Assembly (NCBI RefSeq): GCF_022045235.1
Contig: NW_027266269.1
Coordinates: forward strand, 18,848,001 to 18,912,000
DNA from: Haliotis cracherodii
Taxonomy: Eukaryota
Direction: 5' to 3'
DNA: 64,000 bases
Under the pieces are notes generated by a model that was not told the DNA's origin, ran no database searches, and worked only from the letters and a program-made list of their open reading frames with translations. Positions 1 to 64,000 of this stretch are shown piece by piece. Made by a program: the position numbers and the translations under genes. The first letter of the stretch is position 1; every line of letters starts with the position of its first letter.

Positions 1-719
1 TCCGTCACCCATTGATCTGAGCAATGAGCATGGTGTTAACCATAGATTTCAATTAAGTGTTAATAAGATGAAGTGCCAGATCGCCACCTTCCTAAGCCTC
101 ATTTACGATCATCGACATAATATGCCACCAGAGTTTACAACCCTGATGAGTGATATTGACGACGTGCTATTAACATCACTGCAAAGGTCACTGAAATTGA
201 CAATATCTGTCAATAAATCGATATCTGCATGGCACAAGTAACTTCATTCATTTGGTAAGATTCATAAATGTACACACTAAGAGCTCAAATGCAACTGATA
301 ATATTTCATAGTTTATTGCAGACAATACCGACAGGGTTATGACAGAAAACGTGCATGAGGTTCACAAGCTTGTGATCACTTCATTACCTCAGACAAGTAA
401 AAGTAATTATTTATGTTGGCAGGAACTATTTGAAGGAATCGTATTCAATAAAAAAAAGTAAAGTAGATATCTTTCCCGATTCTAACTCTTTCATGTGAAA
501 AGACAAATGAATGTTTTTCTTAGAACTACAGTGCCATAGCAATAAAGTATCAAAGCCAAATACTTGAAAGAGTTGAGGCAATGTTTATGAGAATCAGCCT
601 CTGACAGAGAAAACTCCTCAACAAGGCGTGTCAATGAAAGTTTCTCAGTTGCCTTCAAACGGTTAGTTTGTCAAGAAAGATCAATGGCGATCAAAGTAGA
701 ATGACAACCAGTTCATTTG

Positions 720-1385
720 AAAAGAAGTACATGTCAAGGCAGCAATGACATCAGAAGTACATGTCAAGGCAGCAATGACATCAGAAGTACATGTCAAGGC
801 GGCAATGACATCAGAATTAACTTTTAAGGCAGCAATGACATCAGAATTAACTCTTAAGGTTGTGAACGCCATCTGAAGTAAGTTTCAACATGGCAAAATA
901 TGTCAGAAGTACATTTCAAGGTGTCAAATGATGTCAGAAGTATTAGGTGGCAAATGACATCAGAAGTAAGTTTCAACATGGCAAAATATGTCAGAAGTAC
1001 ATTTCAAGGTGTCAAACGATGTCAGAAGTATCAGGTGGCAAATGACATCAGAAGTAAGTTTCAAGGCGGCAATGACATCAGAAGTAAGTTTCAAGGCGGC
1101 AATGACATCAAAAGTAAGTTTCATGGCGGCAATTACATCAGTAGTAAGTTTCATGGGGGCAAATGACATCAGAAGTAAGTTTCATGGCGGCAATGACATC
1201 AGAAGTAAGTTTCATGGGGGCAAATGACATCAGAAGTAAGTTTCATGGCGGCTATGACATCAGAAGTAAGTTTCAATGTGGCTATGACATCAGAAGTAAG
1301 TTTCAAGGCGGCAAATGACATCAGAAGTAAGTTTCAATGTGGCTATGACATCAGAAGTAAGTTTCAAGGCGGCAAATGACATCAA
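720..1385. repeat. Minisatellite, ~30-31 bp unit (AATGACATCAGAAGTAAGTTTCAAGGCGGC)
   Basis: About 22 visibly tandem, degenerate copies. Confidence 0.95.
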
Positions 1386-2298
1386 GTAAATTCAAATAAG
1401 TGCAAGGACAAGACAGTTAATATTGACAGATGGCTTTGAAAGTAAATTGCAACAAAGAAAAGCAAGGTAAAATGTAATTAGGATTCAATTAACTTCCCCT
1501 CTAAAATTCTGAAACTTTTTCAGACCTCAGAGAAACCCTGGATTGAAACATCGGAAAACAAAGCTAAAAAACTTGTCTCATGTGCCTCATAATTACATAC
1601 TGAGTACTTCTCACAGCAAGACAAGTGTAATATCACATGCCAAAGCCTGCATCTTACACGCATGACAACATGACTAGGACACACAAAATTGTATGTATGT
1701 CAAGGAATGTATCCTTGTTTCCATTATTTGGTACAACCAAAAAATCAATTTCCATAAATAATCCTTTAAGAAAAAACATACATAGTCGAATGCTTCATGA
1801 TCTTCTTGTGCTACTTGTAGAAACGTTTCAGATATGGAATCCAAATACATTTTGTGACATTTGGGCCCCCAATTTTTATAATGGGATTCCTAAAATTAAC
1901 AACCCTGCAAGTCAACACGATCGCCTCCTCATCTCTCTTCTTTGTATCTTTTCTTCTAACAAACTTTTAGTTATAACCTCAAACAAGCCCTGATAACAAT
2001 TCTTAAACATCTGAACCTCTATGGTCTGGTGGACAGAGCGTACATCTGCCCGAAAGTGCCTGGTCAGTGGTCATATAACCTGACCATATCATAATGATAT
2101 ACAACTAATTACTCTTGACAAAGTCGACATATAAACAAGGACTCGACCCTCAGATGGTCAGATTGCCGAAGGGGTCGGGTCCGAATGTCCTTGTTTTTGC
2201 ATATTAACCTCATCAAGTGTAATCATTCGTTCTGGACTGGCACGCTAACATGCACACAAACACACAGAGATGCATGAACGGTTTACCTCACCGCTCAC

Positions 2299-2350
2299 CG
2301 CTGCTGGACAAAAACAGGAACATAACTAGGACCAATCTGATCCTGCACAT
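2299..2350 (-). CDS. Candidate first coding exon encoding a signal peptide (MCRIRLVLVMFLFLSSS-G), phase-1 donor
   Basis: The minus-strand ATG at 2350 has an in-frame TGA three codons upstream. It encodes a basic n-region, hydrophobic core and small residues. The exon ends G|GTGAG, followed by further donor-like GTGAG/GTAAAC. It is short, so chance occurrence cannot be excluded. Confidence 0.3.
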
Positions 2351-3346
2351 CGCATCTCAACATTTGTCTTCCACAAACAATATGAAGTTCAAGGAATAGA
2401 CACACTCCAGGACGGAATCAATGCCCAGAACTCATCATATCAATGTTAACACCTCACCCTCTCACAGACAACAAACCTCATTGATCACTGTCCCGAGAGG
2501 CCATGTAGCAAAACCATAGTGTGAAAAGACACTATTAAGGAAAGCAATTCATCACAAAAATCTATTGGTCCTTTTTAGAAATTTCTTGCAAACACAAAAA
2601 AGATATCAATACTGAAACCGTTGCAATAATCCTTAATTTTTTATTGTCATGCTATGCTTAAGCTGGATTTACATCTGTAACAACAGAAGAGACAGTTCAT
2701 CAGCGGTTTGTCCAGGATGTTCAATGTGCCCATGACAGGCGACTTTTGGAAATAAAGTGTTGTGTCGTCAAAAATAAAAAAGGTTATTTACCAAGTGCTG
2801 ATGCAGCAAAATTGTGTCTAAATATTAGATGCCATTGATAGGAAATTTTAACCCTTGACAAAAGTATCACAAAATATTGATATATTGATTAATAACAAAA
2901 TATATTATTCTGAACGTGTTATACACATTGTGTATAGATAAAAATTACCATGATGCAGTCCTAAAATTAATCAACTTTACGCTAAGTATAAACTATGCAC
3001 AAGTGAATTATTAATTTAGTACCAATATTGATAAATTTGCATTGATACAGTATCAACAGTAAGAATTAATCAATACATAGATTTACGATGACATTTAAAC
3101 TACATATGATAGCTTTAAATACAGTACTTTCAGGCATCATTGTTATCTGTCTATACGTCGCAGGAGTGAGCCTAGAGATCTCATTGATTACTACAATATC
3201 CACAATAAAACATGTATTGAAGACAATCCTGTCATGTCGTGACATGAACTGTATAGGTAAAAATCTAAAATCATGTACCATTCTTAAATATACATTTTTC
3301 AGAAGAAACCAAAACGTACTGAACCAAAAATACTTGTGAGAATTAT

Positions 3347-3603
3347 GTGTGAGTATGTAAGTTGGGTTTATCACCGCGGCGTGTCAGCTTAATGTGGGTG
3401 AAAAACCCGAAGTGATGCAGGTCTCAGACGTTTACCACTTCGGTGAAACCCACGAGCATGGAATATGGTGCTGACAAACCTAGAAACATAATCGGGGCGA
3501 ACCGGGATTCGAACCCACAATCATAGGTTTCTGGCCTGCCCAATGGACGCAACTCTGCACAGCGAATCGTGGTGCCTTAGATGACTGGGCCACCCGTGCC
3601 CCC
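3347..3603 (-). mobile_element. Family 4 SINE copy
   Basis: High similarity to 52849-53130. Degenerate relatives at ~26860-26952, ~31476-31700, ~34088-34320 and ~43860-43960 (plus). Confidence 0.85.
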
Positions 3604-3667
3604 TTTGAACCAAAGTGGCTGAGTGAGGCCTGCCTGGGTGGCCACATTGAAAAGTAGACAAGAACCC

Positions 3668-4183
3668 CTTGAGGTGAAGGTGAAATGGGGTTTAATGTCG
3701 CGTCCAAGACTTACATAGTAATGTGCATGCATATATGTCTGTGGCTGCTTGTACTAGCCTGGACAGATGCTGATTTTATTGTGCTAGCCCACTGAGATAC
3801 GCAGTTGAACATCAGTAACTCAGATACAGTAGAAATTCTGTGCATGTTCTGGTCCGGATTGATGCCGATTTATAGTGCTAGCACACTGAGATACCATGCC
3901 GCAGTTTGACATGAATACCCCACCCACACTCAGTATACTGACTCCCAGCCGACCGGTCCTAATTTTAGCCCCTTAATGCCGAGTGCCAGACAGGGTAACA
4001 ACAGGTACAATCTTTTAACGTCTTTAAGTATAACATGGCTGGGGATTGAACCACAGACCTTCGTCTCTCTGGACACTCTACCACTAGACCACGGAGGCGG
4101 TCCCTTTAAGTATGACATGGCTGGGGATTGAACCCCGGACCTTCTGCTCTCTGGACGCTCTACCACCAGACCACGGAGGCGGT
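3668..4183 (-). mobile_element. Family 2 SINE cluster (rearranged; tRNA head tandemly duplicated)
   Basis: Similar to the 40329 copy. The head segment occurs twice (~4028-4102 and ~4108-4183). Confidence 0.8.
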
Positions 4184-4775
4184 TCAAAACCTCCTGAACA
4201 TACTGGGGTATCACAATAGGTGCAAATAAGCATGCGGAGTTTCAGCTCAGTCGGTGCTATGGTTTTTGGGAAGCACCAACAGACAACAGATACAACGGAC
4301 AACTCTGTTGCCTTTTAGCTACAACAGACGAAAGCGAAAGCCAATTTGACCACTGGTTCCACTTTTGACAAAGCTAGGGCAATGCGGCAAATCTCATTTG
4401 GCCTGAACTTCGACAACGTTAATCAGCAAACAACTGTACTTGGGTGTTTGGTATGATGAGTTATTCCAGGCTAATTTTCACCTCATAAATATAACATGTC
4501 TTCTGCAGCCTCCAACACCGACAAATATTACATGTCTACTGGGGTGCTACCTTCCTCACGACTACATGCAACCTTCCTGCACCATATTCTGAATAATACA
4601 GGGCTTTTCACACATCTCAAAAACAATCTACAGTATTCAGGCTTTCTTTATCTGATAGCGTGCAAATTTGAAAATAGGTTTATTTGATGGAGTTACAAGC
4701 ATTAGCAGTTTATTTCAGCTTGAATGAGAAGAAAACAAAATTCTTAATTTTTGGGTTTCAGGAATTTCGGGTTGA

Positions 4776-5080
4776 AGTGAGGTCAAATGGGGTTTAATGT
4801 CTCGTTCAAGGCTAATGCACATATATAGCAAAGTGCATGAGTGGGTGTGTGTGAGGCTGTTTGTACTCATCTGGATACGCCGCAGTTTAACATGAACACC
4901 ATCAGACACTGAATACCGACTCCAAGCTGACCAGTCCTTGTTTCATGCCCTTAATGCCGAGCCCCAGGCAGGGTGACAAGAGTACGATCTCTTAACGTCT
5001 TTTGGTATGATGTGACAGGGGATCGAACCCTCAACCTTCAGCTCTCAGGATAGATGCTCTATTCATTAGACCACGGAGGC
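4776..5080 (-). mobile_element. Family 2 SINE copy
   Basis: Similar to the 40329 copy from tail to head. Confidence 0.8.
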
Positions 5081-6289
5081 AGACAAATTATTTCATGACA
5101 CTGCACTCACTGAACAGCAAGTCCCCATCGTATTCCACAGCCATGCAGAATATCACTCGTGTAGAATTTGCATTTATCTGAGCAGAATTTTTCAAATACA
5201 ATGCAATTTTAACATGCGAGTCTAGAGCGGACTTGTGAACGGGTGTGTGAACGGGTATTTATTTGGTTTGGAAGTGATGTTGACTTTCGTATTATTGCTG
5301 ACCGAAAGTGTCTGTCTGTACGTTTACACTAGTGGTCTCCACATTCACTTCACTATGTTACTCTAGCCGTGAAAAGGTTCATCATAAAAATGCCTGTCCT
5401 AAGTCAAACAGGTGCAAACTACGAAATTTATCAAACTAAGGTTAAAGTTTGCACCACTATGTGCACTATTATCATAATTTGGGTGCAGAAATTACAAAAA
5501 TTGATCGCCAAATTTGTTTTCTTTTTGGTGAGGAATACATGACTGTACATTTTAAGAAACCATCATGCTATAAATATGCTGCCTTTACTCTGTGACCTGA
5601 ACTTGGTATACAACATGTTTCAGGCAAATTTATTAAATGTTCGGGAATCTATCAGGTGGCCACAGTGCATGCAGGAGTCTCACGGTTTCATCTGTGTCTC
5701 GGCCGCCAATAAGTCCATGTCAACTAGGGCAGCAGGCAAATCCAACAGTGAACAGATACACTTCACACACCATGGAGTCATCCGGTCCAACCCAGTGTAA
5801 CCCAGTGTGGGAAGCAGGTGGAGTTTCAAGATGGGTGAGGTTGAAGAGGAATTTGAATTGAGAGAAAAATGGGAAAAAGTACTTGTGCCATGATTCCTGG
5901 AACACTTTTATCTTGACATTGTCAGAGCCTGAAACGAAGACATCTTTGACGATTCCAGGAAACTTTATTTTGATATTGTCGGAGCCTGTAATGAGGACAC
6001 CCTTGATTATTCAAGGACTCTTTTATTTTAAGTGATTACCCATGATGACTTCTTTAAACAGCATTGTTAATGAATTATCAATTGTTCATTAATCTGGAGA
6101 ATTAAATGGGAAACTGTACTGTCTAAATTAACAAGAGTATTGGTTTGAGTTAGAGACAGTAAATGATGTTTAACACTGAAGTCAGCAATAATATTATTCC
6201 AGCTGTATAAGGATGCCTGCATGTTACAAAGTCTAAGTCTGACAAACCAGTGATTCATAGTATGCGCATATATCTACAACATTAGGCAG

Positions 6290-6738
6290 ACACACATGAG
6301 GTCATAGAGACATATTTTGCCCCAGAATCCCCAGAGAGACAAGCAAGATGTCATAGAGACGTATTCTGCCCCAGAATCCTCAAGGAGACAAGCATGAGGT
6401 CATAGAGACGTATTCTGCCCCAGAATCCCCAAGGAGACAAGCATGAGGTCATAGAGACGTATTCTGCCCCAGAATCCCCAAGGAGACCAGCATGAGGTCA
6501 TAGAGACGTATTCTGCCCCAGAATCCCCAAGGAGACGAGCATGAGGTCAAAGAGACATATTCTGTCCCAGAATCTCCAAGGAGACAAGCATGAGGTCACA
6601 GAGACGTATTCTGCCCCAGAATTCCCAAGGAGACGAGCATGAGGTCATAGAGACATATTCTGCCCCAGAATCCCCAAGGAGACAAGCATGAGGTCATAGA
6701 GTCGTATTCTGTCCCAGAATCCCCTAGAGGACAAGCAT
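6290..6738. repeat. Minisatellite, 49-bp unit (~9 copies)
   Basis: Unit GAGACAAGCATGAGGTCATAGAGACGTATTCTGCCCCAGAATCCCCAAG. Confidence 0.95.
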
Positions 6739-7334
6739 GTAACGTCCGTCCAGGAACCAACACAGAGAGACCAGAACCAGCTGAGATGAACCTCAACATC
6801 TCAAAGCAATCCTACCTCAAAAGATACTTAAGTTTACATTGAAACTGAAATATCACTGCTCTGGTACAGCCACAATAGGTGATGTGGGTCTGCTTCAAGA
6901 CTGATGCTGGAATATAAATGAGCATTATTTGCATGAGGTTTGCGATTATCTTGGCCCAGGCCGACATGATAGACGTACAATGATATCGAGATGTGCTCTA
7001 TGATGAGGGAAAAAACACTATGATCGATTATTCATCACTGGGGCTCGGCATGTTTTTATGAAGATTTATTGTCATGGAACACAATCTTATCTCCGACTGT
7101 AGCCATCTCGAGGAGCGGCTTGGAAAGCAAACATCAGGACCTGTGCTGGCATGAGATGCAGGGATTAATCAAGAATGATGTAGATGGAAGTGTATGTGTC
7201 TAAAACGTGGCTCCATTTCCTTTTTTCCCTCATGGAGTTGAAAACTTTTGGAAGAAAAATACATATTTCGTTCAGATAGATTTTGAAGGTGTGCCTTACA
7301 ATTATAGACAGGCTATTCAAACAAGAATCAGAAA

Positions 7335-7940
7335 GTGAGTGAGGGAATGAGTGAGTGAGTGAGTGAGTGAGGGAATGAGTGAAGGAGTGAGTGAGTGAAT
7401 GAATGAGGGAATGAGTGGAGGAGTGAGTAGGTGAGTGAGGGAATGAGTGAAGGAGTGAGTGAGGGAATGAGTGGAGGAGTGAGTAGGTGAGTGAGGGAAT
7501 GAGTGAAGGAGTGAGTGAGGGAATGAGTGAGGGAATGAGTGAAGGAGTGAGTGAGGGAATGAGAGGGAATGAGTGAAGGAGTGAGTGAGGGAATGAGTGA
7601 GGGAATGAGTGAAGGAGTGAGTGGGTGAGTGAGAGAATGAGTGAAGGAGTTAGAGGGAATGAGTGAGGGAGTGAGTGAGTGAAGGAGTGAGTGAGTGAAT
7701 GAGTGAAGGAGTGAGAGAGAATGAGTGAAGGAGTGAGTGAAGGAGTGAGTGAGGGAATGAGTGAGGGAATGAGTGAAGGAGTGAGTGAGGGAGGGAATGA
7801 GTGAAGGAGTGAGTGAGGGAATGAGTGAGGGAATGAGTGAGGGAATGAGTGAAGGAGTGAGTGAGGGAGGGAATGAGTGAAGGAGTGAGGGAATGAGTCA
7901 GGGAATGAGTGAAGGAGTGAGTGAAAGAGTGAGGGAATGA
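7335..7940. repeat. Compound purine-rich tetranucleotide array (GAGT/GAGG/GAAT/GAAG)n
   Basis: Direct inspection. Confidence 0.95.
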
Positions 7941-8449
7941 ATCAGTCTTCAGTCTTATCATGGCTACACATTCTGGCATACTGAACATCAAGGATGAAAA
8001 TTCTCTCCACACACTACACCCAAAACTCATTAACATCTCCATTCACAGAATCAATAAAGCTGCAACTCTTCATACATCAAAATGCCAAGGCCATGTAACA
8101 AATTAATAAATTTTCAAATTTTCATAACAATATCTTTTCACTGCAGAAACCCATTCAAGATTGAGGAAGTGTAAAATCACAATCAATAACATCAGACTAA
8201 ATCTGGGCAATTTCCTTTCAGAAGGAAAACAAACATGGATATGAAACTCAAGTCCATCTTTCATTCTGAAATGATGGAAATGACTAAAAAAAAACTGTTT
8301 CTTTGTCCGTTGCAGAGCTGTTGTAGGGATGGGAAATGATGCAGAATGGGTTGGTTGAGAATCAGCTCGAGCTGTCAATCACAAATAGAGCAGAAAATCA
8401 GATTGGAAGTCTGCCCATCACCTTGTGCTCATGGTATCAATCAATTTTG

Positions 8450-8830
8450 AGTTGACACATCCTTGAGGTTCAATCACTGAGAGAACTGTCATCTCCGTCT
8501 GTGTGGGGGGCACAAGGGGCCCAGTAGGAGTTCACACATCCTTGAGGTTCAATCACTGAGACAAATATCATTTGGGTTCAGTCATAGTTCCATCAAGAGA
8601 ACAATCATCTCCTTCTGTGTGGGGCAGGTGGCTCAGTCACAGTTCAGACATTCTTGTGGTACCATAAAGAAACCTGTCATCTCCTTCTGTGTGGGGCAAG
8701 TGGATCAGTCACAATTCAGACATTCTTGTGGTACCATCAAGAAACCTGTCATCTCCTTCTGTGTGGGGCAGGTGGCTCAGTCACAGTACAGACATTCTTG
8801 TGGTACCATCAAGAGCAACATCATCTCCTA
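8450..8830. repeat. 72-bp tandem repeat (3 good copies plus degenerate upstream copies)
   Basis: GGGGCA recurs at 8621, 8693 and 8765. Confidence 0.9.
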
Positions 8831-8946
8831 TTGGTGACACTCGTGGGTTTCACCAAAGAGGTAAACTCTTGCACCACCTCCAGCTATCCTGACACATCAA
8901 GCTAATTCTCTGTGTCATAACTTAATACTGTACCTTAACCAAATTG

Positions 8947-9028
8947 AATGAGTGAGTATGGCTTTACGTCGTGTTTTTTTAGCAACATTGCAGCAATATC
9001 ACAGCAGGTGACACCAGAAATGGGCTTC
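8947..9028 (-). mobile_element. Family 1 SINE, 5'-truncated fragment
   Basis: Only the tail and GACACCAGAAATGGGCTTCA core are present. Confidence 0.75.
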
Positions 9029-9736
9029 AAAAATATTAAAGGATACCCAGAGAAAAATTAAAATACTCAAAGAGAATGATTACTCAAAAAAGAATCAATG
9101 AGTGAAAACATTACGTGGTGCCAAGTCCCGTCGCTGACACTCCTCCTGCTGTCTCTAGGCACCAAGCTACCTTTTGCGTTCGTACGATAAACAGAATCAC
9201 CTGACAAGGTGTCGGACATCCCGGGAAAATCGTGGCTAGATCTGTCTGCTTTACAAGCCCACTGTGAGATTAGCTTGTCAGTCGGTAATGAAGCCCTGTG
9301 AATAACGCGTGAAATGTCGCACGGTCAACGGCTCCTCGCCATCCTCATGTGCTGAAAGAATGCTGTCAGGCCACAATAAATTAATTCTTAGAGTTTCTCC
9401 ATTGATCAATTTGTTTGGCAGAGGGCATCTTATTAATAATAAAACAACAACAATAATGACTATAATAATGACAATGATAATCCTGTTTTTTACATAGCAC
9501 CTTAATATCCATCATAAGGAGGTCAACAACATGATGAAAATTACAGTCAGATGTCAAAGGATCTGAATTATGCTTTTATATTTCATTTTACTAAACGCAC
9601 ATTTTGAGTCCACTGTGAACTAATGTATACATTGCTGAGAGTAGCTGTCTCATCACATGATACACATACTGTGCAGGAACCTCACATGTCAACAAGCATC
9701 ATGACTTGGACCTCTGACCCCAACATGGTTTTGTGG

Positions 9737-9998
9737 TTTGGTTTGTTTGTTGTTAAACGCCGCACTCAGCATATTCCAGCTATATGACAGCGGTCTGTAA
9801 TTAATCAAGTCTGGACCAGACAATCCAGTGATTGATATCATGATCATCGATCCATGCAATTGGGATCGATGACATGCATCAACCAAGTCAGCGTGTCTGA
9901 CCACCTGATACCGTTAGGCGCCTTTTACGACAAGCATAGTCGCCTTTTACGGCAAGCATGGGTTGCTGAAGATCTTTTCTACCCCGGCTCTTCACGGG
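9737..9998 (-). mobile_element. tRNA-less non-autonomous retroelement (family 3), full length
   Basis: Sense reads CCCGTGAAGA...GGGGTAGAA...TCTTCAGCAACCCATGCTTG...AGCTGGAATA(T)GCTGAGTGCGGCGTTTAAC(AAAC)n. Many dispersed copies; no obvious A/B boxes. Confidence 0.85.
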
Positions 9999-10034
9999 TG
10001 ACATGGATTATAAAGATGAGTCTTGTTATGTATC

Positions 10035-10785
10035 TCTAGACTGACCCCAACATTGGGCCACAGAATCCCAATATTGATTGTAAAGATGGACCTCTAGACT
10101 GACCCCAACATTGGGCCACAGAATCCCAATATTGATTGTAAAGATGGACCTCTAGACTGACCCCCACATTGGGCCACAGAATCCCAATATTGATTGTGAA
10201 GATGGACCTCTAGACTGATCCTAACACTGGACCTCAGAATCCCCAAACTGATGTAAAGATGGACCTCTAGACCTCCTAACAATTGACCACAGAATCCCAA
10301 TATTGATTGTAAAGATGGACCTCTAGACTGACCCCCACATTGGGCCACAGAATCCCAATATTGATTGTGAAGATGGACCTCTAGACTGATCCTAACACTG
10401 GACCTCAGAATCCCCAAACTGATGTAAAGATGGACCTCTAGACCTCCTAACAATTGACCACAGAATCCCAATATTGATTGTAAAGATGGACCTCTAGACT
10501 GACCCCCACATTGGGCCACAGAATCCCAATATTGATTGTGAAGATGGACCTCTAGACTGATCCTAACACTGGACCTCAGAATCCCCAAAATGATGTAAAG
10601 ATGGACCTCTAGACCTCCTAACAATTGACCACAGAATCCCAATATTGATTGTAAAGATGGACCTCTAGATTGATCCCAACACTGGACCACAGAATCCCAA
10701 TATTGATTGTAAAGATGGACCTCTAGACTGATCCTAACACTGGACCTAAGAATCCCAATATTGATTGTAAAGATGGACCTACAAT
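10035..10785. repeat. Minisatellite with 56-58 bp units and a 171-bp three-unit higher-order repeat
   Basis: GATGGACCTC spacing of 58/57/56 repeats cyclically. Confidence 0.95.
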
Positions 10786-10789
10786 ACTG

Positions 10790-11360
10790 ATATTCATCAT
10801 TAAGATGGGACTTGGATCACTGGGTGGATCGCATCCCTGGGCCTCAGATCCCTACATTCATCATTAAGATGGGCCTTGGATCATTGGATGGATCGCAGCC
10901 CTGGGCCTCAGATCCCTACATTCATCATTAAGTTGGGCCTTGGATCACTGGGTGGATCGCATCCCTGGGCCTCAGATCCCTACGTTCATCATTAAGATGG
11001 GCCTTGGATCACTGGATGGATCACAGCCCTGGGCCTCAGATCCCTACATTCATCATTAAGATGGGCCTTGGATCACTGGGTGGATCGCATCCCTGGGCCT
11101 CAGATCCCTACGTTCATCATTAAGATGGGCCTTGGATCACTGGATGGATCACAGCCCTGGGCCTCAGATCCCTACATTCATCATTAAGATGGGCCTTGGA
11201 TCATTGGATGGATCGCAGCCCTGGGCCTCAGATCCCTACATTCATCATTAAGATGGGCCTTGGATCATTGGATGGATCGCAGCCCTGGGCCTCAGATCCC
11301 TACATTTACCTTAAGATGTTATCATTGGGTGGATCGCAGCCCTTGGCTGAGCCTTGGATC
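10790..11360. repeat. Minisatellite, 64-bp unit (~9 copies)
   Basis: Unit CATTCATCATTAAGATGGGCCTTGGATCA...GGCCTCAGATCCCTA. Confidence 0.95.
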
Positions 11361-12632
11361 ACTGAGTTGATCATAACCCTGCACTGTTCAGCACCATGAT
11401 TTCATAACATCACAAAAAGTACAAAATTTCATTAGGTTTCCCCAAGTCTCTTCAGGAAATGATGAAATGTTAAAACCTCTCCTCAGCAGCATTTGTTTTC
11501 TCCTTCCTCATAATTAACAACCAAACGAACTCATCCAAACGCCACTTGAGGGACCTGAAGAAATTTCAAATATATTTACAAACGACCCAATCTCTCTACA
11601 AACATTGATCAAACAAAAAGATGGAAAGTACAAGTATGGTTGCTGTGGAAACATTCCCCCGATATTTGGAAAAGAACATCTCTTACTAATCGCTCAGTTC
11701 TTAAGATCGTGAAATGGATTGGAAATGGACTTGAAGACTTGTTTTTAACCTCATAAATACAGAAACATATTTGTATGCAAGCAAAAATAAAACAATCTTT
11801 AACTGGCTAAAAATATAACAAAACAATCTTTAACTGACTTATACCAAATGAAAAGGATAAACCATGTTTATTCAGTATACATAAACTGTATTTCCGAAAA
11901 AAGTCATTTGATATGGTACTAAGTTCCTTCAGCGATCTCCAATATAAGAGTGAGTGAGTGAGTGAGTGAGTGAGTATTTCATTTTCATTATGGTATGCCA
12001 GAAGATGTGTTTTTTAAAAATGTAATTCAACGACTCTCAATTCACGGCAGCTTGTTTTGGAAATGGAACACAAAATCCTATGAGCAGGCAGCCTTGATGT
12101 GTGTGGAGGGCCATTACGTGCCTAATCCCCTGACAGACCTAAGCCTGTTGTGTGTGCGCTGTGCAGCTGCGGCCGGTGCTGCAGTGAACTGTGGAAGCAA
12201 TGTCCATTTGTCACCAGGCTTGGAAATGTCATTTACGAGGACTGGCATTTCCCGGCAGTGACTGTACTTTCAGACAGACCTCAGCAGACACTGGAGGAAA
12301 AAGCCATGAGATTCCAGGGTACTTTCAATTCCAGTGCCATATGCAGAGTTCCAAATTAAGCCTGAAAGTGAAGGAATCCTTGTGATAACCGGAATAGCAA
12401 AAGTTATCGGGATAACTTGGGATGAACTGGGATGAACTAGGATGTTTTGGGATAAATTGTCCGATTATAAGATGTTTAAGAAACATGATTTCAATAAATA
12501 GAGGCTTTTTTCATGCGTTGAGCAAACTACCACGTTTCCCTTATATAGTGACTGGGAGATTCCATTAGTCTCCTCTAACGACAAACATTGTGGCCTTTCA
12601 CGGCAAGCATGGATCTGCACGGGTGATTATGG

Positions 12633-12932
12633 CGAGCAGAAGGTCCATGGTTCGTTCCCTGATTACGTCATACCACGAAACGTTAAAAGATGGAACTTGT
12701 TACCCTGCCTGGTGCTCGGCATTAAGGACAAGACAAGAACTCTGAGTTAGTATGAATGCCTGAGTGAGGTATCCATGGAAAACTGTAGCACAGTATCTCA
12801 ATTGGACACCACTATAAAAACGTCATAAGTCTGGACTGAACGAACAGCTACACCAACACATGCATGTACGTCGATATTAAAGTGACATTTTCTCAAACAT
12901 GACATTAAACCCCATTTCTCTTCCTCCCCTCA
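12633..12932 (+). mobile_element. Family 2 SINE copy, degenerate, plus orientation
   Basis: GGTTCGTTCCC...GTCATACCA...GTTAAAAGATGG...CCCTGCCTGGTGCTCGGCATTAAGG...TTAAACCCCATTTC. Confidence 0.75.
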
Positions 12933-14116
12933 TAAATAACTGTCATCGGCTACAAAAGAACGCATAGAACTGTGATCACCTTGAGGAATGGTAATCTGGT
13001 TGATATTTTTCTATCTATATTTATTATATCTATAACGGACATAACATCCTTGACCTTCTTATGGACTTTAATCATTGGCTGCAAGATAACCTCAAGCTGC
13101 TGGCAGCAAGAAAATGCATTATTGGAATCCTCATAAAGACTCTCTTTTCCTTCATCAGACACCGAGGCAGTGTTTTTTTATGATCAAATATACAAGCCAC
13201 TTCAACAGCAAACCATTTCCGACCACGGTTTACGACTTATTCCAATACTTAAACATAGATCTATGCTAGTCCAAGGCAAGCAGGTCCATCAACAAGCCAT
13301 TACTCACCACATTGTAGATGGTAATCTGACCACAGAAGCTACTGAAACTACAATACCAAAATAAAGATCTGAGATACTATGGCAGCGTTTTTTTCATTGT
13401 CAAATATACTCAGTTTAAAGATGAATCTAACCCAGCCCAGATTTCAAAATGCCGGTTCGTAGTAATATGTATTAATTGTTTCACCTATAGAAGCTCTAGT
13501 TTCAATGGCACTTAACATGAGCCTCTAGTTTCAAGGGCACTTAAAGATGAGCCTCTGGTTTAAAGGGTTATATAAATAGAACTCTAGTTTCAAGGGCTCT
13601 TAATGCGAGCCTCTCGTTTCAAGAGGTCGTAACACAAGTTTCTGGTTTCAAGGTCTCTGAAAGTGGGGTGAGGTGAAATGGAGTTTAACGTCATGTTCAA
13701 ATACATTGTACTTATATAGTGAAGTGCATCGCATGTGTGTGTGGGGTGGGTAATTGTTGGTAATTATTATTGGGACTTAACTCATGGACTCAATTGCAAG
13801 CTCCTTTTTATGTTTCCGGAACAGAGTTGATTGTCTCAATTTGTCTGGCTGACTTGTTGTACCTGCTGGTATTTGCACTATCATGGAGCCATTTTGGAGC
13901 CATTATGTAGCTGGAGTTTTTGTTTTTGTTTTTGTAATTGTTTAAAAGTAGACCATTTCAAGTTCTCATTATTTCCATTTTTACATTCCCTCAACAGAGT
14001 TAAATGTTCTGATTTCTCTTGTGCTGACATCTTGTAAGGGCAGGTATTTCCTCTATCATGGAGCTAGTTTGGAGCTAGAATGACCTGGGTTATATTCTTA
14101 TTGTTGTTATTATAAA

Positions 14117-14423
14117 GGTGATGTGAAATGGGGTTTAACGTTGCGTCCAAGATTATTGCACTTATATAGCGACGTGCATGCACGTGTGTGTGTGTGTGTG
14201 TGGCTGCTTGTACTAGTCCGGACTGATGCCGATTTATAGTGCTAGCCCACTGAGAAACCATGCTGCAGTTTAACATGAATACCCTACTCAGACACAATAT
14301 ACTGAGTAGACCGAGTCGACCAGTCAGTGTTTTAGCCCCTTAATGCCAGGTACAATTTTTTAACGTATGACTAGGTCGGGGATCAAACCCACGACCTTCC
14401 GCTCTCCAAAGGACGCTCTACTA
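14117..14423 (-). mobile_element. Family 2 SINE copy
   Basis: Similar to the 40329 copy; the head runs directly into an 80-bp tandem repeat. Confidence 0.8.
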
Positions 14424-14660
14424 GCATATTTCAAGTCAACTGGCCACACCAGTCTTGACGTTGTTCACGAGAAGGGTCAGGGAACCGTCCCAGTGCTCTA
14501 CTAGCATATTTCAAGTTAACTGGCCACACAGATCTTGACGTTGTTCACGAGAAGGGTTAGGGAACCACCCCAGTGCTCTACTAGCATATTTCAAGTTAAC
14601 TGGCCACACAGATCTTGACGTTGTTCACGAGAAGGGTTAGGGAACCACCCCAGTGCTCTA
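14415..14660. repeat. 80-bp tandem repeat, 3 copies
   Basis: CTAGCATATT at 14421, 14501 and 14581. Confidence 0.95.
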
Positions 14661-15004
14661 CGTCAGGGGGGAACTGAAACTTCTTCTGACATGAAAAAAG
14701 GTAAAATTCCTTCAATGCGGTCACCAAACCCTCCCCTGCTGTTAATCTGATTAGCTGAAATCAAGCTAAACCGTTTTGTAGGGAAAAAATATGGGCCTTT
14801 TTCTGATACCGTCAAATTTGCCTAATTTGTCCACAGGTGATTGCAGAGCAAAACAGACTTGTGTGGTGTCTCTCTGGAACATCACCAAGTGCTGAGTATT
14901 CCCCTCACTTAACAACTTAACTTAATTAAATTACATACCATGCACCCTGTGGGCTTTAGAGGGTAGACCATTCCTCATCCAACACATTGCGCTTTTAAAT
15001 ACAG

Positions 15005-15745
15005 GATTCCAGTCTCAAGAGCTCTTAAAGACAAGATTCTATTGCTTTTATAGACTGCTTTCTTATGTCAAGGACTCTTAAACACATTCCTCTAGGATGA
15101 AGGGCTCTTACAGACATACCTCTGGCTTGAAAGGCATATATAGATAGGCTTCTAGTTTCGAAAGTTTGTGAAGACAAACCTCTAGATAAACGGCTCCTAA
15201 AGACAGTAGTTAAGTTTCAAGTGCTCTGAGAGACAAGGTTCTAGTTTCAAGGGTTCTTAAAGGCCAAATTTTAGTTTCAAGACCAATAAGGACAGGAATC
15301 TGGTCTCAAGATTTGTCTGTTTGTTTCTAAATGCCGCACTCAGCAATATTCCAGCAACATGACGACGGTCTGTAAATAATCGAGTCTAGACCAGACAATC
15401 CGGTGATTGATATCATAAGCATCAATCAACGCAATAGGGAGACGATGACATGCATCAACCAAGTCAGTGAGCCTGACCACCCGATCCGGTTAGTCGCCTC
15501 TTACGACAAGCACAGACGCCTCTTACAAGCATGGTTTGCTGAAGACCTTTTCTAACCCGGATCTTCACAGGTATCTGGCTTCAAAAGGTATAAAAGCAGG
15601 CCTCTAGTTTCAAGAGCTCTTTAAGATCAGCCTCTGTCTTCAAGGGATCTTGAAGAGAAGAATTTAGTTTCAAGGCAATAAAGACAGCCATCTGTCTTCA
15701 GGGTCTATAAAGGCCCATAGGTTCAATTCTCTTAAAAGGTAAACC
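15005..15745. repeat. Old degenerate ~31-bp satellite (CCTCTAGTTTCAAGGG..CTTAAAGA..), also at ~13490-13660
   Basis: Recurring TCT(A/G)GTTTCAAG cores; interrupted by a family 3 element. Confidence 0.75.
15313..15571 (-). mobile_element. Family 3 element, full length
   Basis: Similar to the 9737 copy; inserted within a degenerate ~31-bp satellite. Confidence 0.85.
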
Positions 15746-16717
15746 TCTATATCAACACCTCTGTGTAAATAGAACAGTCATCAAACACTTGATTTATATC
15801 TATCAAACATTTCTTGCAAGCAGCGAAAATGTGTTTTTTGAATGACTTGAATGTTGTTGAGACCGCCAACAGCAGCATCACACCACTTGTCTGTTGTCAC
15901 AGGTTCGCTACGTCGTCCCTGTGACCAGATAACATTAATCCCCACAATCTGAAAGCTCTGCATCTTCTGATTGCATGATCTACAAGACAGCCTCCTATTT
16001 GTTTGCAAATTTCTGATCGCTTATCTGAGAGAGAAACAAGATGTCTAAGGCTCTCTGCGATCTCAAGTCCTTGAATAATATTTGAATATTAATGCGGGAC
16101 TGTCATCTAAGGATCTCCGATCAAGATAGGCTGTTGTCTATTATAAAAAACTGTATATTTTCAAATATAAAATGTTTCTTTAGTTCAAACAGCCAACTCG
16201 ACTTTTCTGAAAGTGAAAAAAAGGAAAATAATAAAACACTGATAAAATTAATAAAATGTATGTATGGACAGTTGTTGTGATACTAGTACTTGTCCAAACT
16301 TGATTGTCTGGCAGATATAAGCCGTGTTAGACATCCAACAGCCCTTACTTCATGCAAATTGTGTGAGTAGCGGTTGTTATCGGTAGAGCAGGACATACAT
16401 ACCCTTTTTGTGAACACCGGATTTTAACTTATCCATTCATATAATTTTCACCACTAACATGCCAGTCTACCAGATTTGAAGACTAAAGTATATATACTCT
16501 TAAAAAACACTTTTTTAAATATTAATAAAGTAAGTACTTGAAAAATAGACGTCCTGGACTATTTGGATAAAGTTGTTTCTAGTATCTCTCAACTTGATGC
16601 TCTGTGATAGGCTATTAATTTCAAACTGTATTGTAATTAAAGCGATATTGATAACTAAACAAGCAGCCTCTGTACTTAGCACTGTCTTGTGCAACCTGTC
16701 ATGTAGCTTATGGCCAA

Positions 16718-16943
16718 CCCTGTGAAGATCCAGGTTAGAATCGGACTTCAGCAACCCACAGGGGGTGACAAATGGGATCGGGTGGTCAGACTTGCTGACT
16801 TGGCTGGTGCATGTCATCGTATCCCAATTGCGTAGATCGATGTAACATCAATGACTGTACTGCCTGGCCCAGACTTGATTATTTACAGGCAGCTGTCTTA
16901 TAGCTGGAATATTGCTGAGTGCAGTGTTAAGAAACAAACAAAA
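16718..16943 (+). mobile_element. Family 3 element, degenerate, plus orientation
   Basis: CCTGTGAAGATCCAGGTTAGAA...AGCTGGAATATTGCTGAGTG...AAACAAAC. Confidence 0.8.
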
Positions 16944-17435
16944 TGAAATGGAGTTGAAGAAATATTTATAGGTGAACAAGCGGACTGAGTACTCTACATT
17001 TTGGTGTGGGAACTAATATGTGGCTGTTAGGTCCGATCTACCTGACATACAGACACGGCAAAAAACAGCCAATTGGTCAACATACGTCTGATACAACCAC
17101 CAGCCATCTGTCCACCAATCTCAAACCACATGCTTTCATCTTAAAGAACCCCATCTGTCCATGCAGGAAACAGCACACTTACTGAATCCAATGTCAGATG
17201 ATGGGAACAATTGTAAACATGGTGAAAAACAGAATATATCTTCAACTCCCCTACACAGTACACATATGCCAAATTGGACTTCAGTATCTGCAAAATTAAC
17301 TGTTCAAGGGACAAAAGAAAGTTTTTAATGTGGGTGCCATGACAGACAATAAATTGAACAACAAATCTAAATTTAAACTTTCGGTATCATCAATGATGCG
17401 AACATGTGCGCCATGTTTCACTGTCAAAGATGTAG

Positions 17436-17596
17436 TGAGTGAGTATGGTTTAACGCCACTTTTAGCAATATTCCAGCAATATCACGGCCGGGGACACCAG
17501 AAATGGGCTTCACACATTGTATCCATGTCGGGAATCGAACCTGGGTCTTCGGAGTGATGAGCGAACGCTTTAAACACTAGGCTACCCGGCCGCCCC
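17436..17596 (-). mobile_element. Short tRNA-derived SINE (family 1), full length
   Basis: The minus strand has an A-box-like TAGCCTAGTG, a B box GGTTCGATTCC, the GCTGGAATATTGCT...GGCGTTAAAC tail and (ACTC)n. TSD AAAGATGTAG at 17426-17435 and 17597-17606. Confidence 0.9.
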
Positions 17597-18449
17597 AAAG
17601 ATGTAGAGAAGGACTTACAGAAAACAAATGAAACATGACAATTGTAACGGCAGGTATCACCATAGCGACCCTTAACGCAACAAGGAAATCCACCGATCCA
17701 CAAATAAATTCTCGTCTGTGGATTAATAAAGCATGTGTTTCGACAGTTTCTAAGTTTAAATGCACAACATGTTGACTGCTTTTCCACTTCACTTATTAAG
17801 AGAGCAAAAAATTGTATCTTGAGGCAGTGAGCAAAAAGAAATTCTGATACTGATAAAATATCCCAGGTCCCTGCAAAAACAAACCTGGCCAGTCGTTAAT
17901 GAAAGTGATTAATGATGATGACAAGTACATAATGGTGAAATATGATCCTGACTGTTCTCCTAGCAACTAATGAATATTCCTTGTTTCCCTGGTCTTCAAC
18001 TGTACATGAGCTGAGCTATCTATACATTCATGCATGAGAAGAAATTAGACTTTAAAATAAACCTCATGGTGACATGTGTTGGTGTATAGTCGTTCTTTCT
18101 GTAATGGAAATTTATGGATGAAAGTTGAAAAGTTACAGGAACTAAACTCTTTCCATAATCATTAGAGATCTCCACTGTGTCCATTTTGAAAGCTTTACTA
18201 AGATTTTGAATGTTGTAACCCTGATCAAACGACCTTTTAGTAAGAGTTGTTGAATGAAATATCTTTTGCTTATTGCAGAATTTCTGCCTCATCATCTATA
18301 TTAAATGGTTGTCAGGCTGAGAGTGATGGTTAACCAATGGCAACCCTTGTCCAATGCAACACTGATACTACCAACAAAGAATAAAGGACCTGATGATATG
18401 AAGGTGTAATGACGATAAATGTCTGTCAAATTAATTTCAGGCATGTAGA

Positions 18450-19460
18450 TCAATATCTTGTCCACCATCTTGGGTGATACATGCATGACACCTTGATGGA
18501 ATTCTGTTGATTAACTTGCATATGGTTGCCCTTGGTACTGCCCGCCATTCCGCCTGAAGAGCTACTCCAAGCTTGGCCACATTGGTGGATGCTGGGTCTC
18601 CGTACATTCTCTGCCCGAGAACATCCTACAGATAGGAGACAGGTCAGGGAGCATAGTGGGCCAGTCTAATGTCTCCTCGTCAGATATAATCGGTGGCGAC
18701 CTTGGCACCATGTGGCCTGGAATTGTCATCTTGCAGTTCAAAATTTCTGCCGATAATTCTAATGAAAGGAACAACACAAAATGTTGTCAACATATCGCTG
18801 GGCAGATAAAATCACTTCGCCTGTCCTGTGTGATACCAGCTCACACCATGACAACTAATAGCGATCATGGTCAAGATTTGTTCCCCATGCATATCACCAA
18901 CTGCGTCACCGACAAGGTTTCTGCCCTCTGTGAGCTGGAGGCAAACCTTTATTACCGGTACATCTGTAAACATGGTATACCGCCATTGGTGCAGAGCCCG
19001 ACCCTGGTGTTGCCTAGCCCACTCCAATCTTGCCACCTATTGTAAGCTGTTAGGGTCACACCCTCCACAGGTCCCCTTGCTTTCATGCAGGCTGGTTGTC
19101 AAAGGTAGACATTAAAATGTTTTCCTGGTATTTAAGGATTTCTCTATTGATAACAGAAGCATTTTGGAATCTATTGCATAGAGCCATTAAGGTAATGGGA
19201 TAATCTTGTCAGGGTGTCGTTTTGTTAGGCCTGCCACGCCCAGGTTTCATTGCAGCTCCACCCGATTGACGGTACTTGTCCCACAGTCAAGAAATTACAC
19301 TTTTTGATTGGCCATATTATACCCACAATTCACCTTTTTTTCTGTTCATTGAGATACTGTCTCGTAGGCATTTTTTTAAAGTGTGTGCTTAGCTCAATTG
19401 CATGAGTGATTGTGAGTTCTCCTACAGACGCCAAACTTTGGTTTCTGTGTGCACACATCA
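18450..19460 (-). pseudogene. Decayed Tc1/mariner-type transposase relic
   Basis: Frameshifted minus-strand fragments occur in canonical order: KPGRGRPNKTTP (GRPR-like linker, ~19250), RLEWARQHQGRALHQWRYTMFTD (first catalytic D region), TLDWPTMLPDLSPI (WPxxSPDLxPI motif) and LINRIPSRCHACITQDGG (Tc1 C-terminus). Stops and frameshifts are present. Confidence 0.85.
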
Positions 19461-20497
19461 TCTGATGTCTAGAATCTTGGTCCTTCAACCAATTAATTGC
19501 AACTACATACCCCTGGCAAATAACTGGACACTGTAACTATGTATTTCAATAGTAAATAGCAATTATATTACATCGTGTCTCGCATAGATCTTCTGACGAA
19601 CAATACATGTTATTGTTTACAAAGTAGCATACTCATTTTGAAATACAGAAACCAGAATCAATGATGTAATGACATATTCTGCAATTGTTCCAGGCAATAG
19701 TTATTTGACTAGCCTTTCATGTCCTTCCTCCCATCGTGTGGATTTAACATCTGGTCCCAAATGTGCTTACTGTTCTAAACTGAATATAGTGCAGTTATAG
19801 CTACAGATGGCCTGTCTACATTGAAAACAGTGATTATATAATACATCCCAAATAACTACGACCATATCACTTCATAGAAATCTATCCATTACGTCAGTGT
19901 ATCAAGTCATTTTGTAAGCCACTGAATATTAACTCACATGTAATCATTCACATTGGGCGTTGATAGTTTTCTTCAGGTATTGAATATATTTCCACTCTCT
20001 TGGATCCAGTCTAATGGGTATTTTTTAACCAACAAGAGGATTGAAGAAATAATCTTCAGAAACATGCTTATGCATATTTGATTTCAAGCAATTCAAAATG
20101 AACTCGGTAATGGTTATTCTTAGTGGATATTTATGCAAAATACAAAGCTTATCTGGAGATGATATTATGCTAACAAAATGCAATTAATTACTATCACAAC
20201 ATCTGATTTATTCACGACTGTTTAAACTCAACGTACCTAGCAAACTTTCAGCACCACAGTCTCTTCTGTGACACTGGTGCAAATCTTGCTGGGATATGAC
20301 AAAAGAATCCTGGCCACAGAACAGTGGAGTGAGTTCATTATGAGCTACACGATAAATCAATGTAAAGGACATTTAATTAAGCGTGGAATGTGCCGGCCAT
20401 TTCCCCATCAGAGATAGTATCTGTGACACTGGGTATTGTCATTGACAAGCAATAGGCATCAAGGACAAGGCCTACCACAAGGCTGACCGGTCCAAAC

Positions 20498-20754
20498 GGA
20501 GAGGGAGATAGAGAGATGGGATGAAGACAGAGAGGGAGATAGAGAGATGGGGTGAAGACAGAGAGGGAGATAGAGAGATGGGGTGAAGACGGAGAGGGAG
20601 ATAGAGAGATGGGATGAAGACAGAGAGGGAGATAGAGAGATGGGGTGAAGGTGGGAAATGGGGAGGTGGAGATGGGGAAGGGAGTGGAGGGTTGTGCGAG
20701 TGGATGGGGTTAATTAGGAAAGTGAAGTTGACAGTAGAAGGGTTGATTGAGAAT

Positions 20755-20828
<74 letters not shown>

Positions 20829-21210
20829 AAGAGAGGGTTGATAGGGAATAGGGTGGTTGAGAGTTGAAGGGGTTGATAGTGTAAAAGAGATTGTAAGAGG
20901 AGGGGTGTAGGGAAAGGGGGGTTGTGAGGGGAGGGGGTTGATAGAGAAAGGGGGTTGTGAGAGGAGGGGGTGGTAGAGAAAGGGGTTGACAGAGAAAGGG
21001 AGTGGTGAGTAGATGGGGTTGACAGAAAAAGCGGGGTTTGAGAAGGGTGTTGACAGAAAAAGGAGATTTTGAGAAGAGGAGGTTGTAAGAAGAGGGGGTT
21101 GTAAGAAGAGGGGGTTGAAAGAAGAGGGAGTTGATTGGACATGGCAGGAGGTTGTGAGAGGAGAGGGTTGATAGAGAAAGTGAGGTTGTAAGAGAGATTG
21201 AGGAGTCACA
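20498..21210. repeat. Purine-rich low-complexity block: 31-bp repeat x4, (GT)~35 microsatellite (~20757-20827) and degenerate GAGGGGGTTG repeats
   Basis: Direct inspection. Confidence 0.9.
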
Positions 21211-22624
21211 GAAGTTAAACTCCATCTGTTCGAGGTCCTCCCAGCTTTAGAGCAGTATACCAGCGCTAGAGAAATGCTTAGTTATTATTATTATTTAAGA
21301 ACAGGGGATTTGAGAGAGAGGGTAGCTGGAGAGTGGCTGAGAGAAAAGGGTTGGGAGAGATTATTATCTGCAACACTGTCTTTGTTATCGGCAATCAATA
21401 CCAGTGCAGCTTGGAAACACCATCAAGTCACATACTGACAAGAACCAAACACATTGGTGAGAGGCTGAGGTTAAGAGAAGTTGTGGAAGAAGTCATCATC
21501 ATCATCATCATCAATAAAAATTAAACTAATGAATTCTTTCATTATATGAATCATGAAACGAAACGTTACAGGGCCCTCTAAAACACAAGACACTACGACA
21601 CAAGCTCTATTTCCACCTGTCAATGATTGACATCTTCATCTTCAGAATGATGCAGCATCATCTTCACAACTGAGAACCAAGTTCCCTAACACTTCAATAT
21701 TTCCCCTGGCATGTCACAGCTGTTTCCAGGATCCATGCCAGGACCACCAGACACCATACCAGGTTTACAACTGCCGCCTAATGAGTGGGCAGTACAACTG
21801 ATTAACTTGATAATCCAGTGCAAACAGAGGTTAATTAACACAGGATATCGGCCTCACTGTTTGCCGATTATGGCCCTGTGATGGTGGAACAACCACTGGT
21901 CTTAGCACCGTGGTCACGATACGATGGCTATGCTGGCGATAGCGTGACACTGTTCAATACCATCGACGTGCTATATGGTCAGTTCGCTGTGAGAAGCAAT
22001 CGTGCGAGCATCGTGCTGAGTCTTGTATCAGCAGCAACGACGGCCCATGTTAGCACTGCCGATGCTGTGACTTGGATTACCTGATAACGCAGAACTGACA
22101 AGGTTTGGATGTGATTATTTTATTTGATACAAGCAATATTGCTATTCTTTGCTGTAAGCTGCCAATTGTAACTTGATTATTGCTGACAAGATTGACAAGG
22201 TTGGATATGTTTTCATTTGTTCCAATCAAGACAGCTATTCCCAGAGTCAGGCTGACTAAAGTGCTTTGATTATTGTTGACAAGATCAGGCAAGTTTAACA
22301 ATGTTCCGATATGTTTTATTTCATACTCCTAAACTGTTGTTCCTCAAGCTAGTCTGCCTATATCATAGCGACAATATTATTGACAAATCAGACAATTTGA
22401 CAATGCTTGGACATGCTTTCTTTTGATACTCATCAACTAGTTGTTTGATACTCTTAAAACAGTAGCTTGGTTATTACTAATATGTTCTATTTGATACTCT
22501 CAAAATAGTTAATCCTTATGCTAGGCTAATATATCATAGCAACATGATTATTGGAGACAACTTAGGTAAAATTGACAATGCTTGGATATGTTTTATTTGA
22601 TATACCTTGGTTATTACTGTTATG

Positions 22625-22813
22625 TGTTGTTTGTCGTTTGTTGTTGAACGCCTCACTCAGCAATATTCCAGCTATATGATGGCGGTCTGTAAATAACCGA
22701 ATCTGGACCAGACGATCCAGTGATTGACATCGTGAGCATTGATCCACGCAATAGTCGCCTGCTATGGCAAGCATGGGCTGCTGAAGATCTATTCTGCCTC
22801 GGATCTTCACGGG
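22625..22813 (-). mobile_element. Family 3 element with internal deletion
   Basis: Both termini are intact; part of the middle is missing. Confidence 0.8.
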
Positions 22814-22819
22814 TCGTTT

Positions 22820-23650
22820 GAAACTCTTAAAATAGAAACTTGGTTATTACTTATGTGTTTCTTACTCTTGAAATAGAAACTTGGTTATTACTTATGTGTT
22901 TCTTACTCTTGAAATAGAAACATGGTTATTACTTATGTGTTTCTTACTCTTAAAATAGAAACATGGTTATTACTTATGTGTTTCTTACTCTTAAAATAGA
23001 AACATGGTTATTACTTATGTGTTTCTTACTCTTAAAATAGAAACTTGGTTATTACTTATGTGTTTCTTACTCTTGAAATAGAAACTTGGTTATTACTTAT
23101 GTGTTTCTTACTCTTAAAATAGAAACATGGTTATTACTTATGTGTTTCTTACTCTTAAAATAGAAACATGGTTATTACTTATGTGTTTCTTACTCTTGAA
23201 ATAGAAACTTGGTTATTACTTATGTGTTTCTTACTCTTAAAATAGAAACTTGGTTATTACTTATGTGTTTCTTACTCTTGAAATAGAAACTTGGTTATTA
23301 CTTATGTGTTTCTTACTCTTAAAATAGAAACATGGTTATTACTTATGTGTTTCTTACTCTTAAAATAGAAACTTGGTTATTACTTATGTGTTTCTTACTC
23401 TTGAAATAGAAACTTGGTTATTACTTATGTGTTTCTTACTCTTGAAATAGAAACTTGGTTATTACTTACATGTTTGATATTCTCTAACTAGAAATTTGGT
23501 TATTAGTGATATGTGTTTCATACTCTCCAAAAAGAAACTTGGTTATTACTTATGTGTTTGATACTCTCCAAATAGAATCTTGGTTATAACTGATAGTTTT
23601 TTGATACTCTTAAAATAGAAGCTTGGTTATAACTGATATGTGTTTGATAC
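22820..23650. repeat. AT-rich minisatellite, 41-bp unit (~20 copies), with degenerate related sequence at ~22090-22620
   Basis: Unit ACTCTT(G/A)AAATAGAAAC(T/A)TGGTTATTACTTATGTGTTTCTT. Confidence 0.95.
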
Positions 23651-24022
23651 TTTTAAAACGGTGCTGACAGTCAGACAGTCTGACCAGTGTAAAGGCAGCA
23701 GTAGAAACTAACAGTTTCAGTCCACTAGTCCTCATAATGATAACATAAAGCAAAACCCCTAAAAATGGCAAATTTCTACTAGTCCTTATGATACCTTTAC
23801 TATTAGGCAGTTTGGCCCAAACTACAGGACCAGTGCCAATTTCTAACCCTGGAAGGGTGTCCTCATCGTAGAGAGAGGGCACTTCTTTTATTAAGAAGCC
23901 GGCCTAATGTTGTGTTGGTGTCATTCATGTGAAAGCTGTTTTCCCTGCACTAACATTGATGCCAAATGAAACATGTCATCTACTTGATTATCAATTAGTG
24001 GAAGTGGTCACCTGCTGTATGA

Positions 24023-24280
24023 AGTGAGGTGAGGCGAGGCGAGACGGGGTGGTATGGTGTTTAATTCTCGCGTTCAAGATTATAGCACTTATATAGCAAT
24101 TATGTTCATGCGTGCGTGCGTGCATGCGTGTGTGCATGTCTGTGTCCGCTTGTTCTAGTCTGGACTACTGCTGGTTTTATAGTGCCTGCCACGGAGATAC
24201 CACGCCACGGTTTAACATGAATGCCCTACTCAGACACGGTATACTGACTCTGACCCGTTTTGACTTGTTTTATCCATTTA
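24023..24280 (-). mobile_element. Family 2 SINE, 5'-truncated
   Basis: (GTGAG)n tail and body similarity. Confidence 0.75.
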
Positions 24281-24354
24281 ATGTTGCAGCTGAGACCATG
24301 CTCAAGACAACAGTATCCATCACATCACAGTACTGGCATGACATGGGGTGAAAT

Positions 24355-24511
24355 GAATGAGTGAGTGTGGTTTTACACCGCTTTTAGCAATATTCCAGCA
24401 ATATCACGGCAGGGGACACCAGAAATGGGCTTCACACATTGTACTTGTGTCGGGAATCAAACCTGTGTCTTGGGCATCACGAGCAAGCGCTGTAACCACT
24501 ATGCTACCCGA
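24355..24511 (-). mobile_element. Family 1 SINE copy
   Basis: High similarity to the 17436 and 56005 copies. Confidence 0.85.
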
Positions 24512-24544
24512 CTGATGATATAAAGATGATTGCATTCACAGTAT

Positions 24545-24840
24545 AGTGACATGCATGCACATGTATGTGAGTGTGGCTGCTTGTACTAGTCTAGACTAAT
24601 GCCGGTTTTATAGTGCTAGTCCACTGAGATATCATGACGCAGTTTAACATGGATACCCCACTCAGACACAGTGGACTGACTCTGAGCGGACCAGTCCTTG
24701 TATTGTTCCTTTAATACCGAGTGGCAGGCAGGGTAACAAGTACCATCTTTTAACATCTTTTGGTATGACAAAGCTGGTGATTGAACCACCGACCTTCTGC
24801 ACTCCTGCAGACTCTCTATCCACTTGACCACGGAGGCGTT
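24545..24840 (-). mobile_element. Family 2 SINE whose head seeds the adjacent 40-bp array
   Basis: Body similarity; the terminal GCAGACTCTCTATCCACTTGACCACGGAGGCG matches the array unit. Confidence 0.8.
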
Positions 24841-26148
24841 CTTTAGGCAGACTCTATATCCATGAGACCACAGAGGCGGTCTTTGGGCAGACTCTCTATC
24901 CATGAGACCACAGAGGCGGTCTTTGGGCAGACACTATATCCATGAGACCACAGAGGCGGTCTTTGGGCAGACTCTCTATCCATGAAACCACAGAGGCGGT
25001 CTTTGGGCAGACTCTATATCCACAAGACCACAAAAGTGGTCTTTGGGCAGACTCCCTATCCGCTAGACCCCGGAGGCGGTCTTTAGGCAGGCTCTCAATC
25101 CACTAGACCACAGAAGCGGTCTGTGGGCAGACTCTCATTCCACAAGACCATGGAGGCGGTCTTTGGGCAGACTCTCAATCCACTAGACCACAGAGGCAGT
25201 CTTTGGGCAGACTCTTTATCCACTAGACCACGTAAGTGGTCTTTGGGCAGACTCTCTATCCACTAGACCACAAAAATGGTCTTTGGACAGACTCTCTATC
25301 CACTAGACCACAGAGGCAGTCTTTGGGCAGGCTCTCTATCCACAAGACCACAGAGGCGGTCTTTGGGCAGACTCTCTATCCACTAGACCACGTAAGTGGT
25401 CTTTGGGCAGACTCTCTATCCACTAGACCACAAAAATGGTCTTTGGACAGACTCTCTATCCACTAGACCACAGAGGCAGTCTTTGGGCAGGCTCTCTATC
25501 CACAAGACCACAGAGGCGGTCTTTGGGCAGACTCTCTATCCACTAAACCACGGAGGCAGTCTTTGGGCAGGCTCTATATCCACTAGACCACTGAGGCAGT
25601 CTTTGGGCAGACTCTATATCCACTAGACCACGGAAGTGGTCTTTGGGCAGACTCTCTATCCACTAGACCCCAGAGGCGGTCTTTAGGCAGGCTCTCAATC
25701 CACTAAACCACAGAAGTGGTCTTTGGGCAGACTCTCCATCCACAAGACCATGGAGGCAATCTTTGAGCAGATTCTCGATCCACTAGACCACAGAGGCCGT
25801 CTTTAGGCAGACTCTCTATCAACTAGACCACGGAGGCAGTCTTTGGGAAGACTCTCGATCCACAAGACCATGGAGGCAATCTTTGAGCAGATTCTCAATC
25901 CACTAGACCCCGGAGGCGGTCTTTAGGCAGGCTCTAAATCCACTAGACCATAGAAGTGGTCTTTGGGCAGGCTCTCAATCCACTAGACCACAGAAGTGGT
26001 CTTTGGGCAGACTCTCGATCCACAAGACCATGGAGGCAATCTTTGAGCAGATTCTCGATCCACTAGACCACTGAGGTGGTCTTTGTGCAGACTCTCTATC
26101 CATGAGACAACGGAGTCAATCTTTGGGCAGATTCTCTATCCACTAGAC
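24815..26148. repeat. Minisatellite, 40-bp unit (~33 copies), derived from a SINE tRNA head
   Basis: Unit GCAGACTCTCTATCCACTAGACCACAGAGGCGGTCTTTGG. Followed by a 21-bp repeat x3 at ~26148-26200. Confidence 0.95.
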
Positions 26149-27389
26149 TTTTCAGGTCCAGAACCAACTTTTCAGGTCCAGAACCAACTTTTCAGGTCCA
26201 GCAGCATAAAAGTTTCATATGAATGACCAACTTTTCATGACAAGAAGGACCAAGTTTTACAACAAAAACCAAAGGTTTCCTGGAAACTTTTTCTTACTTG
26301 GCCTGACATTTTGGTTGGTTTGAAGCAAAAAATCTAAACACTGTTCGACGTCCCATAATGCTGCAACGTAGCCATAAATAAGACAAGAAGTTCCAACCAA
26401 ATATACTAGCTGTCAATTACGAGCTGCAAGAATGATGTTGAGCTGAACCAAAGAATTTGCAACACAGCAAAGTCACTCCCTGGTTGTGAGACGACAGACG
26501 AGAAACACTCTATTTGGTCAGCACTTTTTCAAATCCACACATGCTCACTAACAAAAGCTTTCTCTGCGATGGAACTCTTTGGGATTACTCTGTACAAGTG
26601 GACAGGCTCTGAGGTCTGTCTCGGCCTAAATTGGTGCTGACACCAAAACTAAGTGAAGTTCTCTGTAGCCAGGTCTGTCTGTCTGTATATTTTGAAAGAT
26701 TCAGCGACAAGTCTACATACAATCGCCTATTGATCCCTGTGAAAAACTGCTAATCTGTGCTGGTACTCCAGCCATACTTGTCTACAGAAACACTGTCATA
26801 GTGAGCTCCCACAGTAACTGGAGTAGGGCTGTCAGTCAAGGACATTTTTGTCTGTTACTGAGTGGGTTGGGTTTAACACTGCTTCAAAAAGTGTTTCAGT
26901 AATATCACAGCACAGCAGCTTGATGTGGGAGGAAAGCCCGAAGTGATGCAGATCTAATATTCCCAGAGCGACATCAAAGATGGCATCTGCAGAAGAATCT
27001 GTTGTTGTTTTACCTCGGGTTCCAGACTGGCTAATGTGAAATAACACTACAGCCGGGGGTAGAGTGTTGTACAAACAGAGGCATGAAGGTGATGCTGGGT
27101 TTTATTGTAGGTTAATACAGGATTATATTGCACATTGGGTCAATATAGGATTTATCTACCAGTAATCGTGTGAGGCGTGCTGGAGAGTGGACTCAAGGGC
27201 GGGCTGTTGGAGCGGTGATTGGAAACACTTACACCATGGCTCAGTCAATTAATTAAGTCCTTGCTGGGAGTAGGTTTCAGGGAAGCTGAAGCTCCACGAT
27301 GCAGTGACTTATATTGGAATATGTATTTTGGTAGTTGTTTTTTTTGTATTGATGATGATGGTGTCGTATACTAAAGATGATGATGATTT

Positions 27390-27895
27390 AACTTATTGAG
27401 CTGAAACTGGTCAACTCATCAAACACAGCAACTTATCGAGCTAAAACTGGTCAACTTATCCAACACAGCAACTTATCGAGCTAAAACTGGTCAACTTATC
27501 CAACACAGCAACTCAATGAGCTGAAACTGGTCAACTCATCCAACACAGCAACTCATTGAGCTGAAACTGGTCAACTCATCCAACACAGCAACTCATTGAG
27601 CTGAAACTGGTCAACTCATCCAACACAGCAACTCATTGAGCTGAAACTGGTCAACTCATCCAACACAGCAACTCATTGAGCTGAAACTGGTCAACTCATC
27701 CAACACAGCAACTTACGGAGCTGAAACTGGTCAACTTATCCAACACAGCAACTCATTGAGCTGAAACTGGTCAACTTATCCAACACAGCAACTTACGGAG
27801 CTGAAACTGGTCAACTTATGGAACACAGCAACTCATTGAGCTGAAACTGGTCAACTCATGGAACATAGCAACTCATTCAGCTGAAACTGGTCAAT
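27390..27895. repeat. Minisatellite, 40-bp unit (~12.5 copies)
   Basis: Unit GAGCTGAAACTGGTCAACTCATCCAACACAGCAACTCATT. Confidence 0.95.
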
Positions 27896-28659
27896 ACAAT
27901 TAAGTCAGGAGACAAATGATCAGCAGCTGAAACCGCCCTGGAAGAAATAGTTCAACGATGAAGTTATAATGACCATTATGAAGATTATGCAGACAGCTAG
28001 TCACTGCAGGCATGATGGACTGCTAAGGGTGTTTTTGGCTTCAATGTTAATAACACTATCTGGCAGCACATGCCCTTGATGTTGAGCACTGTGTCAGGTT
28101 ATTAGAGGAGTCTGTTTATTCAAGGTCCAGTCCACAAAGCAATCACACTTTTAATACCCTAACATAGTTCTATTTTGACATGTGGAGGACATTTCCAAAT
28201 CTGATGCATCAGTGGCCATATATGACTTGTACCATATGGTGGCCATATATGACTTGTACCATATGTTCCCATGTTTGTTCACCAGAACATTTGACTTGCC
28301 TTTGCATGTGTTAGTGACATGTGGCCGAGGTAGGCAGGAAACGCTCACCTTTTCGCAAACACCTGGTGTCATCCCAATTCGACGGTGATTCATAACAGAT
28401 GCTGATGAGTTGGAATCCGCATCGTACAATGGACTCTGCTTTCATCAGAGATTTCTTGGGATTATGGAAAGGGTTAAGTCCCTTTTATTGCAATTATTAT
28501 TTAGTCTTATTTAAACCAATGACCTGAATCTTTTTTAAAATGGAAACCAATTGTTTGCAAACAGGCCCTCAAAACTTCAAATAAACCTATATATGTTTCA
28601 TACAAGAAATCTGTTAGTGGTAGATCTATCATCTCTAAATCACCCCCCAATAGTTGAGT

Positions 28660-28810
28660 GAGTAGTGAGTGAGTATGGTTTTACGTCACTTTTAGCAATA
28701 TTCCAGCAATATCACGACGGGGGACACCAGAAATGGGCTTCACACATTGTACCCAATCGAATCCCGGGTCTTCAGCGTGACTAGCGGACGCTTTAACCAC
28801 TAGGCTACCC
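28660..28810 (-). mobile_element. Family 1 SINE copy
   Basis: High similarity to other copies, with a small internal deletion. Confidence 0.85.
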
Positions 28811-29044
28811 ATGATTCACATCCAGTCATGTATTGACTGACAGACTGATTAGTTGGATATTGATTAGAAGTTCAATACCGCCATAGCAAATCAATACATC
28901 GCAGGGACCGGGCAGTCAAACCCTACTCTCATTCTCCAACAAAGCTGCTCAACAAAAGATCATTTCTTTTCAATATCACATTGAAAACCTACATGAAGCA
29001 ATCTTACTGACAGATTCTCTAAGGTGTTCCTTACTTTGTTGACT

Positions 29045-29210
29045 NNNNNNNNNNNNNNNNNNNNNNNNNNNNNNNNNNNNNNNNNNNNNNNNNNNNNNNN
29101 NNNNNNNNNNNNNNNNNNNNNNNNNNNNNNNNNNNNNNNNNNNNNNNNNNNNNNNNNNNNNNNNNNNNNNNNNNNNNNNNNNNNNNNNNNNNNNNNNNNN
29201 NNNNNNNNNN
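29045..29210. other. Assembly gap (166 N)
   Basis: Run of N. Confidence 1.
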
Positions 29211-29357
29211 TTTATGCTGCTTTTAGCCATAGTCCAGCAATATCACGGCAGGGGTCACCAGAAATGGGCTTCACACATTGTACCCATGTCAGGAATCGAA
29301 CCCGGGTCTTCTGCGTGACAAGTGAACGCTTTAACCACAAGGCTACCCGACTGCCCC
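29211..29357 (-). mobile_element. Family 1 SINE copy, tail lost in the assembly gap
   Basis: High similarity to other copies; starts immediately after the N run. Confidence 0.85.
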
Positions 29358-29362
29358 TCATA

Positions 29363-29605
29363 CAGTGATGTGCATGCATGTGTGTGGCTGCTTGTACTTG
29401 TCCATAAGTATTCCTGTTTTGAGTGATAGCCAATGGAGATGCCACAGTTTAACATGGATGCCCCACTCAGACACCGTATACTGACTCTGAGCAGACCAGT
29501 TCTTGTTTTATCCCCTAAAAGCCGAGCACCAGGCAGGGTAACAAAAAGTACCATCTTTTAACATCGGGGGTAGAGGTTGCTCTTTACACTAGACCATGGA
29601 GGCAG
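29363..29605 (-). mobile_element. Family 2 SINE copy (contains the left breakpoint of the 2.7-kb duplication)
   Basis: Body similarity; its head-proximal part reappears at ~32239-32327. Confidence 0.75.
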
Positions 29606-30095
29606 TTTAGTGGAGACGGTATACCTAAAAATTCATTGCCTTTTCAAGCCTGTGAGAGCCCTGCTAACTAATGTGTTAGCTAGGGTAAGATTTCTGATGG
29701 TATATGTGTAGAAACAGCTCCCTTTTCACCCAGCCATCTCACAGCGTGCTTGTCAACTTCAGGCTAACAGAAAACCACTAACACATAACAATGTTTCCGC
29801 GAGTAATCCCGAGTGATGTGACGGTCAGAGTCTAGAACCAAAAATGAAGTCAATCATGTCTTACTGTAATGATATAAATAAAACCTGAAAGAAATAGTTC
29901 AGAGAGCCGAATGGGATTAATTCAATATATCAGAGGTGACCTGTGTGACTCCCAAAGCACATGTTGAGATGTCTGGGTAGTGTCAGGGGAAATCTGCAGA
30001 TAGGGATGGATTTGTTCTGCTTAAACATTACCCGTTCATTGTGGATCCCCTGGGATACTGGTCTATTGTGACCGAGTTCCCTGGGATAGGGGTTG

Positions 30096-30452
30096 GTGAG
30101 GTGAGGTGAGGTGAGGTGAGGTGAAATGGCATTTTGATGTCATGTTTACGATTATTCCCCTTTTATGGCGACTTGCATGCACATGTGTGTGCATGTACTC
30201 ATCTGGTCTAATGCCAGTTTTATAGTGCTTGCCCACTGAGAAACCGTGCAGCAGTTTAACATGAATACCCAACTCAGACACAGTATACTGACTCCGAGCT
30301 GAAAAGTCCTTGTTTTACCCGACGAATCTTTGTTTTACCCCTTAATACCAAGCGCATGCCAGGGAAACAAGTACCATCTTTAAGTGTTTTCTGGATTGAC
30401 ATGACGTTCTGATCTCCAGGCAGACACTCTAGTCACTGGTCCATGGAGGAGG
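30096..30452 (-). mobile_element. Family 2 SINE copy (duplicated at ~32766-33102)
   Basis: (GTGAG)n tail, body and degenerate head. Confidence 0.75.
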
Positions 30453-30720
30453 TCGGGACAGGGGCTGGATCCAACCAATGACGGGATCCACCTGCATGTC
30501 CGCGGGATGAGGATGGGTCCCAAATCCCCTTAAATGTTGTTTGTATACTTGTTGTTAAATGCCAACTCAGCAATTTTATTCCAGCTATGCAAATAATCAA
30601 GCCTGAACCGCACAAACCAGTGATTGATGTCATGAGCAATGTCCAATGCCATCGGGGTACAGTGACACACATCTCAACCAAATTCCCAAGCTTAACCCGA
30701 TACCCATTCAGTCGCCTTGT

Positions 30721-30985
30721 TCGTGAAGACGCCGGGGTAGAATAGGTCTTCAGCAACCCATGCTTGCCGTAAAAAGGCGACTACGCTTGTCGTAAAAGGC
30801 GACTAACGGGATCGGGTGGTCAGGCTCGCTGACTTGGTTGATGCATGTCATCGATCCCAATTGCATGGATCGATGCTCATGATATCAATCACTGGATTGT
30901 CTGGTTCAGACTCGATTATTTACAGACCGCCGTCATATAGCTGGAATATTGCTGTGTGCGGCGTAAAACAACAAACAAACAAAAA
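30721..30985 (+). mobile_element. Family 3 element (young-looking), nested in an older relative
   Basis: Well-preserved copy, duplicated at ~33359-33623. Confidence 0.85.
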
Positions 30986-33358
30986 CGTACGAGAAGCCGG
31001 GAACCTGTTCCTACCATGAATCCTAAAAGGGTTATTCCACCCTGGCATCTACTCGTGTTTATGACCAGCATCAGATAGTGATTTGCACATGGATGTCTGT
31101 GTGTAAAAAAAACATTCTAAAAACCAACTATCCTGCGTGGGCACCCTGAACCATTAGAATTATGTGTAATCACACAGTGATAAGGACAGGCAATCAGTCG
31201 TGTACACACCCCTCACTTCCATTCATGAATCTTTGATTGCGACAGTTATTTCAATAAAGGCGGAAATTTATCATAAATATGCATAGTGATGTTCTTCGTG
31301 TGAGAGAGTGTCCGGGACTAGAGAAACAAGGCTGTCAGTGGTTGAGAGAATTAAAATCTAAAACTGCACAAACCTTGATTTTCTGGTGTTCTCTCAAAAG
31401 AATCCTCAGGAAAAGGGTATAAAAGATTCCTCAGGAAAGGGGTATAAAAGAATCCTCAGGAAAGGGGTATAAAAGAGTGAGTGAGTAGTTGAGTTGGGTT
31501 TAGCACCACTTAGAGCAGTACGCCAATTATATCACCTCACAAAATGAGGAAGTGATGCAGGTTACAGACAATAAGCACTTTGGTAAAACCCACAAGCATG
31601 GATAGGGTGCTGACAAACCTAGAAACATAATCAGGGCAAACCAGGGCCCAAGGGACAGAACTCTGCAAGTAAAAAGTGTTACAGATGACTGAGCCCCCCG
31701 TAACCCTGGATATGAAAGAAGACATGAGACATGCATGACAGACATGATTCAAGTTTCGTTAGGCGCTGTAAAGAGGGTGGTTGATTTCAAACAGTTGGTG
31801 CTTCATTGAACAAGGGCCAAGTGAAGAAATATTTTGCACATTTATTCCTGATAGAAAACTACCCATTACCATGTAAAAAAATCCTGATGTTTTCAATCAT
31901 ACCAAGGTAAAGACCAAAGCGAACACATAATTTGTAAATTTTCGTGAACTTGCCTGAATTACGTTAATGAAGGTGGTTTACGTTTCATGTTAGGAACCTT
32001 TTCAAATCGTTCAGATTGTGCAAACTGATTTCAATAATCATATCTCTGATATCTTAATTTTAACAGAGTTGATGTATTTTATTGGTGAATAACAGTGTGT
32101 TGGTAAATTATGCAGAAGTACAAACATTCCGGTTAATGTAACATGTCACATTATAAAATCTGAAGTAAACAATTAATGACTCATAAATAATCACCAATCC
32201 TAATTGCAAGTGTTTAGGTTGAATATTTACGATATATCTAAAAGCCGAGCACCAGGCAGGGTAACAAAAAGTACCATCTTTTAACGTCGGGGGTAGAGGT
32301 TGCTCTTTCCACTAGACCATGGAGGCAGTTTAGTGGAGACGGTATACCTAAAAATTCATTGCCTTTTCAAGCCTGTGAGAGCCCTGCTAACTAATGTGTT
32401 AGCTAGGGTAAGATTTCTGATGGTATGTGTTTAGATAGAGCTCCCCTTTCACCCAGCCATCTCACAGCGTGCTTGTCAACTTCAGGCTAACAGAAAACCA
32501 CTAACACAAAACAATGTTTCAGCGAGTAATCCCGAGTGATGTGACGGTCAGAGTCTAGAACCAAAAATGAAGTCAATCATGTCTTACTGTAATGATATAA
32601 ATAAAACCTGAAAGAAATAGTTCAGAGAGCCGAATGGGATTAATTCAATATATCAGAGGTGACCTGTGTGACTCCCAAAGCACATGTTGAGATGTCTGGG
32701 TAGTGTCAGGGGAAATCTGCAGATAGGGCTGGATTTGTTCATTGTGTTCATTGTGGATCCCCTGGATGTCGTGTTTACGATTATTCCACTTTTATGGCGA
32801 CTTGCATGCACATGTGTGTGCATGTACTCGTCTGGTCTAATGCCAGTTTTATAGTGCTTGCCCACTGAGGAACCGTGCAGCAGTTTAACATGAATACCCA
32901 ACTCAGACACAGTATACTGACTCCGAGCTGAAAAGTCCTTGTTTTACCCGACCAATCCTTGTTTTACCCGACCAATCTTTGTTTTACCCCTTAATACCAA
33001 GCGCATGCCAGGGAAACAAGTACCATCTTTAAGTGTCTTCTGGATTGACATGACGTTCTGATCTCCAGGCAGACACTCTAGTCACTGGTCCATGGAGGAG
33101 GTCGGGATAGGGGCTGGATCCAACCAATGATACAATTGGGATCCACCTCCATGGGTCCCAAATCCCCTTAAATGTTGTTTGTATACTTGTTGTTAAATGC
33201 CAACTCAGCAATTTTATTCCAGCTATGCAAATAATCAAGCCTGAACCACACAAACCAGTAATTGATGTCATGAGCAATGTCCAATGCCATCGGGGTACAG
33301 TGACACACATCTCAACCAAATTCCCAAGCTTAACCCGATACCCATTCAGTCGCCTTGT

Positions 33359-33623
33359 TCGTGAAGACGCCGGGGTAGAATAGGTCTTCAGCAACCCATG
33401 CTTGCCGTAAAAAGGCGACTACGCTTGTCGTAAAAGGCGACTAACGGGATCGGGTGGTCAGGCTCGCTGACTTGGTTGATGCATGTCATCGATCCCAATT
33501 GCATGGATCGATGCTCATGATATCAATCACTGGATTGTCTGGTTCAGACTCGATTATTTACAGACCGCCGTCATATAGCTGGAATATTGCTGTGTGCGGC
33601 GTAAAACAACAAACAAACAAAAA
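33359..33623 (+). mobile_element. Family 3 element (duplicate of the 30721 copy)
   Basis: Near-identical to 30721-30985, within the tandem duplication. Confidence 0.85.
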
Positions 33624-36600
33624 CGTACGACAAGCCAGGAACCTGTTCCTACCATGAATCCTAAAAGGGTTATTCCACCCTGGCATCTACTCGTGTTTAT
33701 GACCAGCATCAGATAGTGATTTGCACATGGATGTCTGTGTGTAAAAAAAACATTCTAAAAACCAATTATCCTGCGTGGGCACCCTGAACCATTAGAATTA
33801 TGTGTAATCACACAGTGATAAGGACAGGCAATCAGTCGTGTACACACCCCTCACTTCCATTCATGAATCTTTGATTGCGACAGTTATTTCAATAAAGGCG
33901 GAAATTTATCATAAATATGCATAGTGATGTTCTTCGTGTGAGAGAGTGTCCGGGACTAGAGAAACAATACTGTCAGTGGTTGAGAGAATTAAAATCTAAA
34001 ACGGCACAAACCTTGATTTTCTGGTGTTCTCTCAAAAGAATACTCAGGAAAAGAGTATAAAAGAATCCTCAGGAAAGGGGTATAAAAGAGTGAGTGAGTA
34101 GTTGAGTTGGGTTTAGCACCACTTAGAGCAGTACGCCAATTATATCACCGCGCAAAATGTGGAAGTGATGCAGGTTACAGACGATAAGCACTTTGGTAAA
34201 ACCCAAAAGCATGGATAGGGTGCTGACAAACCTAGAAACATAATCAGGGCAAACCAGGGCCCAAGGGACAGAACTCTGCAAGTAAAATGTGTTACATCAG
34301 ATGACTGAGCCCCCCGTGACCCTGGATATGAAAGAAGACATAAGACATGTATGACAGACATGATTCAAATTTCGTAAGGTGCTGTAAAGAGGGTGGTTGA
34401 TTTCAAACAGTTGGTGCTTCATTGAACAAGGGCCAAGTGAAGAAATATTTTGCACATTTATTCCTGATAGAAAACTACCCATTACCATGTAAAAAAATCC
34501 TGATGTTTTCAATCATACCAAGGTTAAGACCAAAGCGAACACATAATTTGTAAATTTTCGTGAACTTGCCTGAATTACGTTAATGAAGGTGGTTTACGTT
34601 TCATGTTAGGAACCTTTTCAAATCGTTCAGATTGTGCAAACTGATTTCAATAATCATATCTCTGATATCTTAATTTTAACAGAGTTGATGTATTTTATTG
34701 GTGAATAACAGTGTGTTGGTAAATTATGCAGAAGTACAAACATTCCGGTTAATGTAACATGTCACATTATAAAATCTGAAGTAAACAATTAATGACTCAT
34801 AAATAATCACCAATCCTAATTGCAAGTGTTTAGGTTGAATATTTACGATATATCAAAAATACAAATACTGTGTCACGATGCTAGCAGACGTTCGAAAATC
34901 AAACATGGCGCACTTTGCCCGACCTTGGCATAACTTATTGCTATTCTATTATCAACAAAGTTTACATTGCCTTCATATATCATGTATATATGCCTTGGCG
35001 AAAGTTGACGATCTCAATTGTAGAATTTACATTTGTCATTTTCCGTTTAATATGATGAGAGAAAAATAAAAATTAAGACCATGAATTCTGACAGCAATAT
35101 TTCAGTAAGTGCAAAGGTCACCAGATGTGATGCCACAGACAGGGGAAGTCTGCTGATAATCTTTTATAACAAAACAATTACAGTCAATTTTGAAATATTT
35201 CGCCTGTCACATACAGAATAAACACAAATCGCCACATATTATCAGTAATCACCACTAATATGAAATAACAAAGCAATATTCACGATATAATTGGCATAGT
35301 TTTTAATTCATTTGACCCCGCATGCTCCCGTGACCCGGAAACGGTAGACGATGAATCAACACGCCACATGCAAGTTTCTCGGAATCTTTTATTTGAACTT
35401 TTGTTGTTATATAAGGATTACCATTCGATGTTACGCTGAATACAAAGGGATATGGTTCATGTATCTGTGATGTACATGATTTTGTTTTCACTGTCATAAT
35501 TGTGTCCCAGGCAATATGTCTTCAGATGTCATGGATCAGCAATGATCACCCTCCACAACAGGTGCGCACATATAGAGCTTACAAAACATGTTTCAGAATA
35601 GCATTCATGTGATGCCGAATATGATAGGATATATACGCAAGTGTGTGATGTAAAAATCAATAAAATACTACATACATATTTTCAGTGTTAGTTTCTTATT
35701 CAATGTGGGATAGTTGTCCTTTTATGATACATTTATTGATTCTAACAATAACATGATTTTAGAAAATCTCATGGAGCATTTTAAAATTTATTCCATCAAT
35801 ATAGAGACCCCATGATTGTGTATTGATGATAAATTTGTTCATGTTTAATTATTAACAGCTGTTCACAGCTTCTAAAATATTAAGTTAAATTTTTATATTT
35901 AGTAGTTATTCTTTCTACAATGATTGTGTGTATGGACACTAAATATTGGTCAATGCATCAGCACTGTGTTACTGATCAAATTTCAATTATTACCTTTGGT
36001 TTAAAGATATTTTATTCAACAATTATTATCCTTCACCTGAACATCAATCATGTGAATAAGTTACTATTTGATGTCATCATTTAAGTTTAGTATTCCATAA
36101 AAAATAAAGAAATAGATAAGATCCTTTTGAACATATACATAGACAACTCATATGGACATTAATCTTGTGTTTGAAGTGGTTTGTTTCCAAACTAAACAAT
36201 TCTAAAATATAACTTTAATATGAATACGATACATTAATTTCTTGTAACAGCACATGAGATTTTTGTTTGTTTGATCACAAAAACCAGGGTGGCACTTAAG
36301 CTGGTGAGTCAGCCATATATTTATAAGAGAATGTTATCTTTTGAAAAAGGAATAGGGCACATATATAGACGTACATTGACAATTCTTGCAGTTCTGTTCT
36401 GTTGGAGAAAGGTACATGGAAATATCCTACCTTGTGTATTTGTTCAGGGTTCTCACAATGAAATGATGAAATCATCCAATCAATGATCTTCCGATTCAGA
36501 TTGTTTTTGTTTATAATTAATTACATTAAAATTTGCTAATTTTTAGAAATGAAGGAACTTGAGTGTTTTCCTTTCGTCAAAAAACAAAAAATTATGATTG

Positions 36601-37629
36601 AATAAGAAAAATGATAAAATGATAAAATTATAAAGAAAATATTGGACTGCATGCCGCTCAATGTGAAGTGCCAAAAGTCAACAATGGCTGTTTCTGGTAG
36701 TTGTGTGCAGATAAATTGGGTCGATACTTTCTTAGCTTGCGATGTTTTCTTTTTGAGGTAAATAAACTACTGAAAGTTTTGATATATTGCAAGCTGAGCA
36801 TTTATGCATACCATAAGTAACTTAAAATATATGCAAAGCCTACACGTTAAACAGTTATAGCAAGTTTCATGTGGGGGGTTTCCTTCGACTATGCGCCTGA
36901 CGAATGGGTTTGACAGTAGCATTGAGAGCATTAACACCACACTCAGCAATATTCCAGCTATATGACGGTGGCCTGGCATAGTCTGGACCAGACAATCTAA
37001 TTCTAACTGGGTTCCTCACAGGGGAAACAAATATAAAGAAATAGATGTATTTTGAAGGTACATCATTACTTGCTACTCCCACTAAGTTTGAAGAGATTTT
37101 GACACAAGATTTATCATTCAAAATTATATGATTCAAAATTCAGTGATTTAGGATTCAATGCTCTAAGTTCCAACATTCAATCATTCTAAAATTCAAAGAT
37201 TCTGCTTCAATGAATCATTGAGTCCAAATTCAATGATTCAAGATGTCATGAGGATAAATCTCTAGCCTTTGTGATGAAAAATTGAAAATGGATAAAACCG
37301 CTCAACATCGCCAATTACATGTTCCGTTTGACATAAAGCCGGTGAATGAATCGCTACACATTGTACAAGAGTGGGGAGATTGAGTAGCCCGGGGGGCAGG
37401 GTCGGGGGACGGATGCCGCTGTGATGGAGTCCCTGGCTGGGCATCTGAGGAACGCTCCGGGTCAATACCACAACATCAGCGGGTCAGTGTTGTACAATAC
37501 CGCATTGGTCAGTGGCTGGACAGACTGTAATTACTTTCTACCATGTTAGATTGGGCGAGAGTGCCAACTGTGGTATTGATGGATGTTGTGTGGTCAAAGA
37601 CAAATTGTGCAGGGACCTGCCTGTTGATT

Positions 37630-38140
37630 GCAGCTCAGATTGAACATGATATATGTTGGATGGTACTGGCTACTGACTGCAGGTCAGATTGAACATGATA
37701 TATATTGCTGTAGTCACTTCTGATTGGAGGTCAGATAGAACATGATATATATCGTTACAGTCACTTGTGATCAGAGGTCAGATAGAACATGATATATATT
37801 GTTGCTGGGCACTGAATGGTGATAAGAGGTCAGATAGAACATGATATATATTGCTATAGTCACTTGTGATTAGAGGTCAGATTGAACATGATATATATTG
37901 CTATAGTCACTTGTGATTAGAGGTCAGATTGAACATGATATATATTGCCATAGTCACTTGTGATTAGAGGTCGCTATGAACATGATATATATTGCTATAG
38001 TCACTTGTGATGAGAGGTCGCTATGAACATGATATATATTGCTATAGTCACTTGTGATGAGAGGTCAATATGAACATGATATATATTGTTATAGTCACTT
38101 GTGATGAGAGGTCAATATGAACATGATATATATTGTTGCT
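37630..38140. repeat. Minisatellite, ~47-bp unit (~10 copies)
   Basis: Unit GAGGTCAGATTGAACATGATATATATTGCTATAGTCACTTGTGATTA. Confidence 0.95.
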
Positions 38141-38763
38141 AAGCTGGCTGGAGTCCCCGTCTGAAGTGATCACTCACTGCACATATGCTCCAGGCAGTGG
38201 CACATAAACAGATTACACAACAACTGGTTGTTGTCACAGCTGCTAATCTGATCAACCCAAGTCCAACTGCCAGACGTCTCATGAGAAGTACTTACTTTTA
38301 CATCACGCCATACCTCACAAACTTCCACAACACAGCCTTCTACAGTGTCCGACATTAATGACAGTGCCCCAGATAATACCATACTAGTAACTCCATTTAT
38401 AATGTGTCACATTCCATTTACAAAGTGAATACTCATGGCACTACACTATTATTACCCCAATTTTGGGATCAGAGTGCGCTCAAATTTCATTCTGAGCTCC
38501 CTAGGGAGAATACAAAGAGGTGCTAGATATTTACAGTCACATTTCCATCTCTCTCTACCTGGTACCCATTCACTGCTGGGTCAACATAGGCATATTTCAA
38601 ACAAAGTCTCTTGCCTATATACCATATGTAATGTGTACCTGTGTATAAAATGCAAGAAGAAATACATTTCCATTGATTTTAAGATGTTTGCATTCAAATC
38701 CGGGGTAGAATAGGTCTTCAGCAAATTACATCCGGGGATAGAACCAACAACCTTCTGCTCTGC

Positions 38764-39252
38764 TTTATAGTGCTAGCCCACTGAGGTACCATGCGGCAGT
38801 TTAACATGGATCACCTCATGCAAACACAGTATACGGAATCTGAGCCGACAAGGCAGAGTAACAACAAGTACCATCTTTTAACATCTTTTAAGATGATGTT
38901 GCCAGGGATTGATCCACCAGCCTTCCACTGTCTGGGCAGATTCAACACTTCAACAACAACAAAAAAAGGTATACATAAAAGTGTCCTCGATACATTTTTT
39001 TGTGCCATTTTTACAGTAATTTAATTTAAATTGCACCCTTTTCTCAATCCCATGCCAATTGTCACATGAATACCCCACTAAGACACAGTATACTGAATCA
39101 GAGTGAGCCTTGCTTTAGCCCATTAATGCCGAGCACCAGGCAGGGATACAACAAGTACCATCTTTTAACATCTTTTGGACTGCCAGGGGATCAAACCACC
39201 AACCTTCCGAACTTCGGGCAAGCACTTTATCAAGTAGACCACAGAAGGAGGT
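38764..39252 (-). mobile_element. Two partial family 2 SINE copies
   Basis: Body/head similarity at ~38764-38945 and ~39062-39252. Confidence 0.7.
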
Positions 39253-39266
39253 CGAGTCATCCTACT

Positions 39267-39530
39267 GATTGGTTGATTTGTTGTTTTACGCCGCACTCAG
39301 CAATATTCCAGCAATATGATGGCAGTCTGTAAATAATCGAGTCAGGATCAGACAATCCAGTGATTGATATCATGTGCATCGATCCACACAATTGGGATCG
39401 ATGAAATGCATCAACAAAGTCAGCGAACCTGACCATCTGATCCCGTTTATTGCTTCCTATGACAAACATAGTCGCCTTTAACGGCAAGCATGGGTTGCTG
39501 AAGACCTTTTCTACCCCGGATCTTCACGGG
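39267..39530 (-). mobile_element. Family 3 element, full length
   Basis: Similar to other copies; ends ...GGATCTTCACGGG on the plus strand. Confidence 0.85.
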
Positions 39531-40328
39531 TAATGACATCCTTTCTTCAGCTTGTTGATGGGGTTAAACTCTTTGACCATGTGGATTAAACATCTCACCT
39601 TGTATCAGAAGGTTTGCGGTTCGAATCACGGGAACATTGTTAAACACTTATCCAGCACTGGAATATTAATACAATTCAAGAAATCAACAATTCACAGAGT
39701 GTTTGGGTTTAACACCTCTTTGATCAGCCGACATATCACCGTATGTCCGATCCAGTTCACCACTGCAGTGAAAGCCACAAGCACGGATGGTAGTATAAAT
39801 GGGATTCACTCTCCAGTAATCTGGTGCCGTATGAGATCAGCGATGTTGCTCAGGGTGCCTCAATCAATCAGTCTGTATATGACACAACACAGATCTGCAT
39901 CTGATCATGACGAGTGTGTCTGCTGATGTTCAACACTCGCAGGGAACTGAGATGAATCGGAGGTGATTCTTTACTTTGTCCCAGACCCAACTGTTGGCTA
40001 AGCTACAAACTCTTCAGACTTCCCACTTCACTCCAATTGATCAGATTTTCAGCCACCCAGGACACAGGATGGTATCTGTAAGTAATCAGGTCTGGACCAG
40101 ACAATCCATTGACTGATATCATGAGCATCGATCTAAACCATTGGGATCTGAAGACCTATTCTAACCGGATCTTCAGCATTCTCTTTTCACATTTTTAGTG
40201 TTGTAGCATTTTCAATAATAACAATAATTGCAGCAAATAACACTTGAGTAACAGGAGTGGGTGTGATCCAAGGAAACTAGTGGTCAATAGTATGAGAACT
40301 GAAAAGTTGTCAGGATACACTCTACAAT

Positions 40329-40682
40329 AGTGAGGTGAAATTGGGTTTAACAGCGCGTCCAAGATTATTGCACTTATATAGCAACGTACATGCACGTGTG
40401 TGTGTTTGTGTGGCTGCTTGTACTAGTCCGGACTGATGCCAATTTATAGTGCTAGCTCACTGAGATACCATAAAAAACCCACTCAGACACAGTATACTGA
40501 CTCTGATCCAACCAGTCCTTGTTTTAACCCCTTAATGCCGAGCACCAGACAGGGTAACAACAAGTACCATCTTTTAACAAGTACCCTCTTTTAACATCTT
40601 TTGGTATGATGCGGCCGGGGATCGAACCCCGGACCTTCTGCTCTCTTGGCGGACGCTCTAGCACTAGACCACGGAGGCGGTC
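40329..40682 (-). mobile_element. tRNA-headed V-domain SINE (family 2), near full length
   Basis: Minus strand reads GACCGCCTCCGTGGTCTAGTG...GGTTCGATCCCC (A/B boxes), then a TCATACCAAAAGA...TGGTAC...CCCTG.CTGGTGCTCGGCATTAAGG V-domain-like block and a CACCTCAC tail. TSD ACACTCTACAAT at 40317-40328 and 40683-40694. Confidence 0.85.
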
Positions 40683-41221
40683 ACACTCTACAATGATAAA
40701 ATCAGGTCAGACATTTAAGTCGGACCTCATGACAAGTATGGCCGATCTTATTCTACCCCTCAAGCATGGCACCACTTTATACAACAGAGACGTTTGAGCT
40801 GCCCTAATTTCACAGACACCTCACAGGGCTGCGGGATCGTGGGCCTTAAGCAGAAAGTGAAAAGTGCCATTTTAGCAAACAGCTCACTTATAAACACATA
40901 TGCTGTCCCGAGATAAAAAGGAAGTGTTGCTGGAACAAAAGGCCTCACCTTTGTCCCTACAACTGTGCCACCATTCCTGCCATTCATTCTCTGGCCATCA
41001 CAAAGAGAAATAAGGCTGCCACTTACTCAAAAAAGAGTAATAATGTTTTAATCTTTAGACAAGACATCATCACACACTGCACATATATCTGCCTTTGTAA
41101 GTGAACGATCCACAGAACATTGATCGATCACTCATCCTTTGATGCTTGACAGAGCACAAACACGCTGACACTTCCTCCCACTACTGCAAAAATCACGATC
41201 TAACAATTAACAGAAGTAAAA

Positions 41222-42300
41222 GAATAATGCCATATGACACAACACCCATTGTCTGACAGTAACAAATAATGCCATATGGCACAACACTCATTGTCTGGAA
41301 GTAAATAATGCCATATGTCACAACACCCACATTCTGAAAGTAAATAATGCCACATGTCACAACACCCACGTTCTGGAAGTAAATAATGCCATATGTCACA
41401 ACACCCACGTTCTGGAAGTAAATAATGCCACATGGCACAACACCCACGTTCTGGAAGTAAATAATGCCACATGGCACAACACCCACGTTCTGGAAGTAAA
41501 TAATGCCATATGTCACAACACCCACGTTCTGGAAGTAAATAATGCCACATGGCACAACACCCACGTTCTGGAAGTAAATAATGCCACATGGCACAACACC
41601 CACGTTCTGGAAGTAAATAATGCCACATGTCACAACACCCACGTTCTGGAAGTAAATAATGCCACATGTCACAACACCCACGTTCTGGAAGTAAATAATG
41701 CCATATGTCACAACACCCACGTTCTGGAAGTAAATAATGCCATATGTCACAACACCCACGTTCTGGAAGTAAATAATGCCACATGTCACAACACCCACGT
41801 TCTGGAAGTAAATAATGCCATATTTCACAACACCCACGTTCTGGAAGTAAATAATGCCACATGACACAACACCCACGTTCTGGAAGTAAATAATGCCACA
41901 TGGCACAACACCCACGTTCTGGAAGTAAATAATGCCATATGGCACAACACCCACGTTCTGGAAGTAAATAATGCCACATGGCACAACACCCACGTTCTGG
42001 AAGTAAATAATGCCATATGGCACAACAACCACGTTCTGGAAGTAAATAATGCCATATGTCACAACACCCACGTTCTGGAAGTAAATAATGCCACATGGCA
42101 CAACACCCACGTTCTGGAAGTAAATAATGCCACATGGCACACCACCCATTTTCTGGAAGTAAAAAAATAATGCCAATTGGCACAACACATATTGTCTGAC
42201 AGTAACAAATAATGCAATATGGCACAACACCCATTGTTTGACAGTAACAAATAATGCCATGTGGCACAACACCCATTGTCTGACAGTAACAAATAATGCT
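41222..42300. repeat. Minisatellite, 39-bp unit (~27 copies)
   Basis: Unit TAAATAATGCCA(C/T)ATG(G/T)CACAACACCCACGTTCTGGAAG; slightly longer variants at both edges. Confidence 0.95.
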
Positions 42301-44184
42301 GAATCTCACACCCAAGGAACTCCGCAATCCTACCCCCACAACTCCTGTTATTAATGTAATGACAGAACAGATGACAATACCCAACGACTGTAAATTAGTC
42401 ACGGTAGACGACCAACACAAATCATTCGTCCGTCACTTCAGCGAGTGAGAGAAGCGATGAAGGAAAGAATCAATACCAATTGCAGCTAATTAAGCAGAAA
42501 CCTCCCTTGCCCAACCACGAATCCTCAAACCCAAGAAGATTCCAGCTCACTCCCAGAGCTACCCAACTCAACGAAGGGGACAGAGAGAAAATGAAGAACT
42601 CTGTAAGCTGAGAGTGGGCCGCTCCGAGATGTAAAACAATTTCCCTGGGAGGACAGCAGCCAGATCAAAGCAAGGGAAGAACAGAGCAGGCAGTAAACAT
42701 AGTTACAGCAGGCTTATGCTGGTCCAAGAAAGTAATTACTAGCATCGAGGGCCTGTTCCCATTGGATGAAGCAGATCTATTACATAATAAACTACACAAA
42801 GACTCGGACGGACGGCCTCTAACAAGTTTAGTTGCCAGTCGGCAGCTGAGAGAAGGTGACGTCTGCTGCGCTGTGGGAGAAATCGCGGATCAGTTCTGTT
42901 GCGGCTGTTTGACAAATTGGATTATTCATGGGAATATGACTGGCTAGTTTGTGTTAACTGTTGGAAGGACCTCTCTTGGTGCATGTAAGTAAAAGTTTGT
43001 GAAATATCGACTTTGGATGCAGTGTTAGAAATTAAGGGTGTTTGGTACTTATAAAGAAGTTGAACAGGTCCCCTAAAACATGGTTTTATTACATTAGGCA
43101 TATGAAAACAACTCCGTGAATTTTATCGATGATATGAAACACTTGCTATTGATATGAATGCTGTGTTAGAAAAGGAGAGTGTTCAGGTACTTAGAATATT
43201 TGGAGAGGCCCCTCAGACTTGATGTTATTACTTACATAAGGGTCATCATACAACTCTTTCAGTTTCAGTCATGGTATCAAACACTGATGCAGCTGTTTTT
43301 GAAAAGGGCAAATATTTGGGGATTTTGAAGAAGTTGAAACAAGCTGTGTTTAAGTTTTGATTTTTTTTGTTCACGGATGTCTGAGAAATGAGAAGTTTTA
43401 TCATTTTGGGGATACTGATTGACAACGACAAATTTGTCTCTGAAGTAGCAATGTGAATGAGGAAAATATGAAATGATATTTTTTTTTGTCGACTGATTTA
43501 CTGAGAAGTGTATCAAGGAAATCAAAATGTTTGGATGAAGAGGAAGAAGATTGTTGACCCTTCAGTTTCATACAGACCTAAATTCTGGCATGCGTCACGT
43601 TTTACAAAACTGTACTAAAATGTATCACTAAACAGTTTTGATTTTAACAATGGTTATATTTTCTTGTCTTTGATAAGCATTTGAAAGTTTGAAGAAAACT
43701 TGAACTTTTATGGATAAAAACTTTCTTCTTGTTTGTTGCGTGGCTACATATTGTAATGAGGTTGTAATCCATTAAAGTTTTACGTCTTCATTGCACTTTC
43801 TATTCCTCATGTCAGGCAGAACAGATTTAAATCTCAAAATAAATTGACATTATATGGATGAGACCTGCATCACTTCAGGCTTTCCTCCAACAGCAAGCTG
43901 AGACACTGGGAATTAATATCATGCTGTTCAAAGCGGTGTTGAACTCAACTAACTCACTCACGCAAGTATCATCAGCTGATCATGGATCGTTGATCTACAT
44001 GGACTAATAATTGAACATTTTCTGAGATATATTAATATTGGGTGTACTATCTAAGTGCCATTCTTGACATAAGTTCATTTTTATTTTTTTATCAACTACA
44101 TCTTATATTTTTGCTGGACTGTTTTTTAAAAGTCGACCTTGCACAACAAAAACAGCCCATCTTGGACAGTTGGGTACTTCAAAC

Positions 44185-44631
44185 TAGGGCTGAGACAAGT
44201 CCAAGTTTACTACCTGGGTGCCCAACCCCCTATGACCTGACCCTACCCGGGTACCCATCCCCCTATGACCTGACCCTACCCGGGTACCCGCTGTAGGTCT
44301 CAAGAGATAGGTCCAAATGTCCATCTGGGAATAGTTTGACCATAGCCCTGGCAAAATGTATTTAGATACACGTATAAACCGGTCTGGTCATGCATACACG
44401 GAAGTTGACTGAAGCTCATCTTCATTGAGACATATAAAGTCAGAAGGAATGTGTGCATAGTCAGAAAGAAATGCAAATATTAGTCACTTATACTGTAACC
44501 ATGGAGTTCTCGATAATTTTTGTCATTAAACAAAATCATGTGATTAACCAGGGGCTGCCCCCGGTAGTCCTGTTGGTACCCTAATCCTACCCAGTACCCA
44601 CCCGACCTGGGTACCCGAGTCACCGGCCCTA
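44185..44631. mobile_element. hAT-like non-autonomous DNA transposon (MITE)
   Basis: Exact 8-bp TSD CTTCAAAC at 44177-44184 and 44632-44639. Imperfect TIRs TAGGGCTG.../...CGGCCCTA. Subterminal GGGTACCC/ACCCG repeats at both ends. Confidence 0.85.
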
Positions 44632-45562
44632 CTTCAAACACTGGCTACTTGCCCATAACCAAGTACATTTCAGATTAACAAAAACTCAAATTGAATCTCG
44701 CTAAGTAGAAACCAGATACCAAGAAAAATGCAATTAAGTACATTCTTTTGTTGTGACCCAACTGCACCCTTCTTTAATTATCACCTTGGAAACTGGATAA
44801 CTAGAATTGTGTTAGTAAAAAAACAGATAGCAGAACATTTGCTTGTCCTCTGAGTGAATTATATTGGCAAATTGGTCATTCAAGGAGAAAGGAAATTCTT
44901 CTACAAACACTCTGGTGGTGAATGTCAGCACTAGATAGCAACTGATCAGATTGTGAAAACATTTGAGGGACAATACAGAAGCATGCTGACACTGACTGGT
45001 ATTTGTGGACGTCACTCATCACTACTTACAGTGAAAACAACTCAAAAATGAGATAGTCTCTTTGTAAATGGCATTAACTAGATTTCTACCATGAACTTGG
45101 AAATATTCAAGCCTGACTGGTTAATCTGAGGTTTCAAATCACAATAACCACCTCTGGTTGAAATAGTGTAGAAGCATTATTTAGTTTTTAAATTGAAATT
45201 AGTGCTGTTAAATTTCCAGTTAACTAAACTCTACAATGCAAACAAAGTATTTGTGTCTCTGGGTGAGGTGAAATGGCACCAGTTCTGTTCAGTATATGCT
45301 TTATATATAGACATACAATGTTTGGCAAAGAAATATTTATGGAAATAATGCCCAGTAATACAAATTTCTAAACTTCATAAATAGCCAAAGGCAACAATTC
45401 AGCATGTGTCTGATAAATGTGGAAAATTTCATCCGGAATCGAACCCTACCCTTATTGTTTTCTAAGTCCAACTTGTTGCCATGGAAACATAAAAAATACA
45501 AATTTCTAAAAGTGCTAAATATCAAAAGGCACCAGTTCAATATGTGCCTAGTAGACATGCAA

Positions 45563-45780
45563 AGTGTGTGTGTGTGTGACTGCTTGTAATGTTGGTTTTA
45601 TAGTGCTAGCCCACTGAGATACCATGCAGCAGTTTAAAATGGATCACCTCCTGCAAACACAGTATACGGAATCTGAGCCGACAAGTCCTTATCCAGGCAG
45701 AGTAACAACAAGTACCATCTTTTAAGATGATGTGTCCGGGGATCGAACCACAAACTTTCCACTGTCTGGGCAGATTCAAC
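45563..45780 (-). mobile_element. Partial family 2 SINE
   Basis: Body similarity; shares private variants with the 38764 copy. Confidence 0.7.
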
Positions 45781-46554
45781 GTTTCAAAAAAACCAAAATA
45801 AAATGGTATACATATATATGTGTCCTGGATACATTTTTTTTGCCCTTTTTACAGAAATTTAATTCAAATTGCACCCTTTTCTCAATCCTTTGAGATTTGT
45901 GTTAAGTGACATTCGGGATTCACGGATGAGCAATGAGACTCAGTGTGAAAGATTGTATGATTGTATTCAGGGTTGAGGGGAGGGTGGGGTTGGCAGCCCC
46001 CAAAATGTCCTGTCAAAAAGGTAAAATACAACAACGTCCAAACACCATGTGTCTCCAGCAAAATCAGCATTGGCCTCCAACAAGAGTCAACTGTATTTAA
46101 AATATTCACAGAAACGACTCTTGACTTGAAAATGTCCTCAATTTATTGGACACGTCATAAAGGATGAAAACAGGCGCTTTGAAGTTTAAAATACTTGCAA
46201 TTCATCTGCCCATGTTTTTATTAGGCAACAACTCTCGACAACCAGAGGCAGTATCTTGTCCCTCGACGACCTTCAAGCTAAAATGTTGACAGCAAGAAGG
46301 GACTGAACCCTTTCTCTCAGATGTAATCATCACAGAGAGATGAAAGTGGCAGATAATCTCATTCTGAGACAAGAAGATGAAACAGTTCCTAGATTGGTTT
46401 CAATTCATAAACATCATTTGTGAGAGTGATTGAAGGTTTGTGCACCAATCAGCAATATTCCAGCTATATTGTGACCTGTAAATGATTGAATCCTGGCCAG
46501 GAAAACTAGTGGCTGATGTCATGCCTGATTTATACATGCTGTGATGGGTTAACA

Positions 46555-47321
46555 CGTCAGGTCACACAGTCAGTCAGGTCACACGGTCAGTCAGGTCCTA
46601 CGGTCAGTCAAGTCACACGGTCAGTCAGGTCACATGGTCAGTCAGGTCACACGGTCAGTCAGGTCCTACGGTCAGTCAAGTCACACGGTCAGTCAGGTCA
46701 CATGGTCAGTCAGGTCACACGGTCAGTCAGGTCCTACGGTCAGTCAAGTCACACGGTCAGTCAGGTCACATGGTCAGTCAGGTCACACGGTCAGTCAGGT
46801 CCTACGGTCAGTCAAGTCACACGGTCAGTCAGGTCACACGGTCAGTCAGGTCACACGGTCAGTCAGGTCACACGGTCAGTCAGGTCACATGGTCAGTCAG
46901 GTCACACGGTCAGTCAGGTCACACGGTCAGTCAAGTCACACGGTCAGTCAGGTCACAGGGTCAGTCAGGTCACATGGTCAGTCAGATCACACGGTCAGTC
47001 AAGTCACACGGTCAGTCAGGTCACAGGGTCAGTCAGGTCACATGGTCAGTCAGATCACACGGTCAGTCAGGTCACAAGGTCAGTCAGGTCACACGGTCAG
47101 TCAAGTCACACGGTCAGTCAGGTCACACGGTCAGTCAGGTCACACGGTCAGTCAGGTCACACGGTCAGTCAGGTCACACGGTCAGTCAGGTCACACGGTC
47201 AGTCAGGTCACACGGTCAGTCAAGTCACACGGTCAGTCAGGTCACACGGTCAGTCAGGTCACACGGTCAGTCAAGTCACACGGTCAGTCAAGTCACACGG
47301 TCAGTCAGGTCACACGGTCAG
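46555..47321. repeat. Minisatellite, 17-bp unit (GGTCAGTCAGGTCACAC, ~45 copies)
   Basis: Direct inspection; 17-aa periodicity in all three forward frames. Confidence 0.95.
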
Positions 47322-48203
47322 TTCTACTCTAGAATCCCAACAGTGAGACATTCAGCATGGGGTACTGGGGATGTGTTCTACTCTAGAATCCCAACAGTGA
47401 GACATTCAGCATGGGATACTGGGGACGTGTTCTACTCTAGAATCCCAACAGTGACATTCAGCATGGGGTACTGGGGATGTGTTCTACTCTAGAATCCCAA
47501 CAGGGAGACATTCAGCATGGGGTACTGGGGATGTGTTCTACTCTAGAATCCCAACAGGGAGACATTCAGCATGGGGTACTGGGGATGTGTTCTACTCTAG
47601 AATCCCAACAGGGAGACATTCAGCATGGGGTACTGGGGATGTGTTCTACTCTAGAATCCCAACAGGGAGACATTCAGCATGGGGTACTGGGGACGTGTTC
47701 TACTCTAGAATCCCAACAGGGAGACATTCAGCATGGGGTACTGGGGACGTGTTCTACTCTAGAATCCCAACAGTGAGACATTCAGCATGGGGTACTGGGG
47801 ACGTGTTCTACTCTAGAATCCCAACAGGGAGACATTCAGCATGGGGTACTGGGGACGTGTTCTACTCTAGAATCCCAACAGTGAGACATTCAGCATGGGG
47901 TACTGGGGACGTGTTCTACTCTAGAATCCCAACAGGGAGACATTCAGCATGGGGTACTGGGGACGTGTTCTACTCTAGAATCCCAACAGTGAGACATTCA
48001 GCATGGGGTACTGGGGATGTGATCTACTCTAGAATCCCAACAGGGAGACATTCAGCATGGGGTACTGGGGACGTGTTCTACTCTAGAATCCCAACAGTGA
48101 GACATTCAGCATGGGGTACTGGGGACGTGTTCTACTCTAGAATCCCAACAGTGAGACATTCAGCACGGGGTACTGGGGATGTGTTCTTCTCTAGAATCCC
48201 AGC
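47322..48203. repeat. Minisatellite, 54-bp unit (~16 copies)
   Basis: Unit GTTCTACTCTAGAATCCCAACAG(T/G)GAGACATTCAGCATGGGGTACTGGGGA(T/C)GT. Confidence 0.95.
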
Positions 48204-48717
48204 AGGAACATATATAGTTGAAACTATTAGGAAACTAAAAAGCAGGAGTTTATAAAGGAAATTGTATGTTTAGAAAAGAAATTCCGATTTACTTTTATTC
48301 ACATTCTTTTTCATCTCCTCTAGGTCTGTCAGTGACTTTGACATTTAAATCGGTCAAAGGTCAGGCATTCCTCTATGCAGACCATAAAAAATAAAACAGT
48401 AAATACAAACAGCTTCCTTTTCAAAAACTTCTCTCTGAATCATAAAAGTTAGGAATTTTCAGTCCAGTGCTGATGCTCCATGAGGGGATGGCAGGGTCCC
48501 GGGAGAGTGCTTGGGATTTTATTTTTATCAAAAAAATTAACATGTGGTCTGTGGTTAGAGTGGCATGTACTGTCGACTGTACTGTCGATGATGATAATGA
48601 CGACGGTGACCATTATGATGATGTTGAGAATGGTGACAAGTGATGATGATTGAAGCGATGGTGATGGTGATGATAATGTTGACGACAATGATAATGATTA
48701 TTATGTTGATGGTTGAA

Positions 48718-48832
48718 GTGAGTGAGTGAGTATGGTTTTACACCACTTTTAGCAATATTCCAGCAACATCACAGCGGGGGACACCAGAAATGGGCTTCAC
48801 ACATCGTACCTATGTGGGGAATCAAACCCGGG
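48718..48832 (-). mobile_element. Family 1 SINE, 5'-truncated, inserted in a (GAT)n low-complexity tract
   Basis: Tail through B box is present, flanked on both sides by GAT-rich sequence (~48585-48860). Confidence 0.8.
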
Positions 48833-49027
48833 TGATGATGATGGCAATGACGATGATGAGTCCGTCAGTGGGCACAAGACAGACAAACTGTCACACAGCA
48901 ACATTTCATCAAAATAAGTGCTTGTAATTTGTAACATAGGACAATTGGTGGTGATCAGAACTACATGGACTGATTGTATGTGTAAACCCCTCAACCACCA
49001 GTCTCTGGTGTACATACGAACTAACCA

Positions 49028-49265
49028 TGTTTGTTTGTTTGTTTATTTGTTGTTTAACACCACACTCAGCAATAATCCAGCGATATGACGGCGGTCTGTA
49101 AAATAATCGAGTCTGGACCAGACAATCCAGTGATTGACATTATAAGCATCGATCCACACAATTGAGATCCATGACATGCATCCACCAAGTCAGCGAGCCT
49201 GACCACCCGATCCCTATGGTTTTCTCTTACGACAAGCATGGTCGCCTTTTACAGCAAGCATGGGT
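49028..49265 (-). mobile_element. Family 3 element lacking its 5'-most ~40 bp
   Basis: Present from the (TTTG)n tail through CAAGCATGGG. Confidence 0.8.
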
Positions 49266-49514
49266 AAACATAACCATGAAAAGTCCTGTTCACACCACAG
49301 TCATAGTACAGCATTCACTTAGGACATCCCCACTAAATCCATGACCTATTTGATTACAGAGGCGGCAAATCCAGGCTGAGAACAGACATCGTCTTCCACC
49401 ATCAACATGACCTTCTCCACGTCACACCCTCAGAAGCAGCAGATGCCAGGCCTCCTTTACACTTAACAGACTCCATACCATCACCACGTCTGATGGGGAA
49501 ACACTGTGCTTCCC

Positions 49515-50597
49515 TGCCTGTGCTGGCTCCGTGATTCATACACGACACTGAAGGACGGGAAAATACCTGCACCTGTGCTGGCTCCGTGATTCATACACGA
49601 CACTGAGGGACGGGAAAATACCTGCACCTGTGCTGGCTCCGTGATACATACACGACACTGAGGGACAGGAAAATACCTGCACCTGTGCTGGCTCCGTGAT
49701 TCATACACGACTCTGAAGGACGGGTAAATACCTGCACCTGTGCTGGCTCCGTGATACATACACGACACTGAGGGACGGGAAAATACCTGCACCTGTGCTG
49801 GCTCCGTGATTCATACATGACTCTGAAGGACGTGAAAATACCTGCACCTGTGCTGGCTCCGTGATTCATACACGACTCTGAAGGACGGGAAAATACCTGC
49901 ACCTGTGCTGGCTCCGTGAATCATACACGACACTGAAGGACGTGAAAATACCTGCACCTGTGCTGGCTCCGTGATTCATACACGACACTGAGGGACAGGA
50001 AAATACCTGCACCTGTGCTGGCTCCGTGATTCATACACGACACTGAGGGACGGGAAAATACCTGCACCTGTGCTGGCTCCGTGATTCATACACGACACTG
50101 AGGGACAGGAAAATACCTGCACCTGTGCTGGCTCCGTGATACATACACGACACTGAAGGACAGGAAGCGGTACCTACACTTGGCTCCATGATTTATACAC
50201 AACACTGAAGGACGGGAAAATACCTGCACCTGTGCTGGCTCCGTGATACATACACGACTCTGAAGGACAGGAAGCGTACTTACACTTGGCTCCATGATTC
50301 ATACACAATACTGAAGGACGGGAAAATACCTGCACCTGTGCTGGCTCCGTGATTCATACACGACTCTGAAGGACGGGAAAATACCTGCACCTGTGCTGGC
50401 TCCGTGATTCATACACGACTCTGAAGGACAGGAAAATACCTGCACCTGTGCTGGCTCCGTGATTCATACACGACTCTGAAGGACGGGAAAATACCTGCAC
50501 CTGTGCTGGCTCCGTGATTCATACACGACTCTGAAGGACAGGAAAATACCTGCACCTGTGCTGGCTCCGTGATTCATACATGACACTGAAGGACGAA
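49515..50597. repeat. Minisatellite, 55-bp unit (~19-20 copies)
   Basis: Unit CCTGCACCTGTGCTGGCTCCGTGATTCATACACGACTCTGAAGGACGGGAAAATA. Confidence 0.95.
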
Positions 50598-51646
50598 AGT
50601 CTTTTCTGTTCTTTGCTGTTGGGAAATTCTTAATCATGCAATCCAAAGGATTTTATGGACAAAACTGGAATTCAAAAGTATGAATCTTACAGATTGGGAT
50701 GTGAGCAAATAGCAGTACTTCTGGAGGGAGGTGTCAATTCCGGCACAAGAAATATCAACACATTGCATTTGAAAATACTTGTGTCAAGTGTGTCGTCACA
50801 GTTACCATTACTGAAGCAATACTTAACAAAATGCTGAAGAAATCAAATTTTCTTTGGTGAAAACAAACCTGGTGTAAGCTTATTACAGATCCAATCAAGA
50901 TGGAAGTGATCAAGCATATAACGAAAACAAGATTTGCAATGATGTATGATTCCATATAATGTGCAAATAATATTTTCCAGACACATAAAAATGACTTGTC
51001 AAACATTTGTGTATGATACTTTCCAAAAACCTACTTATATTGTCCACAAGTCAACCAGTACTGTTTTCCTAACACCTTCCAATGATACAATATGATATTT
51101 TCCTAACAACTTCCACTACTACAACAGCAATACAACATGCTTCATGTGTTGATAACAATCAGTGATTTCTTTGCAGAAGGACTGAAATGGAGTATTTCAT
51201 GCATAAAACCTTTGATATAATTCTCAGGGTTTAAATAAATAACCTTAAAAGGCTGAAAGTTTCAAGATGTAAATGTTCATGTCTCCTGCACAGTACTGGT
51301 TTTGTTAAGTTTTTCAGAACATATCTCAATAAAGAGATAAAGTTAAAAGGCTTTATTGAAAGGTCATAAAATAAATTTCAAAATCAGAAAATCAATTCCC
51401 ATTTTAAAAAATTGATTTGAAAACCATGACCTTTTAAACCAGTGTGACTTTTAAAAGGATTTCCCATTACTTCAGACACAAAAATGTAATATTCGGTTAA
51501 CAACTTTAAAAAGGACATGATTGGGAAATAAGATTGAAACTACTAAGAGGATCTATAATCCTTGAACTTTTGAATTCACAAACTTTCATGTAAAAAATAT
51601 CTTAAGTTTGGAAATATTGAACACAGCAACAAGCGTGCCATTAACT

Positions 51647-52561
51647 ATGAAGAATGTTCAATTTGGACGTAACTCCAATTTGGAAACCGAATTCCGCCTG
51701 TTTCTCAAAAGAATATTACGGCAGACGCAAGACCCCGGAAATCTCAACTCGAGAAATTCAAACACTGACTCTTTGTCTGGGCTCGAATCAACAAAATTTT
51801 TAATGGTGAATTCCTCTTCAGGAAGCGGATATGACAATTCCTTAACAATATTATCAATGGTGGCACCATCATCAACTCTATCCACGAACACTACCGATGA
51901 AAGTGGGCCATCGGATTATTTGCATTCAAGGAGTATTACGACAATATCACGGCATTCCTCCTTAGTGGCCGTGATGGTGATTATGAGTCTGTTCCTTATC
52001 ATCACAATCTCCACAACTGGTTTATTGCTAGCTTTCTGCAAGAAGAAAAACACTGTCTTCGCCTTGCAAAAATGTGAGCAGGATTCAGAATATGAATTAG
52101 ATGACATGGAGCAGACGGATATTGAGATGTGTGACGATTCCGAAATTTCACCCAAGACAAACAAAGTTCGATCAAGAACTTGCCCCACTTTCAATAATAT
52201 TACTGATTCAGATCGGAGCAGTGAAAGCCCATCTCGGCAGCCTCTCGTTAAACGAGGCTCGGGAAAAAAATTAAACGATGTCAATGCAAAAAAAATGCTG
52301 CCACGCTCATTCACAATAAATGTTCTTCAAAATGTTGGCCATGAAAAGATAGTTTTGGAAAATATTGACGATTCTCACAAACCAGCAGACGTCAATTTAG
52401 CCTGTGAGAGCAGACGCCTTGGCTCTGCTACAGTGATAGTGGATGTGTGTACGTCACAGAGCCTGTGTGCCTCTGGGGCTACTGTTAAGGATACGAGACC
52501 AAATCATCTTGACTGTATGGATCTATGTGCTGTGGACTTCAACAATGCTTTGTTGGATTAA
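51647..52561 (+). CDS. Intronless ORF (~304 aa from first ATG) encoding a probable single-pass membrane protein with S/T-rich N-terminal region and long cytoplasmic tail; family unknown
   Basis: This is the only long non-repetitive ORF (open 51608-52561; first ATG 51647, alternative ATG 51803). The hydrophobic segment LVAVMVIMSLFLIITISTTGLLLAF is followed by CKKK (positive-inside). It is preceded by an S/T-rich stretch with N-glycosylation sequons NSS and NTT plus SGSG. An acidic patch and an RSRTCP motif follow the TM. AATAAA lies at 52720-52725. It could be a terminal exon rather than a whole gene. Confidence 0.75.
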   Translation: MKNVQFGRNSNLETEFRLFLKRILRQTQDPGNLNSRNSNTDSLSGLESTKFLMVNSSSGSGYDNSLTILSMVAPSSTLSTNTTDESGPSDYLHSRSITTISRHSSLVAVMVIMSLFLIITISTTGLLLAFCKKKNTVFALQKCEQDSEYELDDMEQTDIEMCDDSEISPKTNKVRSRTCPTFNNITDSDRSSESPSRQPLVKRGSGKKLNDVNAKKMLPRSFTINVLQNVGHEKIVLENIDDSHKPADVNLACESRRLGSATVIVDVCTSQSLCASGATVKDTRPNHLDCMDLCAVDFNNALLD

Positions 52562-52848
52562 ATCACACATCACCAAAAAGGGAGCTGGTTTTTATTTTCA
52601 GTATTGTCACTTTGTGTCAGATTTTTCCCATTAGAGAGAGATTCAGGTCAATATTTCCCACCTTCCTGCAATCAAAATCAAGTAAATCGTTAGATATGCT
52701 GCCTGATGCTCACATTTCAAATAAACTTGCCATAGGGAGTGAATTTGAGAAATCAATTCTCAGAGATATTTCTCATGAAATCAAACATGATTCATTGATT
52801 GTCATGGAAGCTCACAACTTTTGCATCCACCTCAAAGAGTTATTTCAA

Positions 52849-53130
52849 GAGTGAGTGAGTGAGTTGGGTTTAACGCCGCTTTTAACAGTATTCCAGTTAT
52901 ATCACGGCGTGTCAGCTTAATGTGGGAGGAAAGCCCGAAGCGATGCAGGTCTCAGACGTTTACCACTTCGGTGAAACCCACGAGCACGGGTATGGTGCTG
53001 ACAAACCTAGAAACATAATTTGGGCGAACTGGGATTCGAACCCACAATCATAGGTTTCTGGCGTGCCCAAGGGACGCAACTCTGCACAGCGAATCGCGGC
53101 GCCTTAGACGACTGGGCCACCCGTGCCTCC
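52849..53130 (-). mobile_element. tRNA-Leu-like SINE (family 4), full length
   Basis: The minus strand reads GGTGGCCCAGTCGTCTAAGGCGCC...GTGGGTTCGAATCCCA, resembling tRNA-Leu A and B boxes with an expanded spacer. Tail GCGGCGTTAAACC(ACTC)n. TSD TATTTCAA at 52841-52848 and 53131-53138. Confidence 0.85.
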
Positions 53131-53170
53131 TATTTCAATAGAATTATAGGACCTCTTTGTACATGTGATA

Positions 53171-53699
53171 CTGTAAACAGGGAATTTTTTGCGACCGTTT
53201 TATTATTGCGAGTTTTGCGAACGAGACTCAATCGCAAAAATTAAAAACGCAAAAATAAGTATAAATAATACATACATACTTTATTCATTGCAACACGTCA
53301 TCAAATGTTGAAATCATCAACCAGAACCACAAGTTACTCAATAAGTTAAAAACACAAATGAATGCAGAATGGTCACACAATACATCACAAATGATAGTGT
53401 AAACAGACCAATTAGTGTCCTCACAGTAATCCTGCCTTCTTCCAACCTCGCTTGATTGCGTCAGTGTCCTTTGCAATTTTGTCAACACAGGAAACAAGCC
53501 ATCTTGCGTGAATCGGTTTCATGACACTGGTCAACTTTCTGGCCAACTCAGATTAACTAGCTTCGGAGAGAAGCTGTCTATTGTTTGGTAATTGAGGTGT
53601 CATCTCAACACGGCAAACTGCAAAAATATCTCGTCGCAGTATTGTCTTTGGTGTGGTATTCGCAACATTTTAACAGCGCAGAAATAAAGCTGTTTACAG
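53171..53699. mobile_element. Tc1/mariner-superfamily MITE
   Basis: TIRs CTGTAAACAGGGAATTTTTTGCG / CGCAGAAATAAAGCTGTTTACAG, flanked by TA at 53169-53170 and 53700-53701. Confidence 0.8.
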
Positions 53700-53701
53700 T
53701 A

Positions 53702-53814
53702 TACTACTCAAAAGAAGTAAAAGAACATCTCCATTCTTTCATATTACATGGTATGAGAGATTAACTGTAGCAATATGCAGGAATGAGGTGTTCTTTAACT
53801 TCCTCAGAGTAGTG
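53702..53814. mobile_element. Small (~113 bp) Tc1-like MITE abutting the previous element
   Basis: Imperfect ~33-bp TIRs TACTACTCAAAAGAAGTAAAAGAACATCTCCATTC / GAATGAGGTGTTCTTTAACTTCCTCAGAGTAGTG, with TA on both sides. Confidence 0.7.
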
Positions 53815-55634
53815 TATGACATTAATGACATCTTTGTACAAAAAATACCTCATTGAAAACATTTATTGCTAGCCTACAAGCAGACTAGTCTCCAAGTTCA
53901 CAACCCTTGCTTTCACCCAAAGCTATTAGAATAAAACTAAGACTCTTCTGTACCTGCAATACCACCATATTGAAAGTTATTACTTGCCATCTAGCCAACT
54001 TGTCCTCAAATTCAGCTAAGCATTCACCTTGACTAGTTATTTCGATAGATATATGCAACCCTTGCACATAAAATACCTCAAGGACAAACTAATAACTAGC
54101 CTACTAGCGTTTTGGACAACTAGCCTTCTAGCCAACTAGCCTTCTAGCCCACTGGCCTAAAAAGATCAGAACTCAGCAGTCACTTTTCAGAGATATTGCA
54201 ATAGATTTACTGAGTACTTAGTACATACAATACCTCAAGGACAAATCACATTAATTTTCAACTTACCTTCAAACCCATGTGAGATATAGATTTGAGGGTT
54301 TCAAAATGTTTATATAAATGTGTGTTGACTATTTTCTTTCAGAAATTGACCTAAAACATCTTTAGGTCACTTTATATTTTAACTTTGAACCTCAGAATTT
54401 CTTTTACCAAACTGAAAGTAAGGATGTTCATCACTTTATCTTTTTTCATAGAAAACATAAAATCTCCAAGACATGGCTATTTCCTCCACATAATGCCAGT
54501 CAGAAACTGGATTCCAGCCGACTGTGTCACAGAAAAACATGTCACTCATCAGCTGGCGAGTCAGATAAACCAAAAAACAAGAAACAAAAATCTACAGTTG
54601 TTAGAATCTAGACACATGAAAAACAAATTTTAGGTCTTCTCATGATGAAACAATTGCAAAATAACATAAAAGAAAAACAATCGCATTACATTCAAAGTAA
54701 AACTCATTAAAAACTATTTTCCACGACCTTCAGGACGAAACAATTCCAAAACAATATAAAAATACACTAAAACACTTAGCCGCCAGTACACAACCAAACT
54801 TAGCACCAGTCTAGATAAACTGAAGCTGTTTAAACCCGTTTGAACCATACAGTCTCACCACTGGCGCTGCTGCAACAACTGCACGCCTTGCACCGGACGC
54901 TCGCGCGCAGAACACTAAGAACACGGTATTCAGTTCTCTTCCTCAATTATAACATAAAAACTATAATACAAACTGTAAACTTGTTAATTACTGATCAGTC
55001 ACTCAACTGATCAGTGCAGCATTAATTCCTCAGAGCATTGGGAGGTATCTTGTATCTCGTGCTACAACCTGCACAGCTGTAAACAAGGAATGGCAGAGAG
55101 GCCATCTCAAAATCTCCAGGATGAGGGTATATTCTAAAGGTCATAAAAAGCTTTCTAACCCCAGTTTATAACAAAGGTATAATATTGACTTAAGAATGAG
55201 CAGTATCTGAGTGGGTTTCTTGCTCATTTCTGAATTATCTCTGAACTAAAATTAAAAAGCTTTTTAACTGCGCCCTTGAGGCAGCAGGAACTTATTGCAC
55301 CCACGCCATTACAATTTAACCATGCTATTGTCACTCTGATACCAGGTATTTCCAACCATGGACTCACTCAACTCTACATAAACATCCACGAGTCAGTGAT
55401 TCAGCCTTGTTAATTACTCCTAACACACTTGCTTACCTGGTACAACATCTCGCTGCAGTGTTGCAGAAATCAATATGTCTTATAATGGAATCTGTTGGGT
55501 TTCACTCCATTAATTGCAACAAAAAAGCGACTTATTACATACCATAATTATTGTATTTAACAAGGTTTGAAATTAACCAAGAATGTCAACAAGCCTGAAA
55601 AGTGATGACATCAGCAATACCCCAAAAATGTATT

Positions 55635-55922
55635 AAACAACCAGCAAGCCTGACCACCCGATCCTGTTAGTCGCTTCTTATGACATGCATAGTCACCTTT
55701 TACAGCAATTTCTTTTTAAGCATGGGTTGCTGAAGACCTAATCTACCCCGCCTCGATACAGATCGTATTGCTATAGAAACTCTGGGACAGCATTATGCCG
55801 GCTGGCTTTATCCAGTAATCAAATCTGGTTCACACAAACCTGTGTTTGATATGATGACAACATCCCATGCTGTAGGGGTAGGATGACACACAATCAACCT
55901 AATCACTGAGCCTGACCACCCA
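55635..55922 (-). mobile_element. Family 3 fragments (one 5' part plus one older diverged relative)
   Basis: AGCCTGACCACCCGATCC...GCATGGGTTGCTGAAGACCTA, followed by a more diverged body fragment. Confidence 0.65.
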
Positions 55923-56004
55923 GTGATTTATCTAGGCTGCTCAGAAGGGGATGTTCCACCCTAAGTCTGCAGCAAATGATAGTAAAGAGTCCTAATTTGA
56001 ATTA

Positions 56005-56165
56005 GTGAGTGAGTTTGGTTTTCACCGCTTTTAGCAATATTCCAGCAATATCATGGCGGGGGACACCAGAAATGGGTTTCACACATTGTACCCATGTCGG
56101 GAATCGAACCCGGGTCTTCAGCATGACGAGCGAACGCTTTAACCACTAGGCTACCCGACCGCCCC
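56005..56165 (-). mobile_element. Short tRNA-derived SINE (family 1), full length
   Basis: Same sequence as the 17436 copy. TSD TAATTTGAATTA at 55993-56004 and 56166-56177. Confidence 0.9.
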
Positions 56166-56705
56166 TAATTTGAATTAAAAATTTCCTAATTCCTGTGTTT
56201 ATGAAAATAAGATCTTTAAAATTATTAAATTTTGAACAATATAATGATTTTGTTCCAATTTGCTTGCCAGGGCAGGGGTCAATTTAAATGCTGGCCATTA
56301 GTTGTAGGCCAGTTAGTATGGAGAAGGGCCAGTAAGTTTTAAAAAGGGGCAAGCCCTGGTGGCTACATACAAATTTGTTGTTAAATCGACACCTGCAAGG
56401 ACACTTAGTTTGGAACACTAGATACATCCCTGCTACCCGATCCATTTGGTCGCCTGTTACAACCAACACAGGCTGCAGGGGACGGGTATTGGTCTAACCA
56501 CTACAATAGTCCTACTACTAGATACAGACTATTGTGATACTGCAGCATGGATGGTACAACAATAACAGTGGTCCATGAACACATGGAATGTGGTCACAGT
56601 TCCACCAATCAGCACTCACCTACAGAGACCATCCATTTAATATTCAAGACAGGACTGGGATTTTTTTCAGAGACAGCTAACATCCTATTATTTTCCACAA
56701 CACTA

Positions 56706-57087
56706 CAGTCAAACACTGTTATGTCGAAGCTGAAGGATCCTCCTAATTCTTTGAGTTATCCGAGGTTCGACACAATCGGATACATTCATTGATTGCCATG
56801 AAGAATGAAAAATGCAAAAACACATGTGACAATAAACAAGGAGAAAATGAAATAGATGTCGACTTATCAGGGTACATTTGGGCTGGTTGGGGACTGGAAA
56901 ATGACTTCAAGATAACCGTAACTTCAACACATCCGAATCGATACATCAAAGGTTCAACAATCCCGAATTAAGAAGGAATACACAGGGACCAAGCTTTTAC
57001 TTTAAACAAGCGTAAGTTTGACACATCAAAGTTTGACACATTGGTGTTTGACACATCAAAGTTCGACGACACAATGGCATTTGACTT
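56706..57087. mobile_element. pogo/Tigger-like MITE
   Basis: Starts TA|CAGTCAAACACTGTTATGTCGAA and ends TTCGACGACACAATGGCATTTGACTT|TA. Repeated subterminal TT(C/T)GACAC motifs. Confidence 0.7.
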
Positions 57088-58427
57088 TATATTATGCAGC
57101 ATGTCCAGCAAACAAATTTTAAAAAATAATTAATAGCTCAGACAATTTCTTTTCCAGTATTTTCTCGAAACACAAACACTTAATTTAAAGGGCACTTAGC
57201 ATGTCCATCTAAAGATTTTTTTCTAAGAAGCCTATGACAATTTTTTATGTCCCCCTGGCGCCATCTCTAATATTTTACAATGAAACCAAGCCAGAGAATT
57301 ATCTGGAATTCCTCACTAGGTGCCCTTGGAAAGCATATTGGGACAAAGACATGGATTATTTAATGTTTAAATTTTTTTAATTCTGAGGTATTGGAAATTT
57401 TTTCATTCAAATTGGAAATTTGTACTGCCATTAGCTGCAGACTTGGGGCTGAATATCGGACTCTGAGCAAGTCTAGATGAATACCCGCACGCAGTCGATC
57501 TGTCTCTTACAACAGTGTAGTGACAGTTTAGCAGAGCAGTGTGACACACAGCACCGCAATATGCACTCTGAGTTTCACTACCCCTGGGAGCACAAGGACC
57601 TTGTTCCAGGACTGTGTCAATACTCCGATAATAAGGAGAATTCTTTGTTGTCTGTCATCAAATCTACAATCACATTAAATAGCTTAATGCAGTTATTGAC
57701 CAAGACGCCATCACTTTGTTGACATATTGGCAGAATCAGGTTTTGGTTATCTATGCATGTAAAACATATCCGTCACATCAAATCAACAATGGCATCATTA
57801 ATTAAATTGTTGAGCAGTACCGGTCGATTTCAGATTGCATCACTGATAAAATAATGTTCAGGATTTGCATTGCTTTCATAAATGGCAGATTTTTTTATTT
57901 GGAACATGTTATCGTTAAAAGATTGGACGAGACTCTGAAGTGCTCTACCGCCCCCATCAGGACCCTCTTAAAGCATATACCATGTAGATAATTCCCATTA
58001 TACAGACTCGGTAGTCCTCCAGTTCAGAGCCATATCAACCATCGCACACAATAGCTCCATCACTACGGCATGAAAGTGAAATCTGTGTGAATCAGAACAG
58101 TCATCTCCAGGAACAATTGGGTAATTATCACGCCAAGCATATCATCCGCACATCAGTTCAAAAGCAAATTATCCTCTTTGAGCTTGTCAACGCCAATCTT
58201 TGTGCCGCTGGCGCGCAGCGTATCGGTCAGTTATGGTGGGAGTGATCAGATTGGCTCCCTGCCGACCAGTAGCACTAGCAGCACCTCAAGGTCGTGGTAG
58301 GAGACGGACATATGATCAATGAACGCCTCTTTGTCCGCCTCAGTGTAAACAACAAGAGGGCAGGGTTGGCTACTTAATATGTTTAAGATCTCATCTCTGA
58401 ATCCAATGTGGCATGCCCATAGGGTAG

Positions 58428-61400
58428 ACAAGCATGGAGACAAGCAAGGGGTACTTGGGTCTTGTTCCCTGCATTATCATGGAGACAAGCATTAGGTACT
58501 GGGGTCTTATTGTTCCCTGAATTATCATGGAAACAAGCAAGGGGTACTTGGGTCTCATTGTTCCCTGAATTATCATGGAGACAAGCAAGGGGTACTTGGG
58601 TCTCATTGTTCCCTGAATTATCATGGAGACAAGCAAGGGGTACTGGGGTCTTATTGTTCCCTGAATTATCATGGAAACAAGCAAGGGGTACTTGGGTCTT
58701 ATTGTTCCCTGAATTATCATGGAGACAAGCAAGGGGTACTTGGGTCTTACTGTTCCCTGAATTACCATGGAGACAAGCAAGGGGTACTTGGGTCTTACTG
58801 TTCCCTGAATTATCATGGAGACAAGCATTAGGTACTTGGGTCTCATTGTTCCCTGAATTACCATGGAGACAAGCAAGGGGTACTTGGGTCTTACTGTTCC
58901 TTGAATTATCATGGAGACAAGCATAAGGTACTGGGGTCTTATTGTTCCCTGAATTATCATGGAAACAAGCAAGGGGTACTTGGGTCTTATTGTTCCCTGA
59001 ATTATCATGGAGACAAGCAAGGGGTACTTGGGTCTCATTGTTCCCTGAATTATCATGGAAACAAGCAAGGGGTACTTGGGTCTTATTGTTCCCTGAATTA
59101 TCATGGAGGGACAAGCAAGGGGTACTTGGGTCTTACTGTTCCCTGAATTATCATGGAGAGACAAGCAAGGGGTACTTGGGTCTTACTGTTCCCTGAATTA
59201 TCATGGAGAGACAAGCAAGGGGTACTTGGGTCTTACTGTTCCCTGAATTATCATGGAGACAAGCATTAGGTACTTGGGTCTCATTGTTCCCTGAATTATT
59301 ATGGAGACAAGCATAAGGTACTTGGGTCTCATTGTTGCCTGAATTATCATGGAGACAAGCAAGGGGTACTTGGGTCTTACTGTTCCCTGAATTATCATGG
59401 AGAGACAAGCAAGGGGTACTTGGGTCTTACTGTTCCCTGAATTATCATGGAGAGACAAGCAAGGGGTACTTGGGTCTTACTGTTCCCTGAATTATCATGG
59501 AGACAAGCAAGGGGTACTTGGGTCTTACTGTTCCCTGAATTATCATGGAGAGACAAGCAAGGGGTACTTGGGTCTTACTGTTCCCTGAATTATCATGGAG
59601 AGACAAGCAAGGGGTACTTGGGTCTTACTGTTCCCTGAATTATCATGGAGAGACAAGCAAGGGGTACTTGGGTCTTACTGTTCCCTGAATTATCATGGAG
59701 AGAAGCAAGGAGTACTTGGGTCTTACTGTTCCCTGAATTATCATGGAGAGACAAGCAAGGGGTACTTGGGTCTTACTGTTCCCTGAATTATCATGGAGAG
59801 AAGCAAGGAGTACTTGGGTCTTACTGTTCCCTGAATTATCATGGAGAGACAAGCAAGGGATACTTGGGTCTTACTGTTCCCTGAATTATCATGGAGAGAA
59901 GCAAGGAGTACTTGGGTCTTACTGTTCCCTGAATTATCATGGAGAGACAAGCAAGGGGTACTTGGGTCTTACTGTTCCCTGAATTATCATGGAGAGAAGC
60001 AAGGAGTACTTGGGTCTTACTGTTCCCTGAATTATCATGGAGAGACAAGCAAGGGGTACTTGGGTCTTACTGTTCCCTGAATTATCATGGAGGGACAAGC
60101 AAGGGGTACTTGGGTCTTACTGTTCCCTGAATTATCATGGAGAGACAAGCAAGGGGTATTTGGGTCTTACTGTTCCCTGAATTATCATGGAGGGACAAGC
60201 AAGGGGTACTTGGGTCTTACTGTTCCCTGAATTATCATGGAGAGACAAGCAAGGGGTACTTGGGTCTTACTGTTCCCTGAATTATCATGGAGAGACAAGC
60301 AAGGGGTACTTGGGTCTTACTGTTCCCTGAATTATCATGGAGAGACAAGCAAGGGGTACTTGGGTCTTACTGTTCCCTGAATTATCATGGAGAGACAAGC
60401 AAGGGGTACTTGGGTCTTACTGTTCCCTGAATTATCATGGAGAGACAAGCAAGGGGTACTTGGGTCTTACTGTTCCCTGAATTATCATGGAGAGACAAGC
60501 AAGGGGTACTTGGGTCTTACTGTTCCCTGAATTATCATGGAGAGACAAGCAAGGGGTACTTGGGTCTTACTGTTCCCTGAATTATCATGGAGAGACAAGC
60601 AAGGGGTACTTGGGTCTTACTGTTCCCTGAATTATCATGGAGAGACAAGCAAGGGGTACTTGGGTCTTACTGTTCCCTGAATTATCATGGAGACAAGCAA
60701 GGGGTACTTGGGTCTTACTGTTCCTTGAATTATCATGGAGACAAGCAAGGGGTACTTGGGTCTTACTGTTCCCTGAATTATCATGGAGACAAGCAAGGGG
60801 TACTTGGGTCTTACTGTTCCCTGAATTATCATGGAGACAAGCAAGGGGTACTTGGGTCTTACTGTTCCCTGAATTATCATGGAGAGACAAGCAAGGGGTA
60901 CTTGGGTCTTACTGTTCCTTGAATTATCATGGAGAGACAAGCAAGGGGTACTTGGGTCTTACTGTTCCCTGAATTATCATGGAGACAAGCAAGGGGTACT
61001 TGGGTCTTACTGTTCCCTGAATTATCATGGAGAGACAAGCAAGGGGTACTTGGGTCTTACTGTTCCCTGAATTATCATGGAGAGACAAGCAAGGGGTACT
61101 TGGGTCTTACTGTTCCCTGAATTATCATGGAGAGACAAGCAAGGGGTACTTGGGTCTTACTGTTCCCTGAATTATCATGGAGAGAAGCAAGGAGTACTTG
61201 GGTCTTACTGTTCCCTGAATTATCATGGAGAGACAAGCAAGGGGTACTTGGGTCTTACTGTTCCCTGAATTATCATGGAGAGAAGCAAGGAGTACTTGGG
61301 TCTTACTGTTCCCTGAATTATCATGGAGAGACAAGCAAGGGATACTTGGGTCTTACTGTTCCCTGAATTATCATGGAGAGAAGCAAGGAGTACTTGGGTC

Positions 61401-62830
61401 TTACTGTTCCCTGAATTATCATGGAGAGACAAGCAAGGGGTACTTGGGTCTTACTGTTCCCTGAATTATCATGGAGAGAAGCAAGGAGTACTTGGGTCTT
61501 ACTGTTCCCTGAATTATCATGGAGAGACAAGCAAGGGGTACTTGGGTCTTACTGTTCCCTGAATTATCATGGAGGGACAAGCAAGGGGTACTTGGGTCTT
61601 ACTGTTCCCTGAATTATCATGGAGAGACAAGCAAGGGGTATTTGGGTCTTACTGTTCCCTGAATTATCATGGAGGGACAAGCAAGGGGTACTTGGGTCTT
61701 ACTGTTCCCTGAATTATCATGGAGAGACAAGCAAGGGGTACTTGGGTCTTACTGTTCCCTGAATTATCATGGAGAGACAAGCAAGGGGTACTTGGGTCTT
61801 ACTGTTCCCTGAATTATCATGGAGAGACAAGCAAGGGGTACTTGGGTCTTACTGTTCCCTGAATTATCATGGAGAGACAAGCAAGGGGTACTTGGGTCTT
61901 ACTGTTCCCTGAATTATCATGGAGAGACAAGCAAGGGGTACTTGGGTCTTACTGTTCCCTGAATTATCATGGAGAGACAAGCAAGGGGTACTTGGGTCTT
62001 ACTGTTCCCTGAATTATCATGGAGAGACAAGCAAGGGGTACTTGGGTCTTACTGTTCCCTGAATTATCATGGAGAGACAAGCAAGGGGTACTTGGGTCTT
62101 ACTGTTCCCTGAATTATCATGGAGAGACAAGCAAGGGGTACTTGGGTCTTACTGTTCCCTGAATTATCATGGAGACAAGCAAGGGGTACTTGGGTCTTAC
62201 TGTTCCTTGAATTATCATGGAGACAAGCAAGGGGTACTTGGGTCTTACTGTTCCCTGAATTATCATGGAGACAAGCAAGGGGTACTTGGGTCTTACTGTT
62301 CCCTGAATTATCATGGAGACAAGCAAGGGGTACTTGGGTCTTACTGTTCCCTGAATTATCATGGAGAGACAAGCAAGGGGTACTTGGGTCTTACTGTTCC
62401 TTGAATTATCATGGAGAGACAAGCAAGGGGTACTTGGGTCTTACTGTTCCCTGAATTATCATGGAGACAAGCAAGGGGTACTTGGGTCTTACTGTTCCCT
62501 GAATTATCATGGAGACAAGCAAGGGGTACTTGGGTCTTACTGTTCCCTGAATTATCATGGAGAGACAAGCAAGGGGTACTTGGGTCTTACTGTTCCCTGA
62601 ATTATCATGGAGAGAAGCAAGGAGTACTTGGGTCTTACTGTTCCCTGAATTATCATGGAGAGACAAGCAAGGGGTACTTGGGTCTTACTGTTCCCTGAAT
62701 TATCATGGAGAGAAGCAAGGAGTACTTGGGTCTTACTGTTCCCTGAATTATCATGGAGAGACAAGCAAGGGGTACTTGGGTCTTACTGTTCCCTGAATTA
62801 TCATGGAGACAAGCAAGGGGTACTTGGGTC
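58428..62830. repeat. Satellite array, 48/50-bp unit (~90 copies), with a 1482-bp higher-order duplication
   Basis: Unit (GA)GACAAGCAAGGGGTACTTGGGTCTTACTGTTCCCTGAATTATCATGGA; variant patterns recur at a 1482-bp offset. Confidence 0.97.
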
Positions 62831-63138
62831 ATTAGGTACTGGAAACATATTCTGTCCCTAAATCCCCTACTAGTTTGTCTTATTACTCCCTGAATTACCA
62901 TGGAGCGAAGCAAGGGGTAGTGGGGTCTTATTGTTCCCTTTATTATCATGGGAGACAACCATTAGGCACTGGAAACATATTCTGTCCCTGAATCCCCTCC
63001 TAGTTTGTCTTATTGTTCCCTGAATTACCATGGAGAGAAGTAAGGGGTAGTGGGGTCTTATTGTTCCCTTTATTATCATGGGAGACAATCATTAGGCACT
63101 GGAAACATATTCTGTCCCTGAATCCACTACTAGTTTGT
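62830..63138. repeat. 130-bp composite repeat (~2.4 copies) related to the adjacent satellite
   Basis: CATTAGG(T/C)ACTGGAAACATATTCTGTCCCT recurs every ~130 bp. Confidence 0.85.
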
Positions 63139-63469
63139 AAGAGTAGTCCAGACATTAACACTCAACTGACCTGTAGCCAAGGGAACAAACTCACAGATTG
63201 CTATGTTTGTCCATTAATGTGTATGAAATTCTTCTCCCGTGCTCTGAAAAATATAAGAGCTTCCTGCCTACACTCTGACCATGTAAAAACACCTGAATCT
63301 GGCTGTGAGAAACACCTGAATCTAGTCATTAACAGACGACAGTCTGCCCGGTCAACAGTGGACAGCTGCAGATGATGGCGACAACAACATCAGCTCCAAT
63401 CAGTAAATTAACTTTGGCTGTCATCAAACAGTCCAGCTGGGACCACACTTTGCAGAGCCACAGTACAGG

Positions 63470-64000
63470 TAGGATCTTAGTTAGGAGTGGCTAGTAAACA
63501 AACCAGGTAGGATCATACTTCGATGGGTTAATAAACAGTCCACTTAGGATCTTACTTGGGAGGTGCTAATAAACAGTCCACTTAGGATCTTATTTGGGAG
63601 AGGCTAATAAACAGTCCACTTAGGATCTTACTTGGGAGAGGCTAATAAACAGTCCACTTAGAATCTTACTTGGGAGAGGCTAATAAACAGTCCACTTAGG
63701 ATCTTACTTGGGAGTGGCTAATAAACAGTCCACTTAGAATCTTACTTGGGAGAGGATAATAAACAGTCCACTTAGAATCTTACTTGGGAGAGGCTAATAA
63801 ACAGTCCACTTAGAATCTTACTTGGGAGAGGCTAATAAACAGTCCACTTAGAATCTTACTTGGGAGTGGCTAATAAACAGTCCACTTAGAATCTTACTTG
63901 AGAGTAGCTAATAAACAAACCAGTTAGGATCTTACTTGGGAGTGGCTAATAAACAGTCCACTTAGAATCTTACTTGGGAGAGGCTAATAAACAGTCCACT
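63470..64000. repeat. Minisatellite, 38-bp unit, running off the window end
   Basis: Unit AATAAACAGTCCACTTAGAATCTTACTTGGGAGAGGCT. Confidence 0.95.

Follow-up and report, generated by a model that had tools for sequence, protein, structure and literature searches.

A LINE-derived SINE head in Haliotis cracherodii with a predicted double-pseudoknot fold that recurs in viruses: a candidate exonuclease barrier

We analyzed a 64,000-nt stretch of the Haliotis cracherodii genome (contig NW_027266269.1, positions 18,848,001 to 18,912,000), referred to below as the window. At 30722..30986 of the plus strand the window carries a SINE of ~265 nt, a member of a family marked by target duplications and a sharply defined 5' end. 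An initial annotation had described the letters at 30721-30815 as the structured head of a tRNA-less retroelement family and had named seven copies. The letters are as described and all seven copies exist, but those listed at 9737, 15313, 22625 and 39267 lie on the minus strand, where the coordinate given marks the 3' tail. The 30721 and 33359 copies are one segmental duplicate (928/939 identical), so the seven named copies represent six independent ones. An additional 5'-truncated copy, absent from that list, lies at 49038. The features of the window copy, followed by the other copies recovered by searching the window, are as follows.

30722..30986, plus strand: SINE copy, LP-type, first ~4 bases lost (starts CGTG), from sequence
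30722..30736, plus strand: predicted stem S1 of pseudoknot 1; the CG left at 30722-30723 pairs with CGGG at 30733-30736
30725-30730 with 30746-30751, plus strand: predicted stem S2 of pseudoknot 1, enclosing the G-run and the conserved AGAATA (30739-30744)
30752..30764, plus strand: predicted hairpin P2 (AGCA/TGCT) with loop ACCCA at 30756-30760, from pairing in homologues
30766..30781, plus strand: imperfect extra copy of hairpin P3, a family-specific tandem duplication, from sequence
30789..30806, plus strand: hairpin P3 (GTCG/CGAC, 7-nt loop) and TAA linker, from sequence
30808..30810, plus strand: predicted 3' strand of pseudoknot 2 (GGG), pairing with the P2 loop, from the partner-swap test
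30811..30928, plus strand: SINE body, no clear Pol III boxes, from sequence
30929..30986, plus strand: LINE-like 3' tail and (CAAA)n, from sequence
30537..30718, minus strand: decayed second SINE copy, head to head with the 30722 copy (69% identity)
33360..33624, plus strand: duplicate of the 30722 SINE copy, inside a 939-nt segmental duplication
9737..9998, minus strand: SINE, full-length
15312..15572, minus strand: SINE, full-length
16718..16942, plus strand: SINE, older, with an internal deletion in the head
22625..22815, minus strand: SINE, internal deletion
39269..39531, minus strand: SINE, full-length
49038..49265, minus strand: SINE, 5'-truncated

The 939-nt duplication is recent (30513-31451 and 33151-34089) and carries two SINE copies in head-to-head orientation. 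The 30721 copy lost its first bases at the junction with the decayed minus copy, and the 33359 duplicate lacks them too; intact copies have CCCG as the 5' strand of S1, and the copy at 30722 retains CG only. Other repeats of the window were recorded as well. Minisatellites of 49 bp and 54 bp (6190-6788 and 47291-48346, minus strand) resemble tandemised heads of an older SINE subfamily; the 49-bp array continues into SINE body and tail, and similar ~50-bp head arrays occur genome-wide. SINEs with a tRNA head and visible A and B boxes lie on the minus strand with tails at 17488, 24410, 28720, 48777 and 56059, and have a LINE-like tail in common with the LP-type SINE but an (ACTC)n end; a second tRNA-headed type has its tail at 52909 (minus strand). 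Unrelated tandem arrays (10046 onward and 22816 onward) start within ~50 nt of SINE 5' ends.

The SINE family is abundant in the genome, which was taken as 1.18 Gb. A pattern for its 5' end gave 15,435 exact matches genome-wide and the reversed control gave none, while sixty spaced 10-kb samples (600 kb) held 89 body-bearing copies, or ~175,000 by scaling. The common 5' start proposed for the family was borne out: 36 of the 89 sampled copies align from positions 1-10, and the others are 5'-truncated or older forms. From 28 near-full copies, 26 were parsed and 16 of these had a TSD of at least 8 nt; the TSD-defined start fell 0-3 nt upstream of S1, before CCCG, in 13 of the 16, confirming that the head marks the 5' end of the SINE. 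Intact copies begin with GA or GG, then CCCG, and end in a (CAAA)n tandem repeat. As the initial annotation had noted, there is no Pol III tRNA head: ARAGORN returned 0 in the SINE, and clear boxes were lacking, with B-box-like strings at one mismatch and A-box-like strings at two mismatches only. The element therefore does not have the tRNA-like head with A and B boxes that defines SINE2 (tRNA-derived) elements.

A published class does have this layout. LP-SINEs (Hdi_LP, Hmi_LP, Lsa_2 and Sgl_LP) include 255-bp Haliotis families (Matetovici et al. 2016, PMC4758252), and their ~70-nt heads recur at the 5' ends of two Nimb LINEs and an RTE, namely Nimb-17_LMi, I-3_DR and RTE-9_CPB (PMC4758252). 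The Haliotis SINE has TSDs, a tandem-repeat tail and no tRNA head, and its own head is homologous to the ~70 nt in Nimb/RTE LINE 5' UTRs, since the same motif lies in the 5' UTRs of LINEs encoding APE, RT and RNase H at two loci, L377 and L345. The LINE-5' origin suggested for the head thus holds in this genome as well. The element is very likely an LP-SINE, judged from shared head and layout. Element type and head sequence are already published as LP-SINE and ‘LP’ domain.

We compared the head with homologues to examine its fold. The ~70-nt head is predicted to form two tandem pseudoknots and a hairpin. In order, the 5' end pairs with a G-run (S1), followed after a 1-nt link by S2 of 7-8 pairs, a loop, P2, P3, a linker and the strand of pseudoknot 2. 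The loop after the 5' strand of S2 ends in AGAAT(A/T) and tolerates long inserts; the linker after P3 is TAA-like and is followed by the strand that pairs with the P2 loop. In 20 homologues (14 animal-type and 6 viral rows), 77/80 cells were paired in S1 (shuffle mean 60.6), 121/140 in S2 and 74/75 in P2 (shuffle mean 46.6), each above all 5000 column shuffles. For pseudoknot 2, Watson-Crick runs with the own partner summed to 76 versus a swap mean of 41.5, a value reached by 0 of 5000 swaps, and in three viral rows (L160, L163 and L158) this knot is weak or missing. These counts lean towards the fold, as the rows were chosen as family-typical and the register was set by hand; the rows are also related, and several trace to shared host data sets. 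For 19 non-viral heads aligned by MAFFT without editing, counting nested stems only, 89.1% of cells were paired versus 25-54% in slid controls, and 50 cells carried a double change versus 18.2 in shuffles. The number of pairs with a double change on that alignment (8 versus 6.9) was not above shuffles.

Within the genome, the main subfamily has AA in S2 facing TT in 97/100 among the matches listed (10,144 in total), and an older subfamily has GG facing CC in 85/100 among the matches listed (213 in total), two A-U pairs of S2 being swapped for G-C; many of the latter matches lie in tandem arrays. Single changes within young SINE copies do not covary: A-to-G variants carried the partner change in 1/100 among the matches listed (128 in total), the background being 138/10,144. 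Neutral decay after insertion gives just such a pattern. Nested folding of the window copy was no better than shuffles (z +0.74), stem S2 also appearing in that nested prediction, and of 29 rows submitted to an automatic parse 27 were parsed, only 15 of which beat at least 149/150 shuffles. The invariance of P3 arises by construction, because P3 served as the search anchor. Conservation across homologues extends to the single-stranded AGAAT and to the P3 loop, and the latter appears to have T-loop spacing. The L080, L083 and L123 families have 15-50 extra nt, partly simple repeats, before AGAATA and keep the stems.

The covariation supports the head as a structured RNA, as had been proposed, but not the H-type topology that came with the proposal. 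Its GAAGAT/GGTCTTC stem is confirmed, as are the GTCG/CGAC hairpin and the tandem duplication of that hairpin. Its crossed pair GGGT/ACCC scored 50 in the 20 homologues versus 47.9 for partner-swap controls, and the closing pair CCCGT/ACGGG scored 40 versus 38.2. The apparent fit of these two pairings arises solely from the use of CCC/GGG by both knots of the SINE family; the strands pair the other way round, the G-run being the partner of the 5' end and the 3' strand that of the ACCC loop. The double change noted in the 22625 copy is present in the sequence, yet the supported fold does not make it a compensatory pair. The homologue collection and covariance model that the initial annotation had called for yielded conserved stems and a model that recovers viral contigs, and in the Rfam comparison the head matched no family. 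Rfam gave 0 matches at gathering on the window and no match to the motif on the window, the viral loci or the LINE motif; with the E limit relaxed to 10 for the element and to 5 for ten homologous loci, only chance matches appeared. Judged against consensus features, the motif did not fit the HDV, twister, pistol, hatchet or hammerhead folds.

An 18-nt exact search for hairpin P3 recovered at least 120 metagenome loci, which by context are animal repeat heads of several families, and five viral contigs. All five viral contigs carry the stem, the G-rich strand and AGAATA upstream of P3, outside the search pattern. Four wider viral scans added three further true contigs amid chance phage matches; looser viral patterns returned mostly chance phage matches and one new true contig. 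A covariance model built on the 19 non-viral (animal-type) heads alone scored the eight viral contigs at 44.6-74.0 bits versus at most 25.9 for chance loci selected by pattern.

The viral contigs are diverse. RdRp matches occur in four of them (L161, L163, L167 and L488), with RdRP_3 (tombus-like) in three of the motif-bearing viruses. Three contigs have RNA-virus-type capsid matches only; L158 and its near-twin L166 have a peptidase-A21 capsid and L156 an S-domain capsid, and a 1217-aa ORF of L156 had no Pfam or PDB match. The remaining contig, L160, is a 212-kb DNA virus in which the motif is intergenic at 9952-10029, ~150 nt ahead of an ORF; this copy has an S2 similar in sequence to that of the SINE and lacks pseudoknot 2. 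In the seven short viral contigs the motif follows the last ORF, in the 3' UTR, and the P3 hairpin lies within ~140 nt of the contig end, which may not be the true end. The motif starts 6, 10 and 23 nt after the last stop in three viruses, and two tandem copies are present in L156 and in L488. The covarying stems and the occurrence of the motif in RNA viruses strongly indicate that it acts at the RNA level, which in our judgment is highly probable.

Matches in prokaryote species genomes numbered nine, of which seven fit the motif and two look like chance. The AT-rich, microsatellite or LINE context of the seven, or their position at contig ends, suggests that they are animal DNA. One (L345, G001:C4:517400-527400) lies in a scaffold of a bacterial symbiont and is a LINE that has kept two intact ORFs; a TSD was sought for it and not found. 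SINE-like pieces occur in six metagenome-assembled genomes (L199, L201, L202, L203, L205 and L207). The L345 LINE and these SINE-like pieces are probably animal DNA in prokaryote assemblies.

A LINE of Haliotis cracherodii carries the same motif. One of the species-genome matches lay upstream of a LINE, whose ORF1 gave 123 matches in the Haliotis cracherodii genome. At 27 of the 30 LINE loci examined the motif lies ~480-780 nt upstream of ORF1. The LINE encodes an endonuclease (APE), RT and RNase H and therefore belongs to the I group; it appears to be Nimb-like and is likely the partner of the SINE. L377 is a full-length LINE with a target duplication, and the 18-nt block at 30937-30954 of the SINE tail is identical to its 3' end, a comparison made with L377 only, other LINE copies having longer 3' UTRs. 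Copies of the LINE cluster densely, for example at C2:20.9-21.75 Mb.

The first base of the LINE opens a 57-nt HDV-like sequence directly 5' of the motif (L377 265-321), which is separate from the motif and absent from the SINE. P1 with a G.U, P2, P3, L3, P1.1 and J4/2 are all present, so that by its fold this segment has the features of an HDV-like ribozyme. Rfam models RF02682 (best, E 0.001), RF00094 and RF01787 match it, all below gathering, and the match ends at the motif. The segment corresponds to G000:C80, about 26204964-26205020, and has ~590 related loci in a young I-group LINE family with intact ORFs; the module of this family has almost no P4. It was kept upstream in 67/67 motif instances (from 69 LINE loci, some overlapping), and the exact junction of module and motif is present in 544 of 588 exact matches to the LINE motif. 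None of the 67 LINE copies starts at the motif, and no hotspot of LINE 5' ends at the motif was seen among 39 heads viewed, including all 13 of the 100 listed that lack the exact junction. Among animal-type loci from the collections, an HDV core upstream of the motif was found in 0/122.

The reading that we favor is that the motif is a barrier to 5'-3' exonucleases that sets the SINE start by trimming, to which we give a probability of about 0.5. Transcripts reading through from host promoters would include the SINE, Xrn1/Xrn2 would degrade the flank upstream of it until halted by the knot, and the LINE enzyme would copy the protected RNA via the shared tail, which would place the start of each new SINE copy at the knot. 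The LINE would have its 5' end generated and shielded by the ribozyme further upstream, so its copies would start 57 nt before the motif. A viral RNA with this fold would be left with a protected 3' fragment, in the manner of known xrRNAs. A barrier thus fits the three settings, since it would set the SINE start, be hidden behind the LINE ribozyme and protect a viral 3' fragment. Published work offers precedents for parts of this scheme: plant-virus xrRNAs arrest Xrn1 at the base of their first stem (PMC12397905), known xrRNAs are generally located in 3' UTRs (PMC10321173), and a 5' HDV fold has been proposed to shield R2 templates from decay (PMC11331408). Like those elements, the motif has a compact pseudoknot fold, here a predicted one, in viral UTR or intergenic regions, but it matches no described xrRNA class (flavivirus, class 3 or coremin), nor any Rfam model of one on the window, the LINE or the viral loci. 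The fold alone does not predict resistance, since ordinary H-type frameshift pseudoknots, with or without an added hairpin, did not stall Xrn1 (PMC10321173). Also against a barrier, trimming to the knot is unseen in the LINE, where it would be possible (0/67), and a LINE that already has a ribozyme would not obviously require a second barrier.

The LINE also bears on two readings put forward in the initial annotation, in which the motif cuts itself or starts transcription at its own 5' edge. Cutting, transcription start or a stop of reverse transcription at the motif predicts LINE copies beginning there, while the actual start is 57 nt earlier and the HDV-like module is kept in every instance; both readings are disfavored on this ground. 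That the head is an internal promoter, perhaps doubling as an RNA structure like trypanosome Pr77 (PMC3383444), is suggested by its 5'-terminal position, the purine start, the want of a tRNA head and the intergenic copy ~150 nt before an ORF in the DNA virus, and a promoter was proposed for LP-SINEs as a suggestion (PMC4758252). A promoter cannot apply in the 3' UTRs of RNA viruses, and conservation lies in the pairing rather than in the stem sequence, so we consider this reading very unlikely. A new self-cleaving ribozyme cutting at the 5' edge of the motif would account for the sharp G start and the compact double pseudoknot, and would supply a cutter to the 122 animal-type loci that are without a known one. 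The HDV ribozyme has the order P1-P4-J4/2-P2, which the order of P2, P3, CTAA and partner strand loosely recalls. However, stem P3 ends with the C of the CTAA linker, the linker varies among LINE copies (TAA, CAA, CGA and AAA), and the supported fold has no P3/L3/P1.1 core. No ribozyme family matches the motif, the Rfam HDV models matching the upstream module only. Such a ribozyme would moreover remove the HDV-like head of the LINE and clip viral 3' ends, which leaves it highly improbable.

The fold might instead bind translation factors or ribosomes and so serve uncapped LINE and viral RNAs as an element for cap-independent translation, which we regard as unlikely. In its favor are the position of the motif between the HDV-like module and ORF1 in the LINE, its presence in the 3' UTRs of the three RdRP_3 viruses (tombus-like viruses are known for 3' translation enhancers) and the conservation of the single-stranded AGAAT and P3 loop. 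The SINE would then keep the fold in order to dock near nascent LINE protein, much as Alu docks near newly made LINE protein through SRP9/14. Such an element has no Rfam match and leaves unexplained the start of SINE families at the base of S1, for which a separate cause would be needed. Less likely again is a module that binds protein or stabilizes ends, or an s2m-like mobile passenger, exchanged between transposons and viruses without blocking an exonuclease. R2 protein does bind pseudoknotted RNA (PMC12222951), but a shared binding site is unparsimonious because the LINE and viral polymerases are unrelated, and the stems have turned over with compensation, unlike passively copied sequence.

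Taken further, the exonuclease-barrier reading would make the motif an undescribed class of xrRNA traded between animal retrotransposons and both RNA and DNA viruses. An entire group of SINEs, and some LINEs, would dispense with a promoter or ribozyme, host 5'-3' decay would excise their RNA from read-through transcripts, and ~10^5 genomic copies could be decay barriers in host RNAs. We offer this broader proposal tentatively, as somewhat less probable than not. If true, a decay barrier would be a third route to a 5' end besides promoter and ribozyme, and the motif the first xrRNA in a cellular mobile element as far as literature searches reach; searches of open-access text found no description of an xrRNA in a retrotransposon. 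Even if the barrier function fails, the motif is an uncatalogued structured RNA common to animal transposons and several virus groups. The HDV-like module on the LINE is a second item of interest and a built-in control. Searches of open-access text yielded no description of the fold, of the motif in viruses or of a Nimb-like LINE bearing an HDV-like module; the exact P3 strings did not occur in the papers searched, and the sections of PMC11481361 covered mention neither LP-SINEs nor ribozymes.

Among the closest known systems is the LP-SINE itself, also a short TSD-flanked element with a LINE-derived head replacing the tRNA, 255 bp there and ~265 here. The scallop ‘Nimb-17 homology’ segment (Fig. 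S2 of PMC4758252) has the same P3 loop and TAA, and its S2 is different but, by eye, paired. How SINEs without a Pol III head gain a precise 5' end was left open in that paper, which suggested a promoter for the LP head, called for experiments and drew a parallel to the L1Tc promoter and ribozyme (PMC4758252); its covered sections describe no head fold, viral copies or upstream ribozyme. HDV-like ribozymes are known at the 5' ends of R2, RTE, Ingi/L1Tc, LOA, R1 and R4 elements (Kojima 2018, PMC5786205), and the Haliotis LINE likewise has such a sequence at its first base, while Nimb lies outside the six clades listed in the part of that paper covered. Among viral elements, the class 3 xrRNA of plant viruses (PMC12397905) is also a compact pseudoknot near the start of the 3' UTR and is capped by a T-loop, which the inferred T-loop spacing of the P3 loop recalls. 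Coremin likewise needs a putative pseudoknot and a downstream hairpin and is also found in dsRNA viruses (PMC10321173, PMC10520033), but the motif differs from the coremin 20-mer and loop consensus (PMC10520033). From both of these the motif differs in sequence and secondary structure, in that its 5' end is itself a pseudoknot strand and a second pseudoknot follows. Finally, s2m is, like the motif, a short RNA motif near the 3' end that is common to unrelated virus families; s2m is a 41-nt hairpin conserved in sequence, whereas the motif is predicted to be a ~70-nt double pseudoknot with covarying stems, and it also heads retrotransposons.
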